DNA of 64,000 bases from an uncultured Candidatus Binatia bacterium (lineage in GTDB: Bacteria; Desulfobacterota; Binatia; UBA9968; JAJDTQ01). Shown in pieces: positions 1 through 64,000 of this stretch. The first letter of the stretch is position 1; every line of letters starts with the position of its first letter. The stretch spans positions 3,424,001 to 3,488,000 of the forward strand of contig OZ244070.1 in assembly GCA_965215605.1 (NCBI GenBank). The letters run 5' to 3'. The notes under the pieces are model-generated. The model did no database searches. It worked only from the letters and a program-made list of their open reading frames with translations, and was not told where the DNA came from. The translations under genes were made by a program, and so were the position numbers.

Positions 1-61
1 AATTGAGGCATACCCATCGGGACAAGTCAACGTTCTGAAGGCCGCCGGGCCGAGCTCTTTG

Positions 62-90
62 TTGACAAGCTTCGTGGAGCGAGTTAATAC
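62..90 (+). promoter_or_regulatory. putative sigma70 promoter of amidohydrolase gene
   Basis: TTGACA (62-67), 17 nt, TAATAC (85-90); GGAGG SD before ATG 182. Confidence 0.5.
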
Positions 91-181
91 CGCAAAATGC
101 CGATTCGGCGGAAGCCATGGCGCGGGGATGGCGCCGGATCCGTGAACGCAACCACAACACCGGCTCTGCAGGAGGTTACCG

Positions 182-1258
182 ATGGCAAAGTACCAGATCA
201 TTGACGGCGACGGCCACGTTGTAGAGGACATGGAGGCCATCACCAGCCGCTTTCCGGAAGCGGTGCAGCAGCAGATGCGCTGGTCCAACCCGTTTCCGCC
301 GCTGGATCATCTCCATTCCGCCAACGCACACAAGCTCCCGGAGGGGTCGTTCCAGCAGGTGGGCTTCGACGGCTGGGTGGAGTTCCTGGAAGACGTGGGC
401 ATCGACCGGACGGTCCTGTATCCCACCGTGGGCCTTTCCTACGGCAAGGTGGTGAGCCAGGACTGGGCCATTGACCTGGCGCGGTCCTACAATGACTGGA
501 TCGCCGAGAACTACATCCACAAGAGCCCGAGATTCCAGGCCGTGGCGCTGATCCCGTTGCAGGAGCCGGACGAGGCGGTGAAGGAACTGCGCCGGGCGGT
601 GGAGGAACTGGGGATGTGCGGCGCCATGCTGCCGTCCACGGGAATCCAGCTCCATCTGGGCCACAAGTACTACTGGCCCATCTACGAAGAGGCCAACCGG
701 CTGGGCTGCTGCCTCGGCATCCACGGCGGCGCGCACGAGAACCTGGGCATGGACGACCTGCATCCGTACGCCCCGGTCCATGCGCTGGGCCACCCCTTCG
801 GGCAGATGATCTCCTTCGGAGGCATCGTCTTCAACGGCATCTTCGACAAGTACCCCAACGTGCGCATCGGCTTCCTGGAAGGGGGCGTCGCCTGGCTGTT
901 GATGTGCCTCGAGCGCTTCGACCGTTCCTACGAGACCCACATCCAGCACGATCCGCGGGCGGAGTTCCTGCAACTCCAGGAGGGCGAGGCGGTCAGCGAC
1001 TACGTGAAGCGGCACATCGAGGAGGGCCGGATCTTCGTGGGTTGCGAAGGACACGAGCCCGACTTGGCCCACGCCATCAGGACCGTGGGAAACAAGCCCT
1101 GGGTCTATTCCTCGGATTTCCCCCACGAGGTGAACAACGAGTTCTGCAAGGAAGAGCTGGGCGAGGTGATCGAGAGCGAGGAGCTCACCGAGGAGGACAA
1201 GACCGCGGTGCTGTCCCGCAACGCCGAGCGCTTCTACAACCTGCCCAGCGGGCTCTAG
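182..1258 (+). CDS. amidohydrolase family protein (amidohydro_2)
   Basis: IIDGDGH metal motif, IHG, GFLEGG, YSSDFPH, SRNAERFY; SD GGAGG. Confidence 0.9.
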   Translation: MAKYQIIDGDGHVVEDMEAITSRFPEAVQQQMRWSNPFPPLDHLHSANAHKLPEGSFQQVGFDGWVEFLEDVGIDRTVLYPTVGLSYGKVVSQDWAIDLARSYNDWIAENYIHKSPRFQAVALIPLQEPDEAVKELRRAVEELGMCGAMLPSTGIQLHLGHKYYWPIYEEANRLGCCLGIHGGAHENLGMDDLHPYAPVHALGHPFGQMISFGGIVFNGIFDKYPNVRIGFLEGGVAWLLMCLERFDRSYETHIQHDPRAEFLQLQEGEAVSDYVKRHIEEGRIFVGCEGHEPDLAHAIRTVGNKPWVYSSDFPHEVNNEFCKEELGEVIESEELTEEDKTAVLSRNAERFYNLPSGL

Positions 1259-1311
1259 CGTGACGCCAAACTACACTCGCCGAAGGAAAGGAGCGGAGGG
1301 GAGTCCCGGAC

Positions 1312-1554
1312 TCATTGGTTCCGGAGAATCTTCTCCAACTCCTTTCGTTCACTCTCCTGGATCTTGCCGCCGGTGGGAGTCTCTCCGGCGGGACCCGTGA
1401 AGTCGATTCCCTTGAACCGGAAGGTGGCGAGATTCAGGATCTCGTCTCGATAGAGCCATCCCAACAACGCGGCCAGTATGATAACCGGGAGCAGGAGCCA
1501 GACGCGGCCCCCCTGCCTCTTCTTTCTGCTCGTGCGTTTTCTCTTGGCAGCCAT
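1312..1554 (-). CDS. small membrane-anchored hypothetical protein
   Basis: basic N-terminus, one TM helix (VWLLLPVIILAALLGWLY), C-terminal ERKELEKIL; fills intergenic space. Confidence 0.65.
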   Translation of the reverse strand: MAAKRKRTSRKKRQGGRVWLLLPVIILAALLGWLYRDEILNLATFRFKGIDFTGPAGETPTGGKIQESERKELEKILRNQ

Positions 1555-1596
1555 CGGACGGGGTTCTTCTCTAGTCGGAGATCTTGCGGCGACTTG

Positions 1597-1782
1597 TCAG
1601 CTCCAGCCCGACAGCAACAGCGGCTCGGGCCACAAGACGTGCAGCAATACATCAAATACCAGATACAGGTAGCCTTCGGCCAACGCTCCCAAGAGCACGG
1701 CCACGCGGCGCCGAAGGCGCGCTTCGCCTCGCGTGGGGTAGCCGTCGAGGATGGTGGTCTGGGACCCGGCGCTGCCGGGCAT
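1597..1782 (-). CDS. possible small hydrophobic hypothetical protein
   Basis: 61-aa ORF from ATG 1782 with hydrophobic C-terminal half; no recognisable family. Confidence 0.3.
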   Translation of the reverse strand: MPGSAGSQTTILDGYPTRGEARLRRRVAVLLGALAEGYLYLVFDVLLHVLWPEPLLLSGWS

Positions 1783-1817
1783 GGCGATGAGCACCGAGGG
1801 GAAGGTGCGGGGATGGT

Positions 1818-2621
1818 TCAGCTCTCGCTGATATCGATCATCACCCCGTCGGGATCCGCGAGCTGGTATTCGCCGAACTTGCACTTGGCGAACAGATCCA
1901 GACGCGCCTCCGCCTCCGAGCCCCCGCCTACCGGGCCCGGACTCAGGTAGGGGTTGCGCTTTGACAGCTCTTCGAGCCGGTCCTTGACCGCCTGCACGCT
2001 TTCCACCTTGAAGCCGATATGGTCCAGTGCCGGGCGCTCGATGCCGGTGCCCGCGTAGTCGGAGATCTTCCAGGGCGCGATGATCAGGGTGACCCGGCCG
2101 TCGGTCAGGTAGGTGTTGGGATCGTCCGCGGGTTTCTCGGTTTCCAGCAGGTCGAAGACGTCCCGGTAAAATCCGGCCACCCGCTCCGGCTCCACCGCGC
2201 GCAACACGAAATGCTTGACGTAGCGGTCCGCCTGGCGATCGCCGTCCACGTAAACGTCCGTGCGGTTCTCCATCCCTTCCTGGGAAAGGTCGAAGACGTT
2301 CCCGGCGGGATCGTGGGTGCTGAGGCCGGCGAACGGGCGATTGCTCGGCCGTTTCAGGATATGCACCTCTGGGTACTTGTCATGCATGCGCGCGGCCACG
2401 GCCTCGACGTCGTCCACCTCGAAGCCGAAGTGGTCGAACCCGCCCTGACGCCCGGGGCGGCGCGGGTTGATGTTGATGCCCACGTAACCGTCGCTGACCA
2501 CCGAAGCGCTCTCGATCCGGGCCCGCGCGGCGGTCGTCATGCCGAAAACGGCTTGGTAGAACTTCTCCTCGATGGCGTAGTTCTCGCTGACGATGGCCAG
2601 GTGCTTGATCTTCGTGCTCAT
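1818..2621 (-). CDS. VOC/glyoxalase family protein with two VOC domains
   Basis: KIKHLAI..FDHFGFEV..DPAGNVFDL repeated as VKHFVL..LDHIGFKV..DPDGVMIDI. Confidence 0.85.
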   Translation of the reverse strand: MSTKIKHLAIVSENYAIEEKFYQAVFGMTTAARARIESASVVSDGYVGININPRRPGRQGGFDHFGFEVDDVEAVAARMHDKYPEVHILKRPSNRPFAGLSTHDPAGNVFDLSQEGMENRTDVYVDGDRQADRYVKHFVLRAVEPERVAGFYRDVFDLLETEKPADDPNTYLTDGRVTLIIAPWKISDYAGTGIERPALDHIGFKVESVQAVKDRLEELSKRNPYLSPGPVGGGSEAEARLDLFAKCKFGEYQLADPDGVMIDISES

Positions 2622-2647
2622 GGCTTGGTCCCTCCCTTTCGTGCGTT

Positions 2648-2676
2648 GTAGGGGCGGGTCAAAAATCCGCCCGAAC
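2648..2676 (+). repeat. GTAG-type REP-like palindrome
   Basis: GTAGGGGCGGGTCAAAAATCCGCCCGAAC, intergenic; related to 4196-4224 and 40205-40222. Confidence 0.55.
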
Positions 2677-2686
2677 CCGTATCGAA

Positions 2687-3622
2687 TCAACCTGCCCGCA
2701 GCGCCAGCTTGCCCCGAGTATGACCCGTTTTGCTCATCTCGTGGGCCTTTCGCGCCTGGTCCAGCGGAAGCGTATCATGGACGTGGACCCGGAGGTGCCC
2801 CTGTTCGGCCAAGTCGGCGATGGCGCGAAGCTGCGGCGGATCGGTGCGGACCGAGACGTGCTGCGCCCGGACCCCGCGGGTCGCGGCTTGCTCCGAGCTG
2901 GGTCTCCCGCGAATCGAAGCCAGCAGGCCGCCGGGCTTGAGAACGCCCCAAGACCGTTCCTGGACATCGCCGCCGACGCAGTCCAGCACCACGTCTACGT
3001 CTTCGGCCAAGTCCTCGAAGCGGCTCTCGCTGTAGTCGATGATGCTGTCGGCGCCCAACTCGTTCAGGAACTCCCGGTTGCGTGCCGACGCCGTGCCGAT
3101 GACGTGAGCGCCTTTCCATTTGGCGAGCTGGACCGCGATGTGGCCCACGCCTCCGGCGGCCGCGTGAATCAGGACGGTTTGGTCTGCCTGAAGGCCGGCC
3201 GTGTCGAAAAGGGCCTGCCACGCGGTCAAGGCCGCCAGCGGCAGCCCGGCGGCCTGCGCATCGTCCAGAGTGTCGGGTTTGGCCACCAGATCCGAGGCCG
3301 GCGCGGCGACGTATTCCGCGTAGCCGCCGCCTCCCCAGTGCCAGCGCACCATCCCGCAGACCCTGTCGCCGACCTTGAAGTCGGAGACGTTGGCGCCGAG
3401 CTTCTCGACCACCCCCGACACGTCCCAGCCCGGGATGAAGGGGAACGGATCGTCGAGCCGCGACGCGACTCCCTCGCCAGCGCAGGTCTTCCAGTCCACC
3501 GGATTGATGCCGGCGGCATGAATCCGCACGAGCACCTCGCCGTCCCGGGGTTCCGGTGTCGGCGCCTCCTCGACCCTGAGGCTGTCGAGACCGCCGAACT
3601 CGTGTATCCGCACGGCTTTCAT
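2687..3622 (-). CDS. NADP-dependent oxidoreductase (MDR/quinone oxidoreductase family)
   Basis: MKAVRIHEFG, GINPVDWK, PGWDVSG, LIHAAAGGVG, GHTRGKLAL. Confidence 0.92.
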   Translation of the reverse strand: MKAVRIHEFGGLDSLRVEEAPTPEPRDGEVLVRIHAAGINPVDWKTCAGEGVASRLDDPFPFIPGWDVSGVVEKLGANVSDFKVGDRVCGMVRWHWGGGGYAEYVAAPASDLVAKPDTLDDAQAAGLPLAALTAWQALFDTAGLQADQTVLIHAAAGGVGHIAVQLAKWKGAHVIGTASARNREFLNELGADSIIDYSESRFEDLAEDVDVVLDCVGGDVQERSWGVLKPGGLLASIRGRPSSEQAATRGVRAQHVSVRTDPPQLRAIADLAEQGHLRVHVHDTLPLDQARKAHEMSKTGHTRGKLALRAG

Positions 3623-3677
3623 ACGGTTTGCCTATCCCAGGGGGCGTGTCGTTGGCAACAGGAATCGCCCGGCCGCG

Positions 3678-4139
3678 CTACGAGCCTTTGCCCTCCGCGT
3701 CCCAATCGAACATGCGCCGCCGGCGTCTGGCGTTGAAGTTGATGACCTCCAGCAGCAGTCCATCGGGATCCGAGAAGAAAGTCGCGTAGTAGTCAGGGGA
3801 GTACTGGGTGTAGGCCCGCGGCTCGGTTGCCTCGATACCGGCCGCCCGAAGCTCCCTGCAGGCCCGGTCCACGGCCTGCTCGTCCACCACGCGAAAGCAC
3901 AGGTGGGACGGAGACCCCGGCGCGGCGCGCGATTCCGCCGGACCATCCGGCTCGTTCTGGCGCACGATCCAGTAGCTGAGGTGGCGGTTGTCGTAACGCG
4001 CCCGTGGCGAAACCTTGTTGGACACCGCGCCCTTCCGGAAGCCCAGGACCGGCATGACCCGGTCGTAGAAGGCTTCGGCCGTGGCAAGGTCCCGGACGGG
4101 GACGAAGACGTGGTCGATACAGATGACTTCAACGGGCAT
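3678..4139 (-). CDS. VOC family protein
   Basis: IDHVFVPVRDL, HLCFRV, YYATFFSDPDGLLLEV; start at MPVEVICIDH. Confidence 0.85.
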   Translation of the reverse strand: MPVEVICIDHVFVPVRDLATAEAFYDRVMPVLGFRKGAVSNKVSPRARYDNRHLSYWIVRQNEPDGPAESRAAPGSPSHLCFRVVDEQAVDRACRELRAAGIEATEPRAYTQYSPDYYATFFSDPDGLLLEVINFNARRRRRMFDWDAEGKGS

Positions 4140-4195
4140 GGTGTTTCCTTCCCCGGCGCGGTCCGGGAGCCTGTATCGGCCGTGGCTCGGTGCGG

Positions 4196-4224
4196 GCACG
4201 GGCGGGTTTGAAACCCGCCCGTGC
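4196..4224. repeat. REP-like palindrome
   Basis: GCACGGGCGGGTTTGAAACCCGCCCGTGC, perfect inverted repeat around a central G. Confidence 0.6.
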
Positions 4225-4284
4225 ATCGGACATCTGATTTCTACGGCGCCCGGGCCGGGGGCGTAAACGGGACCGGACATGAAC

Positions 4285-5610
4285 TCAGTGTGCCCGGCAG
4301 GTCCAGTTCCGGCTGCCCCACAGGTCCGTGCCGCCGATGATGGCGTCGACGGCGTCGAGGCTCATGGCGTCGAGGGCCGAGACCACGGGGGCGCCGGGGT
4401 AGTTGAGGACCTGGAGCCGTTCGTAGGCGCCGACCACCCGGTCGGCGGGCGGCAGCTCCAGGGCGAGGTCACGGCTGCCGGTGCTCACCACCGCGTCGGC
4501 CGTGTCATCGTAGAACAGCAGCGGCGAGTCCACGCCGTCCTTGCCGCCGTACTCGTAGGTGACCAGCACGGTCTTGATCCCCTTCTGCTCACACGCGTGC
4601 ACGGTCAGCATGACCTCCAGGAAGGCATTGCCGGAGCCGATCCAGGTGACGAGGGCCGCCTCCGCGCCCAGTGCCCGGGCCACCTGCGCCGCGTTGTGCG
4701 CCGCCACTTCCTTCTCCCGGAAGCTCTCGAAGCGTATGCGTTGCAGCACCACGCCGGCGAAATCGAGCCGGCGGCCGTGCTCCCGGGACACGCTCAGGGC
4801 CAGCGGCTGGTTCTGCCAATCCCAGGTGGTGGGCGAGTAGGCGATGGTCTTCATGGTGCTGCCCGTGACCGCGCCGTCAAGCAACTCGTTGGGGTGAACC
4901 ACGGTGCTCAGCGATTCGCGGACCGGCAGTCCGTAGTAGCCCAGGCCGGAGGGCAGATGCTCCGACTCGGTGATGCAGCCCACGATGACCACGGTCTTGG
5001 GCAGGCGCGGGTTTCCGTGGGCGGCGCCGTGCGTGTGGACGTCGGCGGGCTCGGCGGCGACGGTGGCCTCGGCAAGCCGTTGCGCCACGCGGTACTCGGC
5101 GCCTTGGATCGCCTGATGGGCCTGGGCCTCGATCAGGCCCGACGGGAGCCGGAAAGTCAGCACGAGGCCCGGGAACCGGCTGAAGCCCGTGAGTTCCGCC
5201 CCCGGCCCCCACATGTCGAGGATGGCGCTTCGCTGGGCGGTGGTGCCGGTGCGGATGGTGCCCTCGTATTCGGCCGTGGTGATGAGGGTCATGCCGGACA
5301 GCCGGTGGGTACGGCCGGCGCCTACCGCAACCACCGGGTTGGTGATCCCGGGGAACACCTGACCGGTGCCGTCCACCTTGACCCTGGGCTCCACCACGTC
5401 GCGGATGCCGGTCACCCGCGCCCGCTCGCCGGGACGCACGATGTCGAGCCTGGCGGAGAGTATCCTGGGATCCCGTGAAGCGATCTCCAACAGCTCCGCC
5501 TCGGCCACCTCCAGGTTCCGGCCGGCGTAGTTCAGCTTTCCGCCGAAGTGAAGATCCTCTACGGGAAAGTCCGCCAGCTCCAGCGGCGTGGCATGCCGGG
5601 CGAGGCTCAT
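4285..5610 (-). CDS. glycine/sarcosine/betaine reductase component B, GrdE/GrdI-like subunit
   Basis: IVRPGERARV..DVVEPRVKV, VGAGRTHRLSG, DMWGPGAE, HPNELLDGAV, GIKTVLVTYEYGGKDG; ATGA overlap with upstream selenoprotein gene. Confidence 0.88.
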   Translation of the reverse strand: MSLARHATPLELADFPVEDLHFGGKLNYAGRNLEVAEAELLEIASRDPRILSARLDIVRPGERARVTGIRDVVEPRVKVDGTGQVFPGITNPVVAVGAGRTHRLSGMTLITTAEYEGTIRTGTTAQRSAILDMWGPGAELTGFSRFPGLVLTFRLPSGLIEAQAHQAIQGAEYRVAQRLAEATVAAEPADVHTHGAAHGNPRLPKTVVIVGCITESEHLPSGLGYYGLPVRESLSTVVHPNELLDGAVTGSTMKTIAYSPTTWDWQNQPLALSVSREHGRRLDFAGVVLQRIRFESFREKEVAAHNAAQVARALGAEAALVTWIGSGNAFLEVMLTVHACEQKGIKTVLVTYEYGGKDGVDSPLLFYDDTADAVVSTGSRDLALELPPADRVVGAYERLQVLNYPGAPVVSALDAMSLDAVDAIIGGTDLWGSRNWTCRAH

Positions 5611-6935
5611 GACGCCGCTTCCGGCGTGAACACGGTGCTTTCCTCGATTTCTTCCTCGAGCGCGTTGAGGGCGGTTTCGACGATGGACTTGCGCAGCTTC
5701 TCGTCGACCTCCGGCGGCAGGCTCGGGTCGCCGCAGGGATGGGGAATCTTGACGCCCTTGACGATGCGGCTGGCGCCCACCTGCTCCGCCAGCGGGAACA
5801 TGGCGCTGATCATCGACACGGGAACTCCGGCACGGTCCAGCTCTTTACTGATCACAGCTCCGCTGCGACTGCAGGTGCCTCACGTGCTCACCAACAGCAC
5901 GGCGTCCACGCTGTTGGCCTTGATCTCCGCGGCAATCTCCTGGCCCACGCGCTGCATGGCCGCGGGCGAGCCCTGGTTGCCGGGTATGACGTAGTAGGCG
6001 GGGTAGAGGTCCTCGTATTTCCCTTCCTGCTGAAGCTGCCGCAGGGCGTCCAGGGGAACCCCGTAGAGTGGATTCGCATTCATGTTGGCGACGTTGTAGC
6101 CGCCGTGCACGGCTTCCCACATGCCGGGCTCCATGGTCTTGAGCTCCGCCACCGGGTACTTGCGCCAGAACGTGTTGCGGAAGGTCTTGAATCCGTCCGG
6201 GTTCCCCCACGGCACCACTCCGCTGGTGGTGACCAGCGCGACCTTTGCCTTTCCCACCTCTTTCACCGCGGCGGCCGGCGCCACCCGGTCCCAGGTCTGC
6301 ATGGGAATCTCGGTGGCGAAGGCCCGGCCCTCGATCTTGTCGAGCAGCATGTCGAGGGCGCGGTCCGCTCCGGTCCGGCCGCTCTGCTCCTGGATCCGGA
6401 TGCCCCGGGACAGATAGCCCTCGTCCTCTGCCGCACCGACGGGATCTTCCCGCAGCCGCTTGAGGACGAACCGGGCCAGATCTTCCAGAGCCTTGCCCAT
6501 GCCGCCGGCGGTTTCGGTGGTGGGGAAGAGGAACAGCCGTGGGTCGTGGTATTCGCGGTAGGTGTCCACCGCCGGGTTGTCCTCGTGCATGGCGGTGACG
6601 CACACGCGGTCCAACTCGGCGGCTGCCATGTGGCCGATCTCGACACAGGCCAGACCGTAGCGGCCGGCATTGAACGCCGGTCCGAGCACGATCACTTCCG
6701 CCTCCGCCGCCGCGATCTCCTTCAAGAGGGCCGCCCGTGCTTCCTCGGGCTTCTCGTGAAAGTGGTTGTCGCCGAAGTAGATGGTGGGCGCCACCTCCGC
6801 TTCGCCCTGCAGCAGCCGTTGCAGCCCCCGCGACGGCCCGGCCAGGCTTTCAAGGGTTCCGGCGGCGACAGCCGCCTTCTCTTCGCCTCCGATGCCCGCA
6901 AAGAACTGGTTGACGACGTGTGCCACGCGTTTCAT
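5607..6935 (-). CDS. glycine/betaine/sarcosine reductase family selenoprotein B (GrdB/GrdF/GrdH-like), Sec at codon 352 (TGA 5880-5882)
   Basis: NQFFAGIGGEE, GPAFNAGRYG, KVALVTTSGVVPWGNPD, HGGY; in-frame VLLVST-TGA-GTCSRSG continuing into KELDRAGVP..IPHPCGDP; 442 aa. Confidence 0.93.
5848..5874 (-). promoter_or_regulatory. bacterial SECIS-like hairpin
   Basis: mRNA UGA GGCACCUGCAG-UCGCAGC-GGA-GCUGUGA-UCAG; 7-bp stem with one GU pair and a GGA loop starting 18 nt after the UGA. Confidence 0.75.
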
Positions 6936-7070
6936 CACGGGCCTCCTTCCGGACGGGAGAATACGGTTTACACGGGGACTCGCCTTTGCGTATCCTCCAT
7001 TAGCATCTTCGCACAAGTTATGCACGGGTCTCATCCAACGATAAACCACACTCGACAACCCCGTCGCCGG

Positions 7071-8519
7071 ATGCTGCGATTCACCGTTGTCGCGCTGTTG
7101 GCGCTGGCCGCGGGCGGTTGTGGTCCAGACCGTCCCGGAGCGCCGGGCGCGGCCCGTGAAACGGAGGCCGTGGCGCGCGGGAACCTCCCGCACCTTCCGC
7201 CGCAACGGCCGGCGGATTCGGTCAACGCTCCCATGGCGTATCTCGGCCGATCCCTGCACGTGAACCCCGGAGTGGCGCCGGCGGCCGATGTTGTCCCCAT
7301 TGTGCGTGACCATGGGGGCGTCCGGGTGGCGTATGGGCGCGTCATCGACGGTGTGCACCGGGACGAGTTGACCCGCTATCTCGATGTGGAGGTGGAGACG
7401 ACTCCCGCCCCCTTGAAAGCCTTCCGGTTGAAGCGGACCGTAAGGGTCGTGGAGGGCGCAACCGTCGAGATGATGGACCACACCGTACGCGCGGTGCAGT
7501 TGATCAACGCGGCGCTGCCGCCGGAGGGGCGGCTCCGGTTCGACGATACCCCTGTCCCGATGGAATTCGTCGAGAGCCTGGAGGTTTCCTGCAAGGGTTT
7601 CGTGTGCGAAAGGCCCGGCGTTCCGCTTGGGGACATCTTGGTCCAGTTCGCGCCGGCGGAAGTCTGGTTGGGGCCGGAAAGAGCGAAGGAGAAGCCGCAT
7701 GTGTCGGGCCAGACGGTCCTCAACGGGTCCACCCGGAACTTCGATGCCGGGAGCCTGTCGAGTTGGGCGGGGCGGGTGTGGGTGGATCCTGTTCGAGCCA
7801 CAGGGGAAAGACGTCTGCTCGTGCTGGTCCACGAGTTGCTCCACACACTGGGGCGCGGGCATGCCGACGCCGAACGGTTCCCGGCATCGGTCATGCGTCC
7901 GGTGTCCGACTCGATACGGAGGGGCGAAATACTCTATCCATTGGATCGCGCGGCGCTGCTCGCGGCCTACCGGATGCTCGAACCATCCGCGACGCGGGGC
8001 GAGATCGCCCAGGCTCTGGGGTCCTGGGAGGATACGTCAACGCATGTCGCAGGCGAGTTGGATGGGGGAGGCGGAGACGCAAGGTTCGGTGTCGGGCTCC
8101 GGAACGGGCTGGCGCGGCCATGGGCTTCCGGATCGGCGCCGCGGACCGGTGTCGCGGAGAACGGGAGCCTCTCCGGGCGCGTCACTTGGTCGGGCCGTGT
8201 TCTGGGGTTCACCCGTGAGGGCGAGGCCGCCGCCGGCGCGGCGGAGCTCACGATCCGTCCGGATACCCTCGACGGCACGCTGCGCCTGACGGCGCTGGAG
8301 TCGTGGCCGGGCGGACAGCCGCCAGGGGCGGCGGGCACCGGGAGGCCGTTGCGCGAGGGGAATTCGACCTATCGTGTGGTCGTGCACGGGAACAGGTTCG
8401 TGGCCGACGGCGGCGACGCGGGTCAGGTCACCGGCGCGTTCTTCGGCGAGTTCCACGCGGGTATGGGCGGAGTCATGGAGCGGGACGGCCTCGTGGCGGG
8501 TTTCGGGGGAAGGCGATCG
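7071..8519 (+). CDS. putative lipoprotein with metzincin Zn-metalloprotease motif and C-terminal TbpB-like beta-barrel; end inferred, frame actually open to 8933
   Basis: signal MLRFTVVALLALAAGGC; HELLHTLGRGH plus SVM Met-turn; C-terminal VTGAFFG..GGVMER..LVAGFGGRR. Confidence 0.7.
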
Positions 8520-8556
8520 ACGCCGCGCCGTGCCCGCCAGATCCTTGCCGGGCCGC

Positions 8557-8739
8557 GCCCTCGCCCAGGTTCACGTCGAGCTGGAGGAGGCGAGCCATGT
8601 GTCCGGCGCCAAATGGCTGACCCTCATGCGGCGGATCGTCCTCCCTCTGGTGTTGCCGGCGTTCATCGTGGCCCTGGCGATTCTCACGGTGGGCGGGCGT
8701 TGGACGGTGGCCCGCATGAGCCGCCGGCAGGAGTCGTGA
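8557..8739 (+). pseudogene. ABC transporter permease fragment (EAA loop)
   Basis: ALAQVHVELEEASHVSGAKWLTLMRRIVLPLVLPAFI; no start codon or N-terminal part. Confidence 0.65.
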
Positions 8740-8804
8740 GCCGGATAGACGCGGGAAGCTTGGTTGACGGCGGCAATGGCGCTACGTTATGGGGAACGTC
8801 TCGC

Positions 8805-8891
8805 GCCGGGATGGTGGAATGGGTAGACACACGGGACTTAAAATCCCGCGGGCCTCGGCCTGTGCCGGTTCAAGTCCGGCTCCCGGCACCA
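8805..8891 (+). tRNA. tRNA-Leu(TAA)
   Basis: GCCGGGA acceptor, anticodon arm CGGGA-CTTAAAA-TCCCG, long variable arm, GTTCAAGTC, encoded CCA. Confidence 0.97.
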
Positions 8892-8917
8892 GAATCACGA
8901 ATCCAGCCGTCCACTCG

Positions 8918-10852
8918 TCATCCCTGCTCGTAAAGGATCTCACCCGTCTCGCCGGTGTCGTAACCGCCGAGGGAGTGCATGGCTCGCCGGAATCCCTCGG
9001 AGCGGACCACCGCCAGCAGCGTGGCCCCGGCGGACGACTCGTAGAAGGGCCGCAACATCAGAAGATCGTATTGCTCGTCGCCTACCGGAATGAAATCCAA
9101 CTCAAGGGCATCGGCGGCCGAAAGAATACCCAGCCCGGCGTCGGCGAGGCCGCTGGCAACGGCAACGGCGACGGCCATGTGCGTGAACTCTTCGTGCTCG
9201 TAGCCCTGGATGGCGCTCGCATCCATGTCGAGTTGTGCGAGCTTGTAGTCCAGCAGTACCCGTGTACCCGAGCCCGGTTGGCGGTTGACGAACCGCAGGC
9301 CCGTCTTTCCCAAGTCGGCGATGCCCGACACTCCCTTGGGATTGCCGCGGGGGACCAGCAGGCCCTGCCGGCGCCTGACGCAGTGCACGAGGACGGCGGG
9401 CAACCCTGGAAGCACCCGCTTGATGTCCGGGACGTTGTAGGCGCCGGTGGCCGGGTCCAGCAGGTGGGTGCCTGCCATGTGCGTCTCGCCGCGGCGGATG
9501 GAATGCAGTCCGCCGAGGCTGCCGACGTTGGCGGTGGCGATCTTGAGCCGCGGGTCCAGGCGCTTGAGCTGATCTTCCAGCACGCTGATGGAGAGGTCGT
9601 GGCTGCCGGTGCACAGGACCGTGTGCTCCACTTCTTCGGGTGAGCGCAACAGCTCGACGTCCACCTCCTCGCCGGCGTTGATGCCCTCCACCATTCCCGG
9701 AATCCGCAGGAAGCCGTCGGCCCGCACCATGGTGCTGATGACGCCCGCTCCCCGCGCCAGCGGCACGGCCAGGAGCCTTTCTCCGACTCTTCCCAGGGTG
9801 ACCCGGACGAACTCCTCCAGGCCCAGCCGGGAGGGGATCTTCCGGGGCGCAACGGCGCGCACCCGCGCGGGAGAGGCGGGGCCCGCGCCCAGAAGGCGTT
9901 GCAACGCGGGCTGGAGGATCTCCCGGGCGATGACGATGGCGGAGACGGGGTAGCCGGGGATGCCGATGACGGGCCGGCCCGCCGCCACTCCCAGGACGGC
10001 AGGTTTGCCGGGCATGACCTCGATGCCGTGCACCAGGAGCTCCCCCGCGCCGTCGATGACCTCGGCGGTGAAGTCGTGCTCGCCGGCCGACGAACCGGCG
10101 ATGAGCGCCACCAGATGGTTTTCTCTCAAGGCTTCGCCCAGGGCCTGTTTCAGCAGGGCGGGGTCGTCAGGGACGGCGGGAAGGACCGCCGGCGCGCCGC
10201 CGCATTCGGTGACCATGGCCGCCAGCACGGTGGAATTGAAATCGATGATCTGGCCGGCCGCGGCCGGCTCCCCCGGAGCGGTGATCTCGTCGCCGGTGGG
10301 CAGGATCGCAACCCTGGGACGCGCCCTGACCCGCACGGTGGTGTGGCCCGCCGCCAGGATGGCGCCGAGGTCGTAGGGCCTCAGGCGGTGGCTGCGCGGC
10401 AAAAGCAGCTCGGTGGCCACCACGTCCTCGCCCACCAGGCGCACGTTCTGCCACGGGGTGGCGGCCTGGTCGATGGACACGGTGTCCTCATCGACCTCCC
10501 GCACCTGCTCGATCATGATCACCGCGTTGGCCCAGGGCGGCAGCGGCTGGCCGGTGTCCAGGTAGGCGAACCGGCGGCGCGGCGCGGCCTCGTCCGCGAG
10601 CCGCCGGAACTCGCGGGGGGCGAATTCCGTGGCTCCGAACGTGTCCTCCGCCCGCACGCAGATCCCGTCCATGGCGGACCCGTGGTAGTGCGGCGAGGAA
10701 ATCTTCGCAAACACCGGCTCGGCGGTGACCCGGTGGAGCGCCTGGCCGACGTCCACCGTCTCGTCCTCCAGGCCGGTTTCGTCAACGCGGCTCAGGAACA
10801 GCTCGCGCGCCTGCTCCAGGGGGGTTTTCTTGAGGTACCGTTTTCGCGCCAT
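8918..10852 (-). CDS. molybdopterin biosynthesis protein MoeA fused to a C-terminal PBP/LysR-type substrate-binding domain
   Basis: SAMDG, TGDE, PGKP, GIPGYPVS; C-terminal GSHD, VGSLGGL, FVNRQPGSGTR. Confidence 0.92.
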   Translation of the reverse strand: MARKRYLKKTPLEQARELFLSRVDETGLEDETVDVGQALHRVTAEPVFAKISSPHYHGSAMDGICVRAEDTFGATEFAPREFRRLADEAAPRRRFAYLDTGQPLPPWANAVIMIEQVREVDEDTVSIDQAATPWQNVRLVGEDVVATELLLPRSHRLRPYDLGAILAAGHTTVRVRARPRVAILPTGDEITAPGEPAAAGQIIDFNSTVLAAMVTECGGAPAVLPAVPDDPALLKQALGEALRENHLVALIAGSSAGEHDFTAEVIDGAGELLVHGIEVMPGKPAVLGVAAGRPVIGIPGYPVSAIVIAREILQPALQRLLGAGPASPARVRAVAPRKIPSRLGLEEFVRVTLGRVGERLLAVPLARGAGVISTMVRADGFLRIPGMVEGINAGEEVDVELLRSPEEVEHTVLCTGSHDLSISVLEDQLKRLDPRLKIATANVGSLGGLHSIRRGETHMAGTHLLDPATGAYNVPDIKRVLPGLPAVLVHCVRRRQGLLVPRGNPKGVSGIADLGKTGLRFVNRQPGSGTRVLLDYKLAQLDMDASAIQGYEHEEFTHMAVAVAVASGLADAGLGILSAADALELDFIPVGDEQYDLLMLRPFYESSAGATLLAVVRSEGFRRAMHSLGGYDTGETGEILYEQG

Positions 10853-10884
10853 GTGTCCCGGATACCGATTCAGAAAACAGGGTA

Positions 10885-12138
10885 TCAGAAAAGGAGCACC
10901 TCCACCTCTTCTCCCCGTTCCAGTCCTTCGCGGTTGAGGTCGATGCGGACCATGCCGTCGGCCTTGACCAATGTGAAGATGGCGCCCGACTTGCTCGGGA
11001 GCGGCGAGGCGTGGAGCGCGTCGCCGCGCCGTTCCAGGGTGACGCGGAGGTAGTCCTCGCGGCCGGTCTGCGACGACACGTTGGTGTCCATCACGGCCCG
11101 GACCGTGCTGCGCCGTGGGACCGCGGCCGGCGCGCTCTCGCCCGACAGGGCGCAGATCAACGGCGCCGCGAACAGGTCGAATATCACCAGCGCGGATACC
11201 GGATACCCCGGGAGCCCCAGCACGGGTTTGCCCGCGGCCCGGGCGTAGATGGTGGGTTTGCCCGGGCTGACGGAGATGCCGTGAAAGAGGATGCCGGCAT
11301 CGGGCAGCGACCGGATCGCGTCCACCGCCATGTCGCGGGCGCCCATGGAGCTGCCGCCGGACAGCAGCACCAGGTCGCCCCAGTCCAGTCCGGCGGCCAG
11401 CGCGGCGCGCAGGTCGCCGGCGTCATCGGCCACGACGCCGAGGTCGTTGAGATCTGCGCCGCACTCGGCCACGAGCCCCGCCAGCGCAGGCTGGTTGATG
11501 TTCCGCACCTGCCCGGGACGCGGCTCCCGGTCCGGAGCGACGATCTCGTCGCCGGTGGAGATGAGGGTCACGCGCGGCTTGCGGTAGACCGGCACCGAGG
11601 CTATGCCGATGCCGGTCAGCGCGCCGAGGTCGTGGGCCCGCAACCGGCGTCCACGGGCGAACACCGGGTCGCCAGCCTGGATGTCGTCGCCGACGCGGAT
11701 GACGTTGAGCCAGGGCGAGGCGGCCCGGTAGATCTCCACCGTACCGTCGCCGGTTTCCTCGGTGTGCTCGACCATCACCACGGCGTCGCTTCCGGGCGGG
11801 AGCATGCCGCCGGTGGAGATGCGCATGGCTTCGCGGGGGAGCAGCCGGCGGGTGACTTCCCGGCCCATCTCCACGGTTCCCGCCAGCGCCAGGTAGGCCG
11901 GCAGACCGGCACTGGCGCCGAAGGTGTCCCGGGCCAGGACGGCGTAACCGTCCATGCCGGCCCGGTCGAAGTGGGGCAGGTCGGCCCGGGAATGGAGGTC
12001 CTCGGCCAGGACGCGGCCCCGGGCCTCGACGGTGTCGACCGTCTCGGCGTCCACGGCGGACACCCGGCCAAGCAGGTCCAGGGCCTCCGCGGGCGTCACG
12101 ACCTTGAAGAAGGCCTTGGGGGTCGGGGGCGTGGGCAT
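10885..12138 (-). CDS. moeA: molybdopterin molybdotransferase MoeA
   Basis: PHFDRAGMDGYAV, ISTGGMLPPGSDAVVMVE, STGDE, SPGKPT, GLPGYPVS. Confidence 0.93.
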   Translation of the reverse strand: MPTPPTPKAFFKVVTPAEALDLLGRVSAVDAETVDTVEARGRVLAEDLHSRADLPHFDRAGMDGYAVLARDTFGASAGLPAYLALAGTVEMGREVTRRLLPREAMRISTGGMLPPGSDAVVMVEHTEETGDGTVEIYRAASPWLNVIRVGDDIQAGDPVFARGRRLRAHDLGALTGIGIASVPVYRKPRVTLISTGDEIVAPDREPRPGQVRNINQPALAGLVAECGADLNDLGVVADDAGDLRAALAAGLDWGDLVLLSGGSSMGARDMAVDAIRSLPDAGILFHGISVSPGKPTIYARAAGKPVLGLPGYPVSALVIFDLFAAPLICALSGESAPAAVPRRSTVRAVMDTNVSSQTGREDYLRVTLERRGDALHASPLPSKSGAIFTLVKADGMVRIDLNREGLERGEEVEVLLF

Positions 12139-12187
12139 GGTGTCACGCGTGAGCGGGGCGGGGACCCGCCGAAACGCAACCGTGCCG

Positions 12188-13300
12188 TCAGCGCTGGGCC
12201 AACGGCACGTTGCCGAACTTCTCCCGTATCTCTTCGGCGATGTGGTCCAGGGCTTGGTCGCGTGTGTCGTAGAGACGCTTCAGGGTCCGCGGCGGTTGCT
12301 TGCCGATGGCGTAGGCCGTCATCAACGGCACGGCGATGGTGCTGTCGACGTAGCAGACCACCGAGTCGGGCAGTTGGTCCGGGTCCACCTTGCCCCAGCT
12401 CACCGCCTCCGCCGGAGTCGCTCCCGACAGGCCGCCGGTGTCCGCGCGCGCGTCGGTGATCTGGATGAAGTAGTCGAAGCCCTTCTCCTCCAGCCCGAGC
12501 ACCTCCTGGATGTGGGGCTCGGTCTGCAGCAGGAAGTTCTTGGGCGATCCGCCGCCGAGAATCACGGCCGCGCTGCGTCCACCCGCGCGCTTGGCTTCGA
12601 GCACCAGGGCGGCGGACTCGTTGACGTCGCGCGAGACGTCGAAGCGCAGGCCGTTGCCCTTGAGGGCCAGGGCGGCCACGTTCATGCCGATGGAGCTGTC
12701 TCCGGGCGACGACGTGTACACCGGCACGCCGCACCGGTAGGCGGCGGCCAGCAGCGAGCGCCGCTCGAGCCCCAGTATCTTCTCGCGTTCGTCAAGGTAC
12801 CGGCCCACCCGGTAGTGCATCTCCGCGGTTCCCATTTCTTTCTGGAACTCCGGGGCCTTCAGGATCTCGCGGAAGAAGTCGTCGGTGGAGATGAGCACGT
12901 CGTAGTCGAAGAAGATGTCGTAGATGCGCACCACGCCCTGGTCCCGCAGGTCCACGTCGTCCGCTTCGAAGCTGCCCCTGTGCATGGAAAGGCCGATGGC
13001 GAAGTGGGTGTCGTGGTAGAGGTTCGCGCCGGTGCTGACGATCCAGTCCACGAAGCCGTTCTCGATGAGCGGGATGAACGCGGTCATGCCGAGCCCGGCC
13101 GGGGTAAGCGCCCCGGTGATGCTCAGCCCCACGGTCACGTCATCCGCGAGGATCTTCTCGGTGAAGAGTTGACAGGCTTCCCGGAGGCGTCCGCTGTTGT
13201 AGGAAACGAAGTTGTCATCGATGAGGTCCACGATGGTGGTGGCCGCATCGATGGGTTTGGGGTCGATCTTCCTGCCGGAAAGGAGGGAAGGTTTGTTCAT
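12188..13300 (-). CDS. deoxyhypusine synthase-like protein (SpeY/homospermidine biosynthesis type)
   Basis: [53 protein letters not shown]. Confidence 0.9.
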
Positions 13301-13351
13301 GTTCGTGACGTCCAGAGGCAACCCCGGCCGTAGCGCGCCCCGGCCCTGGGC

Positions 13352-14086
13352 CTACGGCCCCGTGCCCCTGGCCTGCTCGAGCTTTTTCTGCCGGACTTGC
13401 AGATACGCGTTCCGTAGCGCGCCGTAAGGGTCGATGCTGCGTTCAAGCTCCTCGAACGCGTCCATGTTCCGGGCGCGGCTGTTGACCGTGTCCGCGACAC
13501 GGATGCTCAAGGGGACATAGAAGGGCGTCAGCCATGCGAGGGGATCCATCAACGAGTCCGCCACCGTCCCCAGTCCGTCTCTCACGGTGGTCACCGGCAG
13601 CAGCGGCAGCACGAGATAGGCGCCGTGGCTGGCCCCGTACAGCCCCAGCGTGATCCCCATGTCCTGGTCGCTGGGCGCCAGGCCCATCTTGTCCGCCACG
13701 TCGAAAAGCCCGGCGATCCCCAGGGTGGTGTTGATGAGGAAGCGGGCCGTCTCGCGGCCGGCCCCGACGGGCTTGCCTTGCAGGATGTTGTTGACGACCT
13801 TCCTGACCACCCCGAGATTGTCGACGGCATTGCGAATGCTCGTCTGCAACGGGGCCGGGACGACCGCGGCATAGCCCTGGGCCACGGGTTTCAGCACGGA
13901 TTCGTCGAACCCGGAGTTGAACTCGAAAACCCTGTAGTTGAACGACTCCGCCGGGTCGTAATGCGTGTCCCGGGTGCTCAGCTCATTGGAATCCGACGTG
14001 TCCCCGGCGTTGACTTGGGCGTCGGCCGGCTGGAGCATGGTCAGCGGCAATAGCAGAAGCAGAACGAACAGTCGGAGGGTTTGCAT
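13352..14086 (-). CDS. mlaA: MlaA/VacJ family protein
   Basis: DPAESFNYRVFEFN, RFLINTTLGIAGLFDVA, DMGITLG, YLVLPLL..TVRD, DPYGALRNAYLQ. Confidence 0.88.
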   Translation of the reverse strand: MQTLRLFVLLLLLPLTMLQPADAQVNAGDTSDSNELSTRDTHYDPAESFNYRVFEFNSGFDESVLKPVAQGYAAVVPAPLQTSIRNAVDNLGVVRKVVNNILQGKPVGAGRETARFLINTTLGIAGLFDVADKMGLAPSDQDMGITLGLYGASHGAYLVLPLLPVTTVRDGLGTVADSLMDPLAWLTPFYVPLSIRVADTVNSRARNMDAFEELERSIDPYGALRNAYLQVRQKKLEQARGTGP

Positions 14087-14187
14087 GGGTGTCGGGTCCG
14101 GAAAAAGCTTGGCCGGGATACCATTACGAACCGCCGAAATCAACCGGTTGCGCCGTCGTCGCATCCGTGGCCGCCAGTTTCCAAACG

Positions 14188-14216
14188 TTGAAAACCCTCG
14201 GTGAATGGGATACTTT
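14188..14216 (+). promoter_or_regulatory. putative sigma70 promoter of coaBC
   Basis: TTGAAA, 17 nt, TACTTT. Confidence 0.5.
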
Positions 14217-14256
14217 TGCGTAGCGTTCTGTCGATCGGGTATCAAGGAGCGGGTCC

Positions 14257-15465
14257 GTGGAGAAGCCGAACATCGTCCTGGGAGTGACCGGGGGAATCGC
14301 CTGCTACAAGGCCCTGGAGTTGGTAAGGCTCCTGGTCCAGGACTCCTGCGCCGTCCGGGTGGTGATGACCCGCGGGGCCGCCGAGTTCGTCACCCCGCTA
14401 AGTTTCCAGACCCTCTCCGGTTCGCCGGTGGCCACCGATCTGTTCAGCCTCACCCAGGAGTCCGAGATCGGCCACATCAACCTCGCGGACAGCGCCGACC
14501 TTTTGGTGATCGCCCCGGCCACGGCCAACGTCATCGCCAAGCTCGCCGCCGGAATCGCCGACGACCTCCTCACCACCGTGGTGCTCGCCGCCCAGGCGCC
14601 CTTGCTGGTGGTCCCGTCCATGAACGTGCACATGCTGGCCCACCCGTTGGTGCAGGCCAACCTCGCAAAACTCAGGAACGCCGGTTGCCACGTCATGGAG
14701 GCGGCCTCGGGTTATCTGGCCTGCGGCTACGAAGGCAAGGGTCGCCTGCCGGAACCCCAGGCCATCGTCCAGGAGATCCGCCGGCTGCTCAGGCCGAAGG
14801 ATCTCAAGGGGGAAAGGATCGTCGTCACGGCCGGACCCAGCCGGGAGCCGCTGGATCCGGTGCGTTTCTTCTCCAACCGGTCGTCGGGCAAGATGGGATA
14901 CGCTCTGGCCAGGGCGGCCGCCCGGCGCGGCGCCCAAGTGACGCTGGTCAGCGGCCCCACCGCGTTGGCCGCTCCCGAGGGCGTCAGGACGGTGCCCGTG
15001 GTGACGGCCGAGGAGATGCGGGAGGCCGTGCTGGCCGAGTTCGACTCGGCGACGGCGGTCTTCATGGCGGCCGCGGTGGCCGACTACCGTCCGCGTTCCG
15101 TTTCCGCCGGCAAGATGAAGCGAAACGGCGGCGCCATCCGCCTCGAGCTCGTCCCCAACCCGGATATCGTCGCGGAGCTGGGCGCCCGGAAACGGCGGCA
15201 GATCGTGGTGGGGTTTGCCGCGGAGACCGAGTCCCTGGTGGAGAACGCCCGCGCCAAGCTGCACCGGAAGAACCTCGATCTCCTGGTGGCCAACGACGTC
15301 ACCCAGGAAGGCAGCGGCTTCGACGTGGACACCAACGCCGTCACCCTGCTGGACCGGGACGGCACGGTCACGCCGCTGCCGGTGATGAGCAAGGACGCCG
15401 TCGCCGACCGCATTCACGACTGGTTCCTCCAATACAAGCATCAATCCCGACGCCGCGGCGCCTGA
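14257..15465 (+). CDS. coaBC: bifunctional phosphopantothenoylcysteine decarboxylase/synthase
   Basis: GVTGGIACYK, APATANVIAK, PSMN, LACG..GKGRL, DPVRFFSNRSSGKMG, GFAAET. Confidence 0.97.
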   Translation: MEKPNIVLGVTGGIACYKALELVRLLVQDSCAVRVVMTRGAAEFVTPLSFQTLSGSPVATDLFSLTQESEIGHINLADSADLLVIAPATANVIAKLAAGIADDLLTTVVLAAQAPLLVVPSMNVHMLAHPLVQANLAKLRNAGCHVMEAASGYLACGYEGKGRLPEPQAIVQEIRRLLRPKDLKGERIVVTAGPSREPLDPVRFFSNRSSGKMGYALARAAARRGAQVTLVSGPTALAAPEGVRTVPVVTAEEMREAVLAEFDSATAVFMAAAVADYRPRSVSAGKMKRNGGAIRLELVPNPDIVAELGARKRRQIVVGFAAETESLVENARAKLHRKNLDLLVANDVTQEGSGFDVDTNAVTLLDRDGTVTPLPVMSKDAVADRIHDWFLQYKHQSRRRGA

Positions 15466-15483
15466 CCGCCGACCTCCGGAATC

Positions 15484-15575
15484 GTCATTCCCGCGAAAGT
15501 GAGTATCCAGGAAGGGCGGAGCGGGGCAACCGGCTGTGCGCTCCACCGCCCTTGGTTCCCGCTTTCACGGGAAGG
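15484..15575. repeat. paired REP-like element (GTCATTCCCGCGAAAG... family)
   Basis: GTCATTCCCGCGAAAGTGAGTATCCAG...TTGGTTCCCGCTTTCACGGGAA in inverted orientation; related half-copy at 55644-55671. Confidence 0.6.
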
Positions 15576-15774
15576 GTGCGGGAATGCCGTATGCGTAGCC
15601 TCCGTGCCTCGCGAGTCTTGACACAGCCTGTTCGGCGGGGAGACGTGGAGGGTCTCATTGCGGCGCGGGCTCCGGGCACGGGTGTGAAACGACTGCCCGG
15701 TCCCGCAAGTAGCGTTGCCATGCCCCCGGTATTGTCGTAAACAGAAATCAGGCGCCCAACAAAAGCAGTTATAG

Positions 15775-16515
15775 ATGACCGAAATGGACAGACTCGGGCT
15801 ACAACAGCATTTGGCGGTTGCGACGACGTCTCTCCGGAGTTGCCTGGAGCAATATCAGGCCGCGGGGATTCAGGTGCTGCCTGCACCTGCGGGTGTCGCT
15901 GCCGATGTTCCAGGTCGGGTATCCCCCATCGAAGAAGCCGGGCCCGGGGCGGCCGCGGACCTCCGGCAGCTTCGGGAGAACCTGGGCGACTGCCGTCGTT
16001 GCGGGCTTTCGGAGGGGCGTACCAACATAGTCTACGGCGTGGGCAACCCGAACGCCGACGTCATGTTCGTCGGAGAGGGGCCGGGGGCGGAGGAGGACCG
16101 GCAGGGAGAGCCATTCGTGGGACGCGCCGGACAGTTGCTCACCGACATCATCACCAAGGGCATGAGGCTGCGGCGCGAGGACGTCTATATCGCCAACGTG
16201 GTCAAGTGCCGTCCGCCCGGCAACCGCGACCCCGAGCCCGACGAGGTTGCCTCGTGCGAGCCGTTCCTGATCCGGCAGATCGAGCTGGTGAAGCCGCGGG
16301 TGATCGTCGCGCTGGGGCGGTTCGCGGCGCAGACGCTGTTGCGGTCCAACACGCCGGTTTCCCGGCTGCGCGGCCAATGGCGCGACTACCACGGCATCCC
16401 GCTGATGCCGACCTTCCATCCCGCCTATCTGCTGCGGAACCCGGCGGACAAGCGGTTGGTGTGGGAAGACATCAAGAGCGTCCTGGGGGAGCTCGGGACG
16501 GCGGCGCCCGGATGA
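15775..16515 (+). CDS. uracil-DNA glycosylase family 4
   Basis: CRRCGL Fe-S motif, [30 protein letters not shown]. Confidence 0.95.
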
Positions 16516-17837
16516 CGGGTACGCGGTCCGGATCGAGGGTGTGGGGGATGCTGCTCCTCCTGGGGTTCGCCTGGGCCGCCGTAAGCGCGGGCGGCGCCAC
16601 CCCAGAGCCGGCCCCCGGTTCCCACGTGAACCTCATCGTCATCGACGGCGGCATCAATCCGGCGGTCAACGACTACATCCGCGAGAGCATCCAGCGCGCC
16701 CACGCGGGCAATGCCCGGGCGCTCATCATCCAGCTCGACACGCCTGGCGGACTGCTCTCCTCCACCCGCTCCATCGTCAAGGAGATGCTGAGCGCGCCGC
16801 TGCCCGTCATCGTCTACGTGGCGCCCAGCGGGGCCGGGGCGGGCTCGGCCGGCGTGTTCATCACCATGGCCGCCAACATCGCGGCGATGGCTCCCGGCAC
16901 CAACATCGGCGCGGCCCATCCGGTGGCGGGCGGAGGCCAGGAAGTCAAGGGCGTCATGGGCGAGAAGATCGAGAACTTCACCGCCTCGTTCAGCGAGACC
17001 ATCGCCCAGAGGCGCGGCCGCAACACCGAATTTGCCATCCAGGCCGTGCGCCGGAGCATATCCATCACGGATACGGAGGCGCTGGAGAAGCGTGTCATCG
17101 ACATCATCGCCACGGACGTGAGCGATCTGCTCAAGCAGGCCAGCGGACGCGAGGCGGACGTGGGCGGCGTCAAGCGCACCCTCGATTTCAACGGCGTATC
17201 CGTTCTGCGTTTCGAGATGGGTCTGAAGCAGAAGGTCATCAACATCATCGCACACCCCAACGTCGCCTACCTGCTGATGATGGCGGGCATCCTCGGCCTG
17301 TACATGGAGTTCTCGAACCCCGGCGCGCTGTTCCCGGGCATTGCCGGCGGCATCGCGCTGTTGCTGGCGCTGGCCTCCTTCCAGGTCCTGCCCATCAACT
17401 ACGCGGGCCTGTTGCTGATCGGTCTGGGGATCTGTCTGCTGGTGGCCGAGGCGTTCATTCCGAGCTTCGGGCTGCTGGGCATCGGCGGCGTGGTGTCCCT
17501 CGCGCTCGGCTCCCTTCTGCTGTTCGACGTGGAGGGGTCGGATCTGTCGGTGGACCGCGGCATCGTGTTCGCGGCCGTGGGCACCCTGAGCGTGTTCGTG
17601 CTGGCGGTGAGCTTCCTGGTGGTCAAGTCCCAGCGACGGAAGGCCACCCTGGGGTTCGAGGGGCTTGTGGGCGAGGTCGGCGAGGTCCGGGAGCGCCTGG
17701 ACCTCAAGGGCAAGGTGTTCGTTCACGGCGAGGTCTGGAACGCCGAGGGGCGGGAGCGGCTGGAGCCCGGGGACAGGATAGAGGTCGTCGGATACGACGG
17801 GATGAGACTCAAGGTCAAACGCGCCGGGGAGAGCTGA
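16512..17837 (+). CDS. NfeD family membrane-bound serine protease (ClpP class)
   Basis: LDTPGGL, AGSAG, PGTNIGAAHPV, TM region, C-terminal OB fold GKVFVHGEVWNA; ATGA overlap with udg. Confidence 0.93.
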   Translation: MTGTRSGSRVWGMLLLLGFAWAAVSAGGATPEPAPGSHVNLIVIDGGINPAVNDYIRESIQRAHAGNARALIIQLDTPGGLLSSTRSIVKEMLSAPLPVIVYVAPSGAGAGSAGVFITMAANIAAMAPGTNIGAAHPVAGGGQEVKGVMGEKIENFTASFSETIAQRRGRNTEFAIQAVRRSISITDTEALEKRVIDIIATDVSDLLKQASGREADVGGVKRTLDFNGVSVLRFEMGLKQKVINIIAHPNVAYLLMMAGILGLYMEFSNPGALFPGIAGGIALLLALASFQVLPINYAGLLLIGLGICLLVAEAFIPSFGLLGIGGVVSLALGSLLLFDVEGSDLSVDRGIVFAAVGTLSVFVLAVSFLVVKSQRRKATLGFEGLVGEVGEVRERLDLKGKVFVHGEVWNAEGRERLEPGDRIEVVGYDGMRLKVKRAGES

Positions 17838-17858
17838 CGGGAGGCGCAGGAGAAACGG

Positions 17859-18623
17859 ATGTTGGAAATCGGACCCATTGCCATCGTGCTGATCATTGTC
17901 CTCGGGTTGGCCGTCAGCGGCATCAAGATCCTCAAGGAGTACGAACGCGGCGTCATCTTCCGCCTGGGGCGGATGGTCGCCTCCCGCGGTCCGGGGCTCA
18001 TCTACGTGATTCCCTTCATCGAAAAGATGGAGCGGATCGAGCTCAGGACCGTCACCATGGACGTGCCCTCCCAGGACGTCATCACGCGGGACAACGTATC
18101 GGTGAAGGTCAATGCGGTGCTCTATTTCCGGGTGCTCGATCCCAACCGGGCCATCCGGGAGGTGGCCAACTACCTGTTCGCCACGTCGCAACTGGCTCAG
18201 GTGACGTTGAGGAGCATATGCGGCCAGGCGGAGCTGGACCAGCTCCTGTCGGAACGGGACCGCATCAACGCCGACATCCAGAAGATCCTCGACGAGCAGA
18301 CCGACCCTTGGGGAATCAAGGTGGTGCTGACCGAGCTCAAGCACATCGATCTCCCCGAGGAGATGCAACGCGCCATGGCCCGGCAAGCCGAGGCCGAACG
18401 GGAACGGCGGGCGAAGGTCATCCTGGCCGACGGCGAGTACCAGGCCTCCCAGAAGCTGCAGGATGCCGCCGCGGTCATCGCCAAGGAGCCCATGGCCATG
18501 CAGCTCCGGTTCCTGCAAAGCCTGCAGGAGGTGGCCGGCGACAAGAACTCCACGCTGGTCTTTCCGGTGCCGATAGACCTGCTGACACCCTTCTTGAAGA
18601 AGGTGGGCGAAAACGACACCTAG
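17859..18623 (+). CDS. slipin/stomatin-like SPFH domain protein
   Basis: [41 protein letters not shown]. Confidence 0.95.
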
Positions 18624-18687
18624 CAACGGAACCTGGGCGGCCGGCGTAGCCTTGCCCGGCCGCCGCCCCGATCTCCCGCCTTGAGCC

Positions 18688-19725
18688 ATGCTCCTGGAAG
18701 AACTGGCCTACGATCTTCCTGAATCGCTGATCTCCGCGTACCCGCCGGAAGACCGGGCTTCGGCCCGTTTGATGGTGGTGGACCGGGGGTCGGGGAGCCT
18801 CATCCATTCCCGGTTCGCCTCCCTGGGGGAGTTCCTGTCGCCGGGAGACGTGCTGGTGCTCAACAACTCCAGGGTGATCCCGGCGCGCCTCGAAGGCCGC
18901 AAGGAGAGCGGCGGCCGGGCCACGGTGCTGCTGGTGGAGCCCTTCGACGTCGGGCGCGGGCTTTGGCTGGCGCTGGTGGACGCGGCCAAGAAGCCGCGGG
19001 CAGGCGGGCGCATCCTGTTTGCCCAAGGGGTGGCGGCCACCGTAATGGGTGACCTCGGGACGGGACGGTACGGCCTTCGGTTCGATCCCCCGGAGCGCTT
19101 CCGGGAGGTGCTCGACGCGCTTGGGACGCCGCCGCTGCCCCACTACATCGAACGGCTCCGCGGCGTCGAGGAAAGCGACCGGGACCGTTATCAGACGGTC
19201 TACGCCTCCATGCCGGGTTCGGTGGCCGCGCCCACTGCAGGCCTCCATTTTACGAAGCCGCTGTTGGCGCGGTTGGCGGCGCACGGGGTGGACAGCGTCC
19301 ACGTCACGCTGCACGTCGGCCTCGGCACTTTCCGGCCGGTACGGGAAAGGGTGGTGGAGAATCACCGCATGGACGGCGAATGGTACACGTTGACCGAGGC
19401 CACGGCCGCGCGAATCCGTCGGGCTCGCACGGAAGGACGGCGGGTGGTGGCGGTGGGCTCCACCACCACCCGCACTCTGGAGAGCATCGTCCGGCGCAAG
19501 GGCAGGGTGGCGGCCGACTCCGGTATCACCCGCCTGTTCATCACCGACGGCTACCGGTTCCAGGGCATCGACGCCCTCGTTACCAACTTCCACCTGCCGC
19601 GTTCCACGCCGCTGGCCATGGTGGCGGCGCTGGCCGGAACGGAGTTGGTGCGGCGCGCCTACACCGAGGCCATCGAGCAGGGCTACCGGTTCTACAGCTA
19701 CGGCGACGCCATGCTTATTCTATAG
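18688..19725 (+). CDS. queA: S-adenosylmethionine:tRNA ribosyltransferase-isomerase
   Basis: [46 protein letters not shown]. Confidence 0.97.
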
Positions 19726-19768
19726 GCACGCACCGTCCGTCGACTCCGCTCACGACCGTATCATCGCC

Positions 19769-20881
19769 ATGAAATTCACGGTTACCGACAACGACCCGGG
19801 AAGCCGGGGCAGGACAGGGCTGCTGGCAACCGCCCACGGCGTGGTGGAGACTCCGGCATTCATGCCGGTGGGGACCCGGGGCGCGGTGAAGGCGTTGTCG
19901 CCCCGGGACCTGCTGGAGGTCTCGAGCCAGATCGTGCTCTGCAACACCTACCACCTGTACCTGCGGCCCGGGGAGGAGGTGGTCCGCGACCTCGGCGGCT
20001 TGCACGCCTTCATGGGGTGGGAGCGGCCGATCCTCACCGACAGCGGCGGCTACCAGGTGCTGAGCCTGGCGTCCATGCGCAGGATCACCGAGGAGGGGGT
20101 CGCCTTCCGCTCCCATCTGGACGGCTCGTCGCATTTCCTGAGTCCCGAGAAGGTGGTCGGCATCCAGCAGGCGCTGGGCGTGGACGTGGCCATGGTGCTG
20201 GACGAGTGCATCCCGTACCCGGCGGACCGGGAGTACGTCAGGAAATCGACGGACCGGACCGTGCGCTGGGCCCGGCGGTCGCTGGATGCGCCCCGGAACC
20301 GTGACAGCGCGTTGTTCGGGATCGTCCAGGGAGGCGTCTTCAAGGACCTGCGGGAAGACTGTGTTTCCCGCCTGCGGGACCTCCCCTTCGACGGCTTCGC
20401 CGCCGGCGGGTTGGGCATCGGCGAGGGGCCGGCGCTGTTGGCGGAGATCGGGAGCTTCACCGCCGGGCTGTTGCCGGAGGACCGCCCGCGCTACCTCATG
20501 GGGCTGGGAAAGCCCGAAGACTTGATTCATGGGGTGCGGTCCGGCTATGATCTGTTCGATTGCGTTCTGCCGACGAGGAATGCCAGGAACGGCACGTTAT
20601 ACACCGCCACCGGGAAGCTCAGCATCAAGAACGCGGCCTTCGCCAGGGACCCGCGTCCCGTGGACGAAGCCTGCCCGTGCTACGGTTGCCGGCATTTTTC
20701 GCGTGCCTATCTTCGCCACCTCTACGTGGCCGGCGAAATCCTGGCGGCCTATCTGAACACGCTGCACAACGTCTGCTACTATCAACGGTTGATGGCGGAG
20801 TTGCGCGGGGCCATTCGGAATCGGTCGAGCCTGGACAACGTCGCGGGCGGGGTGTGGAACCTCCCCGAGGCGGCCGGTTGA
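19769..20881 (+). CDS. tgt: tRNA-guanine transglycosylase
   Basis: [39 protein letters not shown]. Confidence 0.97.
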
Positions 20882-20958
20882 GACCGCGCGGCGCACGACC
20901 CTCGGCAGGGGTGGAACGTCGGTTACCGGCACACTGAAGTAGTCTTGGAGGAGAGAAT

Positions 20959-21291
20959 ATGTGGGACGTAGCCTATGCGCAGGCCGGAGGAGGCCCCAGC
21001 ACCTTCATCAGCATGCTGCCTCTGGTGCTCATTTTCGCGGTCTTCTACTTTCTCCTGATCAGACCCCAGCAACGCAAGGCCAAGGAGCACCGGAACATGC
21101 TGACGCAGCTCAAGCGCAACGACGAGGTCATGACCACGGGCGGCGTGTTCGGCAAGATCCAGGCGCTGACGGAGACCGAGTTGACCCTGGAAGTGGCGCC
21201 CAACGTGAAGATCAGGGTGAGCCGGAGCCATATCGCCCAGCTCTTCCGAGGAGAAAAGGCGGCCGGGGCCAAGGAGGTCAAGGGAAAGTAG
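20959..21291 (+). CDS. yajC: preprotein translocase subunit YajC
   Basis: FYFLLIRPQQR, DEVMTTGGVFG. Confidence 0.95.
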   Translation: MWDVAYAQAGGGPSTFISMLPLVLIFAVFYFLLIRPQQRKAKEHRNMLTQLKRNDEVMTTGGVFGKIQALTETELTLEVAPNVKIRVSRSHIAQLFRGEKAAGAKEVKGK

Positions 21292-21315
21292 TCAAGGGAA
21301 GGTAGTCAAGGGAAA
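21277..21315 (+). repeat. 14-bp tandem repeat (about 2.8 copies) spanning the yajC stop
   Basis: GTCAAGGGAAAGTA GTCAAGGGAAGGTA GTCAAGGGAAA. Confidence 0.85.
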
Positions 21316-21320
21316 CTGGC

Positions 21321-22907
21321 ATGCGTCAAAGCCTGGTCATTCGCCTGGTCCTGTTAGCGGTCTGCATGGTGGCGGCGGGGATCTATCTCGCCCCGAGCTT
21401 CGTGTCCGGCCTGTGGTTCCTGCCCGAGAACGGCATCCGTCTCGGTCTGGATCTTCAGGGCGGGTCCCACCTGGTGTTGGAAGTGGAGGTGGAGAAAGCG
21501 GTGGAGAACCGTATGCGGCGGGTGCGGACCGCGCTCCGCGACGAGTTGAGGGAGCGTGGCATCGCGTTCAAGAGTCTGGAAATCAGCAGCGCCGGGGAGC
21601 TGGCGGTCACGGCTTCCCAGGGCAGCATGGAGCGCATTCGCGAGCTGCTGACCGCGGAGTTCGCGCAGTTGGACGTGTCCGCTTCGAGCGCCGGCGCGGA
21701 CGGAACGGAGCTGCGGGCGGCGTTCGTGGCCCGGGAGCTCGAGGACATCCGTGACTTCGCGGTGGATCAGACGCTGGAGACCATCCGCAACCGTATCGAC
21801 CAGTTCGGGGTCACCGAGCCCACCATCCAGCGCCAGGGCCAGTACGATATACTCGTCCAACTACCCGGAATTCAGGATCCGGAGCGCGCCAAGGCGCTCA
21901 TCGGCAAGACCGCGCTGCTGGAGTTCAAGCTCGTGGACGAGCGCGGAGACGTGCAGGCGGCCGAACAGTCCGGCGCGCCGCCGGGGCGCGAGGTGCTGTA
22001 CGGTTACGAGGACGCCGCTTCCTCCGGGGTGCGCCGCGAGAAGATCCCCTACCTGTTGGAAGCGCGCACGTTGATGACCGGCGACGCCATTGCCGACGCC
22101 AACGTCCGCCGGGGCGATCAACTGGAGGGTCTGTACGTCGAGCTGGCGCTGAACTCCGTGGGCAGCACCGCCTTCGACCGCCTCACCGGAGAGAACGTCG
22201 GACGGCTGCTGGCCATCGTGCTGGACGGGCGGGTCTATTCCGCGCCGCAGATCCGCGAGCGGATCTCCGGCGGCGTGGCCTCCATCACCGGCAACTTCAG
22301 CTTCCAGGAGGCCCGGGACTTGGCCATCGTGCTCCGCGCGGGCGCGCTGCCCGCCCCGGTGAAGTTTCTGGAAGAGCGCACTGTCGGGCCGTCCCTGGGG
22401 CGCGACTCGGTGGAGAAGGGGATCTTTTCCTTCGTTCTCGGAAGCGTCCTGGTGCTCATCTTCATGATGGCCTACTACCGGGGCGCGGGGGTGTTGGCGG
22501 ATGTCGCGCTGGTTCTGAACATCTTCTTCATGATGGCGATTCTCGCGGGCTTCGAAGCAGTGCTTACGCTGCCCGGCATCGCCGGCATCATCCTGACCCT
22601 GGGCATGGCCGTGGATGCCAACGTGCTGATCAACGAACGCATTCGTGAAGAGGTGCGGAACGGGAAGTCGCCGCGATCCGCGGTGGATACCGGCTACGAA
22701 CGCGCCATTCCGGCCATCCTCGACTCGAACCTGACCACCTTTCTCGCCGGGGTCATCCTGTTCCAGTTCGGCACCGGCCCGATCCGCGGTTTCGCGGTCA
22801 CCCTGTGTGTCGGCATCCTGACGACGGTCATCTCCGCGGTGTACGGCACGCGTATCTACTACGACTACCGCCTGGCCAGGCGGAATCTGGTCAGGCTCTC
22901 CGTTTAG
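21321..22907 (+). CDS. secD: protein translocase subunit SecD
   Basis: LGLDLQGG, RNRIDQFGVTEP, LRAGALPAP, GMAVDANVLINERI. Confidence 0.97.
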   Translation: MRQSLVIRLVLLAVCMVAAGIYLAPSFVSGLWFLPENGIRLGLDLQGGSHLVLEVEVEKAVENRMRRVRTALRDELRERGIAFKSLEISSAGELAVTASQGSMERIRELLTAEFAQLDVSASSAGADGTELRAAFVARELEDIRDFAVDQTLETIRNRIDQFGVTEPTIQRQGQYDILVQLPGIQDPERAKALIGKTALLEFKLVDERGDVQAAEQSGAPPGREVLYGYEDAASSGVRREKIPYLLEARTLMTGDAIADANVRRGDQLEGLYVELALNSVGSTAFDRLTGENVGRLLAIVLDGRVYSAPQIRERISGGVASITGNFSFQEARDLAIVLRAGALPAPVKFLEERTVGPSLGRDSVEKGIFSFVLGSVLVLIFMMAYYRGAGVLADVALVLNIFFMMAILAGFEAVLTLPGIAGIILTLGMAVDANVLINERIREEVRNGKSPRSAVDTGYERAIPAILDSNLTTFLAGVILFQFGTGPIRGFAVTLCVGILTTVISAVYGTRIYYDYRLARRNLVRLSV

Positions 22908-22947
22908 GAATCGGGACCCGGGTGTAGCGACACGGACGACGAAGATT

Positions 22948-23844
22948 ATGGAAATCATCAAGCCGGGAACCCAGATACCTTTCTTGAGCTATCGCCGATG
23001 GGGGTTCATCTTGTCGTCGGTGCTCATCGTGGGCGTGCTGCTGCTGTTGTTCACCAAGGGCCCGAATCTCGGAGTCGATTTCGAAGGCGGCACCATGGTC
23101 CACGTGAAGTTCGGGGACACGGTGGCCATCGGACAGTTGCGGACCGCCCTGGACCAGTCGCCGCTGGGCGGGGTGGTGCAGGATTTCGGCGGTGGCGGCG
23201 CCGGCGAGTATCTCATCCGCATGGAGAAGTCCGGCACCCAGATCGGCACCGTGGGCAGGGATATTCGCAACGTTCTCGACCGGGCCTTCGGCCAAGGTTC
23301 CTACGAGGTGCTGCGGGTAGAGTCGGTGGGCCCGAAGGTCGGGGACGACCTGCGCCGGCGGGGTATCCTTTCCGTCATTTTCGCCACCATCATGATGGGC
23401 GCGTATATCTGGATCCGGTTCGAGCTGCGTTTCGGGCTGGGCGCCATCGTCGCCCTGATCCACGATGTGCTGATCACGCTGGGGGCGCTCGTGGTTGCCG
23501 ATTTCGAACTGGACCTTCCCATCGTGGCCGCGCTGTTGACCATCGCCGGCTACTCGGTCAACGACACGGTGGTGATCTGCGACCGTATCCGCGAGAACAT
23601 GCGCAAGTACCGGCGCGACCCCATGGAAAAGATCATCAACACGAGCATCAACGAGACCCTAGGCCGGACCATCCTCACCACGGTGACGACGCTGTTGGTG
23701 CTGACGGCACTTCTGGTCCTGGGCGGCGGCGTGATACGGCCCTTCGCCTTCACGCTCTTCGTCGGCTTCCTGGCGGGCCTCTACTCCACCATCTTCGTAG
23801 CCACTCCCACGATCCTCTTCTTCGAGAAAGGCCGAAGGCGATAG
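22948..23844 (+). CDS. secF: protein translocase subunit SecF
   Basis: GVDFEGG, VGPKVG, GYSVNDTVVICDRIRE. Confidence 0.97.
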   Translation: MEIIKPGTQIPFLSYRRWGFILSSVLIVGVLLLLFTKGPNLGVDFEGGTMVHVKFGDTVAIGQLRTALDQSPLGGVVQDFGGGGAGEYLIRMEKSGTQIGTVGRDIRNVLDRAFGQGSYEVLRVESVGPKVGDDLRRRGILSVIFATIMMGAYIWIRFELRFGLGAIVALIHDVLITLGALVVADFELDLPIVAALLTIAGYSVNDTVVICDRIRENMRKYRRDPMEKIINTSINETLGRTILTTVTTLLVLTALLVLGGGVIRPFAFTLFVGFLAGLYSTIFVATPTILFFEKGRRR

Positions 23845-23859
23845 CGCCGGCCGCGTACG

Positions 23860-25581
23860 TTGAATGACGCACCGAAGCGCTGGATCTTCAAGGAGGCCGA
23901 CGAAACCGCGGCCGCTCTCCTGTCCCGGGAGTTGAAGCTTCCGCTGCTGCTGGCCCGCATCCTGGCGCAACGCGGTCTCGCGGAGCCGGATGCGGCCCGC
24001 CGCTTCCTCTCCTCCAGCCTGAGCACGGACCTGCCTTCGCCCGACCTGCTGGCGGGCATGCACGACGCCGTGGATCGCATCTGCCGCGCCCTGCGGGACG
24101 GCGAACGGCTCTGTATCTGGGGCGACTACGACGTGGACGGCACCACCGGAGCTGCCGTGCTGGTGTCGTTTCTGCGCGAGATCGGCGGTGCGCCCATGTT
24201 CTACATCCCGCACCGGATCGAAGAGGGCTACGGCATGAGCCGGCAGGGCATCGAGCACCTCCATTCCCAGGACGTGGCGCTCATCATTACCGTGGACTGC
24301 GGCATCTCCAACGCCGACGAGGTGGCGTACGCCCGGACCCTGGGGATGGACGTGGTCATCGTCGACCACCACCAGTTGCCGGAACGGCTGCCCGACGCGG
24401 CGGCGGCCGTCATCAACCCCCAGCGGACCGACTGCGCCTTTCCCGACAAGGGCCTCTGCGCGGCCGGACTGGCGTTCTACCTCGTCATCGGGCTGCGAGC
24501 GAGTCTCCGGGAGTCGGGCTGGTTCGAGCCCGACGGCGTGCCCGACATCCGGCGTCACCTGGATATCGTGACGCTGGGCACCATCGCCGACATGGTGCCG
24601 CTGCGCGGCACCAACCGGGTGCTCACCCGCCGGGGCCTGGTGGAGCTGGAGAGCTCCACCAGGCCGGGCGTCGTCGCCTTGAGGGAGGTGGTTGGAGTAC
24701 GCGCCGGCGCGATGGACGCCGGCACCGTCGCCTTTCAGCTCGGGCCGCGGATCAACGCCGCCGGCCGCATGGACGCCGCGGTCAAGGTGGTGGAGATGCT
24801 GACCACGGACTCCGCGGAGACCGCGGAGGAGATCGCCCGGGAGCTGGACGGGCACAACCGGGAGCGCCGGGAGATCGAGGCCCAGGTGCTGGACGAGGCG
24901 CTGGCGCAGATCGAGAACAAGCGGCTCCAGGACCGTTGGTCCATCGTGGTGGGCAGCGGGGGATGGCATCCCGGCGTGCTCGGCATCGTCGCCTCGCGCA
25001 TCGTCGAGCGGTTTCACCGTCCCACCATCGTCATCGGCTTCGAGGACGGCGAGGGCAAGGGCTCGGGAAGGAGCATCCGCGGGTTCCACATGGTGCGGGC
25101 CATGCGGCGCTGCGCGGACTTGCTGGAGCGTTTCGGCGGCCACGAGTACGCCGCCGGCCTGAGCATCCGGGAAGACAACATCGGACCCTTTGCGGCGCGT
25201 TTCGAGGAGGCGGCGACGGAGCTTCTGAGCGCGGAAGACCTCCTGCCTTACCTCGACATCGACGCCGAGGTGGAGTTCCGGCAGTTGAGCCTCGGCCTGG
25301 TGCGGGAGATGCGGCAACTGGGCCCCTTCGGCGTGGGCAATCCCGAGCCGGTGTTCGAAACGCGCGGCGTCGAGGTATGCGAACGCCGGGACTTCAACAC
25401 GGTGTCGCGTTTCCGGCTGAAGCACAACGAGCATACGGTGACGGCGGTGGCTTTCGGTCCGCCCGACAAGCTCCCGGTGCGGCCCAGGGACAAGGTGGAC
25501 GTCGCCTACCGCCTGAAGGAAAACGAGTGGCAGGGCACCTACGCCATGGAACTCCGCCTGCTGGACGTCAGGCCGTTATAG
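23860..25581 (+). CDS. recJ: single-stranded-DNA exonuclease RecJ
   Basis: GDYDVDG, TVDCG, DHH, GPRINAAGR, GGHEYAAG; TTG start. Confidence 0.96.
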   Translation: MNDAPKRWIFKEADETAAALLSRELKLPLLLARILAQRGLAEPDAARRFLSSSLSTDLPSPDLLAGMHDAVDRICRALRDGERLCIWGDYDVDGTTGAAVLVSFLREIGGAPMFYIPHRIEEGYGMSRQGIEHLHSQDVALIITVDCGISNADEVAYARTLGMDVVIVDHHQLPERLPDAAAAVINPQRTDCAFPDKGLCAAGLAFYLVIGLRASLRESGWFEPDGVPDIRRHLDIVTLGTIADMVPLRGTNRVLTRRGLVELESSTRPGVVALREVVGVRAGAMDAGTVAFQLGPRINAAGRMDAAVKVVEMLTTDSAETAEEIARELDGHNRERREIEAQVLDEALAQIENKRLQDRWSIVVGSGGWHPGVLGIVASRIVERFHRPTIVIGFEDGEGKGSGRSIRGFHMVRAMRRCADLLERFGGHEYAAGLSIREDNIGPFAARFEEAATELLSAEDLLPYLDIDAEVEFRQLSLGLVREMRQLGPFGVGNPEPVFETRGVEVCERRDFNTVSRFRLKHNEHTVTAVAFGPPDKLPVRPRDKVDVAYRLKENEWQGTYAMELRLLDVRPL

Positions 25582-25614
25582 CGTTTCGGGTTTCCGGCCA
25601 AACCGCGCGAGCAT

Positions 25615-25643
25615 TTGACAATCGGGCGCTTCTCCATTACAAA
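25615..25643 (+). promoter_or_regulatory. putative sigma70 promoter of rplU operon
   Basis: TTGACA, 17 nt, TACAAA. Confidence 0.55.
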
Positions 25644-25654
25644 GTCATGCAACT

Positions 25655-25978
25655 ATGGGACGTTATGCAGTCATAAAGACGGGTGGGAAGCAGTACCGGG
25701 TGGCCGAGGGAGAGATGGTGGAAGTGGAGCGCCTGGGCGGTGAGGTCGGCGCCACCGTGACCCTGGACGAGGTGTTGCTGGTGAGCGGCGGCGATGACGA
25801 GCAGGCGACCATCGGCACTCCGGTGGTGGAACAGGCCCAGGTTACGGCGGAGATCGTCGAGCAGGGGCTTGCCAAGAAGATCATCGTCTTCAAGAAGAAG
25901 AGGCGGAAGGGCTACAAGCGGAAACAGGGCCACCGCCAGATGCAGACGACCCTGAGAATCACCGAAATCCAGGCTTGA
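25655..25978 (+). CDS. rplU: 50S ribosomal protein L21
   Basis: [29 protein letters not shown]. Confidence 0.98.
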
Positions 25979-25991
25979 GGCGGAACAACCG

Positions 25992-26246
25992 ATGGCGCAC
26001 AAGAAATCAGGCGGAAGCTCGCGAAACGGTCGCGACAGTCACGGACAGAGGCGCGGCGTCAAGCGCTACGGCGGAGAGCACGTCAAGGCGGGCAACATCC
26101 TGGTCCGTCAGTTGGGCACCAGGATCCATCCGGGCAAGAACGTCGGCATGGGTCGCGACTACACGCTGTTCGCCCTGGTGGAGGGCACGGTGGAGTACAA
26201 GCGCTGGGGCCGGTCGCGCAAACGGGTCGCCATCATACCATCCTGA
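25992..26246 (+). CDS. rpmA: 50S ribosomal protein L27
   Basis: [23 protein letters not shown]. Confidence 0.98.
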
Positions 26247-26363
26247 GAGGCCGCCGCGTGCACGATCGCACGCGTGGAGGGTCTCCATCCTTGCGGCCCC
26301 GCCGCATTTCTTTCCTCGTATTACTTTCCTCGCCCTGTCGTATGCGGTGTTGCCGCACCGTGA

Positions 26364-28566
<2,203 letters not shown>

Positions 28567-28578
28567 TCGGGGGTTGTC

Positions 28579-29835
28579 ATGGCAGTAGCCGAGGAAGCGC
28601 TCGTCATCGGGCGGCGGGCCAGGGAAGCCGCCGGCGCCCTGGCCAATCTTTCCACCGACCTGAAGGACCGGACCCTCGCGGCCATGGCCGACGGCCTCGA
28701 GGCGCGCCAGGACTTCCTGCTCGCCGAGAACGCCAGGGACGTCGGCGCCGCGGGAGAGAAGGGGCTCTCCAAGGCGATGATCGACCGGCTGACACTGAAT
28801 CCCCAGCGGTTAGCGGCCATGGCCGCGGGTATCCGGGACATCGTCGCTCTGCCCGATCCCGTGCGGGAGGTCACCCGCAAGTGGCAACGGCCCAACGGCC
28901 TCGAGGTCGGTCGGATGCGGATACCCCTGGGGGTCATCACCATCATCTACGAGGCCCGGCCCAACGTCACCGCGGACGCCGCGTCGCTGTGCATCAAGTC
29001 GGGCAACGCCGTCATCCTCAAGGGCGGCAGCGAAGCGAAGTTCTCCAACCAGGCCGTCGGCGAGGTGCTGCGGCAGGCCTGCGTGCAGGCGGGGGCGCCG
29101 GAAGACGCGGTGCAGGTCGTGGCCTCCACCGACCGGGCGATGATCCATGAGCTGCTGAAGCTCGAGGAATACGTGGACCTGGTCATACCCCGGGGCGGCG
29201 AGGATCTCATCCGGTTCGTCGCGGCCAACTCCCGGGTGCCGGTGGTGAAGCACTACAAGGGGGTGTGCCACGTCTACGTGGACAGCGACGCCGACCTGGA
29301 CATGGCGGAGCGCATCTCCCTCAACGCCAAGGTCCAGCGCCCCTCGGTGTGCAACGCCATGGAGACCCTGCTGGTGCACGAGGCGGTGGCGCCGCGGTTC
29401 CTGCCCGAGGTCATCGGCAAGCTGAGAGAGAATGGCGTGGAAGTGCGAGGTTGCGAGAAGACCCGGGCGCTGGTGGACGGCGTGGTCCCGGCCGGTGAAG
29501 CGGACTGGCACGAGGAATACCTGGACCTGGTGCTGGCGGTGCGGGTGGTGGCGGACATGGACGAGGCCATCGAGCACATCCGGCGATACGGCTCCGACCA
29601 CACCGAGACCATCGTCACCGCGGACCGCGGTAAGGCCGAGGACTTCGTGGCGCGGGTCCAGTCGTCCGCGGTACTGGTCAACGCCTCGACGCGTTTCAAC
29701 GACGGCGGCGAACTCGGCCTCGGCGCGGAGATCGGCATCAGCACCAGCAAGATTCACGCCTTCGGCCCCATGGGGCTGGAAGAGCTTACCAGCACCAAGT
29801 TCTTCGTCTTCGGCGACGGCCAGGTCCGCACCTGA
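28579..29835 (+). CDS. proA: gamma-glutamyl phosphate reductase
   Basis: [33 protein letters not shown]. Confidence 0.97.
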
Positions 29836-29843
29836 ACCCTACC

Positions 29844-30500
29844 ATGCGACTCGGCCTGTTCGGCGGCACCTTCGACCCCATCCACTACGGCCACCTGAGG
29901 AGCGCCGAGGAGGTGCGGGCAGCTTGCGCCCTGGACGAGGTCCGCTTCGTGCCGTGCGGCGTGCCGCCGCACCGGAGCCACCAGCCGGGAGCAACGGCGC
30001 GTCACCGCCTGGAGATGGTGCGGCTGGCGGTGGCGGACAACCCGGGGCTCGGCGTCTCGGACGTGGAGGTCACCCGCCCCGGCGCCTCGTATTCCATCGA
30101 CACCGTGCGCCATTTCGCGGCCGAGCTTGGGCCGGGGGACGAACTGTACCTGATCCTGGGTCTAGACGCGTTCCTGCTTCTCGGCTCCTGGAAGGACTGG
30201 CGCGGGCTGCTGGCCCTTGCCCACGTCATCGTGACCTCCCGCCCGGGATTCGGCGACGCGTTGCCCTACGAGAAGCTCCCCGTTGTCGTGCGGGAGGCGT
30301 TTTGCTATGATCCGGTCCGGTCAGGCTTCCGCAACGAGTTCGGCAAGGAGATCCTGTTCAGGCGTTTGACCGACGTCTCCGTGTCCGCCTCGGCCATACG
30401 GGAGCTGCTCGGAAAGGGGAAATCGATCCGCCACCTGGTCCCTGCGGAAGTGCAGCGTTACGTGAAAGAACAACACCTCTACAACGAGCCGCCGGAGTGA
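29844..30500 (+). CDS. nadD: nicotinate-nucleotide adenylyltransferase
   Basis: GLFGGTFDPIHYGHL, SYSIDT, VSASAIR. Confidence 0.96.
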   Translation: MRLGLFGGTFDPIHYGHLRSAEEVRAACALDEVRFVPCGVPPHRSHQPGATARHRLEMVRLAVADNPGLGVSDVEVTRPGASYSIDTVRHFAAELGPGDELYLILGLDAFLLLGSWKDWRGLLALAHVIVTSRPGFGDALPYEKLPVVVREAFCYDPVRSGFRNEFGKEILFRRLTDVSVSASAIRELLGKGKSIRHLVPAEVQRYVKEQHLYNEPPE

Positions 30501-30502
30501 TA

Positions 30503-30661
30503 GTGTCCTGTCCCGCAAGATCCTGCGATAATTTGCTTGTCTTTTTCGCCGTCGGCTGCGTTGCTCTTTCTCGCGTGGTAACCGCCACTGCTCGTCATCG
30601 CGCCTTGCCGACAACAAAAAATCCTGCGCAACTTGTCGCAGGATCTTGCGGGACAGGACAC
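30503..30661. mobile_element. MITE (non-autonomous, 159 bp) with 34-bp terminal inverted repeats and TA target duplication
   Basis: TA|GTGTCCTGTCCCGCAAGATCCTGCGATAATTTGC ... GCAACTTGTCGCAGGATCTTGCGGGACAGGACAC|TA; 2 mismatches between ends; no internal gene. Confidence 0.8.
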
Positions 30662-30663
30662 TA

Positions 30664-31128
30664 GTGTCCGAGGCCCTCGAAGCCAGGGATAAGGCGCTGC
30701 TGCTCTGTGGCTTCGCGCTCGATAAGAAGGCCCAGGACCTCGCCCTTTTGGAGGTCGGCGGCCTGACCACCATCGCCGACTACTTCATCATCTGTTCCGG
30801 CCGCTCCGACCGGCACGTCCAGAGCATCGCGGAAGGACTCAAGGAAGACGGCCGCCCCCGGGGCGTGCGTCCGCTTGCCAGCGAGGGGATCGCCCGGGGC
30901 CAGTGGGTGCTCATGGACTTCTCCGACGTCCTCGTGCACATCTTCTACGAGCCCGTGCGGCGGTTCTACGACCTTGACGGACTCTGGGCCGGCGCCGTGG
31001 CGGTGGAACTGCCCGAACCCTACGCCACCCTCGCCGCGCAGTTCACCGGCGAAGGCATCGAGCAGGAAGCCTGGCCCCCCGCGGAGCGGGATGCTGGTTC
31101 CAGCGTCCTCGGAAAACGTCTGCGCTGA
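30664..31128 (+). CDS. rsfS: ribosome silencing factor RsfS (Iojap)
   Basis: ALDKKAQDL, IADYFIICSGRSDRHV, WVLMD..VLVHIF..RRFYDLDGLW; GTG start at 30664. Confidence 0.93.
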   Translation: MSEALEARDKALLLCGFALDKKAQDLALLEVGGLTTIADYFIICSGRSDRHVQSIAEGLKEDGRPRGVRPLASEGIARGQWVLMDFSDVLVHIFYEPVRRFYDLDGLWAGAVAVELPEPYATLAAQFTGEGIEQEAWPPAERDAGSSVLGKRLR

Positions 31129-31172
31129 AGCCGATGCGGCCGGACGGGCCGCGCGGGGAAGGTGTTGGGGAT

Positions 31173-31244
31173 TGATCCCAACGGGACTCGAACCCGTGTT
31201 TCTGGCGTGAGAGGCCAGCGTCCTAACCGCTAGACGATGGGACC
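31173..31244 (-). tRNA. tRNA-Glu(CTC)
   Basis: GGTCCCATCGTCTAGCGG.., anticodon loop CTCTCAC, GGTTCGAGTCC; CCA not encoded. Confidence 0.95.
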
Positions 31245-31245
31245 G

Positions 31246-31321
31246 TGGCTGAGGAGGTAGGACTCGAACCTACAATCGCCTGATCCAGAGTCAGGTGGCT
31301 TACCAATTAGCCGACTCCTCA
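31246..31321 (-). tRNA. tRNA-Gln(CTG)
   Basis: TGAGGAG acceptor, CCTGA-CTCTGGA-TCAGG, GGTTCGAGTCC, encoded CCA. Confidence 0.95.
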
Positions 31322-31333
31322 GTGCGATTACCA

Positions 31334-31362
31334 AAGATAAATCAAACAGTCTTGGGCGTCAA
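31334..31362 (-). promoter_or_regulatory. putative sigma70 promoter of tRNA-Gln/tRNA-Glu
   Basis: TTGACG, 17 nt, TATCTT on the minus strand. Confidence 0.6.
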
Positions 31363-31383
31363 GGCGGGAGTCGGTGATACCCC

Positions 31384-32313
31384 ATGGACCATCGCATGCT
31401 CGGGATCGCCTGCGTCGTCGGCGCGGTGACCATCTTCATCCTCCAGGATGCCACCGTCAAGTGGCTGAGTGGGACCTATCCGCTGCATGAGATCGTCCTG
31501 GTGCGGGCCGCCAGCGCGGTGGCGGTCACGTTGTTCGCCATGCGTCTCGAAGGCGGCTTCCGGCTATGGCGCACCCGCCGCGTCCCTCTCATTCTGGCCC
31601 GTTCCACCCTGCTGGTCATCGTCAACAGCACGTTTTTCCTCGGTCTCGCCTCCATGAGCATCGCCGAGGCCACGTCGATCTTCTTCATCTCGCCGGTGCT
31701 GATCACCGCGCTGACGGCGCTCGTGCTGCGGGAGACGGTGGGCCTCCGCCGCTGGGCCGCGGTGTGCGTGGGCCTCGCGGGCGTCATCGTGATGCTTCGT
31801 CCCGATGACGGCGCCGTGCGGCTGGTGGCGCTGTTCCCCCTGGCCGCTGCCTGCTGCTACGCGTGCATGCAGATCATGACCCGCCGCCTCGGGACCACCG
31901 AGCGCGCCTCCACCATCTCCTTCTATTCCCAGATGGGCTTCATCGCCGCGAGCGTCACCATGGGGCTCGTGGCGGGAGACGGGCGGTTCTCCCCCAACGA
32001 CGGCGCGAGCCTTTCGTTCCTGCTGCGGGCCTGGACGGTCCCGTCAACCGCTGACGGCGCTCTCTTCATCGGCATCGGCGTCCTCAACGGAACCGCCAGC
32101 TACCTCATGTCCCAGGGATACCGCGTCTCGGTGCCCGCGGCGCTGGCGCCGTTCGAGTACGTGGCGCTGCCCATGTCGGTGTTCTGGGGGGTGCTGTTCT
32201 TCGGCGACTGGCCGGACGCGGTGACCTATACCGGGATGGCGCTGGTCTGCGGTGGCGGCCTCTACGTGCTGAACCACGAAAGGATCCGCAGACGGCGTCG
32301 CCGTGTCAGCTGA
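31384..32313 (+). CDS. DMT/EamA family transporter
   Basis: about 10 TM segments, LRETVGLRRWAAVCVGLAGV, ALAPFEY. Confidence 0.9.
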   Translation: MDHRMLGIACVVGAVTIFILQDATVKWLSGTYPLHEIVLVRAASAVAVTLFAMRLEGGFRLWRTRRVPLILARSTLLVIVNSTFFLGLASMSIAEATSIFFISPVLITALTALVLRETVGLRRWAAVCVGLAGVIVMLRPDDGAVRLVALFPLAAACCYACMQIMTRRLGTTERASTISFYSQMGFIAASVTMGLVAGDGRFSPNDGASLSFLLRAWTVPSTADGALFIGIGVLNGTASYLMSQGYRVSVPAALAPFEYVALPMSVFWGVLFFGDWPDAVTYTGMALVCGGGLYVLNHERIRRRRRRVS

Positions 32314-32390
32314 TTGCGAGCAGGACGATCCATGGTTTATCTTGCGGAACACTGCGGGGGATTCTCTTGAACGTCGAGGAGAAGAAGAAC

Positions 32391-33251
32391 ATGGACAAGA
32401 AGGAGAAGGCGAAGAAACGGAAAGGCAAGGAGGGCAAGGGGGCGTCGCACCGGCTCGGGAAGATCGACAACAAGCGCTACGAGAAGGAGTTGCTCCGGCT
32501 CCAGATCGAGCTCGTGACCATGCTCGAGTGGGTCAAGGAGAGGGGGCTCAAGGTCGTGGTCTTGTTCGAGGGCCGCGACGCTGCGGGCAAGGGCGGCGTC
32601 ATCAAGCGCATTACCCAGCACCTGAGCCCCCGCATCTGCCGGGTGGTGGCCCTGCCGGCGCCCACCGAGCGCGAGCAGACCCAATGGTATTTCCAGCGCT
32701 ACGTCCCTCACCTTCCGGCGGCCGGAGAGATGGCCCTGTTCGATCGGAGCTGGTACAACCGCGCCGGCGTCGAGCGGGTCATGAACTTCTGCAGCGATGA
32801 AGAGTACCGCGAGTTCCTGCGTACGTGCCCGCAGTTCGAGCGCATGCTCATTCGATCGGGCATCATTCTGATCAAATACTGGTTCTCCATATCGGACGAA
32901 GAGCAGGAAAGGCGCTTCCAGAACCGACTCAAGCTCAGGCATAAACGCTGGAAGCTGAGCCCCATGGACCTGGAGTCGCGGCGCCGCTGGATCGATTATT
33001 CCAGGGCCAAGGACGAGATGTTCAGTTACACCGACACCAAGGAGGCTCCCTGGTACGTGGTCGATGCCGACGTGAAAAAGCACGCGCGGTTGAACTGTAT
33101 CCACCACCTGCTGAGCACGATCCCGTATCAGGATTTGGAGCCGGAGCCCATCGAACTCCCTGAACGCACGGAGGCCGGCTCGTACCTCCGCCCGCCCTTC
33201 ACCGATCAGACCTTTGTCCCGGAGGTATATCCGGGAACCGGAGAGAAGTAG
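32391..33251 (+). CDS. ppk2: polyphosphate kinase 2
   Basis: FEGRDAAGKGG, FDRSWYNRAGVERVM, WKLSPMD. Confidence 0.96.
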   Translation: MDKKEKAKKRKGKEGKGASHRLGKIDNKRYEKELLRLQIELVTMLEWVKERGLKVVVLFEGRDAAGKGGVIKRITQHLSPRICRVVALPAPTEREQTQWYFQRYVPHLPAAGEMALFDRSWYNRAGVERVMNFCSDEEYREFLRTCPQFERMLIRSGIILIKYWFSISDEEQERRFQNRLKLRHKRWKLSPMDLESRRRWIDYSRAKDEMFSYTDTKEAPWYVVDADVKKHARLNCIHHLLSTIPYQDLEPEPIELPERTEAGSYLRPPFTDQTFVPEVYPGTGEK

Positions 33252-33281
33252 CGTCGGGACGCGACAGGGGGGTCGGATCGC

Positions 33282-34715
33282 TCAGCTTTGGGTTGAAAGG
33301 TGGGCGTCGATGTAGCCGATGCCTGCCGCGAGTCGCGCCAGGGTCACGTCCCGCCCCAGCACGTCGATGACCTCGTAGATTCCCGGGCTCACGGTCGAGC
33401 CGGTGAGCGCCACCCGCACCGGCTGGGCCACCTTGCCCAGTTTGATCTCCCGCTCCGCGATGATGTCGCCGAAGACCTGCTCGATGCCGGCGGCGTTGAA
33501 GTCGGCCAGGTTTCCCAGCCTGGCCGACAACTCCTGAAGCAGGGTCTTGGCCTCGGGAACCAGATGTTTGCGCCCGGCCTTCTCGTCGATGTCGACGGTA
33601 TCCGTGAGGAAATAGTGCGCCATCTCCACCAACTCCACCAGGGACTTGGCGCGTTCCCTCAGAGTTTCGACCATCCTTTCCAGCCACGGACGGTCGTCGG
33701 GGGTTGGGTAACCCTTCGCGGCGAGGTAGGGAAGTGCATCTTCGGCCAGACCGGACAGCGGTCGCTCCTTGAGGTAGTGGGCGTTGAGCCACAGCAGCTT
33801 CTCGGGGTTGAAGACCGCCGCCGACTTGCCTACGGCGTCGATGTCGAACTTCTCGACGAGCTCCCGAGCGTTGAATATCTCCTGGTCGCCGTGTGACCAG
33901 CCCAACCGCACCAGGTAGTTGTTCAGGGCTTCGGGATAGTAGCCCATGTCCCGGTAGGCCATGACCGAGGTGGCGCCGTGCCGCTTGCTGAGGCGTTTCT
34001 TGTCTTCGCCCAGGATCAGCGGCACGTGGGCGAACACCGGAGGCTCCGAGCCCAGCGCCTCGTAGAGTTGCATCTGCCGCGGCGTGTTGGACAGGTGGTC
34101 GTCGCCCCGGATGATGTGGGTGATGCCCATGTCGATGTCGTCGCACACCACGCAGAAGTTGTACGTGGGGCTGCCGTCCGACCGGGCGAGGATCAGGTCG
34201 TCCAGCTCCGTGTTATCGAAGTCGACCCGGCCCTTGACCTTGTCGTCCACCACCGTGGCGCCGCTCCCCGGCGACCGGAACCGGATGGTAAACGGGACAC
34301 CTTCCGGCAACGGCACCGCTGCCCGCTCCGCCGGCCGGCAGGTGCCGTCATACATCGGCTTGCGCTTGGCCTCCATCGCCGCCTGCCGCTTGGCGTCCAG
34401 GGTCTCAGGCGTGCATACGCAGGGATAGGCGTCCCCCGCGCTCAGCAGAGCACCGAGCCGCTCCTTGTAGAGCGCCATCCGTTCGGTCTGGTAGAACGGC
34501 CCCTCGTCCCACTCCAGTTGCAGCCATTCCATGCTCCGGAGGATGGCGTCGATGGCCTCCGGCGTGGAACGCTTGCGGTCCGTGTCCTCGATACGCAGAA
34601 CGAACTTACCGCCGGAGTGCCGCGCGTACAGGTAGTTGAACAGCGCCGTACGGGCGCCGCCGATGTGCAGGTACCCGGTAGGGCTGGGGGCGAAGCGTGT
34701 TCGGATTTCGGGCAT
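33282..34715 (-). CDS. gltX: glutamate--tRNA ligase
   Basis: [33 protein letters not shown]. Confidence 0.97.
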
Positions 34716-34798
34716 GGGAGTCGGTGGTTCGGGGGCAGGCCAGCGCCGCGTGGCGCGCAAGCCGTGCGGTTTGAGGCGTGTCCCGCCTGTGAGGCTCC

Positions 34799-34827
34799 TT
34801 GTTACTGGCGCACTCCGATATTGTCAA
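34799..34827 (-). promoter_or_regulatory. putative sigma70 promoter of gltX
   Basis: TTGACA, 17 nt, TAACAA on the minus strand. Confidence 0.5.
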
Positions 34828-34886
34828 ATCACACCGAGGCGGCGTGGCTGGCCGATGCGGGACGAGTATTCGCGGAAACCCGAAAT

Positions 34887-34915
34887 TTGACCCGGTCCGC
34901 CCCGTATGCCATATT
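34887..34915 (+). promoter_or_regulatory. putative sigma70 promoter of tRNA-Ser
   Basis: TTGACC, 17 nt, CATATT with TGn extension. Confidence 0.5.
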
Positions 34916-34934
34916 GCCGGTTCGTTCCTGCTTC

Positions 34935-35025
34935 GGAGAGATGGCCGAGCGGTCGAAGGCGCACGCCTGCTAAGCGTGTGTACCTCAAAAGGGTACCGAG
35001 GGTTCGAATCCCTCTCTCTCCGCCA
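34935..35025 (+). tRNA. tRNA-Ser(GCT)
   Basis: GGAGAGATGGCCGAGCGG, CACGC-CTGCTAA-GCGTG, long variable arm, GGTTCGAATCC, CCA. Confidence 0.97.
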
Positions 35026-35062
35026 CCCTTCCTTCAATGGTTTTCGTAGACGAGGTCAGCGG

Positions 35063-35266
35063 TTAGCCGAGATAACGGACCGTGGCCACAACCACGGCGG
35101 CGATGCTGACGACGATGCCGAGGATGCGCCATTCCCGGCTCGCGGCCCGCTGTTCCGATTCGCGCATGTCCCGCACCAGCCGACTCTCAAGCGAGCCGAT
35201 TCGCTCCACAACGCGGGTTTCCAGTTGTGCCAAGTCTTCACGTGTAGCGTAGTGGGTCATTTCCAT
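35063..35266 (-). CDS. small coiled-coil protein with C-terminal TM helix (DUF1640/Bdr-like architecture)
   Basis: MEMTHYATREDLAQLETR..LESRL, then WRILGIVVSIAAVVVATV. Confidence 0.65.
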   Translation of the reverse strand: MEMTHYATREDLAQLETRVVERIGSLESRLVRDMRESEQRAASREWRILGIVVSIAAVVVATVRYLG

Positions 35267-35430
35267 GGTGGGTGTTCTCTTGGTGGAATTCTGAACTGTA
35301 TGGTACCTTAACTGGAAGACGGTTTCAATGACCGAGCGCGGCTGTTTACCATCCACGGGCGGCGTGCCCGGGAGGCATTGCGGTTTCCCGGTCAGTGTGG
35401 TTAATTTCTCTCAGTTCTCCCCGACAATTT

Positions 35431-35507
35431 GCGCCCGTAGCTCAATTGGATAGAGCGCCAGACTACGGATCTGGAGGTTAGGGGTTCGACTCCCTTCGGG
35501 CGCGCCA
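35431..35507 (+). tRNA. tRNA-Arg(ACG)
   Basis: GCGCCCGTAGCTCAATTGGATAGAGC, CCAGA-CTACGGA-TCTGG, GGTTCGACTCC, CCA. Confidence 0.97.
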
Positions 35508-35625
35508 CTTTCGCAGCGTTGAACTCCCCGGGTTGGACCAGGATGGATGCTCAGGTAGCACCGGATCTTCCAAGGCTACTACTTCGACAAGATCGGCCGT
35601 GACAAGGACGAGCGCGATCGGCCCT

Positions 35626-36291
35626 CTACTCCTCCTCCAGCACCTGTAGCAGCAACGGCCGGTGTCCGAATTCGGGAGAACGGTTGCCCCGCCCGGGACA
35701 CGCGGACACCGCCACCAGGCAATCCCGTTCAGCCCGCAGTTCCAGGTAGTCTCCCGCCACGGAGTCGGCGGGCTCCTGGAACAGGCGATCTTCCTCGTCG
35801 ACGCCGGTCTTCATGAAGATGTTGAATGCGTCGTGGACGTCGTGGACGGTAAGACCATGAGGTTCGATGGCGCGCGTCAGGTTGTTCTGGCAGTTGGGCG
35901 CGTCATCGACGCCGCGAAGCTGCCACAGCTCCGAGCTGCAACGCGCCCACAGCAGGTCGTGGGAGATGCCGCGGCGCGGCGAGTCCATGGCCTCCACCGT
36001 ATCCGCGGTGATGGTGAACAGGACCTCCATGCTCGGTGAGGACCATAGCCGGTTTCCGGTGGACAGGTGCGTCCCTTCGAGGATCCGGGTGCGGCCGGAC
36101 CAGAACCGTTCCTTGAGGTCGGGAAGGCGCCACGCGTTGAAGTCGGCCACCTGGCCACCCTCCACGTCCACCACCCGGAGCCGTTGGCCGCACACGACGG
36201 TGCAGGCGGCGCCTCCGCCCGCGGGAACCTGAACGGAGTCGACTTCCCTGAGTTCCACGGCAGCTCTCCCTTCATCGATGTAGGCCTTCAT
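35626..36291 (-). CDS. DUF1989/urea carboxylase-associated family protein
   Basis: LRVVDVEGGQVADF, HDLLWARCS, NCQNNL, DAFNIFM, AVSACP. Confidence 0.88.
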   Translation of the reverse strand: MKAYIDEGRAAVELREVDSVQVPAGGGAACTVVCGQRLRVVDVEGGQVADFNAWRLPDLKERFWSGRTRILEGTHLSTGNRLWSSPSMEVLFTITADTVEAMDSPRRGISHDLLWARCSSELWQLRGVDDAPNCQNNLTRAIEPHGLTVHDVHDAFNIFMKTGVDEEDRLFQEPADSVAGDYLELRAERDCLVAVSACPGRGNRSPEFGHRPLLLQVLEEE

Positions 36292-36397
36292 TCTTCCAGC
36301 ATTGGCCGGCCGCGGCAACTCTTCGGGCCGGGTTGCGGATCAACGGGGGAGGGGCTATTTTCGATCAAGGGTTCGAATTTCGATAAAGGAGGCTGCC

Positions 36398-37171
36398 ATG
36401 ACACGTTCAAGACTACTTGTCGGGGTTTTGTTCATGGTGCTCGCGCTCCAGGCGGCGGCCGGCGCCGCCTACGCCCAGTCCATGAAGATCACCACCGCGG
36501 ACGTGGCCTATGACAACGGCAACGCCAAGGTCAGGGGCTACCTGGCCAAGCCCGCGGACAAGAAGGCGCGTCCCGGGCTGATCCTGATCCATGAGTGGTG
36601 GGGCCTGAACGACAACATCAAGGAGAACGCGCGCACGTTCGCCGAGTTGGGCTACGTGGCCCTGGCGGTGGACCTCTGCAACGGCGAGGTTGCGACGGAC
36701 AGGGACGGCGCGCGCAGGCTGGCCGGCGGCGTGCGCAAGAACACGGACGCGGCCTTCGCCAACCTGAAGCAGGCCGTGAGCTACCTCACCGGCCTCGAGG
36801 GCGAGGTGGATCCGGCCCGCGTCGCCTCGGTGGGCTGGTGCTTCGGCGGCGGCTGGTCGTACCAGATGGCCAAGAACGACCTCGGGGTGAAGGCGTCCGT
36901 GATCTACTACGGCCGCTTCAACCCCAAGGACGACCTCAGCCGGATGCGCGCCACCATCCTCGGGCACTTCGGCGAGACGGACCGGGGCATCAAGGTGGAC
37001 AACGTCCGGGAGTTTCAGGCGAAGCTCAAGACCCTGACGGGCGACCACATGGTCTTCATCTACCCCAACGCGGGGCACGCCTTCGCCAATGCCGACAGCG
37101 GCAATTACGACAAGGCGGCGGCGGAGACCGCCTGGAAGCGGACCATGGACTTCTTCCGGAAGCATCTGTAG
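36398..37171 (+). CDS. dienelactone hydrolase family protein with signal peptide
   Basis: IHEWWGLN, GWCFGG nucleophile, YPNAGHAF; SD AAGGAGG. Confidence 0.92.
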   Translation: MTRSRLLVGVLFMVLALQAAAGAAYAQSMKITTADVAYDNGNAKVRGYLAKPADKKARPGLILIHEWWGLNDNIKENARTFAELGYVALAVDLCNGEVATDRDGARRLAGGVRKNTDAAFANLKQAVSYLTGLEGEVDPARVASVGWCFGGGWSYQMAKNDLGVKASVIYYGRFNPKDDLSRMRATILGHFGETDRGIKVDNVREFQAKLKTLTGDHMVFIYPNAGHAFANADSGNYDKAAAETAWKRTMDFFRKHL

Positions 37172-37194
37172 CCGCCTGCAGGGAGGAGACTGAC

Positions 37195-37563
37195 ATGGCG
37201 CGCATCCGTCACATCGCCATCCTCACAGACCACAAGGAGAAGCTGGTGGAATATTACACCGGCGTGTTCGGACTCAAGGTGGTCAAGGGCGTGGGCACCG
37301 CCACCTATCTTTCGGACGGCCACGTGAATCTGGCCATCATCCCCAAGGGTCCGGAGGAGGAGGTGGAAGGCCATCCGCTGGAGAGCGGCCTCAATCACAT
37401 CGGCTTCGAAGTGGAGGATGTGCAGGCCGTAAAACCGTTGTCGGATCGGATGGGCGCCGCGGACGATGTCCGGAAGCGCCCGCCTGACCGTGAATCGGAG
37501 TACCGGGTCCAGGACCCGGACGGCAACCTGATCGACCTGTCGCAGCACGGCTGGCCGGTCTGA
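37195..37563 (+). CDS. VOC family protein
   Basis: MARIRHIAI, YLSDGHVNLA, GLNHIGFEVED, DPDGNLIDLS. Confidence 0.88.
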   Translation: MARIRHIAILTDHKEKLVEYYTGVFGLKVVKGVGTATYLSDGHVNLAIIPKGPEEEVEGHPLESGLNHIGFEVEDVQAVKPLSDRMGAADDVRKRPPDRESEYRVQDPDGNLIDLSQHGWPV

Positions 37564-37613
37564 GAGCGCCGCGCGCGTCCGGCGATCTTTCCGGACCTTC
37601 TTGGAGACCCTGT

Positions 37614-40208
37614 ATGGCTGAGCAGGAACGGGTGCTGCTGCCCGACGACGTTTCACCAAAGCGTTACGACATAACCCTCAAGCCTGACCTGGAGGGCTTT
37701 ACCTTCAGCGGCAGCGAGTCCGTGGACATCGAGGTGAAGGCGGCCACTCGCCGGGTGGTGCTGCACGTGGCGGAGCTGGATCTCCACACGGTGGTGCTGG
37801 AGCGGGACGGGGTGTCCCGTGAGCCGGAGCGCATCGAGGCCAACGAAGAAGAAGAGACTGTCACGTTCGTATTCGGCGAAGAGTTGCAGCCGGGTTCGGC
37901 GCGGCTGGTCGTCGAGTTCACCGGGCAATTGAACGACAAGATGCACGGCTTCTACCGCAGCGTCTACCGCTTGGAAGGCGAGGAGCGGATCATGGCCGTG
38001 ACCCAGTTCGAGGCCACCGACGCCCGGCGTGCCTTCCCGTGCTGGGACGAGCCGGCGCAAAAGGCCGTGTTCAAGGTGACGCTGGTGGTGCCGGAGGACC
38101 GGGTGGCGGTCTCCAACATGCCGCCGAGCGAGATCGAGACCGGGGACGACGGTCTCAAGACCGTGCGGTTCGCCGAGACCCCGGTGATGTCCACGTATCT
38201 GCTGGCGTTCGTCGTCGGCGAGTTCGACTACGTGGAGACGCAGACGGCGGAAGGCGTGACCGTGCGGGTGTACACTCCGGTGGGCCGGCGCGAGCAGGGA
38301 CGGTTCGCGCTGGACGTGGCCGCCCGGACGCTGTCGTTCTTCCACGAGTACTTCGCCATCGCCTATCCGTTGCCCAAGATGGACCTGCTGGCGATCCCGG
38401 ACTTCGCCGCCGGGGCCATGGAGAACTGGGGCGCGGTGACCTACCGGGAGACCGCGATTCTCGTGGACCCGGAGGAGTCCTCGGCGGGCACGCGCCAGCG
38501 GGTGGCCATTATCGTGGCCCATGAGCTGGCGCACCAGTGGTTCGGCAATCTCGTCACCATGGAGTGGTGGACGCACCTGTGGCTCAACGAGGGATTCGCC
38601 TCGTGGATCGAGTTTATGGCGGTGGACCACCTGTTCCCGGAATGGGACATGTGGACGCAGTTCGTTTTTTCCGACTTCGGCCGCGCCCTTTCCCTGGACG
38701 GGCTCAAGAGCTCGCACCCCATCGAGGTGGAAGTGCGGGACCCCAAGCAGATCAGCGAGATTTTCGACGGCATCAGCTACAGCAAGGGCGCCTCGGTGAT
38801 CCGGATGCTGGCCGCCTACCTGGGCGCGGAGCCGTTCCGCCGTGGGCTGCGGCGTTACCTCGGGCGGCATCAATACGCCAACGCCACCACCGAGGACCTG
38901 TGGCAGGCTCTGGCGGAGGAGTCCGGGCAGCCGGTGAAGCAGATCATGGACACCTGGACCAAGCAGACGGGCTACCCGCTGTTGTCCGTGGACATGAAGC
39001 AGGGGGAGGTGGAGCTGCGGCAGACGCGGTTCTTCCTGAGCGGCGTGCCGGATCGGGACGACGCCAGCCGGTGGTCGGTCCCCCTGGGCATACGAACGGG
39101 AGCGGGGGAGGACACGTTCCGCGTGGTGGAAGACGAGCGGGCGAGCATTGGCGTCGACGGAAGCAGCGGGGGGTGGTTGAAGGTCAATCCGGACCAGACC
39201 GGATTCTACCGCAGTACCTACAGCGCCGAGCTGTGGGACCGGCTGGCCCTGGCCGTGGAGGCCGGCGAGCTCGCGTCGGCCACGGACCGGCTCGGGCTGG
39301 AAAACGACGCGTTCGCGCTGGCCCGGGCGGGTTATCTGGATGCGGCCCGGCCTTTGGCCCTGGTGCCGGCCTATGGCAGCGAGACGCACTACACGGTGTG
39401 GGCGGACCTCTCGGAGAATCTCCGGGCCTACGACATCCTGTTGTCCGGCGAGCCCTGTCATCCGTCGTTCCGCGCTTTCGCCCGGAGCCTGTACCAGACC
39501 ATCTACGGGACTTTGGGATGGGACCCCCGGCCTGACGAAAGCCATCTCACGAAGCTGCTGCGGCCCATGGTCATCGGCCTTCTGGGGCGCTACGGCGACC
39601 CGGGGGTCAACGCCGAAGCCTTGCGCCGGTTCGATGAGGGGGTCCGGGATGCCACGCCGGTGGCGGCGGACCTGCGGGCTGCGGTGTATGGCCAGGTGGT
39701 GGAGAGCCGGGGCGTGGATGGGTATGAGGCCGTGCTGGGGATCTACCGTCAAGCCGAGCTCCATGAAGAGAAGAACCGCTGCCTGCGGGCGTTGGGATGC
39801 AGCACCGACCCGGCCGTGCTTCGGCGGACGCTCGACTTCGCGCTGTCCGGCGAGGTGCGCGGGCAGGACACCCCGCTGGCCGTGGCCGGCGTGGCCGCGA
39901 ACCCGTTGGGACGAGATCTGGCCTGGGATTTCCTGCGGGAGAAGTGGGCCGAGTTCGATCGTCGCTACGGCCAGGGCGGTTTCATCATCGCCCGCATCAT
40001 ATCCATCACCACCGAGGACTTCACCACCCTGGACAAGGCCCGGGAAGTGGAGCAGTTCTTCGAGTCGCATCCCGCGCCCGCCGCCGCGCGCACGGTGCGC
40101 CAGTCGTTGGAGCGGATTCGCTCCAACGCGCTGTGGCTCGAGCGCGACGGCGAGGCCATTGCAAAGTGGCTCGAAGCCGTTGCGCCGACGCCCATCGAGG
40201 GAACGTAG
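37614..40208 (+). CDS. M1 family aminopeptidase (PSA/ERAP1-like C-terminal domain)
   Basis: TQFEATDARRAFPCWDEP, GAMENWG, HELAHQWFG..E, YSKG. Confidence 0.95.
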   Translation: MAEQERVLLPDDVSPKRYDITLKPDLEGFTFSGSESVDIEVKAATRRVVLHVAELDLHTVVLERDGVSREPERIEANEEEETVTFVFGEELQPGSARLVVEFTGQLNDKMHGFYRSVYRLEGEERIMAVTQFEATDARRAFPCWDEPAQKAVFKVTLVVPEDRVAVSNMPPSEIETGDDGLKTVRFAETPVMSTYLLAFVVGEFDYVETQTAEGVTVRVYTPVGRREQGRFALDVAARTLSFFHEYFAIAYPLPKMDLLAIPDFAAGAMENWGAVTYRETAILVDPEESSAGTRQRVAIIVAHELAHQWFGNLVTMEWWTHLWLNEGFASWIEFMAVDHLFPEWDMWTQFVFSDFGRALSLDGLKSSHPIEVEVRDPKQISEIFDGISYSKGASVIRMLAAYLGAEPFRRGLRRYLGRHQYANATTEDLWQALAEESGQPVKQIMDTWTKQTGYPLLSVDMKQGEVELRQTRFFLSGVPDRDDASRWSVPLGIRTGAGEDTFRVVEDERASIGVDGSSGGWLKVNPDQTGFYRSTYSAELWDRLALAVEAGELASATDRLGLENDAFALARAGYLDAARPLALVPAYGSETHYTVWADLSENLRAYDILLSGEPCHPSFRAFARSLYQTIYGTLGWDPRPDESHLTKLLRPMVIGLLGRYGDPGVNAEALRRFDEGVRDATPVAADLRAAVYGQVVESRGVDGYEAVLGIYRQAELHEEKNRCLRALGCSTDPAVLRRTLDFALSGEVRGQDTPLAVAGVAANPLGRDLAWDFLREKWAEFDRRYGQGGFIIARIISITTEDFTTLDKAREVEQFFESHPAPAAARTVRQSLERIRSNALWLERDGEAIAKWLEAVAPTPIEGT

Positions 40209-40222
40209 GGGGCGGGTTTTCA
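40205..40222 (+). repeat. degenerate GTAG REP-like half-site overlapping the aminopeptidase stop
   Basis: GTAGGGGGCGGGTTTTCA resembles 2648-2676 and 4196-4224. Confidence 0.35.
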
Positions 40223-40319
40223 GGCTGGTCGAGTAAACTTGGCTTGACCATGCGCCGCGTTGATGTGTGACCGGCATGGAGGTCAATCCACACATCACGA
40301 ACGATCCGGGAGTTCTACG

Positions 40320-42797
40320 ATGAGAAAAGTACTAGCAGCATTCGCGGTATTCACCATGTTCGCGGCGGGCCAGGTACATGGCGACGGGCTGGCGCCAGCG
40401 CCACAGATCATCGCCGAGTACGACCGCAGCTTCATCGAGCGTTCCGGCGCCCAGACGTTCGGCGAGATGCTCGACACGGGCATCATCCGCTACTTCTTCA
40501 CCGGAGGGCGCAACCTGCTCATTCTGGTGAACGGGCGGCCCTACGCGACGACCGCGCACAATCTGGACTCTCTCCCGCTCTCGGCGATCGAGCGCATCGA
40601 GGTGCTGAGAGCCGAGAGCCTGGGGACGCTCGGCGGCCAGGCCGCGGTACGTGGTGCATTCAACCTCGTGCTGAGGAAGGATCTGGACGGCTTCGACGTG
40701 CGCACCGTCGCCCGGATGCCGAGCCGCGACGGCGGGGACGCACGCCAGGCCAGCGCTGTATGGGGCGGCGCGGTCGGCGCCGGCGGACACGTGACCGTCG
40801 GCGTCGACATCTTCGACCGCGAGGAGATCGCCGGCAGCACCCGCGAGCACAGCCGCTCGGAGTGGGCGGAGGATGGGAGCTTCGCCGAGGCCAAAAACGT
40901 GAGCGTTGGCGGCAACACCGTCTACGTCTTCGACACGATCGAGCGCGAGTTGCGAGCCGTCCCGCTCGGCAAGTGCGACCGTGCGCACGGCTACACCGGC
41001 CCGCTGAGCAACCCGCCGGGGATCAACTCGGGCGACAAAGGCTGTGGGTTCGCCTACGGCAACTTCTGGTGGGACAGCGGGAGCTACGACCAGAGGAACG
41101 CAATCCTGAACCTGAGCCACCCGCTCGGAGAGCGCGCCGAACTCGATGTGGACGCAAACGTCACGAGCGCACGCTCGGCGTTCCGCTACGCACCGTCGGT
41201 CTCTGTCTTCTCCGTTGCCCCGAGCCAGAGCCTGCTCGACGCAATCAACGAATCGGGGAGGAACGCCGACCGGGCGTTCGAGGCGACGACGGAGGACATC
41301 TTCGCGGTCGGGCACCGCTTCATCGGCCATGGCAACCGGGACTGGAGGACGAGCACCGAGGAGTACGACGTCTCGGCAAGCGTCAAGGGCCGGCTCGCCG
41401 AAGGCCTCGGCTACGACTCCCGCATCAGCGCCTATAGGCTCGACGGCTCGGTGTCGGGCGATACCTTCGTGGACGCCGAGACCATCAGGGACGAGATCAA
41501 GGCCGGAAGGTACAACGTGGCTGATCCGCTGTCGGTGGAACCGGACCACCTGAGAGCGATCGAGAGGAGCAGCCTACGCGAGGAGGTGGACTTCGGCACG
41601 AGGTATCTGGACGCACGATTCTCGCTTGAGGGCACCGGGCCGGGCATCGGCGGTCGCAAAACGGCATGGACTGCCGGGGTCGAATTCGCCGACGTGGAGC
41701 ACTACAGCCTGCTGGCGTTCCGGGCAAACGACGGCCGGAGCCGCAACGTCGACGGGGTGCTCGGGTCGGGCGGCACCAGCTACTCCGGCGAGCGCGATGC
41801 GGCAGGAGCCTTCGCCGAGGTGTCCCTGCCTCTGGCCGACACCGTGGACCTGAGAGCTGCAGCACGGGTCGATGAATACGATGACGTCGGCGGGCTGCGC
41901 GCGTGGCGCCTCGGGGCTGAGTATCGTCCGAGCGACATCATCACGCTGCGCGCCTCGTGGAGCACGGGCGACCAGGCGCCCTCCATGTACCACCTGCACA
42001 GCACCGCGGCGCAGGACCACCCCTATGTCCGTTGCGTCCCGGCGAGCGGCCCGGCGCCGCGCACGTGCGACAGGGCGCATTACCGGCAGGTGACGCGCCG
42101 CACGAGCGGTGACCCCGAGCTCAAGCCGTCGGGATCGGAGAGGCGCTCCATTGGCGCGGGGGCCCGCAGGGGGCCGTTCTACCTCATCGCCGACTGGTAC
42201 TGGCTCACGACCTCGGATTTGCCGGGACGGCACAACGCCACTTGGGCGATGCTGAACCACCCCGAGTGTCCGCCGGGCGACGGCAGCAGGTGCATCGAGC
42301 GCGCGGCTGGAGACATCACCATCCACGAGAGCTTCGCGAACATCGTCGAGACCGAGGTCTCGGGCGTTAACACCCGGTTCGGAGGCCGCTTGGAGACCGG
42401 CTGGGGCTTTGTGGCAATGCGCGGGTTCTGGCGCTACGTCACCAGCAGCGAGGAGGAGATCGCAGGCGTGAAGCGGCCGTACCCGCTCCCGCGCAACGCC
42501 GTGCGCATCGTGCCCTCGGTCGGGCACGGCAACCTCACCGCCTTCTGGGCGCTGAACTACCGCGACGAGATCGAAAGCCGGTGGGACGACGGACGGTTCA
42601 AATCCTGGACCGGCCACGACGTGACGCTCGATTGGAGAGAGCCGCTAGGGCTCGAAAACATGCGCTTGACCGCAGGCGTGTACAACGTCACCGACGCGAA
42701 GCTCTCCACGAACACCGCAAATCCCGCTGTGACCGACGGGCCGCGCGCGGCTGGCTGGGGACGCACCTTCTTCGCAACCCTCAACATGCAGTTTTGA
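40320..42797 (+). CDS. TonB-dependent outer membrane receptor
   Basis: signal peptide, plug ILVNGRP..LSAIERIEVLR, amphipathic strands, C-terminal GRTFFATLNMQF. Confidence 0.88.
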   Translation: MRKVLAAFAVFTMFAAGQVHGDGLAPAPQIIAEYDRSFIERSGAQTFGEMLDTGIIRYFFTGGRNLLILVNGRPYATTAHNLDSLPLSAIERIEVLRAESLGTLGGQAAVRGAFNLVLRKDLDGFDVRTVARMPSRDGGDARQASAVWGGAVGAGGHVTVGVDIFDREEIAGSTREHSRSEWAEDGSFAEAKNVSVGGNTVYVFDTIERELRAVPLGKCDRAHGYTGPLSNPPGINSGDKGCGFAYGNFWWDSGSYDQRNAILNLSHPLGERAELDVDANVTSARSAFRYAPSVSVFSVAPSQSLLDAINESGRNADRAFEATTEDIFAVGHRFIGHGNRDWRTSTEEYDVSASVKGRLAEGLGYDSRISAYRLDGSVSGDTFVDAETIRDEIKAGRYNVADPLSVEPDHLRAIERSSLREEVDFGTRYLDARFSLEGTGPGIGGRKTAWTAGVEFADVEHYSLLAFRANDGRSRNVDGVLGSGGTSYSGERDAAGAFAEVSLPLADTVDLRAAARVDEYDDVGGLRAWRLGAEYRPSDIITLRASWSTGDQAPSMYHLHSTAAQDHPYVRCVPASGPAPRTCDRAHYRQVTRRTSGDPELKPSGSERRSIGAGARRGPFYLIADWYWLTTSDLPGRHNATWAMLNHPECPPGDGSRCIERAAGDITIHESFANIVETEVSGVNTRFGGRLETGWGFVAMRGFWRYVTSSEEEIAGVKRPYPLPRNAVRIVPSVGHGNLTAFWALNYRDEIESRWDDGRFKSWTGHDVTLDWREPLGLENMRLTAGVYNVTDAKLSTNTANPAVTDGPRAAGWGRTFFATLNMQF

Positions 42798-42882
42798 GGT
42801 GCTGACCGAAGCGGGAGTGACTTCGATGGCCAGCGGGGGCCGGCCCCCGCTGGGCGACAGGGGAAACAGAGAGGGGAGATTG

Positions 42883-43725
42883 ATGGCGGGAAAAGCCGAA
42901 TTGCTTTCATTCGTGACCGCGGACCGGGAGACGCTGCACGGAGCCTTGTTTCGCGCCGATGCATCGCCGCGCCCCGATCTGGCGCTGGTGATGATTCACG
43001 GCGTGGCCATGAGCTTCTATACCGGCCCGCTGCGGGTATTCGCCGAGGCTCTGGCCGGACGCGGCCATCATGCCTTCTCCATCAACTGCCGCGGCCATGA
43101 CTGGATCGCCCGGGGCGGGGACCTCACGGCCTTCCGAGGCGCCGCCTACGAGAACTTCGAGGACTGCGTGCTGGACATCGACGCCGCCATCGACCGGCTG
43201 AAGCAGGAGGGCTACGCCCGCTTCGTGCTGGTGGGGCACAGCCTGGGCGCGGTCAAGTCCATCTACTACCAGGGCACCCGCCGGCGCGACGACGTGGTCG
43301 GGGTGATTTCCTGTTCCGCGCCCAAGCAGTTCTATGCCGCCCGCGTCGGGGAGGATACGGAGTTCGAGGCGCGCATGGCAAGCGCGGAGAAGCGGGTAGC
43401 GGAAGGGCAGGGAGAGGAGTTCCTGTGGGCGCCCGCCAGCGGCGCCACCGGCCTGTTCACCTACAGAACCTACGTCAGCAAGTACGGCCGCCACGAGACC
43501 AACGACGTGCGCCCCCATGCCGCAAGGCTGGGCTGTCCGTTACTGGCGACCGCGGGAGAGATCGAGGCCGCCTACTTCCGGGAATACGCGCACGAACTGA
43601 ACGAATCGGCGGGTCCGGACAACGGCACCTGCATCATCGTCCCCGGCGCCAACCACTTCTACGCCGGCTGCGAGGCCTTCATGATCGACGCCCTCGACGG
43701 CTGGCTCAAGGAAAACGTGGCCTAG
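42883..43725 (+). CDS. alpha/beta hydrolase
   Basis: MIHG, GHSLG nucleophile elbow, PGANHFY. Confidence 0.88.
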   Translation: MAGKAELLSFVTADRETLHGALFRADASPRPDLALVMIHGVAMSFYTGPLRVFAEALAGRGHHAFSINCRGHDWIARGGDLTAFRGAAYENFEDCVLDIDAAIDRLKQEGYARFVLVGHSLGAVKSIYYQGTRRRDDVVGVISCSAPKQFYAARVGEDTEFEARMASAEKRVAEGQGEEFLWAPASGATGLFTYRTYVSKYGRHETNDVRPHAARLGCPLLATAGEIEAAYFREYAHELNESAGPDNGTCIIVPGANHFYAGCEAFMIDALDGWLKENVA

Positions 43726-44429
43726 CCGCACGCCAGCAACCTGCCGAACCCCTCCACCGGCTGGTCCAGCTTCATGGCCTTGAGCGCGGTCCAGATCCAG
43801 GCCTGGGTGTTGGTGACCACGGGCTTGCCGAACTCCTGCTCCAATTGATCGATGATAGGCGTGATCCGCCACTTGTTGCAGGGCATGTAAAGCCCGTCGA
43901 CCTCGGGGTTTTCCCGCAATAAAGGCCGGGCCACCTCCAGCCCCGACTCCGGCGGCAGGCCCCAGATGACCCTGGTGTTTTCGTATGCAAGACCCCGGCT
44001 GGCCGTGACATGGATCTCGTCGTGTGCGAGAAAACGGGCCAGCCGGGCGTCTTGGTCCGCCGGAAAAGGGGACGCCATCACCACGCGTTTCAGGCCCAAC
44101 TCACGGCAGGCGTCCACCACGGAGGTGAGTACGGTGGACGCGGGCACCGGGGTGATCTCGCTCACGGCCTCAAGGAGTTGGCGGTCCGAGCCGGGGCCTT
44201 TGTAGGACAGGAACAGCTCCCCGGTGACCATGATGAAGTCGAGGGGGAACTCGGTCAGCTCCCTGACCAAGCCGAAAAACTCGCTTTCCGCCCGGGCGAA
44301 CTCCTCGTCCGTGAATTCGCGCACCCGGAGTCCGCGGCCCTCCACCGTGATGTCCGGAGGCAGGATCCGGTAGACGTCGGTCAGCACCTCTTCACTCATG
44401 TTGGGTGATATCAGGCCGATGCGTTTCAT
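43722..44429 (-). CDS. maleate isomerase/arylmalonate decarboxylase (Asp/Glu racemase) family protein
   Basis: RIGLISP, LGLKRVVMASPF, DGLYMPC, LEQEFGKPVVTNTQA. Confidence 0.85.
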   Translation of the reverse strand: MKRIGLISPNMSEEVLTDVYRILPPDITVEGRGLRVREFTDEEFARAESEFFGLVRELTEFPLDFIMVTGELFLSYKGPGSDRQLLEAVSEITPVPASTVLTSVVDACRELGLKRVVMASPFPADQDARLARFLAHDEIHVTASRGLAYENTRVIWGLPPESGLEVARPLLRENPEVDGLYMPCNKWRITPIIDQLEQEFGKPVVTNTQAWIWTALKAMKLDQPVEGFGRLLACG

Positions 44430-44487
44430 TCGACACCACGTTCTTTAGAGCCGGTGCGTTTCCCTTGGCCGGGAACGGGACAGGGGA

Positions 44488-44805
44488 TCACACGTTGCCC
44501 AGCGACAGGAGTGACAGCGAGCTCACCTCGAAGTCCTTGACCCAGTACTCGCCGGTGTACATGCCCTCCGCTCCCTTGGCGATGTCTGCGCGGGCTTGGC
44601 TTGCGACGTAGGTCTCCATGTCCTGTTTCGTCTCCCAGAACGTGAGGGAGATCCCCTCGTCGGGATTCTCGGAGCTTCGGAGCAGTTGGCGTCCTCGGAA
44701 GCCCGGCATCTTCGCCGTGGCGGGAACCACCACCTCGTTGTAGTAGCGCTCGTATTCCGCCCATTTCCCGAGTCGAAGCTTGCCCCAGAAAATTCTGCAC
44801 ATCAT
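44488..44805 (-). CDS. antibiotic biosynthesis monooxygenase (ABM) domain protein
   Basis: MPGFRGRQLLRS..DEGISLTFWET; SD AGGAGG. Confidence 0.8.
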   Translation of the reverse strand: MMCRIFWGKLRLGKWAEYERYYNEVVVPATAKMPGFRGRQLLRSSENPDEGISLTFWETKQDMETYVASQARADIAKGAEGMYTGEYWVKDFEVSSLSLLSLGNV

Positions 44806-44902
44806 GGTGTCCTCCTGACAGACCGTCGCCCGAAAACGCGCGTTCCCGGCTTTGGCCTTTTTCCCCGCGATGGAGCCCGCGAATTTCGGCCCAGAGTCTG
44901 GC

Positions 44903-46657
44903 TCAACCGGCCGGGTTGCGGCAGATGACGTTGAGTAGCGCCTGCCGTCCTTCTTCCTTGACCGCCTTGAGGCCGCGCTCCAGCGCCGCCGGCAGTTCCG
45001 TGGGATCGTCTACCCGCTCGGCGTAGGCGCCGCACGCCTGGGCGGTCATTTCGAATTGCGGCGACGGCGTCAGGTCGGTACCCGGGAAGTTACCGGTCTG
45101 GTGGGCGACGCCGTCCGGGTACAGTTCGCGCACGGTGCTGAGCGTGGCGTTCCAGGCTTGGTTGTTGTAGATGACGGTGAGGAACGGCACCTGGTATTTC
45201 TGCGCGGTGAAGTGGCACGCCGTGGGTACGCAGAACATGTAGGAGCCGTCGCCCTCACAGGCGATGACCGTGTGGTCGGGGGCTGCCAGCTTGGCGCCGA
45301 TGGCGGCTCCCATGCCCCATCCCAGATGTCCGGCCGGTGCCTGGTCGAAGAACGATCCGGGCCGCTCCAGCCCGAGTACCGGCCCCAGGGGCGAGGTCAC
45401 CGCTTCTCCCATGACGATAGTCTTTTCATCCACCACGTTGGCGATGCAGCGGGACAGCCACAAGGGATGAATGGGCCGCTCGTCCTTCACGTTCTCGATG
45501 CGTTCCGCCAGTTCCGTCCGCGTCCGTCCGTGGGCGGCCTGAATGCGGGCCTGTCGCTCCTCCACGGCCTTCCGCAGCGCCTCCGAGCCGTCGAGCGCCT
45601 GCCGGATCAGGCCGTTGAGCACCGGCAGGGTGACGTCGGCGGCTCCGGTCATGGCGTGATCCACCGGAAAGCCCCACACCGGAATGGAGGAGAACAGCGG
45701 GTCGATCTCCAGTTGCAGCACGGTTGCCTCGGGACGCAGCTTGTCCCGGTTGGCCGGCGTCCACGGAACGTCGATGTCGATGAGAAAGACCACGTCCGCC
45801 CGTTGGATGTGACTGTCGATGTCGTGACCGGCATGACACGGGTGGCTCGACGGGAAGTTCATGTACGGCGACTGCGGGTGTTGCACCACCGGAATCGCCA
45901 GCAGGTCGGCCAGCTCCACCAGCGGTTTCACCGCCGCGGGGTTCCGTCCGACATAGCGCGTCACGATGACGGGGTCGGCGGCCGCGACGAGGATCTCCGC
46001 CGCCTGCGCGAGGTCCTCCATGGGCGTCTGGTACTTGGTGGGCGGCTTGAACACGTCCGCCGACACCCGGGTGCTCTCCATGGACTCGTAGAGCCACTCC
46101 CGCGGCAGCGACAGGTACACCGGACCCCTGGGCTCGGCCATGGCGATCTTGAAGGCCCGGGGCACGATGGCGCCGAGCTGCTCGTTGGCGCGGTTCTCGA
46201 AATCCCACTTGACGAATTCGCGCACGATGCTGCCCTGGTCCCGGGACTCCTGGCGCCAGTGGATGTGGCGGCTCTTGCCCCCCGGCACCTCCCCCTCTGT
46301 GACCGGGGTCCTTCCGGCCACGAACAGCAGGGGCACTTGGCACGCCTTGGCGTTCATGAGGCCGCCGAGGCCGTTGGCGGTGCCGGGCAGGGTATGCACC
46401 AGCACCACCTGCGGCTTGCCGGAAGCGCAGTAGTAGCCGTGGGCCATGGACACCGCCGCCTGCTCGTGGGGTACTACGATGATCTCCGCCCCCTTGGACT
46501 CGCTCCGGTGCATCTTGGCCAGCGCCTCCAGGATCGGGCCGTGGTCCGTCCCGGTGTTGGCGAAGATGTAGTCCACGTCGGGATTGGCGTTGATCTGCGC
46601 CAGAAAGGCTTCCGCTCCGTTGGCCACGGGCACGTCTTCGAATCGAGGTCCCGGCAT
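44903..46657 (-). CDS. thiamine diphosphate-dependent enzyme (decarboxylase/ALS-like)
   Basis: PHEQAAVSMAHGY, GHLGWGMGAAIG, GDGSY..YNN ThDP motif. Confidence 0.92.
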   Translation of the reverse strand: MPGPRFEDVPVANGAEAFLAQINANPDVDYIFANTGTDHGPILEALAKMHRSESKGAEIIVVPHEQAAVSMAHGYYCASGKPQVVLVHTLPGTANGLGGLMNAKACQVPLLFVAGRTPVTEGEVPGGKSRHIHWRQESRDQGSIVREFVKWDFENRANEQLGAIVPRAFKIAMAEPRGPVYLSLPREWLYESMESTRVSADVFKPPTKYQTPMEDLAQAAEILVAAADPVIVTRYVGRNPAAVKPLVELADLLAIPVVQHPQSPYMNFPSSHPCHAGHDIDSHIQRADVVFLIDIDVPWTPANRDKLRPEATVLQLEIDPLFSSIPVWGFPVDHAMTGAADVTLPVLNGLIRQALDGSEALRKAVEERQARIQAAHGRTRTELAERIENVKDERPIHPLWLSRCIANVVDEKTIVMGEAVTSPLGPVLGLERPGSFFDQAPAGHLGWGMGAAIGAKLAAPDHTVIACEGDGSYMFCVPTACHFTAQKYQVPFLTVIYNNQAWNATLSTVRELYPDGVAHQTGNFPGTDLTPSPQFEMTAQACGAYAERVDDPTELPAALERGLKAVKEEGRQALLNVICRNPAG

Positions 46658-46713
46658 GTTCGAACTCTCCTTGGGTCTACGGCGGCGTACTTGCCTCCGA
46701 TGTGCCAGCGAGG

Positions 46714-46743
46714 ACACTAACAACGGTGTCGCCGACGTGTCAA
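46714..46743 (-). promoter_or_regulatory. putative sigma70 promoter of ThDP-enzyme operon
   Basis: TTGACA, 18 nt, TAGTGT with TGn extension. Confidence 0.45.
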
Positions 46744-46771
46744 ATCAATGGCCGGGCGAGGGAAGGCGGAG

Positions 46772-46800
46772 TTGACCGGGTACCCGAATCAGCTTATGTT
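46772..46800 (+). promoter_or_regulatory. putative sigma70 promoter of ligAB
   Basis: TTGACC, 17 nt, TATGTT. Confidence 0.5.
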
Positions 46801-46833
46801 CGGCGTTTCACATTATTTCAGGAGGGAGCGGCC

Positions 46834-47196
46834 ATGAGCCAGTCTGGCGAGGAGTCGGAGAGCATCGAGGGCACCTACGTGTTCGACGGTACCCAGTCGC
46901 GCAAGGGCTATCGTCTCAACAAGTTCTTCTTTTCCCTCAACGAGGCACGGAACCGCTCGGCCTTCAAGGAGGACGCGGAGGCGCTGATGGATCGCTTCGG
47001 CCTCACGGACTGGGAGAAGCGCAAGGTCGGCGAGAAGGACTGGCTGGCGCTGGCGCGTGAGGGCGGCGCCAACATCTACGTCATGTACAAGATGGGCTCG
47101 GTGACGGGCGACAGCCTGCAGCACATCGGGGCGGCGTTCCGCGGGCAGAGCCTCGACGAGTTCCTCGGCACCCGAAAGGTCCAGGGGGCCAGGTAG
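46834..47196 (+). CDS. ligA: protocatechuate 4,5-dioxygenase alpha subunit (LigA family)
   Basis: GTYVFDG..SRKGYRLNKF, NRSAFKED, GANIY..K. Confidence 0.85.
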   Translation: MSQSGEESESIEGTYVFDGTQSRKGYRLNKFFFSLNEARNRSAFKEDAEALMDRFGLTDWEKRKVGEKDWLALAREGGANIYVMYKMGSVTGDSLQHIGAAFRGQSLDEFLGTRKVQGAR

Positions 47197-47197
47197 C

Positions 47198-48046
47198 ATG
47201 GGAAGCGTCGTCGCGGGAATAGGGTCGTCGCACGTGCCGGCGGTGGGTGCGGCATTCGACCAGGGCAAACAGGAAACCCCGGAATGGAAACCGTTGTTCG
47301 ACGGCTACCGCCCGGCCATGGCATGGCTCCGGGAGGCCCGCGTCGACGTGGCCATCTTCATTTACAACGACCACGGCTCGGAATTCTTCTTTGACAAGTA
47401 CCCGACCTTCGCCATGGGCGTGGCCGACAGCTATCCGCCGGCGGACGAGGGTTGGGGTCCGCGCCCGCTGGAGCCGGTTCCCGGCGACCCCGAGTTCTCC
47501 TGGCACGTGGCGGAGTCGCTGATCCGCGAGAGCGAGTTCGACATGACCGTGTGCCAGGAGCTGTCCGTGGACCACGGGCTGCTGACCCCGCTTCCGTTGC
47601 TGTGGTCCAACGAGCCGCGTTGGGACATCAAGGTCGTGCCGGTGGCGGTGAACGTGCTGCAGCACCCGCTGCCCACGGCGCGCCGGCTGTGGAAGCTCGG
47701 GCAGGCCTTGCGCACGGCGGTGGAGAGCTATCCGCGGGATATCCGGGTGGCCGTCCTCGGCACCGGCGGGTTGTCGCACCAGCTCCACGGCGAGCGCTTC
47801 GGTTTCCGCAACGAAGAATGGGACCGGCGCTTCATGGACCGCATCGTCAACGGCCCGGAGGAGTTGGTGGCGCTGTCCCACCACGAGTACATGGTGCAGG
47901 GCGGCGCCGAGGCGGTGGAGATGATCATGTGGCTGGGCATGCGCGGCGCCATGTCCCCGGAAGTGAAGCTGGTGCACCAGAACTACTACGCCCCCATGTT
48001 GACGGGGATGGGGCTGTTGCTGCTGGAAGACACGGCGTCGTCGTGA
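47198..48046 (+). CDS. ligB: protocatechuate 4,5-dioxygenase beta subunit (class III extradiol)
   Basis: SSHVPAVG, YNDH, PADEGWGPR, VDHG, GTGGLSHQLHGER, EMIMW. Confidence 0.92.
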   Translation: MGSVVAGIGSSHVPAVGAAFDQGKQETPEWKPLFDGYRPAMAWLREARVDVAIFIYNDHGSEFFFDKYPTFAMGVADSYPPADEGWGPRPLEPVPGDPEFSWHVAESLIRESEFDMTVCQELSVDHGLLTPLPLLWSNEPRWDIKVVPVAVNVLQHPLPTARRLWKLGQALRTAVESYPRDIRVAVLGTGGLSHQLHGERFGFRNEEWDRRFMDRIVNGPEELVALSHHEYMVQGGAEAVEMIMWLGMRGAMSPEVKLVHQNYYAPMLTGMGLLLLEDTASS

Positions 48047-48056
48047 ACGCAGGGCC

Positions 48057-48257
48057 CCGCCGGAAGAAGCCGCTTCGGTCTTCTCCCAGGTCAAGCCCAA
48101 GGTCGCGGCCTTCACCCACGTGGTCTCCTACGGCATCGAGCGCAGTGAGATCGTCGAACGCACCCGGGCGGGTTACGCGGGCGAGCTGGTCATGGGCGAG
48201 GACCTCATGCGCTTCGAGATCGCCGACGAGGTGACCGTGGTCCCGCCGGCCTCCTAG
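48057..48257 (+). pseudogene. C-terminal remnant of an MBL-fold (RNase Z/AtsA-like) hydrolase
   Basis: frame absent from the ORF track reads PPEEAASVFSQVKPKVAAFTHVV..RTRAGYAGELVMGEDLMRFEI..*, with no N-terminal part. Confidence 0.65.
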
Positions 48258-49021
48258 TCCTCGGCCGGCAACCCCACCATATCGGCTACCCGTTGCGCGT
48301 AGTGGTTCCAGGTCCACTCGTAGACTTTCGAGACGGCGGCCTGGAGGCCTTGTTCCAACACGAAGGCGAAGGCGTCGAGGTCCGCCTGGGGGAGCAGCTC
48401 CAGCGGGCGTCCTCCGGTAGCGCGGGTGGCGTCCAGGGTGACCTTCGCCAACATTTCCAGGCGCAGCGCCAGCAGGGTCACGGCTTCGACCGTCGGCCCG
48501 ATGACGGTGAGGCCGTGCCCGCGCATGAGACAGCAGTCCCGGTCGCCCATGACGGCCATGAAATCCGCGGCCAGCTCCGGAGTGTCGATGAGCACCGACC
48601 TGGGATAGACGGGGATCCCCTGGATCGCGGCGCCGAGGCTCAGGGGGTCGTAGGAGCCGTAGATGGGCCGCAACTCCAGGCCGGCGATGGTGGCCACGAG
48701 ACAGTGATACGGGTGGGCGTGGAGGACGGCGTGGGCTTCCGGCCGTGTCTTGTAGAGCTCCCCGTGGATCGGCAGCTCCAAAGGCACCCGGTATCCGTCC
48801 ACTTGCTCCACCGTGCGGTCGAAGCCCAGCCGGCGCACGTGACGGACGTCGGAGTAGAGCAGCCCCTTCTCTTCGTCTCCGAGCAAGCGCATGAACATCT
48901 CGCCGGTGCCCGGTATCCGCGCCGATAGATGGCCGAGTATGTCGCCCAGGCATCCCTGGCTGGCGAGGATGCGGGTGCCCAGCGCGATCTTGCGCCGGAG
49001 GGTCTGCAACGATTCATCCAT
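48254..49021 (-). CDS. class II aldolase/adducin family protein
   Basis: GHLSAR, ELPIHGELYK.RP, VLHAHP, LMRGHG. Confidence 0.9.
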   Translation of the reverse strand: MDESLQTLRRKIALGTRILASQGCLGDILGHLSARIPGTGEMFMRLLGDEEKGLLYSDVRHVRRLGFDRTVEQVDGYRVPLELPIHGELYKTRPEAHAVLHAHPYHCLVATIAGLELRPIYGSYDPLSLGAAIQGIPVYPRSVLIDTPELAADFMAVMGDRDCCLMRGHGLTVIGPTVEAVTLLALRLEMLAKVTLDATRATGGRPLELLPQADLDAFAFVLEQGLQAAVSKVYEWTWNHYAQRVADMVGLPAED

Positions 49022-49171
49022 GATCATCCTTTCAGGAGCGGTCGCCGTTAGCCGTATGCGCACGTGTAAACCGCGAACGCCCCGGAGTGTCAAGCATCCC
49101 TTCCCGAACTTCCGCCTCGTTACAAACCCAATTGAAACAACGGTGGCCTTGATCTATGGTCAGCCTGATCC

Positions 49172-50737
49172 ATGACCGCGTACGCCACCATACAGGAGAT
49201 GTTGTCGCACCAGGTCGTGGAGCGGCCGGATCGTCCTTGCCTGGTCCACAACGACCGGCGTTGGAGCTACGCCGAGTTCGCCGAGGAGGCGGAACGGGTG
49301 GCCCGTGCCTTCGCCGCCCATGGCCTTCGGCGCGGCGAGAGGGTGGCGCTTCTGCTCCCCAATTGTCCCGAGTTCCTCTGGGCCGTGTTTGCCATGGCTC
49401 GCACCGGCGCGGTGTTCGTTCCTCTCAACACCTCGCAGACGGCAAGCGAGCTTCGGTACCTGCTGGCCCACTCCGAGGCGCGTTTTCTGTTGACCACCAG
49501 CGCATTCGCGCCGGTGATCGAGGCCATCCGGAGCGACTGTCCCGACCTGGAGTGCGTGGTGGCGCTTGATTCCGAGGGCGGGAGAGGGAACATCGGGCGA
49601 AACGAGTTCCTGGCGTCAGGCGGCCCTGCGCGCGGGCTGGCGGCGGCCTCGCCCCAGGATCTCGCCTCCATCATCTATACGTCCGGCACCACCGACCGCC
49701 CGAAGGGCGTCATGCTGAAGCACTACGCTTTCGCTTTCGCCCCGAGCCACAGGGCCCGCGCGCTTGGATGGACCGGGGACGACCGGGTGTTGGTGGTGAT
49801 GCCGTTGTTCCACGTGAACGCGCTGTGCCACATGACCCTTGCGATGATGTCGGTGGGCGGCGTGGTTGTGCTCCAGGAACGGTTCAGCGCTTCCCGGTTC
49901 TGGGATGACGTCAGGAAGCACGGCATCACGACCTCCAGCATCATGCAGACCATCCCGAGGATCCTGCTGAACCTGCCACCGGATCCGGCGGACGCGGACA
50001 CGCCGTTGCGGCAGGTGATGGCGCTCCTGCCCCCGGACGTGCATCTGGAGTTCGAGCGGCGTTTCGGCGTCGCCGCGATTCCGTCCTACAGCCTTACCGA
50101 GGACCTGTTAAGCGTTCTCGGCCCGTTGCAAGAGTCCCGCCGGAAGCTAGGCAGTTGCGGCGTGGCCATCGCTCCGGAGGTGCACCGGCTGCGCATCCGC
50201 AACGAGGAAGGGGAGAGCTGCGCGCCCGGGGAGCTGGGGGAGATCGTCAAGCAGAGCCCGGCGGTGATGATGGGGTACTACAAGAACCCGGAGGCGACGG
50301 CCGCGGCGCTCCGGGACGGCTGGCTCCACACCGGCGACCTCGGCCACCTGGACGAGGACGGGTTCCTGTACTTTGTCGACCGCAAGAAGGACATGATCAA
50401 GCGCAGCGGAGAGAACATCGCCTCCGCCGAGGTGGAACGTGTCTTGACTTCCCATCCGCTGATTGCCGAGTGCGCGGTGGTGGCGGTCGCCGATCCCATC
50501 CGGCAGGAAGAGGTCAAGGCCTGCATCGTGCTCGGGTCCGGCGGCTCCCGGGAGACATTGCCGCCGGAACGACTATGGGAGTTTTGCGCGGAGCATCTGG
50601 CCCCGTTCAAGATCCCGCGTTACCTCGACTACCGGAAGGAGTTGCCGAAAACGCCCAGTTCCAAGGTGCAGAAGAACCTCCTCCGGGAAGAAGGTCTGGC
50701 CGCCGGCGTGGTGGATCGCCAGACCGCGGAACGGTGA
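49172..50737 (+). CDS. AMP-binding acyl-CoA ligase (CaiC-like)
   Basis: YTSGTTDRPKG, YSLTE, GWLHTGDLG, DRKKDMIKRSGENI, PKTPSSK. Confidence 0.92.
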   Translation: MTAYATIQEMLSHQVVERPDRPCLVHNDRRWSYAEFAEEAERVARAFAAHGLRRGERVALLLPNCPEFLWAVFAMARTGAVFVPLNTSQTASELRYLLAHSEARFLLTTSAFAPVIEAIRSDCPDLECVVALDSEGGRGNIGRNEFLASGGPARGLAAASPQDLASIIYTSGTTDRPKGVMLKHYAFAFAPSHRARALGWTGDDRVLVVMPLFHVNALCHMTLAMMSVGGVVVLQERFSASRFWDDVRKHGITTSSIMQTIPRILLNLPPDPADADTPLRQVMALLPPDVHLEFERRFGVAAIPSYSLTEDLLSVLGPLQESRRKLGSCGVAIAPEVHRLRIRNEEGESCAPGELGEIVKQSPAVMMGYYKNPEATAAALRDGWLHTGDLGHLDEDGFLYFVDRKKDMIKRSGENIASAEVERVLTSHPLIAECAVVAVADPIRQEEVKACIVLGSGGSRETLPPERLWEFCAEHLAPFKIPRYLDYRKELPKTPSSKVQKNLLREEGLAAGVVDRQTAER

Positions 50738-50824
50738 CCGCCAGGACCGAAACGGGAAGGGGGCCATTGGCGCGCCTTGACAATGAAGCGGGCAACGGAT
50801 GATGATGGCCGAGTCCGAGGCAAC

Positions 50825-50860
50825 GGTGCCGTAACCACTCCTGGCGCCGTAACCATTCCG
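50825..50860 (+). repeat. 18-bp imperfect direct repeat in the leader of the ThDP enzyme gene
   Basis: GGTGCCGTAACCACTCCT / GGCGCCGTAACCATTCCG. Confidence 0.6.
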
Positions 50861-50880
50861 ACAACAGAAAGGAACACACA

Positions 50881-52707
50881 GTGGCCAAACGCAACGACAG
50901 CACTGCGCAAAAACATCGACCCAAGAATCTCGGTAGCCCGAAAATGCGCTGGGGCAGCGACGTGGTGGCGGCGGTGACCCGCAAGCTGAATCTCAAGTAC
51001 ATCGCGCTGGTCCCGGGGGCGAGCTATCGCGGGTTCCACGACAGTCTGGTGAACTACCTGGGGAACGAGAATCCGCAGATGGTCACCTGTCTGCACGAGG
51101 AGCACTCGGTCTCCATCGCCGACGGCTACGCCAAGGCCACGGATGAGCCCATGGCGGTGGCGCTCCACTCCAACGTGGGGCTGATGCACGCCACCATGAC
51201 CATTTTCAACGCTTGGTGCGACCGGACGCCCATGGTGATATTCGGCGCCACCGGCCCGGTGGACGCCCACAAGCGGCGCCCGTGGATCGACTGGATCCAC
51301 ACCGCCGCCGACCAGGGCGCGATCATCCGGAACTACACCAAGTGGGACGACCAGCCGGCCTCGCCGCAGGCGGCGGTGGAATCCGTGTTGCGGGCCAACC
51401 AGATGGCTCGCACCGCCCCCTGCGGCCCGACCTACGTCTGTCTCGATGTGGGTCTTCAGGAGCAGCCGCTCACCGAGGAGGTGCTGATCCCTGACGCGGC
51501 CCGGTATGCTCCGGCGGACCCGCCGTGCGCGCCGGCGGCTACGGTGAAGCGGGCCCGGGCGCTGCTCAAGAAGGCCAAGTTCCCGGTCATCCTCATGGGA
51601 CGCGTGTCTCGGAACAAGGCGGACTGGGACCGCCGGGTTCAGTTGGCGGAAGCCCTCAACGCGCCGGTCCTGACCAGCTCCAACGATCCGTCGTCCTTCC
51701 CCACCACGCACGCGTTGCACCTGGCCCCGCCGGGACTGCGGCCGGCCAAGCAGGCGACGGCGCTGGTCAACAAGGCCGACGTCATCCTGAGCCTCGACTT
51801 TCTGGACCTGGCAGGCTATCTCCGGGGCTGCCTGGGAGCGTCACAGACCCAGGCGCCGCCCGACAAGACCATCATCCATTGTTCCATGGACACCTACCGT
51901 ACCAACGGCTGGAGCATGGATCACCAAGCCCTCCCGGCGGTGGACATTCCGGTGGCGTCGACCCCGGATACTTTCGTGGAACAGCTTCTGGACGGCTTCG
52001 GCCGCAAACGCCCGGCGGCGGCGGGTTTGAAGAACATCACCCATTGGACCCGCACGCCCACCGGCAAGGCCCGGCCCAGGCAGGGCGTCCCCATGACGGT
52101 CATGGACATGGCGCTCACCGTGCGCGAGTTCGCCCGTGACAAGCCCGTGACGTTCGCGCGTTTGCCCATCGGCTGGTCCGGCGAAGGCTCGGAGTTCACC
52201 GGTCCGCTGTCCTTCATGGGCAATGACGGCGGCGGCGGCGTGGGCAGCGGTCCCGGCCACGCGGTGGGCGCGGCGCTGGCGCTCAAGGGCAAGGGCCGGC
52301 TGGTGATAGGGGTGCTGGGCGACGGCGACTACCTGATGGGCTGCAACGCTCTGTGGACCGCCACGCACATGGACCTGCCTCTGCTCGTGGTCATCGCCGA
52401 CAACCGTTCCTACTACAACGACGAGATGCACCAGGAGCGGGTGGCGGTGATGCGCAAGCGGCCGGTGCAGAACCGCTGGATCGGTCAGCGGCTCGATGAC
52501 CCGCCGGTGGACCTCGTTGCCATGGGCAAGGCGCAAGGGTTCGACGGCGAGGCCCCCGTTGCCACGTCCGAGGAACTGGCCGCCGCATTGGAACGCGGCG
52601 CAAAGGTGGTGGGCAAGGGCGGCCGCTACGTCATCAATGCGCTGGTGGAGCCTGGTTACGCAGAGACCGGCGTGGATCAGCGGGCGGCGATGGACAAGAA
52701 GAAGTAG
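50881..52707 (+). CDS. thiamine diphosphate-binding protein
   Basis: PGASYRGFHDS, LHEEHSVSIADGY, GDGDYLMG..DN; GTG start with AAGGA SD. Confidence 0.92.
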   Translation: MAKRNDSTAQKHRPKNLGSPKMRWGSDVVAAVTRKLNLKYIALVPGASYRGFHDSLVNYLGNENPQMVTCLHEEHSVSIADGYAKATDEPMAVALHSNVGLMHATMTIFNAWCDRTPMVIFGATGPVDAHKRRPWIDWIHTAADQGAIIRNYTKWDDQPASPQAAVESVLRANQMARTAPCGPTYVCLDVGLQEQPLTEEVLIPDAARYAPADPPCAPAATVKRARALLKKAKFPVILMGRVSRNKADWDRRVQLAEALNAPVLTSSNDPSSFPTTHALHLAPPGLRPAKQATALVNKADVILSLDFLDLAGYLRGCLGASQTQAPPDKTIIHCSMDTYRTNGWSMDHQALPAVDIPVASTPDTFVEQLLDGFGRKRPAAAGLKNITHWTRTPTGKARPRQGVPMTVMDMALTVREFARDKPVTFARLPIGWSGEGSEFTGPLSFMGNDGGGGVGSGPGHAVGAALALKGKGRLVIGVLGDGDYLMGCNALWTATHMDLPLLVVIADNRSYYNDEMHQERVAVMRKRPVQNRWIGQRLDDPPVDLVAMGKAQGFDGEAPVATSEELAAALERGAKVVGKGGRYVINALVEPGYAETGVDQRAAMDKKK

Positions 52708-52714
52708 CTCTGGA

Positions 52715-52759
52715 TGGCGTCCTTGGACTTCGTTTGCGAAGCGAAGTCCAGGGATGCCA
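52715..52759. terminator. long hairpin between convergent genes
   Basis: TGGCGTCCTTGGACTTCGTTT-GCG-AAGCGAAGTCCAGGGATGCCA, about 21-bp stem with GU pairs. Confidence 0.6.
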
Positions 52760-52773
52760 AATCCGACAGGCCC

Positions 52774-53358
52774 CTAAACGTCGAAGAAGACCGTTTCGCT
52801 TGCTCCCTGAAGGTGGATGTCGAACTCGTAGACCGGCGGCATCCCTTCACCTTCCCGCATGACGGCTACGAGCGTGTCGCGCCGGCCGGCATCCTTGACG
52901 GATTGCAAGACCGGGTCCTTCTCGTTGGCCGCGGCCTCGTCCGCGAAATAGATCCGCGTCACCAAGTGCTTCAACAGCCCCCGGGCGAACACCGACAGGG
53001 AGATATGCGGTGCCTGGACGCTTTCGCCGGGTCCGGGCACGCAACCGGGCTTCACCGTGACGATGGTGAAGCGGCCCCCGCCGTCGGTGATGGCGCGGCC
53101 GAAGCCGTCGAACCCCGCCACCAGAGGCATCTCCCGGGTGTCCTCGGCATGGGCGTAACGGCCGTGGACATTGGCCTGCCACAGCTCAACGACGCTGTCA
53201 TCCACCGGCTCTCCCGCGCCGTCGAGGATCCGTCCCTCGATGCGGATGGCGTGGGGGTTGTCCGGCGGCACCAGCTCGGCGCCGCCTTCCCACGGCACCA
53301 TGATGCGGTGGAACGGCCCGATGGTCTGGGAGGGTGTGGTTCCGCGCCGCGCCGCCAT
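52774..53358 (-). CDS. pcaG: protocatechuate 3,4-dioxygenase alpha subunit
   Basis: TPSQTIGPF, ELWQAN, QAPHI, RGLL, ETVFFDV. Confidence 0.93.
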   Translation of the reverse strand: MAARRGTTPSQTIGPFHRIMVPWEGGAELVPPDNPHAIRIEGRILDGAGEPVDDSVVELWQANVHGRYAHAEDTREMPLVAGFDGFGRAITDGGGRFTIVTVKPGCVPGPGESVQAPHISLSVFARGLLKHLVTRIYFADEAAANEKDPVLQSVKDAGRRDTLVAVMREGEGMPPVYEFDIHLQGASETVFFDV

Positions 53359-53362
53359 TCCT

Positions 53363-54067
53363 TCAAGCCTCCATGGGAGTGGCGTCCCGCCCGCGCAGGA
53401 CGATATCGAACTCATACGCCAGGGCCCACTCCGGTTCGGTGTGGTCCAGGTCCAGCCTGCACACCAGCCGGTCTCTCGCTCCTGCGTCGGGAACGGAGTT
53501 GAAGATCGCGTCGCAGGCGAGCAGCGGATCGCCCGGAAAGTACATCTGCGTGATCAGCCGCGTGGCGAAAGCGCTGCCGAAGAGCGAGAAGTGGATGTGC
53601 GCCGGCCGCCATGCGTTGGCGTCGTTGCCCCAGGGATAGGGGGCCGGCTTGATGGTGACGAAACGGTAGCGGCCGTCCGCATCGGTCACGCAACGGCCGC
53701 CGCCGCTGAAGTTGGGGTCGAGCGGGGCAGAGTGGTCGTCGATCTCGTGCCGGTACCGCCCGGCCGAGTTGGCCTGCCAGATCTCCATGAGCGCGTCCGG
53801 CACCGGCCTGCCGTCAGTGTCCGTCACTCGACCGAGGACGATGATTCGCTCTCCCAGCGGTTCCCCGTCATGCTGGCGGGTGAGATCGTGGTCCAGGGGT
53901 CCCACCTTCTCGTGACCGTACACGGGGCCGGTGATCTCCGACAGCGTGTGCGACAGCGGCACCAACGGCCGCTTGGGCGCCCTCAGCGCCGTGGAGCGGT
54001 ATCCCGGATGGAGGTAGGGCGGCTGGTCCGTGGCTTCGTCGCGTTTGAATCCGGTGAGTTGGGCCAT
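53363..54067 (-). CDS. pcaH: protocatechuate 3,4-dioxygenase beta subunit
   Basis: YRSTALRAP, GERIIV, WQANSAGRY, YPW, WRPAHIHFS. Confidence 0.95.
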   Translation of the reverse strand: MAQLTGFKRDEATDQPPYLHPGYRSTALRAPKRPLVPLSHTLSEITGPVYGHEKVGPLDHDLTRQHDGEPLGERIIVLGRVTDTDGRPVPDALMEIWQANSAGRYRHEIDDHSAPLDPNFSGGGRCVTDADGRYRFVTIKPAPYPWGNDANAWRPAHIHFSLFGSAFATRLITQMYFPGDPLLACDAIFNSVPDAGARDRLVCRLDLDHTEPEWALAYEFDIVLRGRDATPMEA

Positions 54068-54238
54068 GTTCCGGTGGTCCTTTCTTCATGGAGAATCGCG
54101 CTTGAGGCATCGAGTCCGTACTGGGGTACATGCTGCCTGGGAGTCGCCATGTCAAGGTGTCTCCCTCCGCGGCCCGTGACCGGAGGCGAGCCGGGCGGTC
54201 TGGTGTCCTGTCCCACGTAATACCTCAAATCTGGTGGT

Positions 54239-55390
54239 CTAGCTCGTGTGTCGAGGCTTGTAGAGCAGCGCCACCCCGGCGCCCAGGAACGTGAACAGCC
54301 CGACTCCGACGAAACCCAGGTGGAAGGCGCCCAGGTCGCCGGCCAGGCCCAGAAGCCATGGGGTCATCCCGCCGCCGATGACGAATGCCACGGGCACCAC
54401 GAGGGACACGGCCGTGCCGCGGGTCTGTGCGTCGCCCAGGGTCGAGAGGGCGGTGAAGCCCGCGGGAAAGAAGCCCACCGCCACCGACGGCTGGATGAAA
54501 ACCGCTGCCGCCAGCCAGGGATCCGGCACGAGCCCCAGCAACGCCGTGGTGATGCCGCTCAGGGCCAGGGTCACCGACAGGGTGCGGCGGACGCCGAAGC
54601 GGTCCGCGGCCCAGCCCGCCGCCAGGGCCAGCAACGGACAGGCGCCACGGGAAAGCCCCACCAGGGTGTTGGCCCAACCCTCCCCGAGACCGCGGTCCGA
54701 GACCAGGTAGAGCGGCAGCATGGTGAAGACGGCCAGCGTGATGGCGACGCCCATGATGAACATCAGCAGAACGATCCACAGCATGGGGTCCTTGAGGAAC
54801 CGCCAGATGACGGCCAAGGCGGGCGGCTCGCCGGGAAACTTGCCGCCGCGGCCGAGGACGGCGTAAAGCCCGCCGGCCAGGAAGGTGACGACCCCGAAAC
54901 GGAAGAGGATGGAACGCCACGACAGGCTTCGCAGCAGAAGCTCTGCCAGCAACGGTACGGCGACGAAGCTCGTGTTGGGCGCCAGCTCGTGGATAGAGAT
55001 GGCTTTGCCCCAGTGGGGGCGGGTGACCAGGGAGGTGATGGTGGCGATGGCCGACGGCAGGTAGAGCCCCGCTCCCAGGCCCATGGTGAAGAGCCCGAGG
55101 CGCATGCTCGACAGGGAAGACGCTCCGGCCACCGCCATGGTCGACAGGCCCAGCAGGCCGAAGGACAGCACGATGGTGCGGTGGTGCGTCAACCGGGCCG
55201 ATGCGTACCCCGCCCCGGACATGGCGGTGAGGTACCCCGCGGAGATGAACAGGAAGAACATGCCGGCCTGGGCGTGGGTGATGTCCAGGTCCGTCTCCAC
55301 GATGGGCAACAAGGGCGCCAGGATGACGCGCCCGGTGAAGTTCAGCAGGAAGATCACCGCCATCAGCAGCACGGCGGGGGCCTGCTGCAT
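54239..55390 (-). CDS. MFS transporter
   Basis: about 12 hydrophobic segments, AGWAADRFGVRR motif A-like. Confidence 0.88.
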   Translation of the reverse strand: MQQAPAVLLMAVIFLLNFTGRVILAPLLPIVETDLDITHAQAGMFFLFISAGYLTAMSGAGYASARLTHHRTIVLSFGLLGLSTMAVAGASSLSSMRLGLFTMGLGAGLYLPSAIATITSLVTRPHWGKAISIHELAPNTSFVAVPLLAELLLRSLSWRSILFRFGVVTFLAGGLYAVLGRGGKFPGEPPALAVIWRFLKDPMLWIVLLMFIMGVAITLAVFTMLPLYLVSDRGLGEGWANTLVGLSRGACPLLALAAGWAADRFGVRRTLSVTLALSGITTALLGLVPDPWLAAAVFIQPSVAVGFFPAGFTALSTLGDAQTRGTAVSLVVPVAFVIGGGMTPWLLGLAGDLGAFHLGFVGVGLFTFLGAGVALLYKPRHTS

Positions 55391-55643
55391 GAAGCCGGCG
55401 TCGTTGGAGGTGCGCGGGAAGTCTATTGCCTGATCCTCGTTCGACTACCTGCCGGACGACGGTTCCCAGCAGGCGAAGCCCATGCCGCACCCCGTGCCGG
55501 CGGCGGTGCGGTATCCGGGGACGTAGTCCACCAGGGTCATCTCCATGGGCTCGGCGGCGCCGGAACGATCTCTGCCATGGCGCCTTTGTACCAGATGTGA
55601 GACGCCAAGGCATCATTGTCGATCGGATCCGGCCGGGCCGCCC

Positions 55644-55671
55644 CTGGATTCCCGCTTTCTCCGGTATGACG
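55644..55671. repeat. REP-like half element related to 15484-15575
   Basis: CTGGATTCCCGCTTTCTCCGGTATGACG. Confidence 0.55.
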
Positions 55672-55744
55672 GAAGAGGGTATGCGGGGATGGCGGAAACG
55701 GAGCACCGGACTGTTGAATGGACCTGATCGATCCCGGCTTCGGG

Positions 55745-55774
55745 TTGACACTCCGAAAGATCCTTGGATAAAGT
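55745..55774 (+). promoter_or_regulatory. putative sigma70 promoter of the tctC array
   Basis: TTGACA, 18 nt, TAAAGT. Confidence 0.5.
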
Positions 55775-55812
55775 CTCCCGGTGCGAGATTTCAACCCTAC
55801 CAGGAGGTACCG

Positions 55813-56841
55813 ATGAGACTATTCATGGCCATGACCGCCTTGCTTCTGGCTGTCATGATTTCCGGCCCGCTTTATGGAGCGGATGATTTCTACAAGGGCA
55901 AGAGAGTGCGCTTGATCGTTTCCTCAAGCCCCGGAGGGGGCAACGACACCTATTCGCGCCTCATTGCGCGGCATATCACCAGGCATATTCCGGGCAACCC
56001 CTCGTTCGTCGTGCAGAACATGCCCGGCGCCGGCGGCATCATGGCCGCGGACTACCTCTACCGGAAGGCCAAGCGGGACGGCACGGTGTTGGAGCAGATC
56101 AACTGGGGCGTGTGGTTCCACCAGGTCATCGGGTCCAAGCGCGCGCGATTCGACTTCAACAAGATGAACGCCGTCGGCGTCGCCGCCATCGAGAGCGCCA
56201 TCCTGTTCACCCGCAAGTCCGAGTTTCCCGATTGGAAGTCGGTGCTGGCTTCCAAGAAGCTCATCACCAGCGGAAACAGCGGACGACAATCCCTGGGCTA
56301 CACCATGGGCAAGGTGATGGAAGTGTTGTCAGGGAAGAAGGTCTTCGACTACGTCTTCGGCTACCCCGGCGCGCGGCAGTACAGTCTCGCGTTTCGCCAG
56401 GGCGAGGTCCAGTCGTCCGGAAACACCCCGGGCTCGTTCGCCGATCAGCTCGGCGACATGTGGGACGAAGGCAAGGTTGCCATGCTGGCGCAGGCGCCGA
56501 CGCCCGAAGGCGGCAGGACCAAGGAATTCCCGGATACGCCCACGTTGTTGGAATACGCCAAGACCGATGCTCACCGTGAGTTGATAAAGGTCACCTTCGA
56601 TCTCACTCACTACGGCCGCCCGTACGCGCTTCCTCCTGGTGTGCCCAAGGACCGCGTCAAGATCATGCGGGATGCCTTTACGGCTACGATGAAGGACCCG
56701 AAGTTCCTGTCGGAGGCCAAGAGGATCAAGCGTGTCATCATTCCGTCCACGGGCGCGCAACTCCAGCAACTCTGGAAGAATGTCCTCAACGCGTCCCCCG
56801 AGAACCTGGCTATCTTCAAGGAGATATTCGGTGAATCGTAG
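55813..56841 (+). CDS. tripartite tricarboxylate transporter substrate-binding protein (Bug/TctC), paralog 1
   Basis: signal peptide, SPGGGND..R, VQNMPGAGG, PPGVPKDRV, DPKF; SD AGGAGG. Confidence 0.92.
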   Translation: MRLFMAMTALLLAVMISGPLYGADDFYKGKRVRLIVSSSPGGGNDTYSRLIARHITRHIPGNPSFVVQNMPGAGGIMAADYLYRKAKRDGTVLEQINWGVWFHQVIGSKRARFDFNKMNAVGVAAIESAILFTRKSEFPDWKSVLASKKLITSGNSGRQSLGYTMGKVMEVLSGKKVFDYVFGYPGARQYSLAFRQGEVQSSGNTPGSFADQLGDMWDEGKVAMLAQAPTPEGGRTKEFPDTPTLLEYAKTDAHRELIKVTFDLTHYGRPYALPPGVPKDRVKIMRDAFTATMKDPKFLSEAKRIKRVIIPSTGAQLQQLWKNVLNASPENLAIFKEIFGES

Positions 56842-56893
56842 TGCCGGATCGGGCGCAACGAGGAACATCGGCAAAAGAAACCAGGAGGTAAGG

Positions 56894-57934
56894 ATGCAGG
56901 CTGTATTGGGTGTTGTGATGCTCGTGCTGTTCCTGTTCGGAGCAGGCTCGGCAGGGGCGGCGGACTTCTACGAGGGCAAGAAGATCCGGCTGATCGTTTC
57001 GTCATCGCCCGGCGGCGGCAACGACACGTACTCGCGGTTGCTGGCGCGCCATATCGGGAGGCATATTCCCGGAAATCCGACGATCATCGTTCAGAACATG
57101 CCGGGAGCCGGCGGCGTCCGGGCGGCCAGCTACATCTACAACAAGGCGAGGCGCGACGGCACCGTCATGGAGCAGATCAACTGGGGCGTGTGGAACTGGC
57201 AGGTGGTGGGTGACAAGGCTCGTGGCAGCCAGTTCGACTTCAACAAGATGCAGGCCATCGGCGTGATCGTCATCGAGAACGGCCTGCTCTACAGCCGCAA
57301 GGACCGTTTCACCACGCTGGATGAAATCAAGAAGTCGGGCAAGCAGGCCCGGGTCGGCATCAGCGGCAACCAGTCCAGCGGGTTCGTGCTCGGGAACATC
57401 GTCGAGAAGCTGCGCGGCGAAAAGTTGTTCGAGTACGTCTTCGGCTATCCCGGCGCGCGCCAGTACAGCCTCGCGTTCCGTCAGGGTGAGGTGGACGTTT
57501 CCGGCAACGTGACCTCGTCGTTCCTCGACCAGCTCGGGGACATGTGGAAGGCGGGGGACATCACCATGCTCGCCCAGACCGGCACGGTGGAGGGCAAGAA
57601 GAGTCCGGAGTTCCCCGACGCGCCGTTGCTCGAGGACATGGCCAAGACCGAGAAGCAGAAGAATCTGGTGCGGGCTACCTTCCTGCTCTCGCGCTACGGA
57701 CGTCCGTACGCCATGCCCCCGGGAGTTCCCGCGGACCGCGTGGCGCTCGTGCGCAAGGCCTTCGATGACACCATGAAGGACCCGAAGTTCCTGGCCGAGG
57801 CCAAGAAGCTGAAGAGGCCCGTGAGGCCGACGAGCGGTCCGGCCCTTCAGAAGATGTGGAAGGATTCGCTTGGCGCCTCACCGGAAGACAAGGCCATCGT
57901 CAAGCAGATCTTCAACCCCCCGGGCAAGAAGTAG
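56894..57934 (+). CDS. Bug/TctC substrate-binding protein, paralog 2
   Basis: same motifs as paralog 1; SD AGGAGG. Confidence 0.92.
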   Translation: MQAVLGVVMLVLFLFGAGSAGAADFYEGKKIRLIVSSSPGGGNDTYSRLLARHIGRHIPGNPTIIVQNMPGAGGVRAASYIYNKARRDGTVMEQINWGVWNWQVVGDKARGSQFDFNKMQAIGVIVIENGLLYSRKDRFTTLDEIKKSGKQARVGISGNQSSGFVLGNIVEKLRGEKLFEYVFGYPGARQYSLAFRQGEVDVSGNVTSSFLDQLGDMWKAGDITMLAQTGTVEGKKSPEFPDAPLLEDMAKTEKQKNLVRATFLLSRYGRPYAMPPGVPADRVALVRKAFDDTMKDPKFLAEAKKLKRPVRPTSGPALQKMWKDSLGASPEDKAIVKQIFNPPGKK

Positions 57935-57964
57935 CGCCTGCCCGGACTGCCGGGACGCTGTAAC

Positions 57965-58006
57965 AAGGGGCGCCGGGGACATCCAATCCCCGGCGCCCTT
58001 TGTTTT
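57965..58006 (+). terminator. intrinsic terminator
   Basis: AAGGGGCGCCGGGGA..TCCCCGGCGCCCTTTGTTTT. Confidence 0.8.
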
Positions 58007-58025
58007 GGAGTCCGTCTTGCCGGCA

Positions 58026-58056
58026 TTTCATCTTGCCTTTTCATCTTGCCTTTTCA
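58026..58056 (+). repeat. 13-bp tandem duplication upstream of tctC paralog 3
   Basis: TTTCATCTTGCCT TTTCATCTTGCCT TTTCA. Confidence 0.7.
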
Positions 58057-58121
58057 GGGTGCTTGATGCAGGATTCGTGCGTGACGAACCCTTCGAAGTT
58101 TTCTCAAGCTGGGAGGTAACC

Positions 58122-59162
58122 ATGCAGACTGTATTGACTCTCGTGATGCTCATGCTCTTCCTGTTCGGCGCCGGTTCGGCCGGGGCGGCGGACTTCTACG
58201 AGGGCAAGAAGATCCGGCTGATCGTTTCGTCCTCGCCCGGCGGCGGCAACGACACGTACTCGCGCCTGCTGGCTCGCCATATCGGCAGGAACATTCCCGG
58301 GAACCCGACGGTTATCGTGCAGAACATGCCGGGAGCGGGCGGCGTCCGGGCGGCCAGCTATCTCTACAACAAGGCCCGCCGGGACGGCACCGTCATGGAG
58401 CAGATCAACTGGGGGGTGTGGAACTGGCAGGTGGTGGGCGACAAGAAACGTGGCGGCCAGTTCGATTTCAACAAGATGAACGCCATCGGCGTCATCGTCA
58501 TCGAGAACGGCCTGTTCTACAGCCGGAAGGACCGGTTCAAATCGCTGGATGAGATCGAGAAGTCGGGCAAGCTGGCCCGGGTCGGCATCAGCGGCAATCA
58601 GTCGGGCGGGTTCGTGATGGGGAACATCCTCGAGAAGCTGCGCGGCAAGAAGCTCTTCGAGTACGTATTCGGCTATCCGGGCGCGCGCCAGTACAGCCTG
58701 GCGCTGCGGCAAGGCGAGGTGGACACCTCCGGCAACGTCACCTCGTCGTTCCTGGACCAGCTCGGCGACATGTGGAAGGCCGGGGATCTCGTCATGCTCG
58801 CTCAGACCGGCACGGTGGAAGGAAAGAAGGCTCCCGAGTTCCCCGACGCTCCCTTGCTCGAGGAAATGGCGAAGACCGAGAAGCAGAAGAATCTCGTGCG
58901 GGCCACCTTCCTGCTGTCGCGCTACGGGCGTCCCTACACCATGCCGCCGGGAGTGCCGGCGGACCGCGTCGCACTCGTGCGCAAGGCCTTCGACGCGACC
59001 ATGAAGGACCCGAAGTTCCTGGCCGAAGCCAAGAAGCTCAAGCGGCCCGTCAACCCCACGACCGGTCCGGACCTTCAGAGGATGTGGAAGGATTCGATAG
59101 CCGCCTCGCCGGAAGACAAGGCCATCGTGGCGCAGATTTTCAACCCCAAGGGCGGGAAGTAG
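58122..59162 (+). CDS. Bug/TctC substrate-binding protein, paralog 3
   Basis: long stretches identical to paralog 2; SD GGAGG. Confidence 0.92.
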   Translation: MQTVLTLVMLMLFLFGAGSAGAADFYEGKKIRLIVSSSPGGGNDTYSRLLARHIGRNIPGNPTVIVQNMPGAGGVRAASYLYNKARRDGTVMEQINWGVWNWQVVGDKKRGGQFDFNKMNAIGVIVIENGLFYSRKDRFKSLDEIEKSGKLARVGISGNQSGGFVMGNILEKLRGKKLFEYVFGYPGARQYSLALRQGEVDTSGNVTSSFLDQLGDMWKAGDLVMLAQTGTVEGKKAPEFPDAPLLEEMAKTEKQKNLVRATFLLSRYGRPYTMPPGVPADRVALVRKAFDATMKDPKFLAEAKKLKRPVNPTTGPDLQRMWKDSIAASPEDKAIVAQIFNPKGGK

Positions 59163-59192
59163 CACCCGCTCGCACCGCAGGATGCCGAAACG

Positions 59193-59231
59193 AAGGGCGC
59201 CGGGGACACAAGCCCCGGCGCCCTTTCTGTT
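59193..59231 (+). terminator. intrinsic terminator homologous to 57965-58006
   Basis: AAGGGCGCCGGGG..CCCCGGCGCCCTTTCTGT. Confidence 0.8.
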
Positions 59232-59308
59232 TCCCGACGGACGTCCCCGCCGCCCCTGACGTCCCCATCACACCCTGGACGTCTCCGCCACCTCGGACCC
59301 TCTCCCCG

Positions 59309-59824
59309 TCACCCCAGCCAGGGCATCAGGCTCTTCAGGAAATTCTCGGGACCCGAAATGACGGGTTCGAGCCAGTGGATGTGCAGGATCTGGTCGAACA
59401 CGCCGACGAAGAACACGAGCATGGCGGCGGTGAGCCACAGGGTCATGTGCCAGCCTTCCTTGGCCTGGTACTTCAGATACAGAAGGGTGAACGCCGGCAC
59501 CGTGATGAAGAAGCCCAATAGCAGGATGCCGAAGAACATGCCCAGGAGCCATCCGGCAAAGGTCAGGCCCCGGGTCGCCACCTCGGCCGCGGACATGGTC
59601 CAGTCCACCTGCAGGTCGCCGGTTTCCCGCTCCTGGCCGCCGGTTGTCTTGAGGGTGCGGTAGGCGTCCATGATCAGTTGGACCAGCGCCATGACCAGGA
59701 CGGGGATGCCGACGGAGCGGGGAAACAGGCCGGTGCCCAGCGGCCAGTCCCTGGCCGTGACAACCATGCCGGCGGCGACCACGGCAACGAACAGCGTGAA
59801 CAGGAGCGACGGTGTGATGTGCAT
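59309..59824 (-). CDS. tctB: tripartite tricarboxylate transporter TctB-like small membrane subunit
   Basis: 4-5 TM segments, LFP motif, LLGFF; directly downstream of tctA. Confidence 0.8.
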   Translation of the reverse strand: MHITPSLLFTLFVAVVAAGMVVTARDWPLGTGLFPRSVGIPVLVMALVQLIMDAYRTLKTTGGQERETGDLQVDWTMSAAEVATRGLTFAGWLLGMFFGILLLGFFITVPAFTLLYLKYQAKEGWHMTLWLTAAMLVFFVGVFDQILHIHWLEPVISGPENFLKSLMPWLG

Positions 59825-59826
59825 GG

Positions 59827-61326
59827 TTATTCTCCCTCTCCCGTATCTCCCGTGAGCTGCCGGACCTTCCGTTCCTGCTTGACGCTGTAGTAGATGGTCG
59901 CGATGGTGACGGCCAGGACCACCAGGACCAGAGGCCGGATGAGGAAGGCGGCGCCGTAGGCGCGGACCGAGATGAAGAGATACCGCTCGATCAGCCCGCC
60001 CAGCAGGAAGCCCAGCAGCAGCGGCGGCCGGGGCCAGCCGCAACGCTTCATGACCCACCCCAGCAGCCCGAAGAGCAGCACCGTCACCAGGTCGAAGATG
60101 CTGGCCGTTGCCTGATAGGCGGCCAGGAACACCACCACCGTCACCAGCGGCGCCAGGATGTTGATCCGCACCGACGAGATCTTGGCGAGCTGGTTGGTGA
60201 AGCACAACGCGATGACCGTGGCCATGATGTTGGCGATGGCCGTGCTCCACACGATGGAGTAGGTGAGATCCAGGTGCTCGTTCAGCATGGAGGGGCCCGG
60301 TTGCAGGCCGTGGATCATGAAGGCGCCGATCAGGAGCGCCATGGAGGCGCTGCCGGGGATGCCGAAGGCCAGCGTGGGCACCAGCGCGCCGCCCTGCTTG
60401 GCGTTGTTGGCGCTCTCCGGCGCGATCACGCCGCGGACGTCACCGGTGCCGAAGGTGAGGGCGGCGTCCTTGCAGGTGGACTTGGCGTGTCCGTAGGCCA
60501 GCCAGTCCACCACCGCCGAGCCCAGCCCCGGAATGACCCCGACCCAGGTCCCCAGGAAGGCGCAGCGGAGCATCAGCCACCAGTTGGCGAACACGTCCCG
60601 GATGCCGTGTCCCACCCCCTTCATGGCCTGTTTGGGCACGCTGCTGATCTGCTTCCCCTCGATCACCATGTCGGCCAGCTCCGGCAGCGCGAAGATGCCG
60701 AGGCTCACCACGATGATGTTCAGGCCGTCGAACAGGTAGAGCGAATCGAAGGTCCACCGCAGCAGCCCTTCCTGCTTGTCGATGCCGATCATCGACAGCA
60801 GCAGTCCCATGCCGCCGGCGACGATGCCCTTGAGGGGCACCCGGCCGCTCAGGATGGCCACCATGGAGATGCCCATGATGCCCAGGGAAAAGAGCTCCGG
60901 GGCGGCGAACAGCAGCACCAGCGGCTTCAGCACGGGAATGAGCATTCCGAGGATGACGGCGCCGACGACACCCCCCAGCAGGGAGGAGAAGTAGGCGGCG
61001 CCGAAGGCCCGTCCGGCTTCGCCCTTCCGGGCCATGGGGTGGCCGTCCAGGATGGTGGCCTGGGAGCCCACGGTTCCCGGCACGGCGAACAGCACGGAGG
61101 GGATGGTATCGGTGGTGACCGGGACCGAGGACAGGGCGACCAGCATGGCGATGGCCGCGGTCGGGTCCATGTCGAACGTGAACGGCAGCAGCAGGGCCAG
61201 GCCGACGACGCCGCCCAGGCCCGGTATGGCGCCCAGCGCCATGCCCACCAGGACGCCGAACATCATGAAAAGAAACCGTTCCACGCTCAGCAGCGCGGTC
61301 AGTCCATCGGCCATTGCTTCAAACAC
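59827..61326 (-). CDS. tctA: tripartite tricarboxylate transporter permease TctA
   Basis: GAIPGLG, DGHPMARKGEAG, GVIAPESANNA, PTLAFGIPGS, GLQPGP. Confidence 0.95.
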   Translation of the reverse strand: MFEAMADGLTALLSVERFLFMMFGVLVGMALGAIPGLGGVVGLALLLPFTFDMDPTAAIAMLVALSSVPVTTDTIPSVLFAVPGTVGSQATILDGHPMARKGEAGRAFGAAYFSSLLGGVVGAVILGMLIPVLKPLVLLFAAPELFSLGIMGISMVAILSGRVPLKGIVAGGMGLLLSMIGIDKQEGLLRWTFDSLYLFDGLNIIVVSLGIFALPELADMVIEGKQISSVPKQAMKGVGHGIRDVFANWWLMLRCAFLGTWVGVIPGLGSAVVDWLAYGHAKSTCKDAALTFGTGDVRGVIAPESANNAKQGGALVPTLAFGIPGSASMALLIGAFMIHGLQPGPSMLNEHLDLTYSIVWSTAIANIMATVIALCFTNQLAKISSVRINILAPLVTVVVFLAAYQATASIFDLVTVLLFGLLGWVMKRCGWPRPPLLLGFLLGGLIERYLFISVRAYGAAFLIRPLVLVVLAVTIATIYYSVKQERKVRQLTGDTGEGE

Positions 61327-61417
61327 ATTGTGCTCCTGGTTCGTGGTTTGAGGTGGATTCCGAGCGTGCCATGGGAGGGAGCCGGCCGTTTCCCCGAAAG
61401 GCGAACTCAGCCGAGCT

Positions 61418-61446
61418 TCTTAACGGTTAAGCTCATCGTCTGTCAA
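61418..61446 (-). promoter_or_regulatory. putative tctAB promoter with overlapping palindromic operator
   Basis: minus-strand TTGACA at 61441-61446; CTTAAC-G-GTTAAG (61419-61431) over the expected -10. Confidence 0.45.
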
Positions 61447-61524
61447 GGCGAACGCCTGATTTCTCGTATGGTTACGCTTACGCCCGTGGCGTCATGACGG
61501 GTCCCTTCGGAGGCCCTTACGGCG

Positions 61525-64000
61525 TCACGGCTTGAACTCATAGGCCTCCGGCGCCGGCTTGTACGCGCGCAGGAGCCACAGGGGGCGGCGCAGGTTGCCG
61601 GGCCCCGGCGCTGGCCGGGTCAGCTTGAGCCAGCGCTTGTACACCTCGTGGGACTTGTTGGTGTCCACGAAGATGTCGCCGTAACGGTCGCCGGCGCCAG
61701 GCCTCTCCACCCGCACCTTCTGGTGCCAGCAATGCTGGCCGCTGATGTTGTCGGGCTGCACCGGGAAGGTCAGGTTCTGGTGCACCCCGGCCTCCTGCCA
61801 CCACACTCGCCCGGAGTCCTTGTCGTCGCTTTCGAAGGGCCGGACGCCGTGGATCTGGCGCATCATCCACTGGCCGGGCTTCACCTGTTCCAGGTTGACC
61901 AGGGCGGTGGCGAAGCGGCCGCCGCCGTCCTCCTCCTGGAGACGCCAACGCCCGAGATGGTGCGAGCACGCCACCACGCCGGGGCGGATGCCCTCGGTGG
62001 CCCACACCCGGTCCACGAAGTAGCCGATCTCGGTATGGACCTTGACGAGATCGCCGGTGTCCACCTCCAGCCGCCGGGCGTCCTGGGGATGCAGCCACAC
62101 CGGATTCTTGTGGGAGATCTCGTAGAGCCACTTGGCGTTGCCCGAGCGGCTGTGGATCAGGGTCGGCAGCCGGAAGGTGGGGAGCAGCAGCATCTCGCCC
62201 TTGGCGGCGTCGATGTTGGAAGGATGCACGTGGCTCTTGATGTATCCCGGGAACCGATGCTCGGGGTATTTCCAGTCCTTCAGGGTCTCGGAATAGAACT
62301 CGAGCTTGCGCGACGGCGTCGGAAAACCCGCGTGGCCCTTGCCGTCCACCTCCACCCCGATCGCCGCGCCTCCCTTGGAGACCACCTTGGTGACCGGGTC
62401 CACCGTGGCTTCGGCCATGTCCGCTTCCTTGATCTCGTTGGCATGGCTGCTGTAGATGTCTTCGGCCACCAGGAAGGCGCCGTACTTCTGCATGTACCGC
62501 AGCGGCGAGATGTCTTCGCTGGCCGCGGCCTCGGGCAGCCCCGGCACGCTGTTCTCGAACATCCACTGGTAGTACTCGTGCACCGTGAGCTTCTCGCCCG
62601 GCCGGTAGGGCGACTCGAAGTATTTCCGGATGCCCAGGGAACCGTCGGGATCGATGCGCCAGGACAACTCGATCCAGAACTCGTCCTCTTCCCACACTTC
62701 GCCCAGCCCGGCTTCCGCGTGCGCCTCCCAAGTGGTGGCGAAGGTCTTGCCCTGCCGTTCCATGGCAACCCGGAGCACCGGCTGGCGGAACCCGATCCAG
62801 CGGGCGGAGTGGGTCTCCTGGCTCATGAGATCGTGGCGTTCCGACGCCAGGCCCATGGGCAGCACGTAGTCTGCGAACCAGGCGGTCTCGCTCCAGGTGG
62901 GCGTGAGGCAGGCGTGGCGCTCCACCTTGGCCTCGTCGCTCAGCATCTCGATCCAGCTCATGCCGTCGGGGTTGGTCCACACCGGGTTGTAGACCCGGGT
63001 AAAGTACATGGCCAGCTTGCCCCGGCCCTCCTTTATGAGGTGCGGCAAGAGAAAGCTCATCTCGAAGAAGGCCAGCGGGTACTCCGGCGGGTACATCAGC
63101 GTGTTCCACACCTTGGCCGGGGGCGGCATCATGGGCGGCGCCGGGATGAACTTGTTCCAGGCGTTGGGGGTGGTGCCGCCGGGAGCGCCCACGGCTCCCA
63201 TCAGGACCACCAGGAATTCCAGCGCCCGGGCCACCTCCCAGCCCCCCAGGTTGCCGGCGGCGGCGTTGCGCCACACGTGGGTGGACAGCGCCGAGCCGGC
63301 CCGCGCCACCTCGTGGGCCACCTCCACGATCATGGCCGCGTCCGCCCCGGACTCGGCGGCCGCGAACTCCGGCGTGTACTGCGCGTAAAGGGTCTTGAGA
63401 ATTTCCTCGAAGCGCTCGAAGGTCTGCGGCTCGTCCGGATGCTCCTGGCGCAGGAACTGCTCCCAGTTGACCCACTTCCTTACGAACTCGCGGTCGTAGA
63501 GTTTCTCCTGGAGCAGCACGTTGCAGATGGACAGGAGCACCGCGGCCTCGGTGCCGGGCCAGGTGGGCATCCAGTAGTCGGCCTTGGACGCGGTGTTGGA
63601 CAGCCGGGTGTCGATGACGCAGACCTTGGCGCCCCGCTCCTTGGCCTCGATGATGCGCTGGGCGTGGGGGTTGAAGTAGTGCCCGGTCTCCAGGTGCGAG
63701 CTGAGCAGCAGCATGAAGCGCGAGTTGGCGTGGTCGGGGGAGGGGCGGTCGATGCCGCACCAGAACGCGTAGCCGGTCCGGGCTCCCGCGGAGCAGACGT
63801 TGGTGTGGCTGTTGTGGGCGTCGATGCCCCAGGCGTGCATGATGCGCTGGTGGTAGAGGAGCTCGTGCCCCGGACGCCCGACGTGGTACATGATCTCGTT
63901 GCGGCGGTCTTCCTCGATGGCCTTCCGGATCCTCCCGGCCATGTCGTCCAGCACCTCGTCCCAGGTCACCCGTTCCCATTGGCCGCCGCCGCGCGCCCCC
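61525..64000 (-). CDS. molybdopterin-dependent oxidoreductase, DMSO reductase family (5' end beyond the window)
   Basis: WERVTWDE, HNSHTNVCS, IDTRLSNTASKAD, SETAWFADYVLP, TPSRKLEFYS, C-terminal LHPQDA domain. Confidence 0.92.
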   Translation of the reverse strand, partial: GARGGGQWERVTWDEVLDDMAGRIRKAIEEDRRNEIMYHVGRPGHELLYHQRIMHAWGIDAHNSHTNVCSAGARTGYAFWCGIDRPSPDHANSRFMLLLSSHLETGHYFNPHAQRIIEAKERGAKVCVIDTRLSNTASKADYWMPTWPGTEAAVLLSICNVLLQEKLYDREFVRKWVNWEQFLRQEHPDEPQTFERFEEILKTLYAQYTPEFAAAESGADAAMIVEVAHEVARAGSALSTHVWRNAAAGNLGGWEVARALEFLVVLMGAVGAPGGTTPNAWNKFIPAPPMMPPPAKVWNTLMYPPEYPLAFFEMSFLLPHLIKEGRGKLAMYFTRVYNPVWTNPDGMSWIEMLSDEAKVERHACLTPTWSETAWFADYVLPMGLASERHDLMSQETHSARWIGFRQPVLRVAMERQGKTFATTWEAHAEAGLGEVWEEDEFWIELSWRIDPDGSLGIRKYFESPYRPGEKLTVHEYYQWMFENSVPGLPEAAASEDISPLRYMQKYGAFLVAEDIYSSHANEIKEADMAEATVDPVTKVVSKGGAAIGVEVDGKGHAGFPTPSRKLEFYSETLKDWKYPEHRFPGYIKSHVHPSNIDAAKGEMLLLPTFRLPTLIHSRSGNAKWLYEISHKNPVWLHPQDARRLEVDTGDLVKVHTEIGYFVDRVWATEGIRPGVVACSHHLGRWRLQEEDGGGRFATALVNLEQVKPGQWMMRQIHGVRPFESDDKDSGRVWWQEAGVHQNLTFPVQPDNISGQHCWHQKVRVERPGAGDRYGDIFVDTNKSHEVYKRWLKLTRPAPGPGNLRRPLWLLRAYKPAPEAYEFKP

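Follow-up and report, generated by a model that had tools for sequence, protein, structure and literature searches.

Selenoprotein B subunits of the GrdB/GrdF/GrdH family (TIGR01918), known from systems of the Eubacterium acidaminophilum and Clostridium type, have a selenocysteine (Sec) residue close to position 350, within an S-T-U-G / U-x-x-C motif, and a SECIS element immediately 3' of the UGA. An adjacent partner of the GrdE family accompanies them, and GrdA and GrdC are encoded in the same genome. In a passage of a 2026 review, U-x-x-C is given as the motif for PF07355 (PMC13188914). An excerpt of PMC1794560 lists GrdA/GrdB for Syntrophus, Desulfuromonas, the microaerophile Symbiobacterium and Treponema, and notes that Cys homologs of GrdB are very few, if there are any, among organisms that contain Sec. 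As to the partner subunit, a section of PMC9908766 places the pyruvoyl peptide of C. difficile GrdE at aa242-266 and debates what the pyruvoyl group does, while FarE and GrdI are described as lacking the processing cysteines in a passage of PMC10838667. Our literature search for Binatota together with selenocysteine returned no relevant passage, and among the papers listed by a wider search, none joined Binatota or Binatia with glycine reductase, grdB or a selenoprotein.

The window analyzed here is a stretch of 64,000 nucleotides from an uncultured Candidatus Binatia bacterium. Standard ORF calling splits its grdB-family gene into two minus-strand ORFs, 5880..7862 and 5607..5855 (82 aa). Translation of 6935..5607 with TGA as U gives 442 residues with U at position 352, and the minus strand, read directly, contains the codons GTG AGC ACG TGA GGC ACC TGC (V-S-T-U-G-T-C), so that the active-site U-x-x-C motif with a UGA-encoded Sec is present as U352-G-T-C355. 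The start M/VKRVAHVV was found at the same position in 19 of 21 orthologs; the remaining two, L047 and L048, are distant loci that begin with MTTIVHVV. The protein scores 428.4 bits against TIGR01918, the model of the GrdB/GrdF/GrdH/PrdB selenoprotein B (cut-off 65.45), with residues 3-436 covering model positions 1-430 of 431, and thus shares full-length homology with the known subunits. With a probability of about 0.9, we read 6935..5607 on the minus strand as encoding a predicted Sec subunit of ∼47 kDa that belongs to the GrdB/GrdF/GrdH family and forms part of a substrate-specific "protein B" in a complex of the glycine-reductase type, with UGA352 recoded. A GrdB-type selenoprotein split by the ORF caller, as the sequence-only reading had proposed, is therefore what the single 442-codon frame, the end-to-end family match and the retained TGA bear out. 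The features of the locus are listed in the table.

Table. Coordinates of the grdB-family locus and its neighbors in the window
Feature	Position	Strand	Remarks
Second VOC-fold protein	1818..2690	minus	co-directional; in 16/21 related loci
Zn-ADH-type quinone oxidoreductase (PIG3-like)	2687..3622	minus	co-directional; in 10/21 related loci
VOC/glyoxalase-fold protein	3678..4280	minus	PF00903, 43 bits; co-directional with the pair; homolog downstream in 16/21 related loci
GrdE/GrdG/GrdI-family partner, 441 aa	4285..5610	minus	PF09338, 294 bits
grdB-family gene, complete	5607..6935	minus	442 codons plus terminal TGA; Sec at codon 352
Post-UGA coding part	5607..5879	minus	codons 353-442 plus stop
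SECIS hairpin GUCGCAGC-GGA-GCUGUGAU	5851..5869	minus	7-bp core plus outer G.U; GGA loop
In-frame UGA (U352)	5880..5882	minus	motif S-T-U-G-T-C-S-R-S; kept in 21/21 related loci
Shine-Dalgarno-like GGAAGGAGG	6942..6950	minus	6 nt upstream of the ATG (6935); putative function, from sequence

The window has a G+C content of 66% and contains many long spurious ORFs, and an open frame after a stop codon is therefore weak evidence when taken alone. The comparative evidence bears on the frame itself. Both the TGA and the open downstream frame were kept in all 21 related loci, an agreement that is partly inherited, since 19 of the 21 orthologs are close kin with 82-96% identity. When the 90 residues following the UGA were scored by themselves, they matched positions 347-430 of TIGR01918 with 93.7 bits (E 1.2e-26), and U352 aligned beside model position 347. 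Synonymous differences far outnumbered non-synonymous ones in all 15 pairwise comparisons of codons 353-442 (for example 28:6 against the ortholog L041), and by this measure codons 353-442 are under purifying selection.

The hairpin 3' of the UGA consists of seven Watson-Crick or G.U pairs with one additional outer G.U pair, and its loop begins 18 nt past the UGA. According to the bSECIS rules as given in an excerpt of PMC13188914, such elements have a loop of 3-9 nt with G at the first two positions, a stem of 4-16 bp, a spacing of 16-37 nt and a minimum free energy of at most -7.5; the hairpin falls within these rules, with a 3-nt loop starting with GG, 7-8 bp, 18 nt and -9.4 kcal/mol. The nucleotides of the stem were identical in all 22 sequences, whereas synonymous sites on either side varied, and among the window gene and 15 orthologs no other stretch of the gene was unchanged over as great a length as the hairpin (20 nt vs 14 nt for the next). 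In 17 distinct sequences that include the paralogs, 90.4% of the cells were paired, two stem pairs were changed on both sides in the paralogs, and the covariation score was 0.183 vs 0.088, a value reached by none of 500 shuffles. These results agree with the earlier proposal of a SECIS element directly 3' of the UGA. The hairpin (7-8 bp, GGN loop, 11-29 nt past the UGA) is the predicted binding site of SelB with its Sec-tRNA(Sec). Taken together, the family score, the retained TGA and frame, the invariance of the hairpin and its covariation in the paralogs put read-through beyond chance, as judged by sequence comparison.

Folding energy was also considered as a test of the SECIS element. The bare 19-nt hairpin folds at -9.4 kcal/mol with a z-score of -3.6 (0 of 200 shuffles as good), but the energies in wider contexts were no better than those of shuffles (z = -0.11, +0.24 and -0.58 for 66, 53 and 43 nt, respectively), and the test was dropped since the z-scores in the 43-66 nt contexts were not significant. 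An Rfam scan of positions 5700-6000 at E ≤ 10 gave no SECIS family and one chance lncRNA match only.

The genome encodes the machinery for Sec insertion, which the sequence-only reading had proposed to look for as selA, selB, selC and selD. The genes selA (580 bits), selB (380 bits) and selD (374 bits) lie together at C1:1984272-1988572, all above their cut-offs, and selD has its own TGA. A tRNA-Sec with anticodon TCA was found at C1:259405-259495 (73 bits, above cut-off), and ARAGORN likewise reports a tRNA-SeC (tca). At least five further genes of the genome contain a TGA, namely those for two GrdB paralogs, GrdA, SelD and a PrdB-like protein.

Directly downstream of the grdB-family gene, the ATG of the partner gene overlaps the grdB stop codon (ATGA). 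All 21 related loci contain a GrdE-like gene, which in 20 of them lies immediately downstream of grdB, and in this respect the locus resembles the described systems. The order in the window, B followed by E with overlapping stop and start, differs from that of the two paralogs in the genome, which are arranged as E followed by B. In an alignment of 122 sequences, Met253 of the partner occupies the column of the Cys that forms the pyruvoyl group in clostridial GrdE. The column was placed by residue number, the Cys at 239-246 being compared with aa242 in PMC9908766, as given in a section of that paper. Just 6 of the 122 sequences have a Cys in this column; four of the six carry it in a G-N-C motif at residues 239-246, which matches the C. 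difficile pyruvoyl peptide reported there, and two of these four G-N-C clusters, the sole two with named members, are from Eubacteriales or Bacillota. The orthologs have Met, Leu or Thr at the Met253 position and never Cys. In the apparent absence of a self-processing Cys the window partner resembles those of the GrdH/GrdI and FarB/FarE systems, as far as the passage of PMC10838667 describes FarE and GrdI. The alignment suggests that the partner is probably non-processed, like betaine GrdI and fluoroacetate FarE, and its substrate would therefore need no Schiff-base activation, a step from the missing Cys to the substrate that draws on one alignment column and the statements of one paper.

A GrdA was identified at C1:2160263-2160703 (NF040748, 207 bits vs 130) with an in-frame TGA, and a GrdC adjoins it (512 bits vs a cut-off of 450), so that the genome shares GrdA and GrdC with the known systems. 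However, a search for GrdD (NF040747), which is the second subunit of canonical protein C, found nothing at E ≤ 0.001 although the genome is 97% complete, and of the two protein C subunits GrdC only was found. Among 31 genomes of the order (this one and 30 relatives), GrdC was above cut-off in 22 and GrdA in 23, whereas GrdD was above cut-off in none, the best score being 28.8 bits. No GrdD replacement was found beside grdC-grdA, where the next gene in this genome has no NCBIfam match, and in the relative G047 the genes grdC-grdA-grdE-grdB form a compact cluster without any additional gene, their places being taken from the coordinates of search matches and of ORFs. Since GrdD is missing from the search results, the textbook acetyl phosphate route cannot simply be assumed. 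A search for published glycine reductase systems without GrdD found none among the papers it listed, as judged by titles and abstracts.

Two other readings of the TGA have to be weighed. As a true stop codon, it would leave a truncated 351-aa GrdB-like protein followed by an unrelated or untranslated 82-aa ORF, or else mark a decaying pseudogene. Gene callers produce exactly such a split, the Pfam GRDB model itself ends at the Sec position, and none of the best 120 database matches runs past codon 352: query coverage never exceeds 79%, 117 of these proteins have a length of 350-353 aa, and they end at the same codon. However, database entries cut at the Sec codon are a familiar annotation artefact of selenoproteins, and the match of the post-UGA residues to the family model, the purifying selection on them, the TGA kept throughout the related loci, the conserved and covarying SECIS and the full Sec machinery make a true stop highly improbable. 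Equally hard to credit is a read-through without Sec, in which the TGA would be a sense codon or a near-cognate Cys or Trp would be inserted. Read-through alone cannot tell the inserted residue, and nothing specific speaks for this reading. When the window ORFs were filtered by coding composition, 46 passed, and 23 of these end in TGA, which is therefore not a general sense codon; moreover, a dedicated tRNA-Sec (TCA) with selA, selB and selD is at hand, the position is the Sec site of the family, and Cys homologs of GrdB are very few or lacking in Sec-containing organisms, as the excerpt of PMC1794560 has it. The internal UGA of the grdB-family gene is most probably read as selenocysteine, and the gene is a genuine but ordinary selenoprotein gene.

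Another question is whether this selenoprotein is a canonical glycine-specific GrdB working in the clostridial mode, its low equivalog score reflecting phylogenetic distance only. Its similarity to the glycine-specific equivalog TIGR01917 is full-length, the STUG and U-x-x-C motifs are present, GrdA and GrdC are encoded, and JGI pipelines name relatives "glycine reductase". However, the score of 404.7 bits stays below the TIGR01917 cut-off of 602.2, and the other two substrate-specific cut-offs were missed as well (sarcosine GrdF NF040794, 404.9 vs 800; betaine GrdH NF040795, 382.8 vs 775), unlike in the known GrdB, GrdF and GrdH. The Sec motif is U-x-x-C-x-x-S instead of U-x-x-C-x-x-C, and a paralog in the same genome carries the latter; in the partner, the pyruvoyl-Cys column is occupied by Met253; and GrdD was detected neither in this genome nor above cut-off in any of the 31 genomes of the order. 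The JGI names carry little information, since they alternate between glycine and betaine reductase for equally distant relatives. We consider a glycine-specific GrdB unlikely, and because of the equivalog scores below cut-off, the U-x-x-C-x-x-S motif and the Met in the partner, the protein B read here was left without an assigned substrate.

By score, the window module is a member of neither the GrdH/GrdI nor the FarB/FarE systems. The score against GrdH is as low as stated above and that of the partner against the FarE equivalog is 106.5 vs 675, and while FarB is said to have neither Cys of its CxxC, the window protein retains the first. The C-terminal Sec domain with U-x-x-C is homologous to that of D-proline reductase PrdB (TIGR04483, 84 bits, residues 224-428), but PrdB, at ∼240 aa, is missing the 220 residues of the N-terminal part, and 84 bits is far below the cut-off of 300. 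When the read-through protein was searched against the sequences of the PDB, nothing matched at E ≤ 0.01. The gene context, which apart from the two VOC proteins and the quinone oxidoreductase includes an amidohydrolase, a divergent lipoprotein without family and MoeA, offered no clue to the substrate, and no betaine transporter or radical-SAM gene was found beside the window grdB. Any tie of the two VOC proteins and the quinone oxidoreductase to the reductase is putative.

The sequence-only reading had also placed the gene in an organism that encodes O2-dependent dioxygenases. This claim was not supported, as the neighbors are VOC/glyoxalase-fold proteins only, with ∼19 bits on extradiol dioxygenase models vs cut-offs of ∼320, and no dioxygenase was found among 20 further window genes scanned. 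Subunit I of a haem-copper oxidase is, however, encoded in the genome, and the lineage is therefore probably able to respire oxygen. A setting other than that of a strict anaerobe with Stickland metabolism is thus reasonable by way of the oxidase and not by way of dioxygenases. Likewise, the non-clostridial setting holds, the host being a Binatia-like bacterium with a haem-copper oxidase, unlike those of the clostridial-type systems, but it is not new, since GrdA/GrdB outside clostridia are already listed in the excerpt of PMC1794560, and 56-59% identical proteins from Binatia and Deltaproteobacteria already bear the NCBI name "family reductase selenoprotein B".

By analogy with the known complexes, the grdB-family protein would pair with the GrdE-like protein that the overlapping gene downstream encodes, and Sec352 of the U-x-x-C motif would attack the alpha-carbon of a substrate of the X-CH2-COO- type with expulsion of the leaving group. 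The carboxymethyl group would then move to the selenoprotein GrdA, encoded elsewhere beside GrdC. The genome contains three B modules, that of the window and the two paralogs, which would share one GrdA-GrdC pair. It is possible, though we propose it tentatively and hold it to be doubtful, that a probably O2-respiring member of the Binatia has a variant Grd-type system with one GrdC-GrdA pair, no GrdD, several B modules and non-pyruvoyl partners that share no conserved Cys. If such a GrdD-less variant exists, the window module would reduce an X-CH2-COO- compound other than glycine, release of the carboxymethyl group would follow a route different from the textbook GrdD step of acetyl-thioester to acetyl-phosphate, and Grd chemistry would be put to a non-Stickland, non-fermentative use.

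Since the family, the recoding signal and the non-clostridial occurrence are all established, the gene itself is unsurprising. For annotation, the calls of 351 aa and 82 aa need to be joined into one gene, and at least five other TGA-containing genes need the same correction. Aerobes rarely retain selenoproteins, as stated in a passage of the 2026 review (PMC13188914), and what is of interest here is a lineage with aerobic respiratory genes that carries many Sec enzymes, together with a B module that matches none of the glycine, sarcosine and betaine equivalogs. The apparent absence of GrdD could indicate a different end of the reaction pathway.

Reading the in-frame TGA as selenocysteine (U) places U352 of the grdB-family protein in the context L-L-V-S-T-U-G-T-C-S-R-S-G. 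The table-11 ORF listing splits this gene in two on the minus strand, 5880..7862 and 5607..5855 (82 aa). The first of these ORFs is over-extended, the real start being the ATG at 6935 with GGAAGGAGG located 6 nt 5' of it. At the 3' end, the gene overlaps the following one, whose ATG runs into the terminal TGA (ATGA). Elsewhere in the window TGA is a normal stop, terminating 23 of the 46 ORFs (150 aa or longer) that passed the codon-position G+C filter. Since the window has a G+C content of 66% and long spurious ORFs are abundant, an open frame past a stop is little evidence. The case beyond chance rests on homology and comparison, not on the open frame or on folding energy.

Features of the grdB-family locus and paralogs in the source genome. 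Positions are those of the window unless prefixed by G000:C1 (contig C1 of the source genome G000); L numbers denote loci.
Feature	Position	Strand	Remarks
grdB-family gene	6935..5607	-	translation with TGA=U: 442 residues, then terminal TGA
In-frame TGA (Sec codon)	5882..5880	-	read in sequence: GTG AGC ACG TGA GGC ACC TGC
SECIS hairpin GUCGCAGC-GGA-GCUGUGAU	5869..5851	-	7-bp core + outer G.U; loop starts 18 nt past UGA
GrdE-like partner	5610..4285	-	441 aa, PF09338, 294 bits
VOC-fold protein	4280..3678		co-directional, downstream of grdB-grdE pair
PIG3-like quinone oxidoreductase	3622..2687		co-directional, downstream of grdB-grdE pair
Second VOC-fold protein	2690..1818		co-directional, downstream of grdB-grdE pair
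Divergent lipoprotein-like ORF	7071-8930	+	upstream of grdB; HELLH (HExxH) motif
tRNA-Leu	8805-8891		upstream of grdB
MoeA fused to PBP-like domain	8918-10852	-	PRK14498 type, 763 bits
Second tandem MoeA	10885-12138	-	
GrdB paralog, motif U-x-x-S-x-x-S	G000:C1:684609-685877 (L052:6607-7893)		one in-frame TGA; GrdE-like gene upstream
GrdB paralog, motif U-x-x-C-x-x-C	G000:C1:1888264-1889526 (L053:7259-8560)		one in-frame TGA; GrdE-like gene upstream

The read-through protein matches NCBIfam TIGR01918 with 428.4 bits (cut-off 65.45), residues 3-436 aligning to model positions 1-430 of 431, and the 90 post-UGA residues scanned alone score 93.7 bits (E 1.2e-26) at positions 347-430. The Pfam GRDB model ends exactly at the Sec position, and among the best 120 matches in a collection of 5.8 billion proteins query coverage never exceeded 79%, 117 of them being 350-353 aa long and the remaining three 282, 299 and 361 aa. 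Both the model end and these short homologues reflect the usual truncation artefact of selenoproteins. Binatia and Deltaproteobacteria proteins of 56-59% identity are already named family selenoprotein B by NCBI.

A scan with one genome per species yielded 21 related loci, mostly labelled as Candidatus Binatia MAGs, of which nineteen are 82-96% and two 61-63% identical. The homologous codon is TGA in all 21, and the open frame then runs about 90 codons to a stop. When codons 353-442 were compared with each of 15 equal-length orthologs, the differences were mostly synonymous (28 synonymous versus 6 non-synonymous for L041, 20 versus 4 for L050), so the post-UGA frame is under purifying selection.

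The hairpin satisfies the bSECIS constraints given in PMC13188914 (Fig. 2 legend), namely a loop of 3-9 nt with G at its first two positions, a stem of 4-16 bp, a spacing of 16-37 nt and an MFE of at most -7.5 kcal/mol; in the Rfam scan it matched no family. Folding energy in 43-66-nt contexts does not discriminate it from shuffles (z-scores -0.11 for 66 nt, +0.24 for 53 nt and -0.58 for 43 nt), and the isolated 19-nt hairpin alone stands out (-9.4 kcal/mol, matched by none of 200 shuffles). All 22 sequences share the same stem nucleotides; at the third loop position 20 have A and 2 have T, and the synonymous sites flanking the hairpin on both sides are variable. Across 16 equal-length sequences, the hairpin (gene nt 1066-1085) forms the longest stretch without nucleotide variation in the 1329-nt gene, 20 nt versus 14 nt for the runner-up. 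It covers six consecutive invariant codons (Ser, Arg, Ser, Gly, Ala, Val), compared with invariance at just 22% of comparable codons elsewhere in the gene. A hairpin with a GGN loop occurs in the same register in the genome's two GrdB paralogs and in further paralogs from relatives. In an alignment of 18 sequences (17 distinct, paralogs included), 90.4% of cells were paired and five showed changes on both sides, one stem pair changing from A-U to U-A or U.G and another from C-G to U-A. The covariation score of 0.183 versus 0.088 for shuffles was reached by none of 500 shuffles, and slid registers scored at most 0.079. The outer G.U pair is restricted to the ortholog group.

The source genome (4.06 Mb, 8 contigs, 97% complete; window G000:C1:3424001-3488000) encodes selD (374 bits), selB (380 bits) and selA (580 bits) next to one another at C1:1984272-1988572, and a tRNA-Sec with anticodon TCA at C1:259405-259495 (73 bits versus 47). 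The selD gene (C1:1984272-1985198), adjoining selB and selA, has one in-frame TGA itself, and its product is probably a Sec-containing SelD. GrdA (207 bits versus 130, one TGA) adjoins GrdC (512 bits versus 450) at C1:2160260-2162247, and the genome has three full-length GrdB-family genes, with a single TGA and an adjoining PF09338 (GrdE-family) gene apiece. The sequence-only reading had proposed a GrdB-type UGA-Sec selenoprotein with a SECIS, split by the ORF caller. Its coordinates and features were all correct when the sequence, ORF listing, translation and hairpin were gone through again, and each check proposed there that could be run favoured Sec recoding. We conclude that 6935..5607 is a real selenoprotein gene, mis-split and belonging to a known family.

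Among the paralogs, the one with the U-x-x-S-x-x-S motif is preceded by a thioredoxin/DsbD-like protein, and the U-x-x-C-x-x-C one is followed by TctC/TctA/TctB transporter genes. A fourth GrdE-like gene (C1:2097494-2098666; L054:6375-7676, minus strand), 61% identical to the window partner, has no GrdB-family gene alongside; it is flanked by genes for an SDR oxidoreductase and for proteins without an NCBIfam match.

The window protein scored below the cut-offs of the models for glycine GrdB (404.7 versus 602.2), sarcosine GrdF (404.9 versus 800), betaine GrdH (382.8 versus 775) and PrdB (84 versus 300). Its motif is U-G-T-C-S-R-S, i.e. U-x-x-C-x-x-S, whereas PMC13188914 and PMC10838667 give U-x-x-C-x-x-C for canonical GrdB and describe the fluoroacetate protein FarB as lacking CxxC. 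By its scores the protein belongs to the family but falls outside every characterised specificity, and no substrate is assigned.

The partner was searched against 1.84 billion representatives, and 118 full-length sequences of the best 150 were aligned with the genome's four GrdE-like proteins, among which no Cys is invariant. At the column that follows the conserved H-P-N-E-x-x-D-G-A motif, only 6 of the 122 aligned sequences carry a Cys; 4 of these 6 read G-N-C, with Cys at residues 239-246, and only two of the four G-N-C clusters have named members, which are from Eubacteriales or Bacillota (such as Anaerovorax, Ihubacter and Hominibacterium). This single alignment column, assigned by position and not via a characterised sequence, fits the C. 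difficile GrdE pyruvoyl peptide, aa242-266 in PMC9908766. The window partner has Met253 there, and its orthologs have Met, Leu or Thr and in no case Cys (motif located in 20 of 21 loci). FarE, like betaine GrdI, is likewise without processing cysteines and not a proprotein according to PMC10838667. From Met253 and these two proteins we infer that the window partner is probably not processed to a pyruvoyl enzyme, and the substrate of this B module (GrdB-family selenoprotein plus partner) may not need Schiff-base activation.

Homologs of the three genes downstream of the grdB-grdE pair also lie downstream of it in 16 (VOC), 10 (quinone oxidoreductase) and 16 (second VOC) of the 21 related loci. 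Given how closely the loci are related, this shared gene order may reflect common descent and not function. The O2-dependent dioxygenases of the sequence-only reading were not borne out: the VOC proteins reach only about 19 bits against models of true extradiol dioxygenases (cut-offs about 320), and twenty further window genes, all housekeeping or hydrolase-type, include no dioxygenase. A haem-copper oxidase subunit I (497 bits) is encoded in the genome. The divergent ORF upstream of grdB has an N-terminal Cys after a hydrophobic leader and no Pfam family match; its frame extends through the tRNA-Leu, so its 3' end is uncertain, and roughly half of the related loci have a homolog upstream of their grdB.

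GrdA/GrdB outside clostridia have already been published, PMC1794560 listing Syntrophus aciditrophicus, Desulfuromonas acetoxidans, the microaerophile Symbiobacterium thermophilum and Treponema denticola. No literature tying Binatota/Binatia to glycine-reductase-type selenoproteins was found in a search whose coverage left out most subscription journals and supplements. GrdB-family matches exceeded the cut-off in 11 of 81 genomes sampled across the class, with full-length genes in a minority and concentrated in the order of the source genome, and every match listed has an in-frame TGA. Short PrdB-like matches of about 200 aa with one TGA each occur in many of the 81 genomes, which suggests that a PrdB-like short selenoprotein family is widespread in the lineage; the source genome has such an ORF with an in-frame TGA and the motif V-P-Y-U-P-Y-C (C1:369515-369835; L025 ~1400-1900, plus strand).

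Within the order, GrdA is present in 23 of 31 genomes, always with one TGA, and GrdC exceeds the cut-off in 22. GrdD (NF040747) does so in none of these 31 assemblies, several of which are single contigs, the best score being 28.8 bits over a partial region. The 97%-complete source genome has no GrdD match, though grdC and grdA adjoin there (L051:8255-10344). A 202-aa ORF directly after grdA (L051:7587-8195, minus strand) has no NCBIfam match and is too short for GrdD, which has about 380 positions. A relative's genome (G047) carries a compact grdC-grdA-grdE-grdB cluster without grdD, its genes placed via search coordinates and ORF positions rather than a family scan. GrdD, the second subunit of canonical protein C, bears the acetyl thioester and makes acetyl phosphate. 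If this role is right, the lineage would be unable to finish the textbook pathway as written. Tentatively, with a probability of roughly three in ten, this lineage, which can probably respire oxygen, may possess a Grd-type system that works without GrdD and without a pyruvoyl group and serves several B modules.
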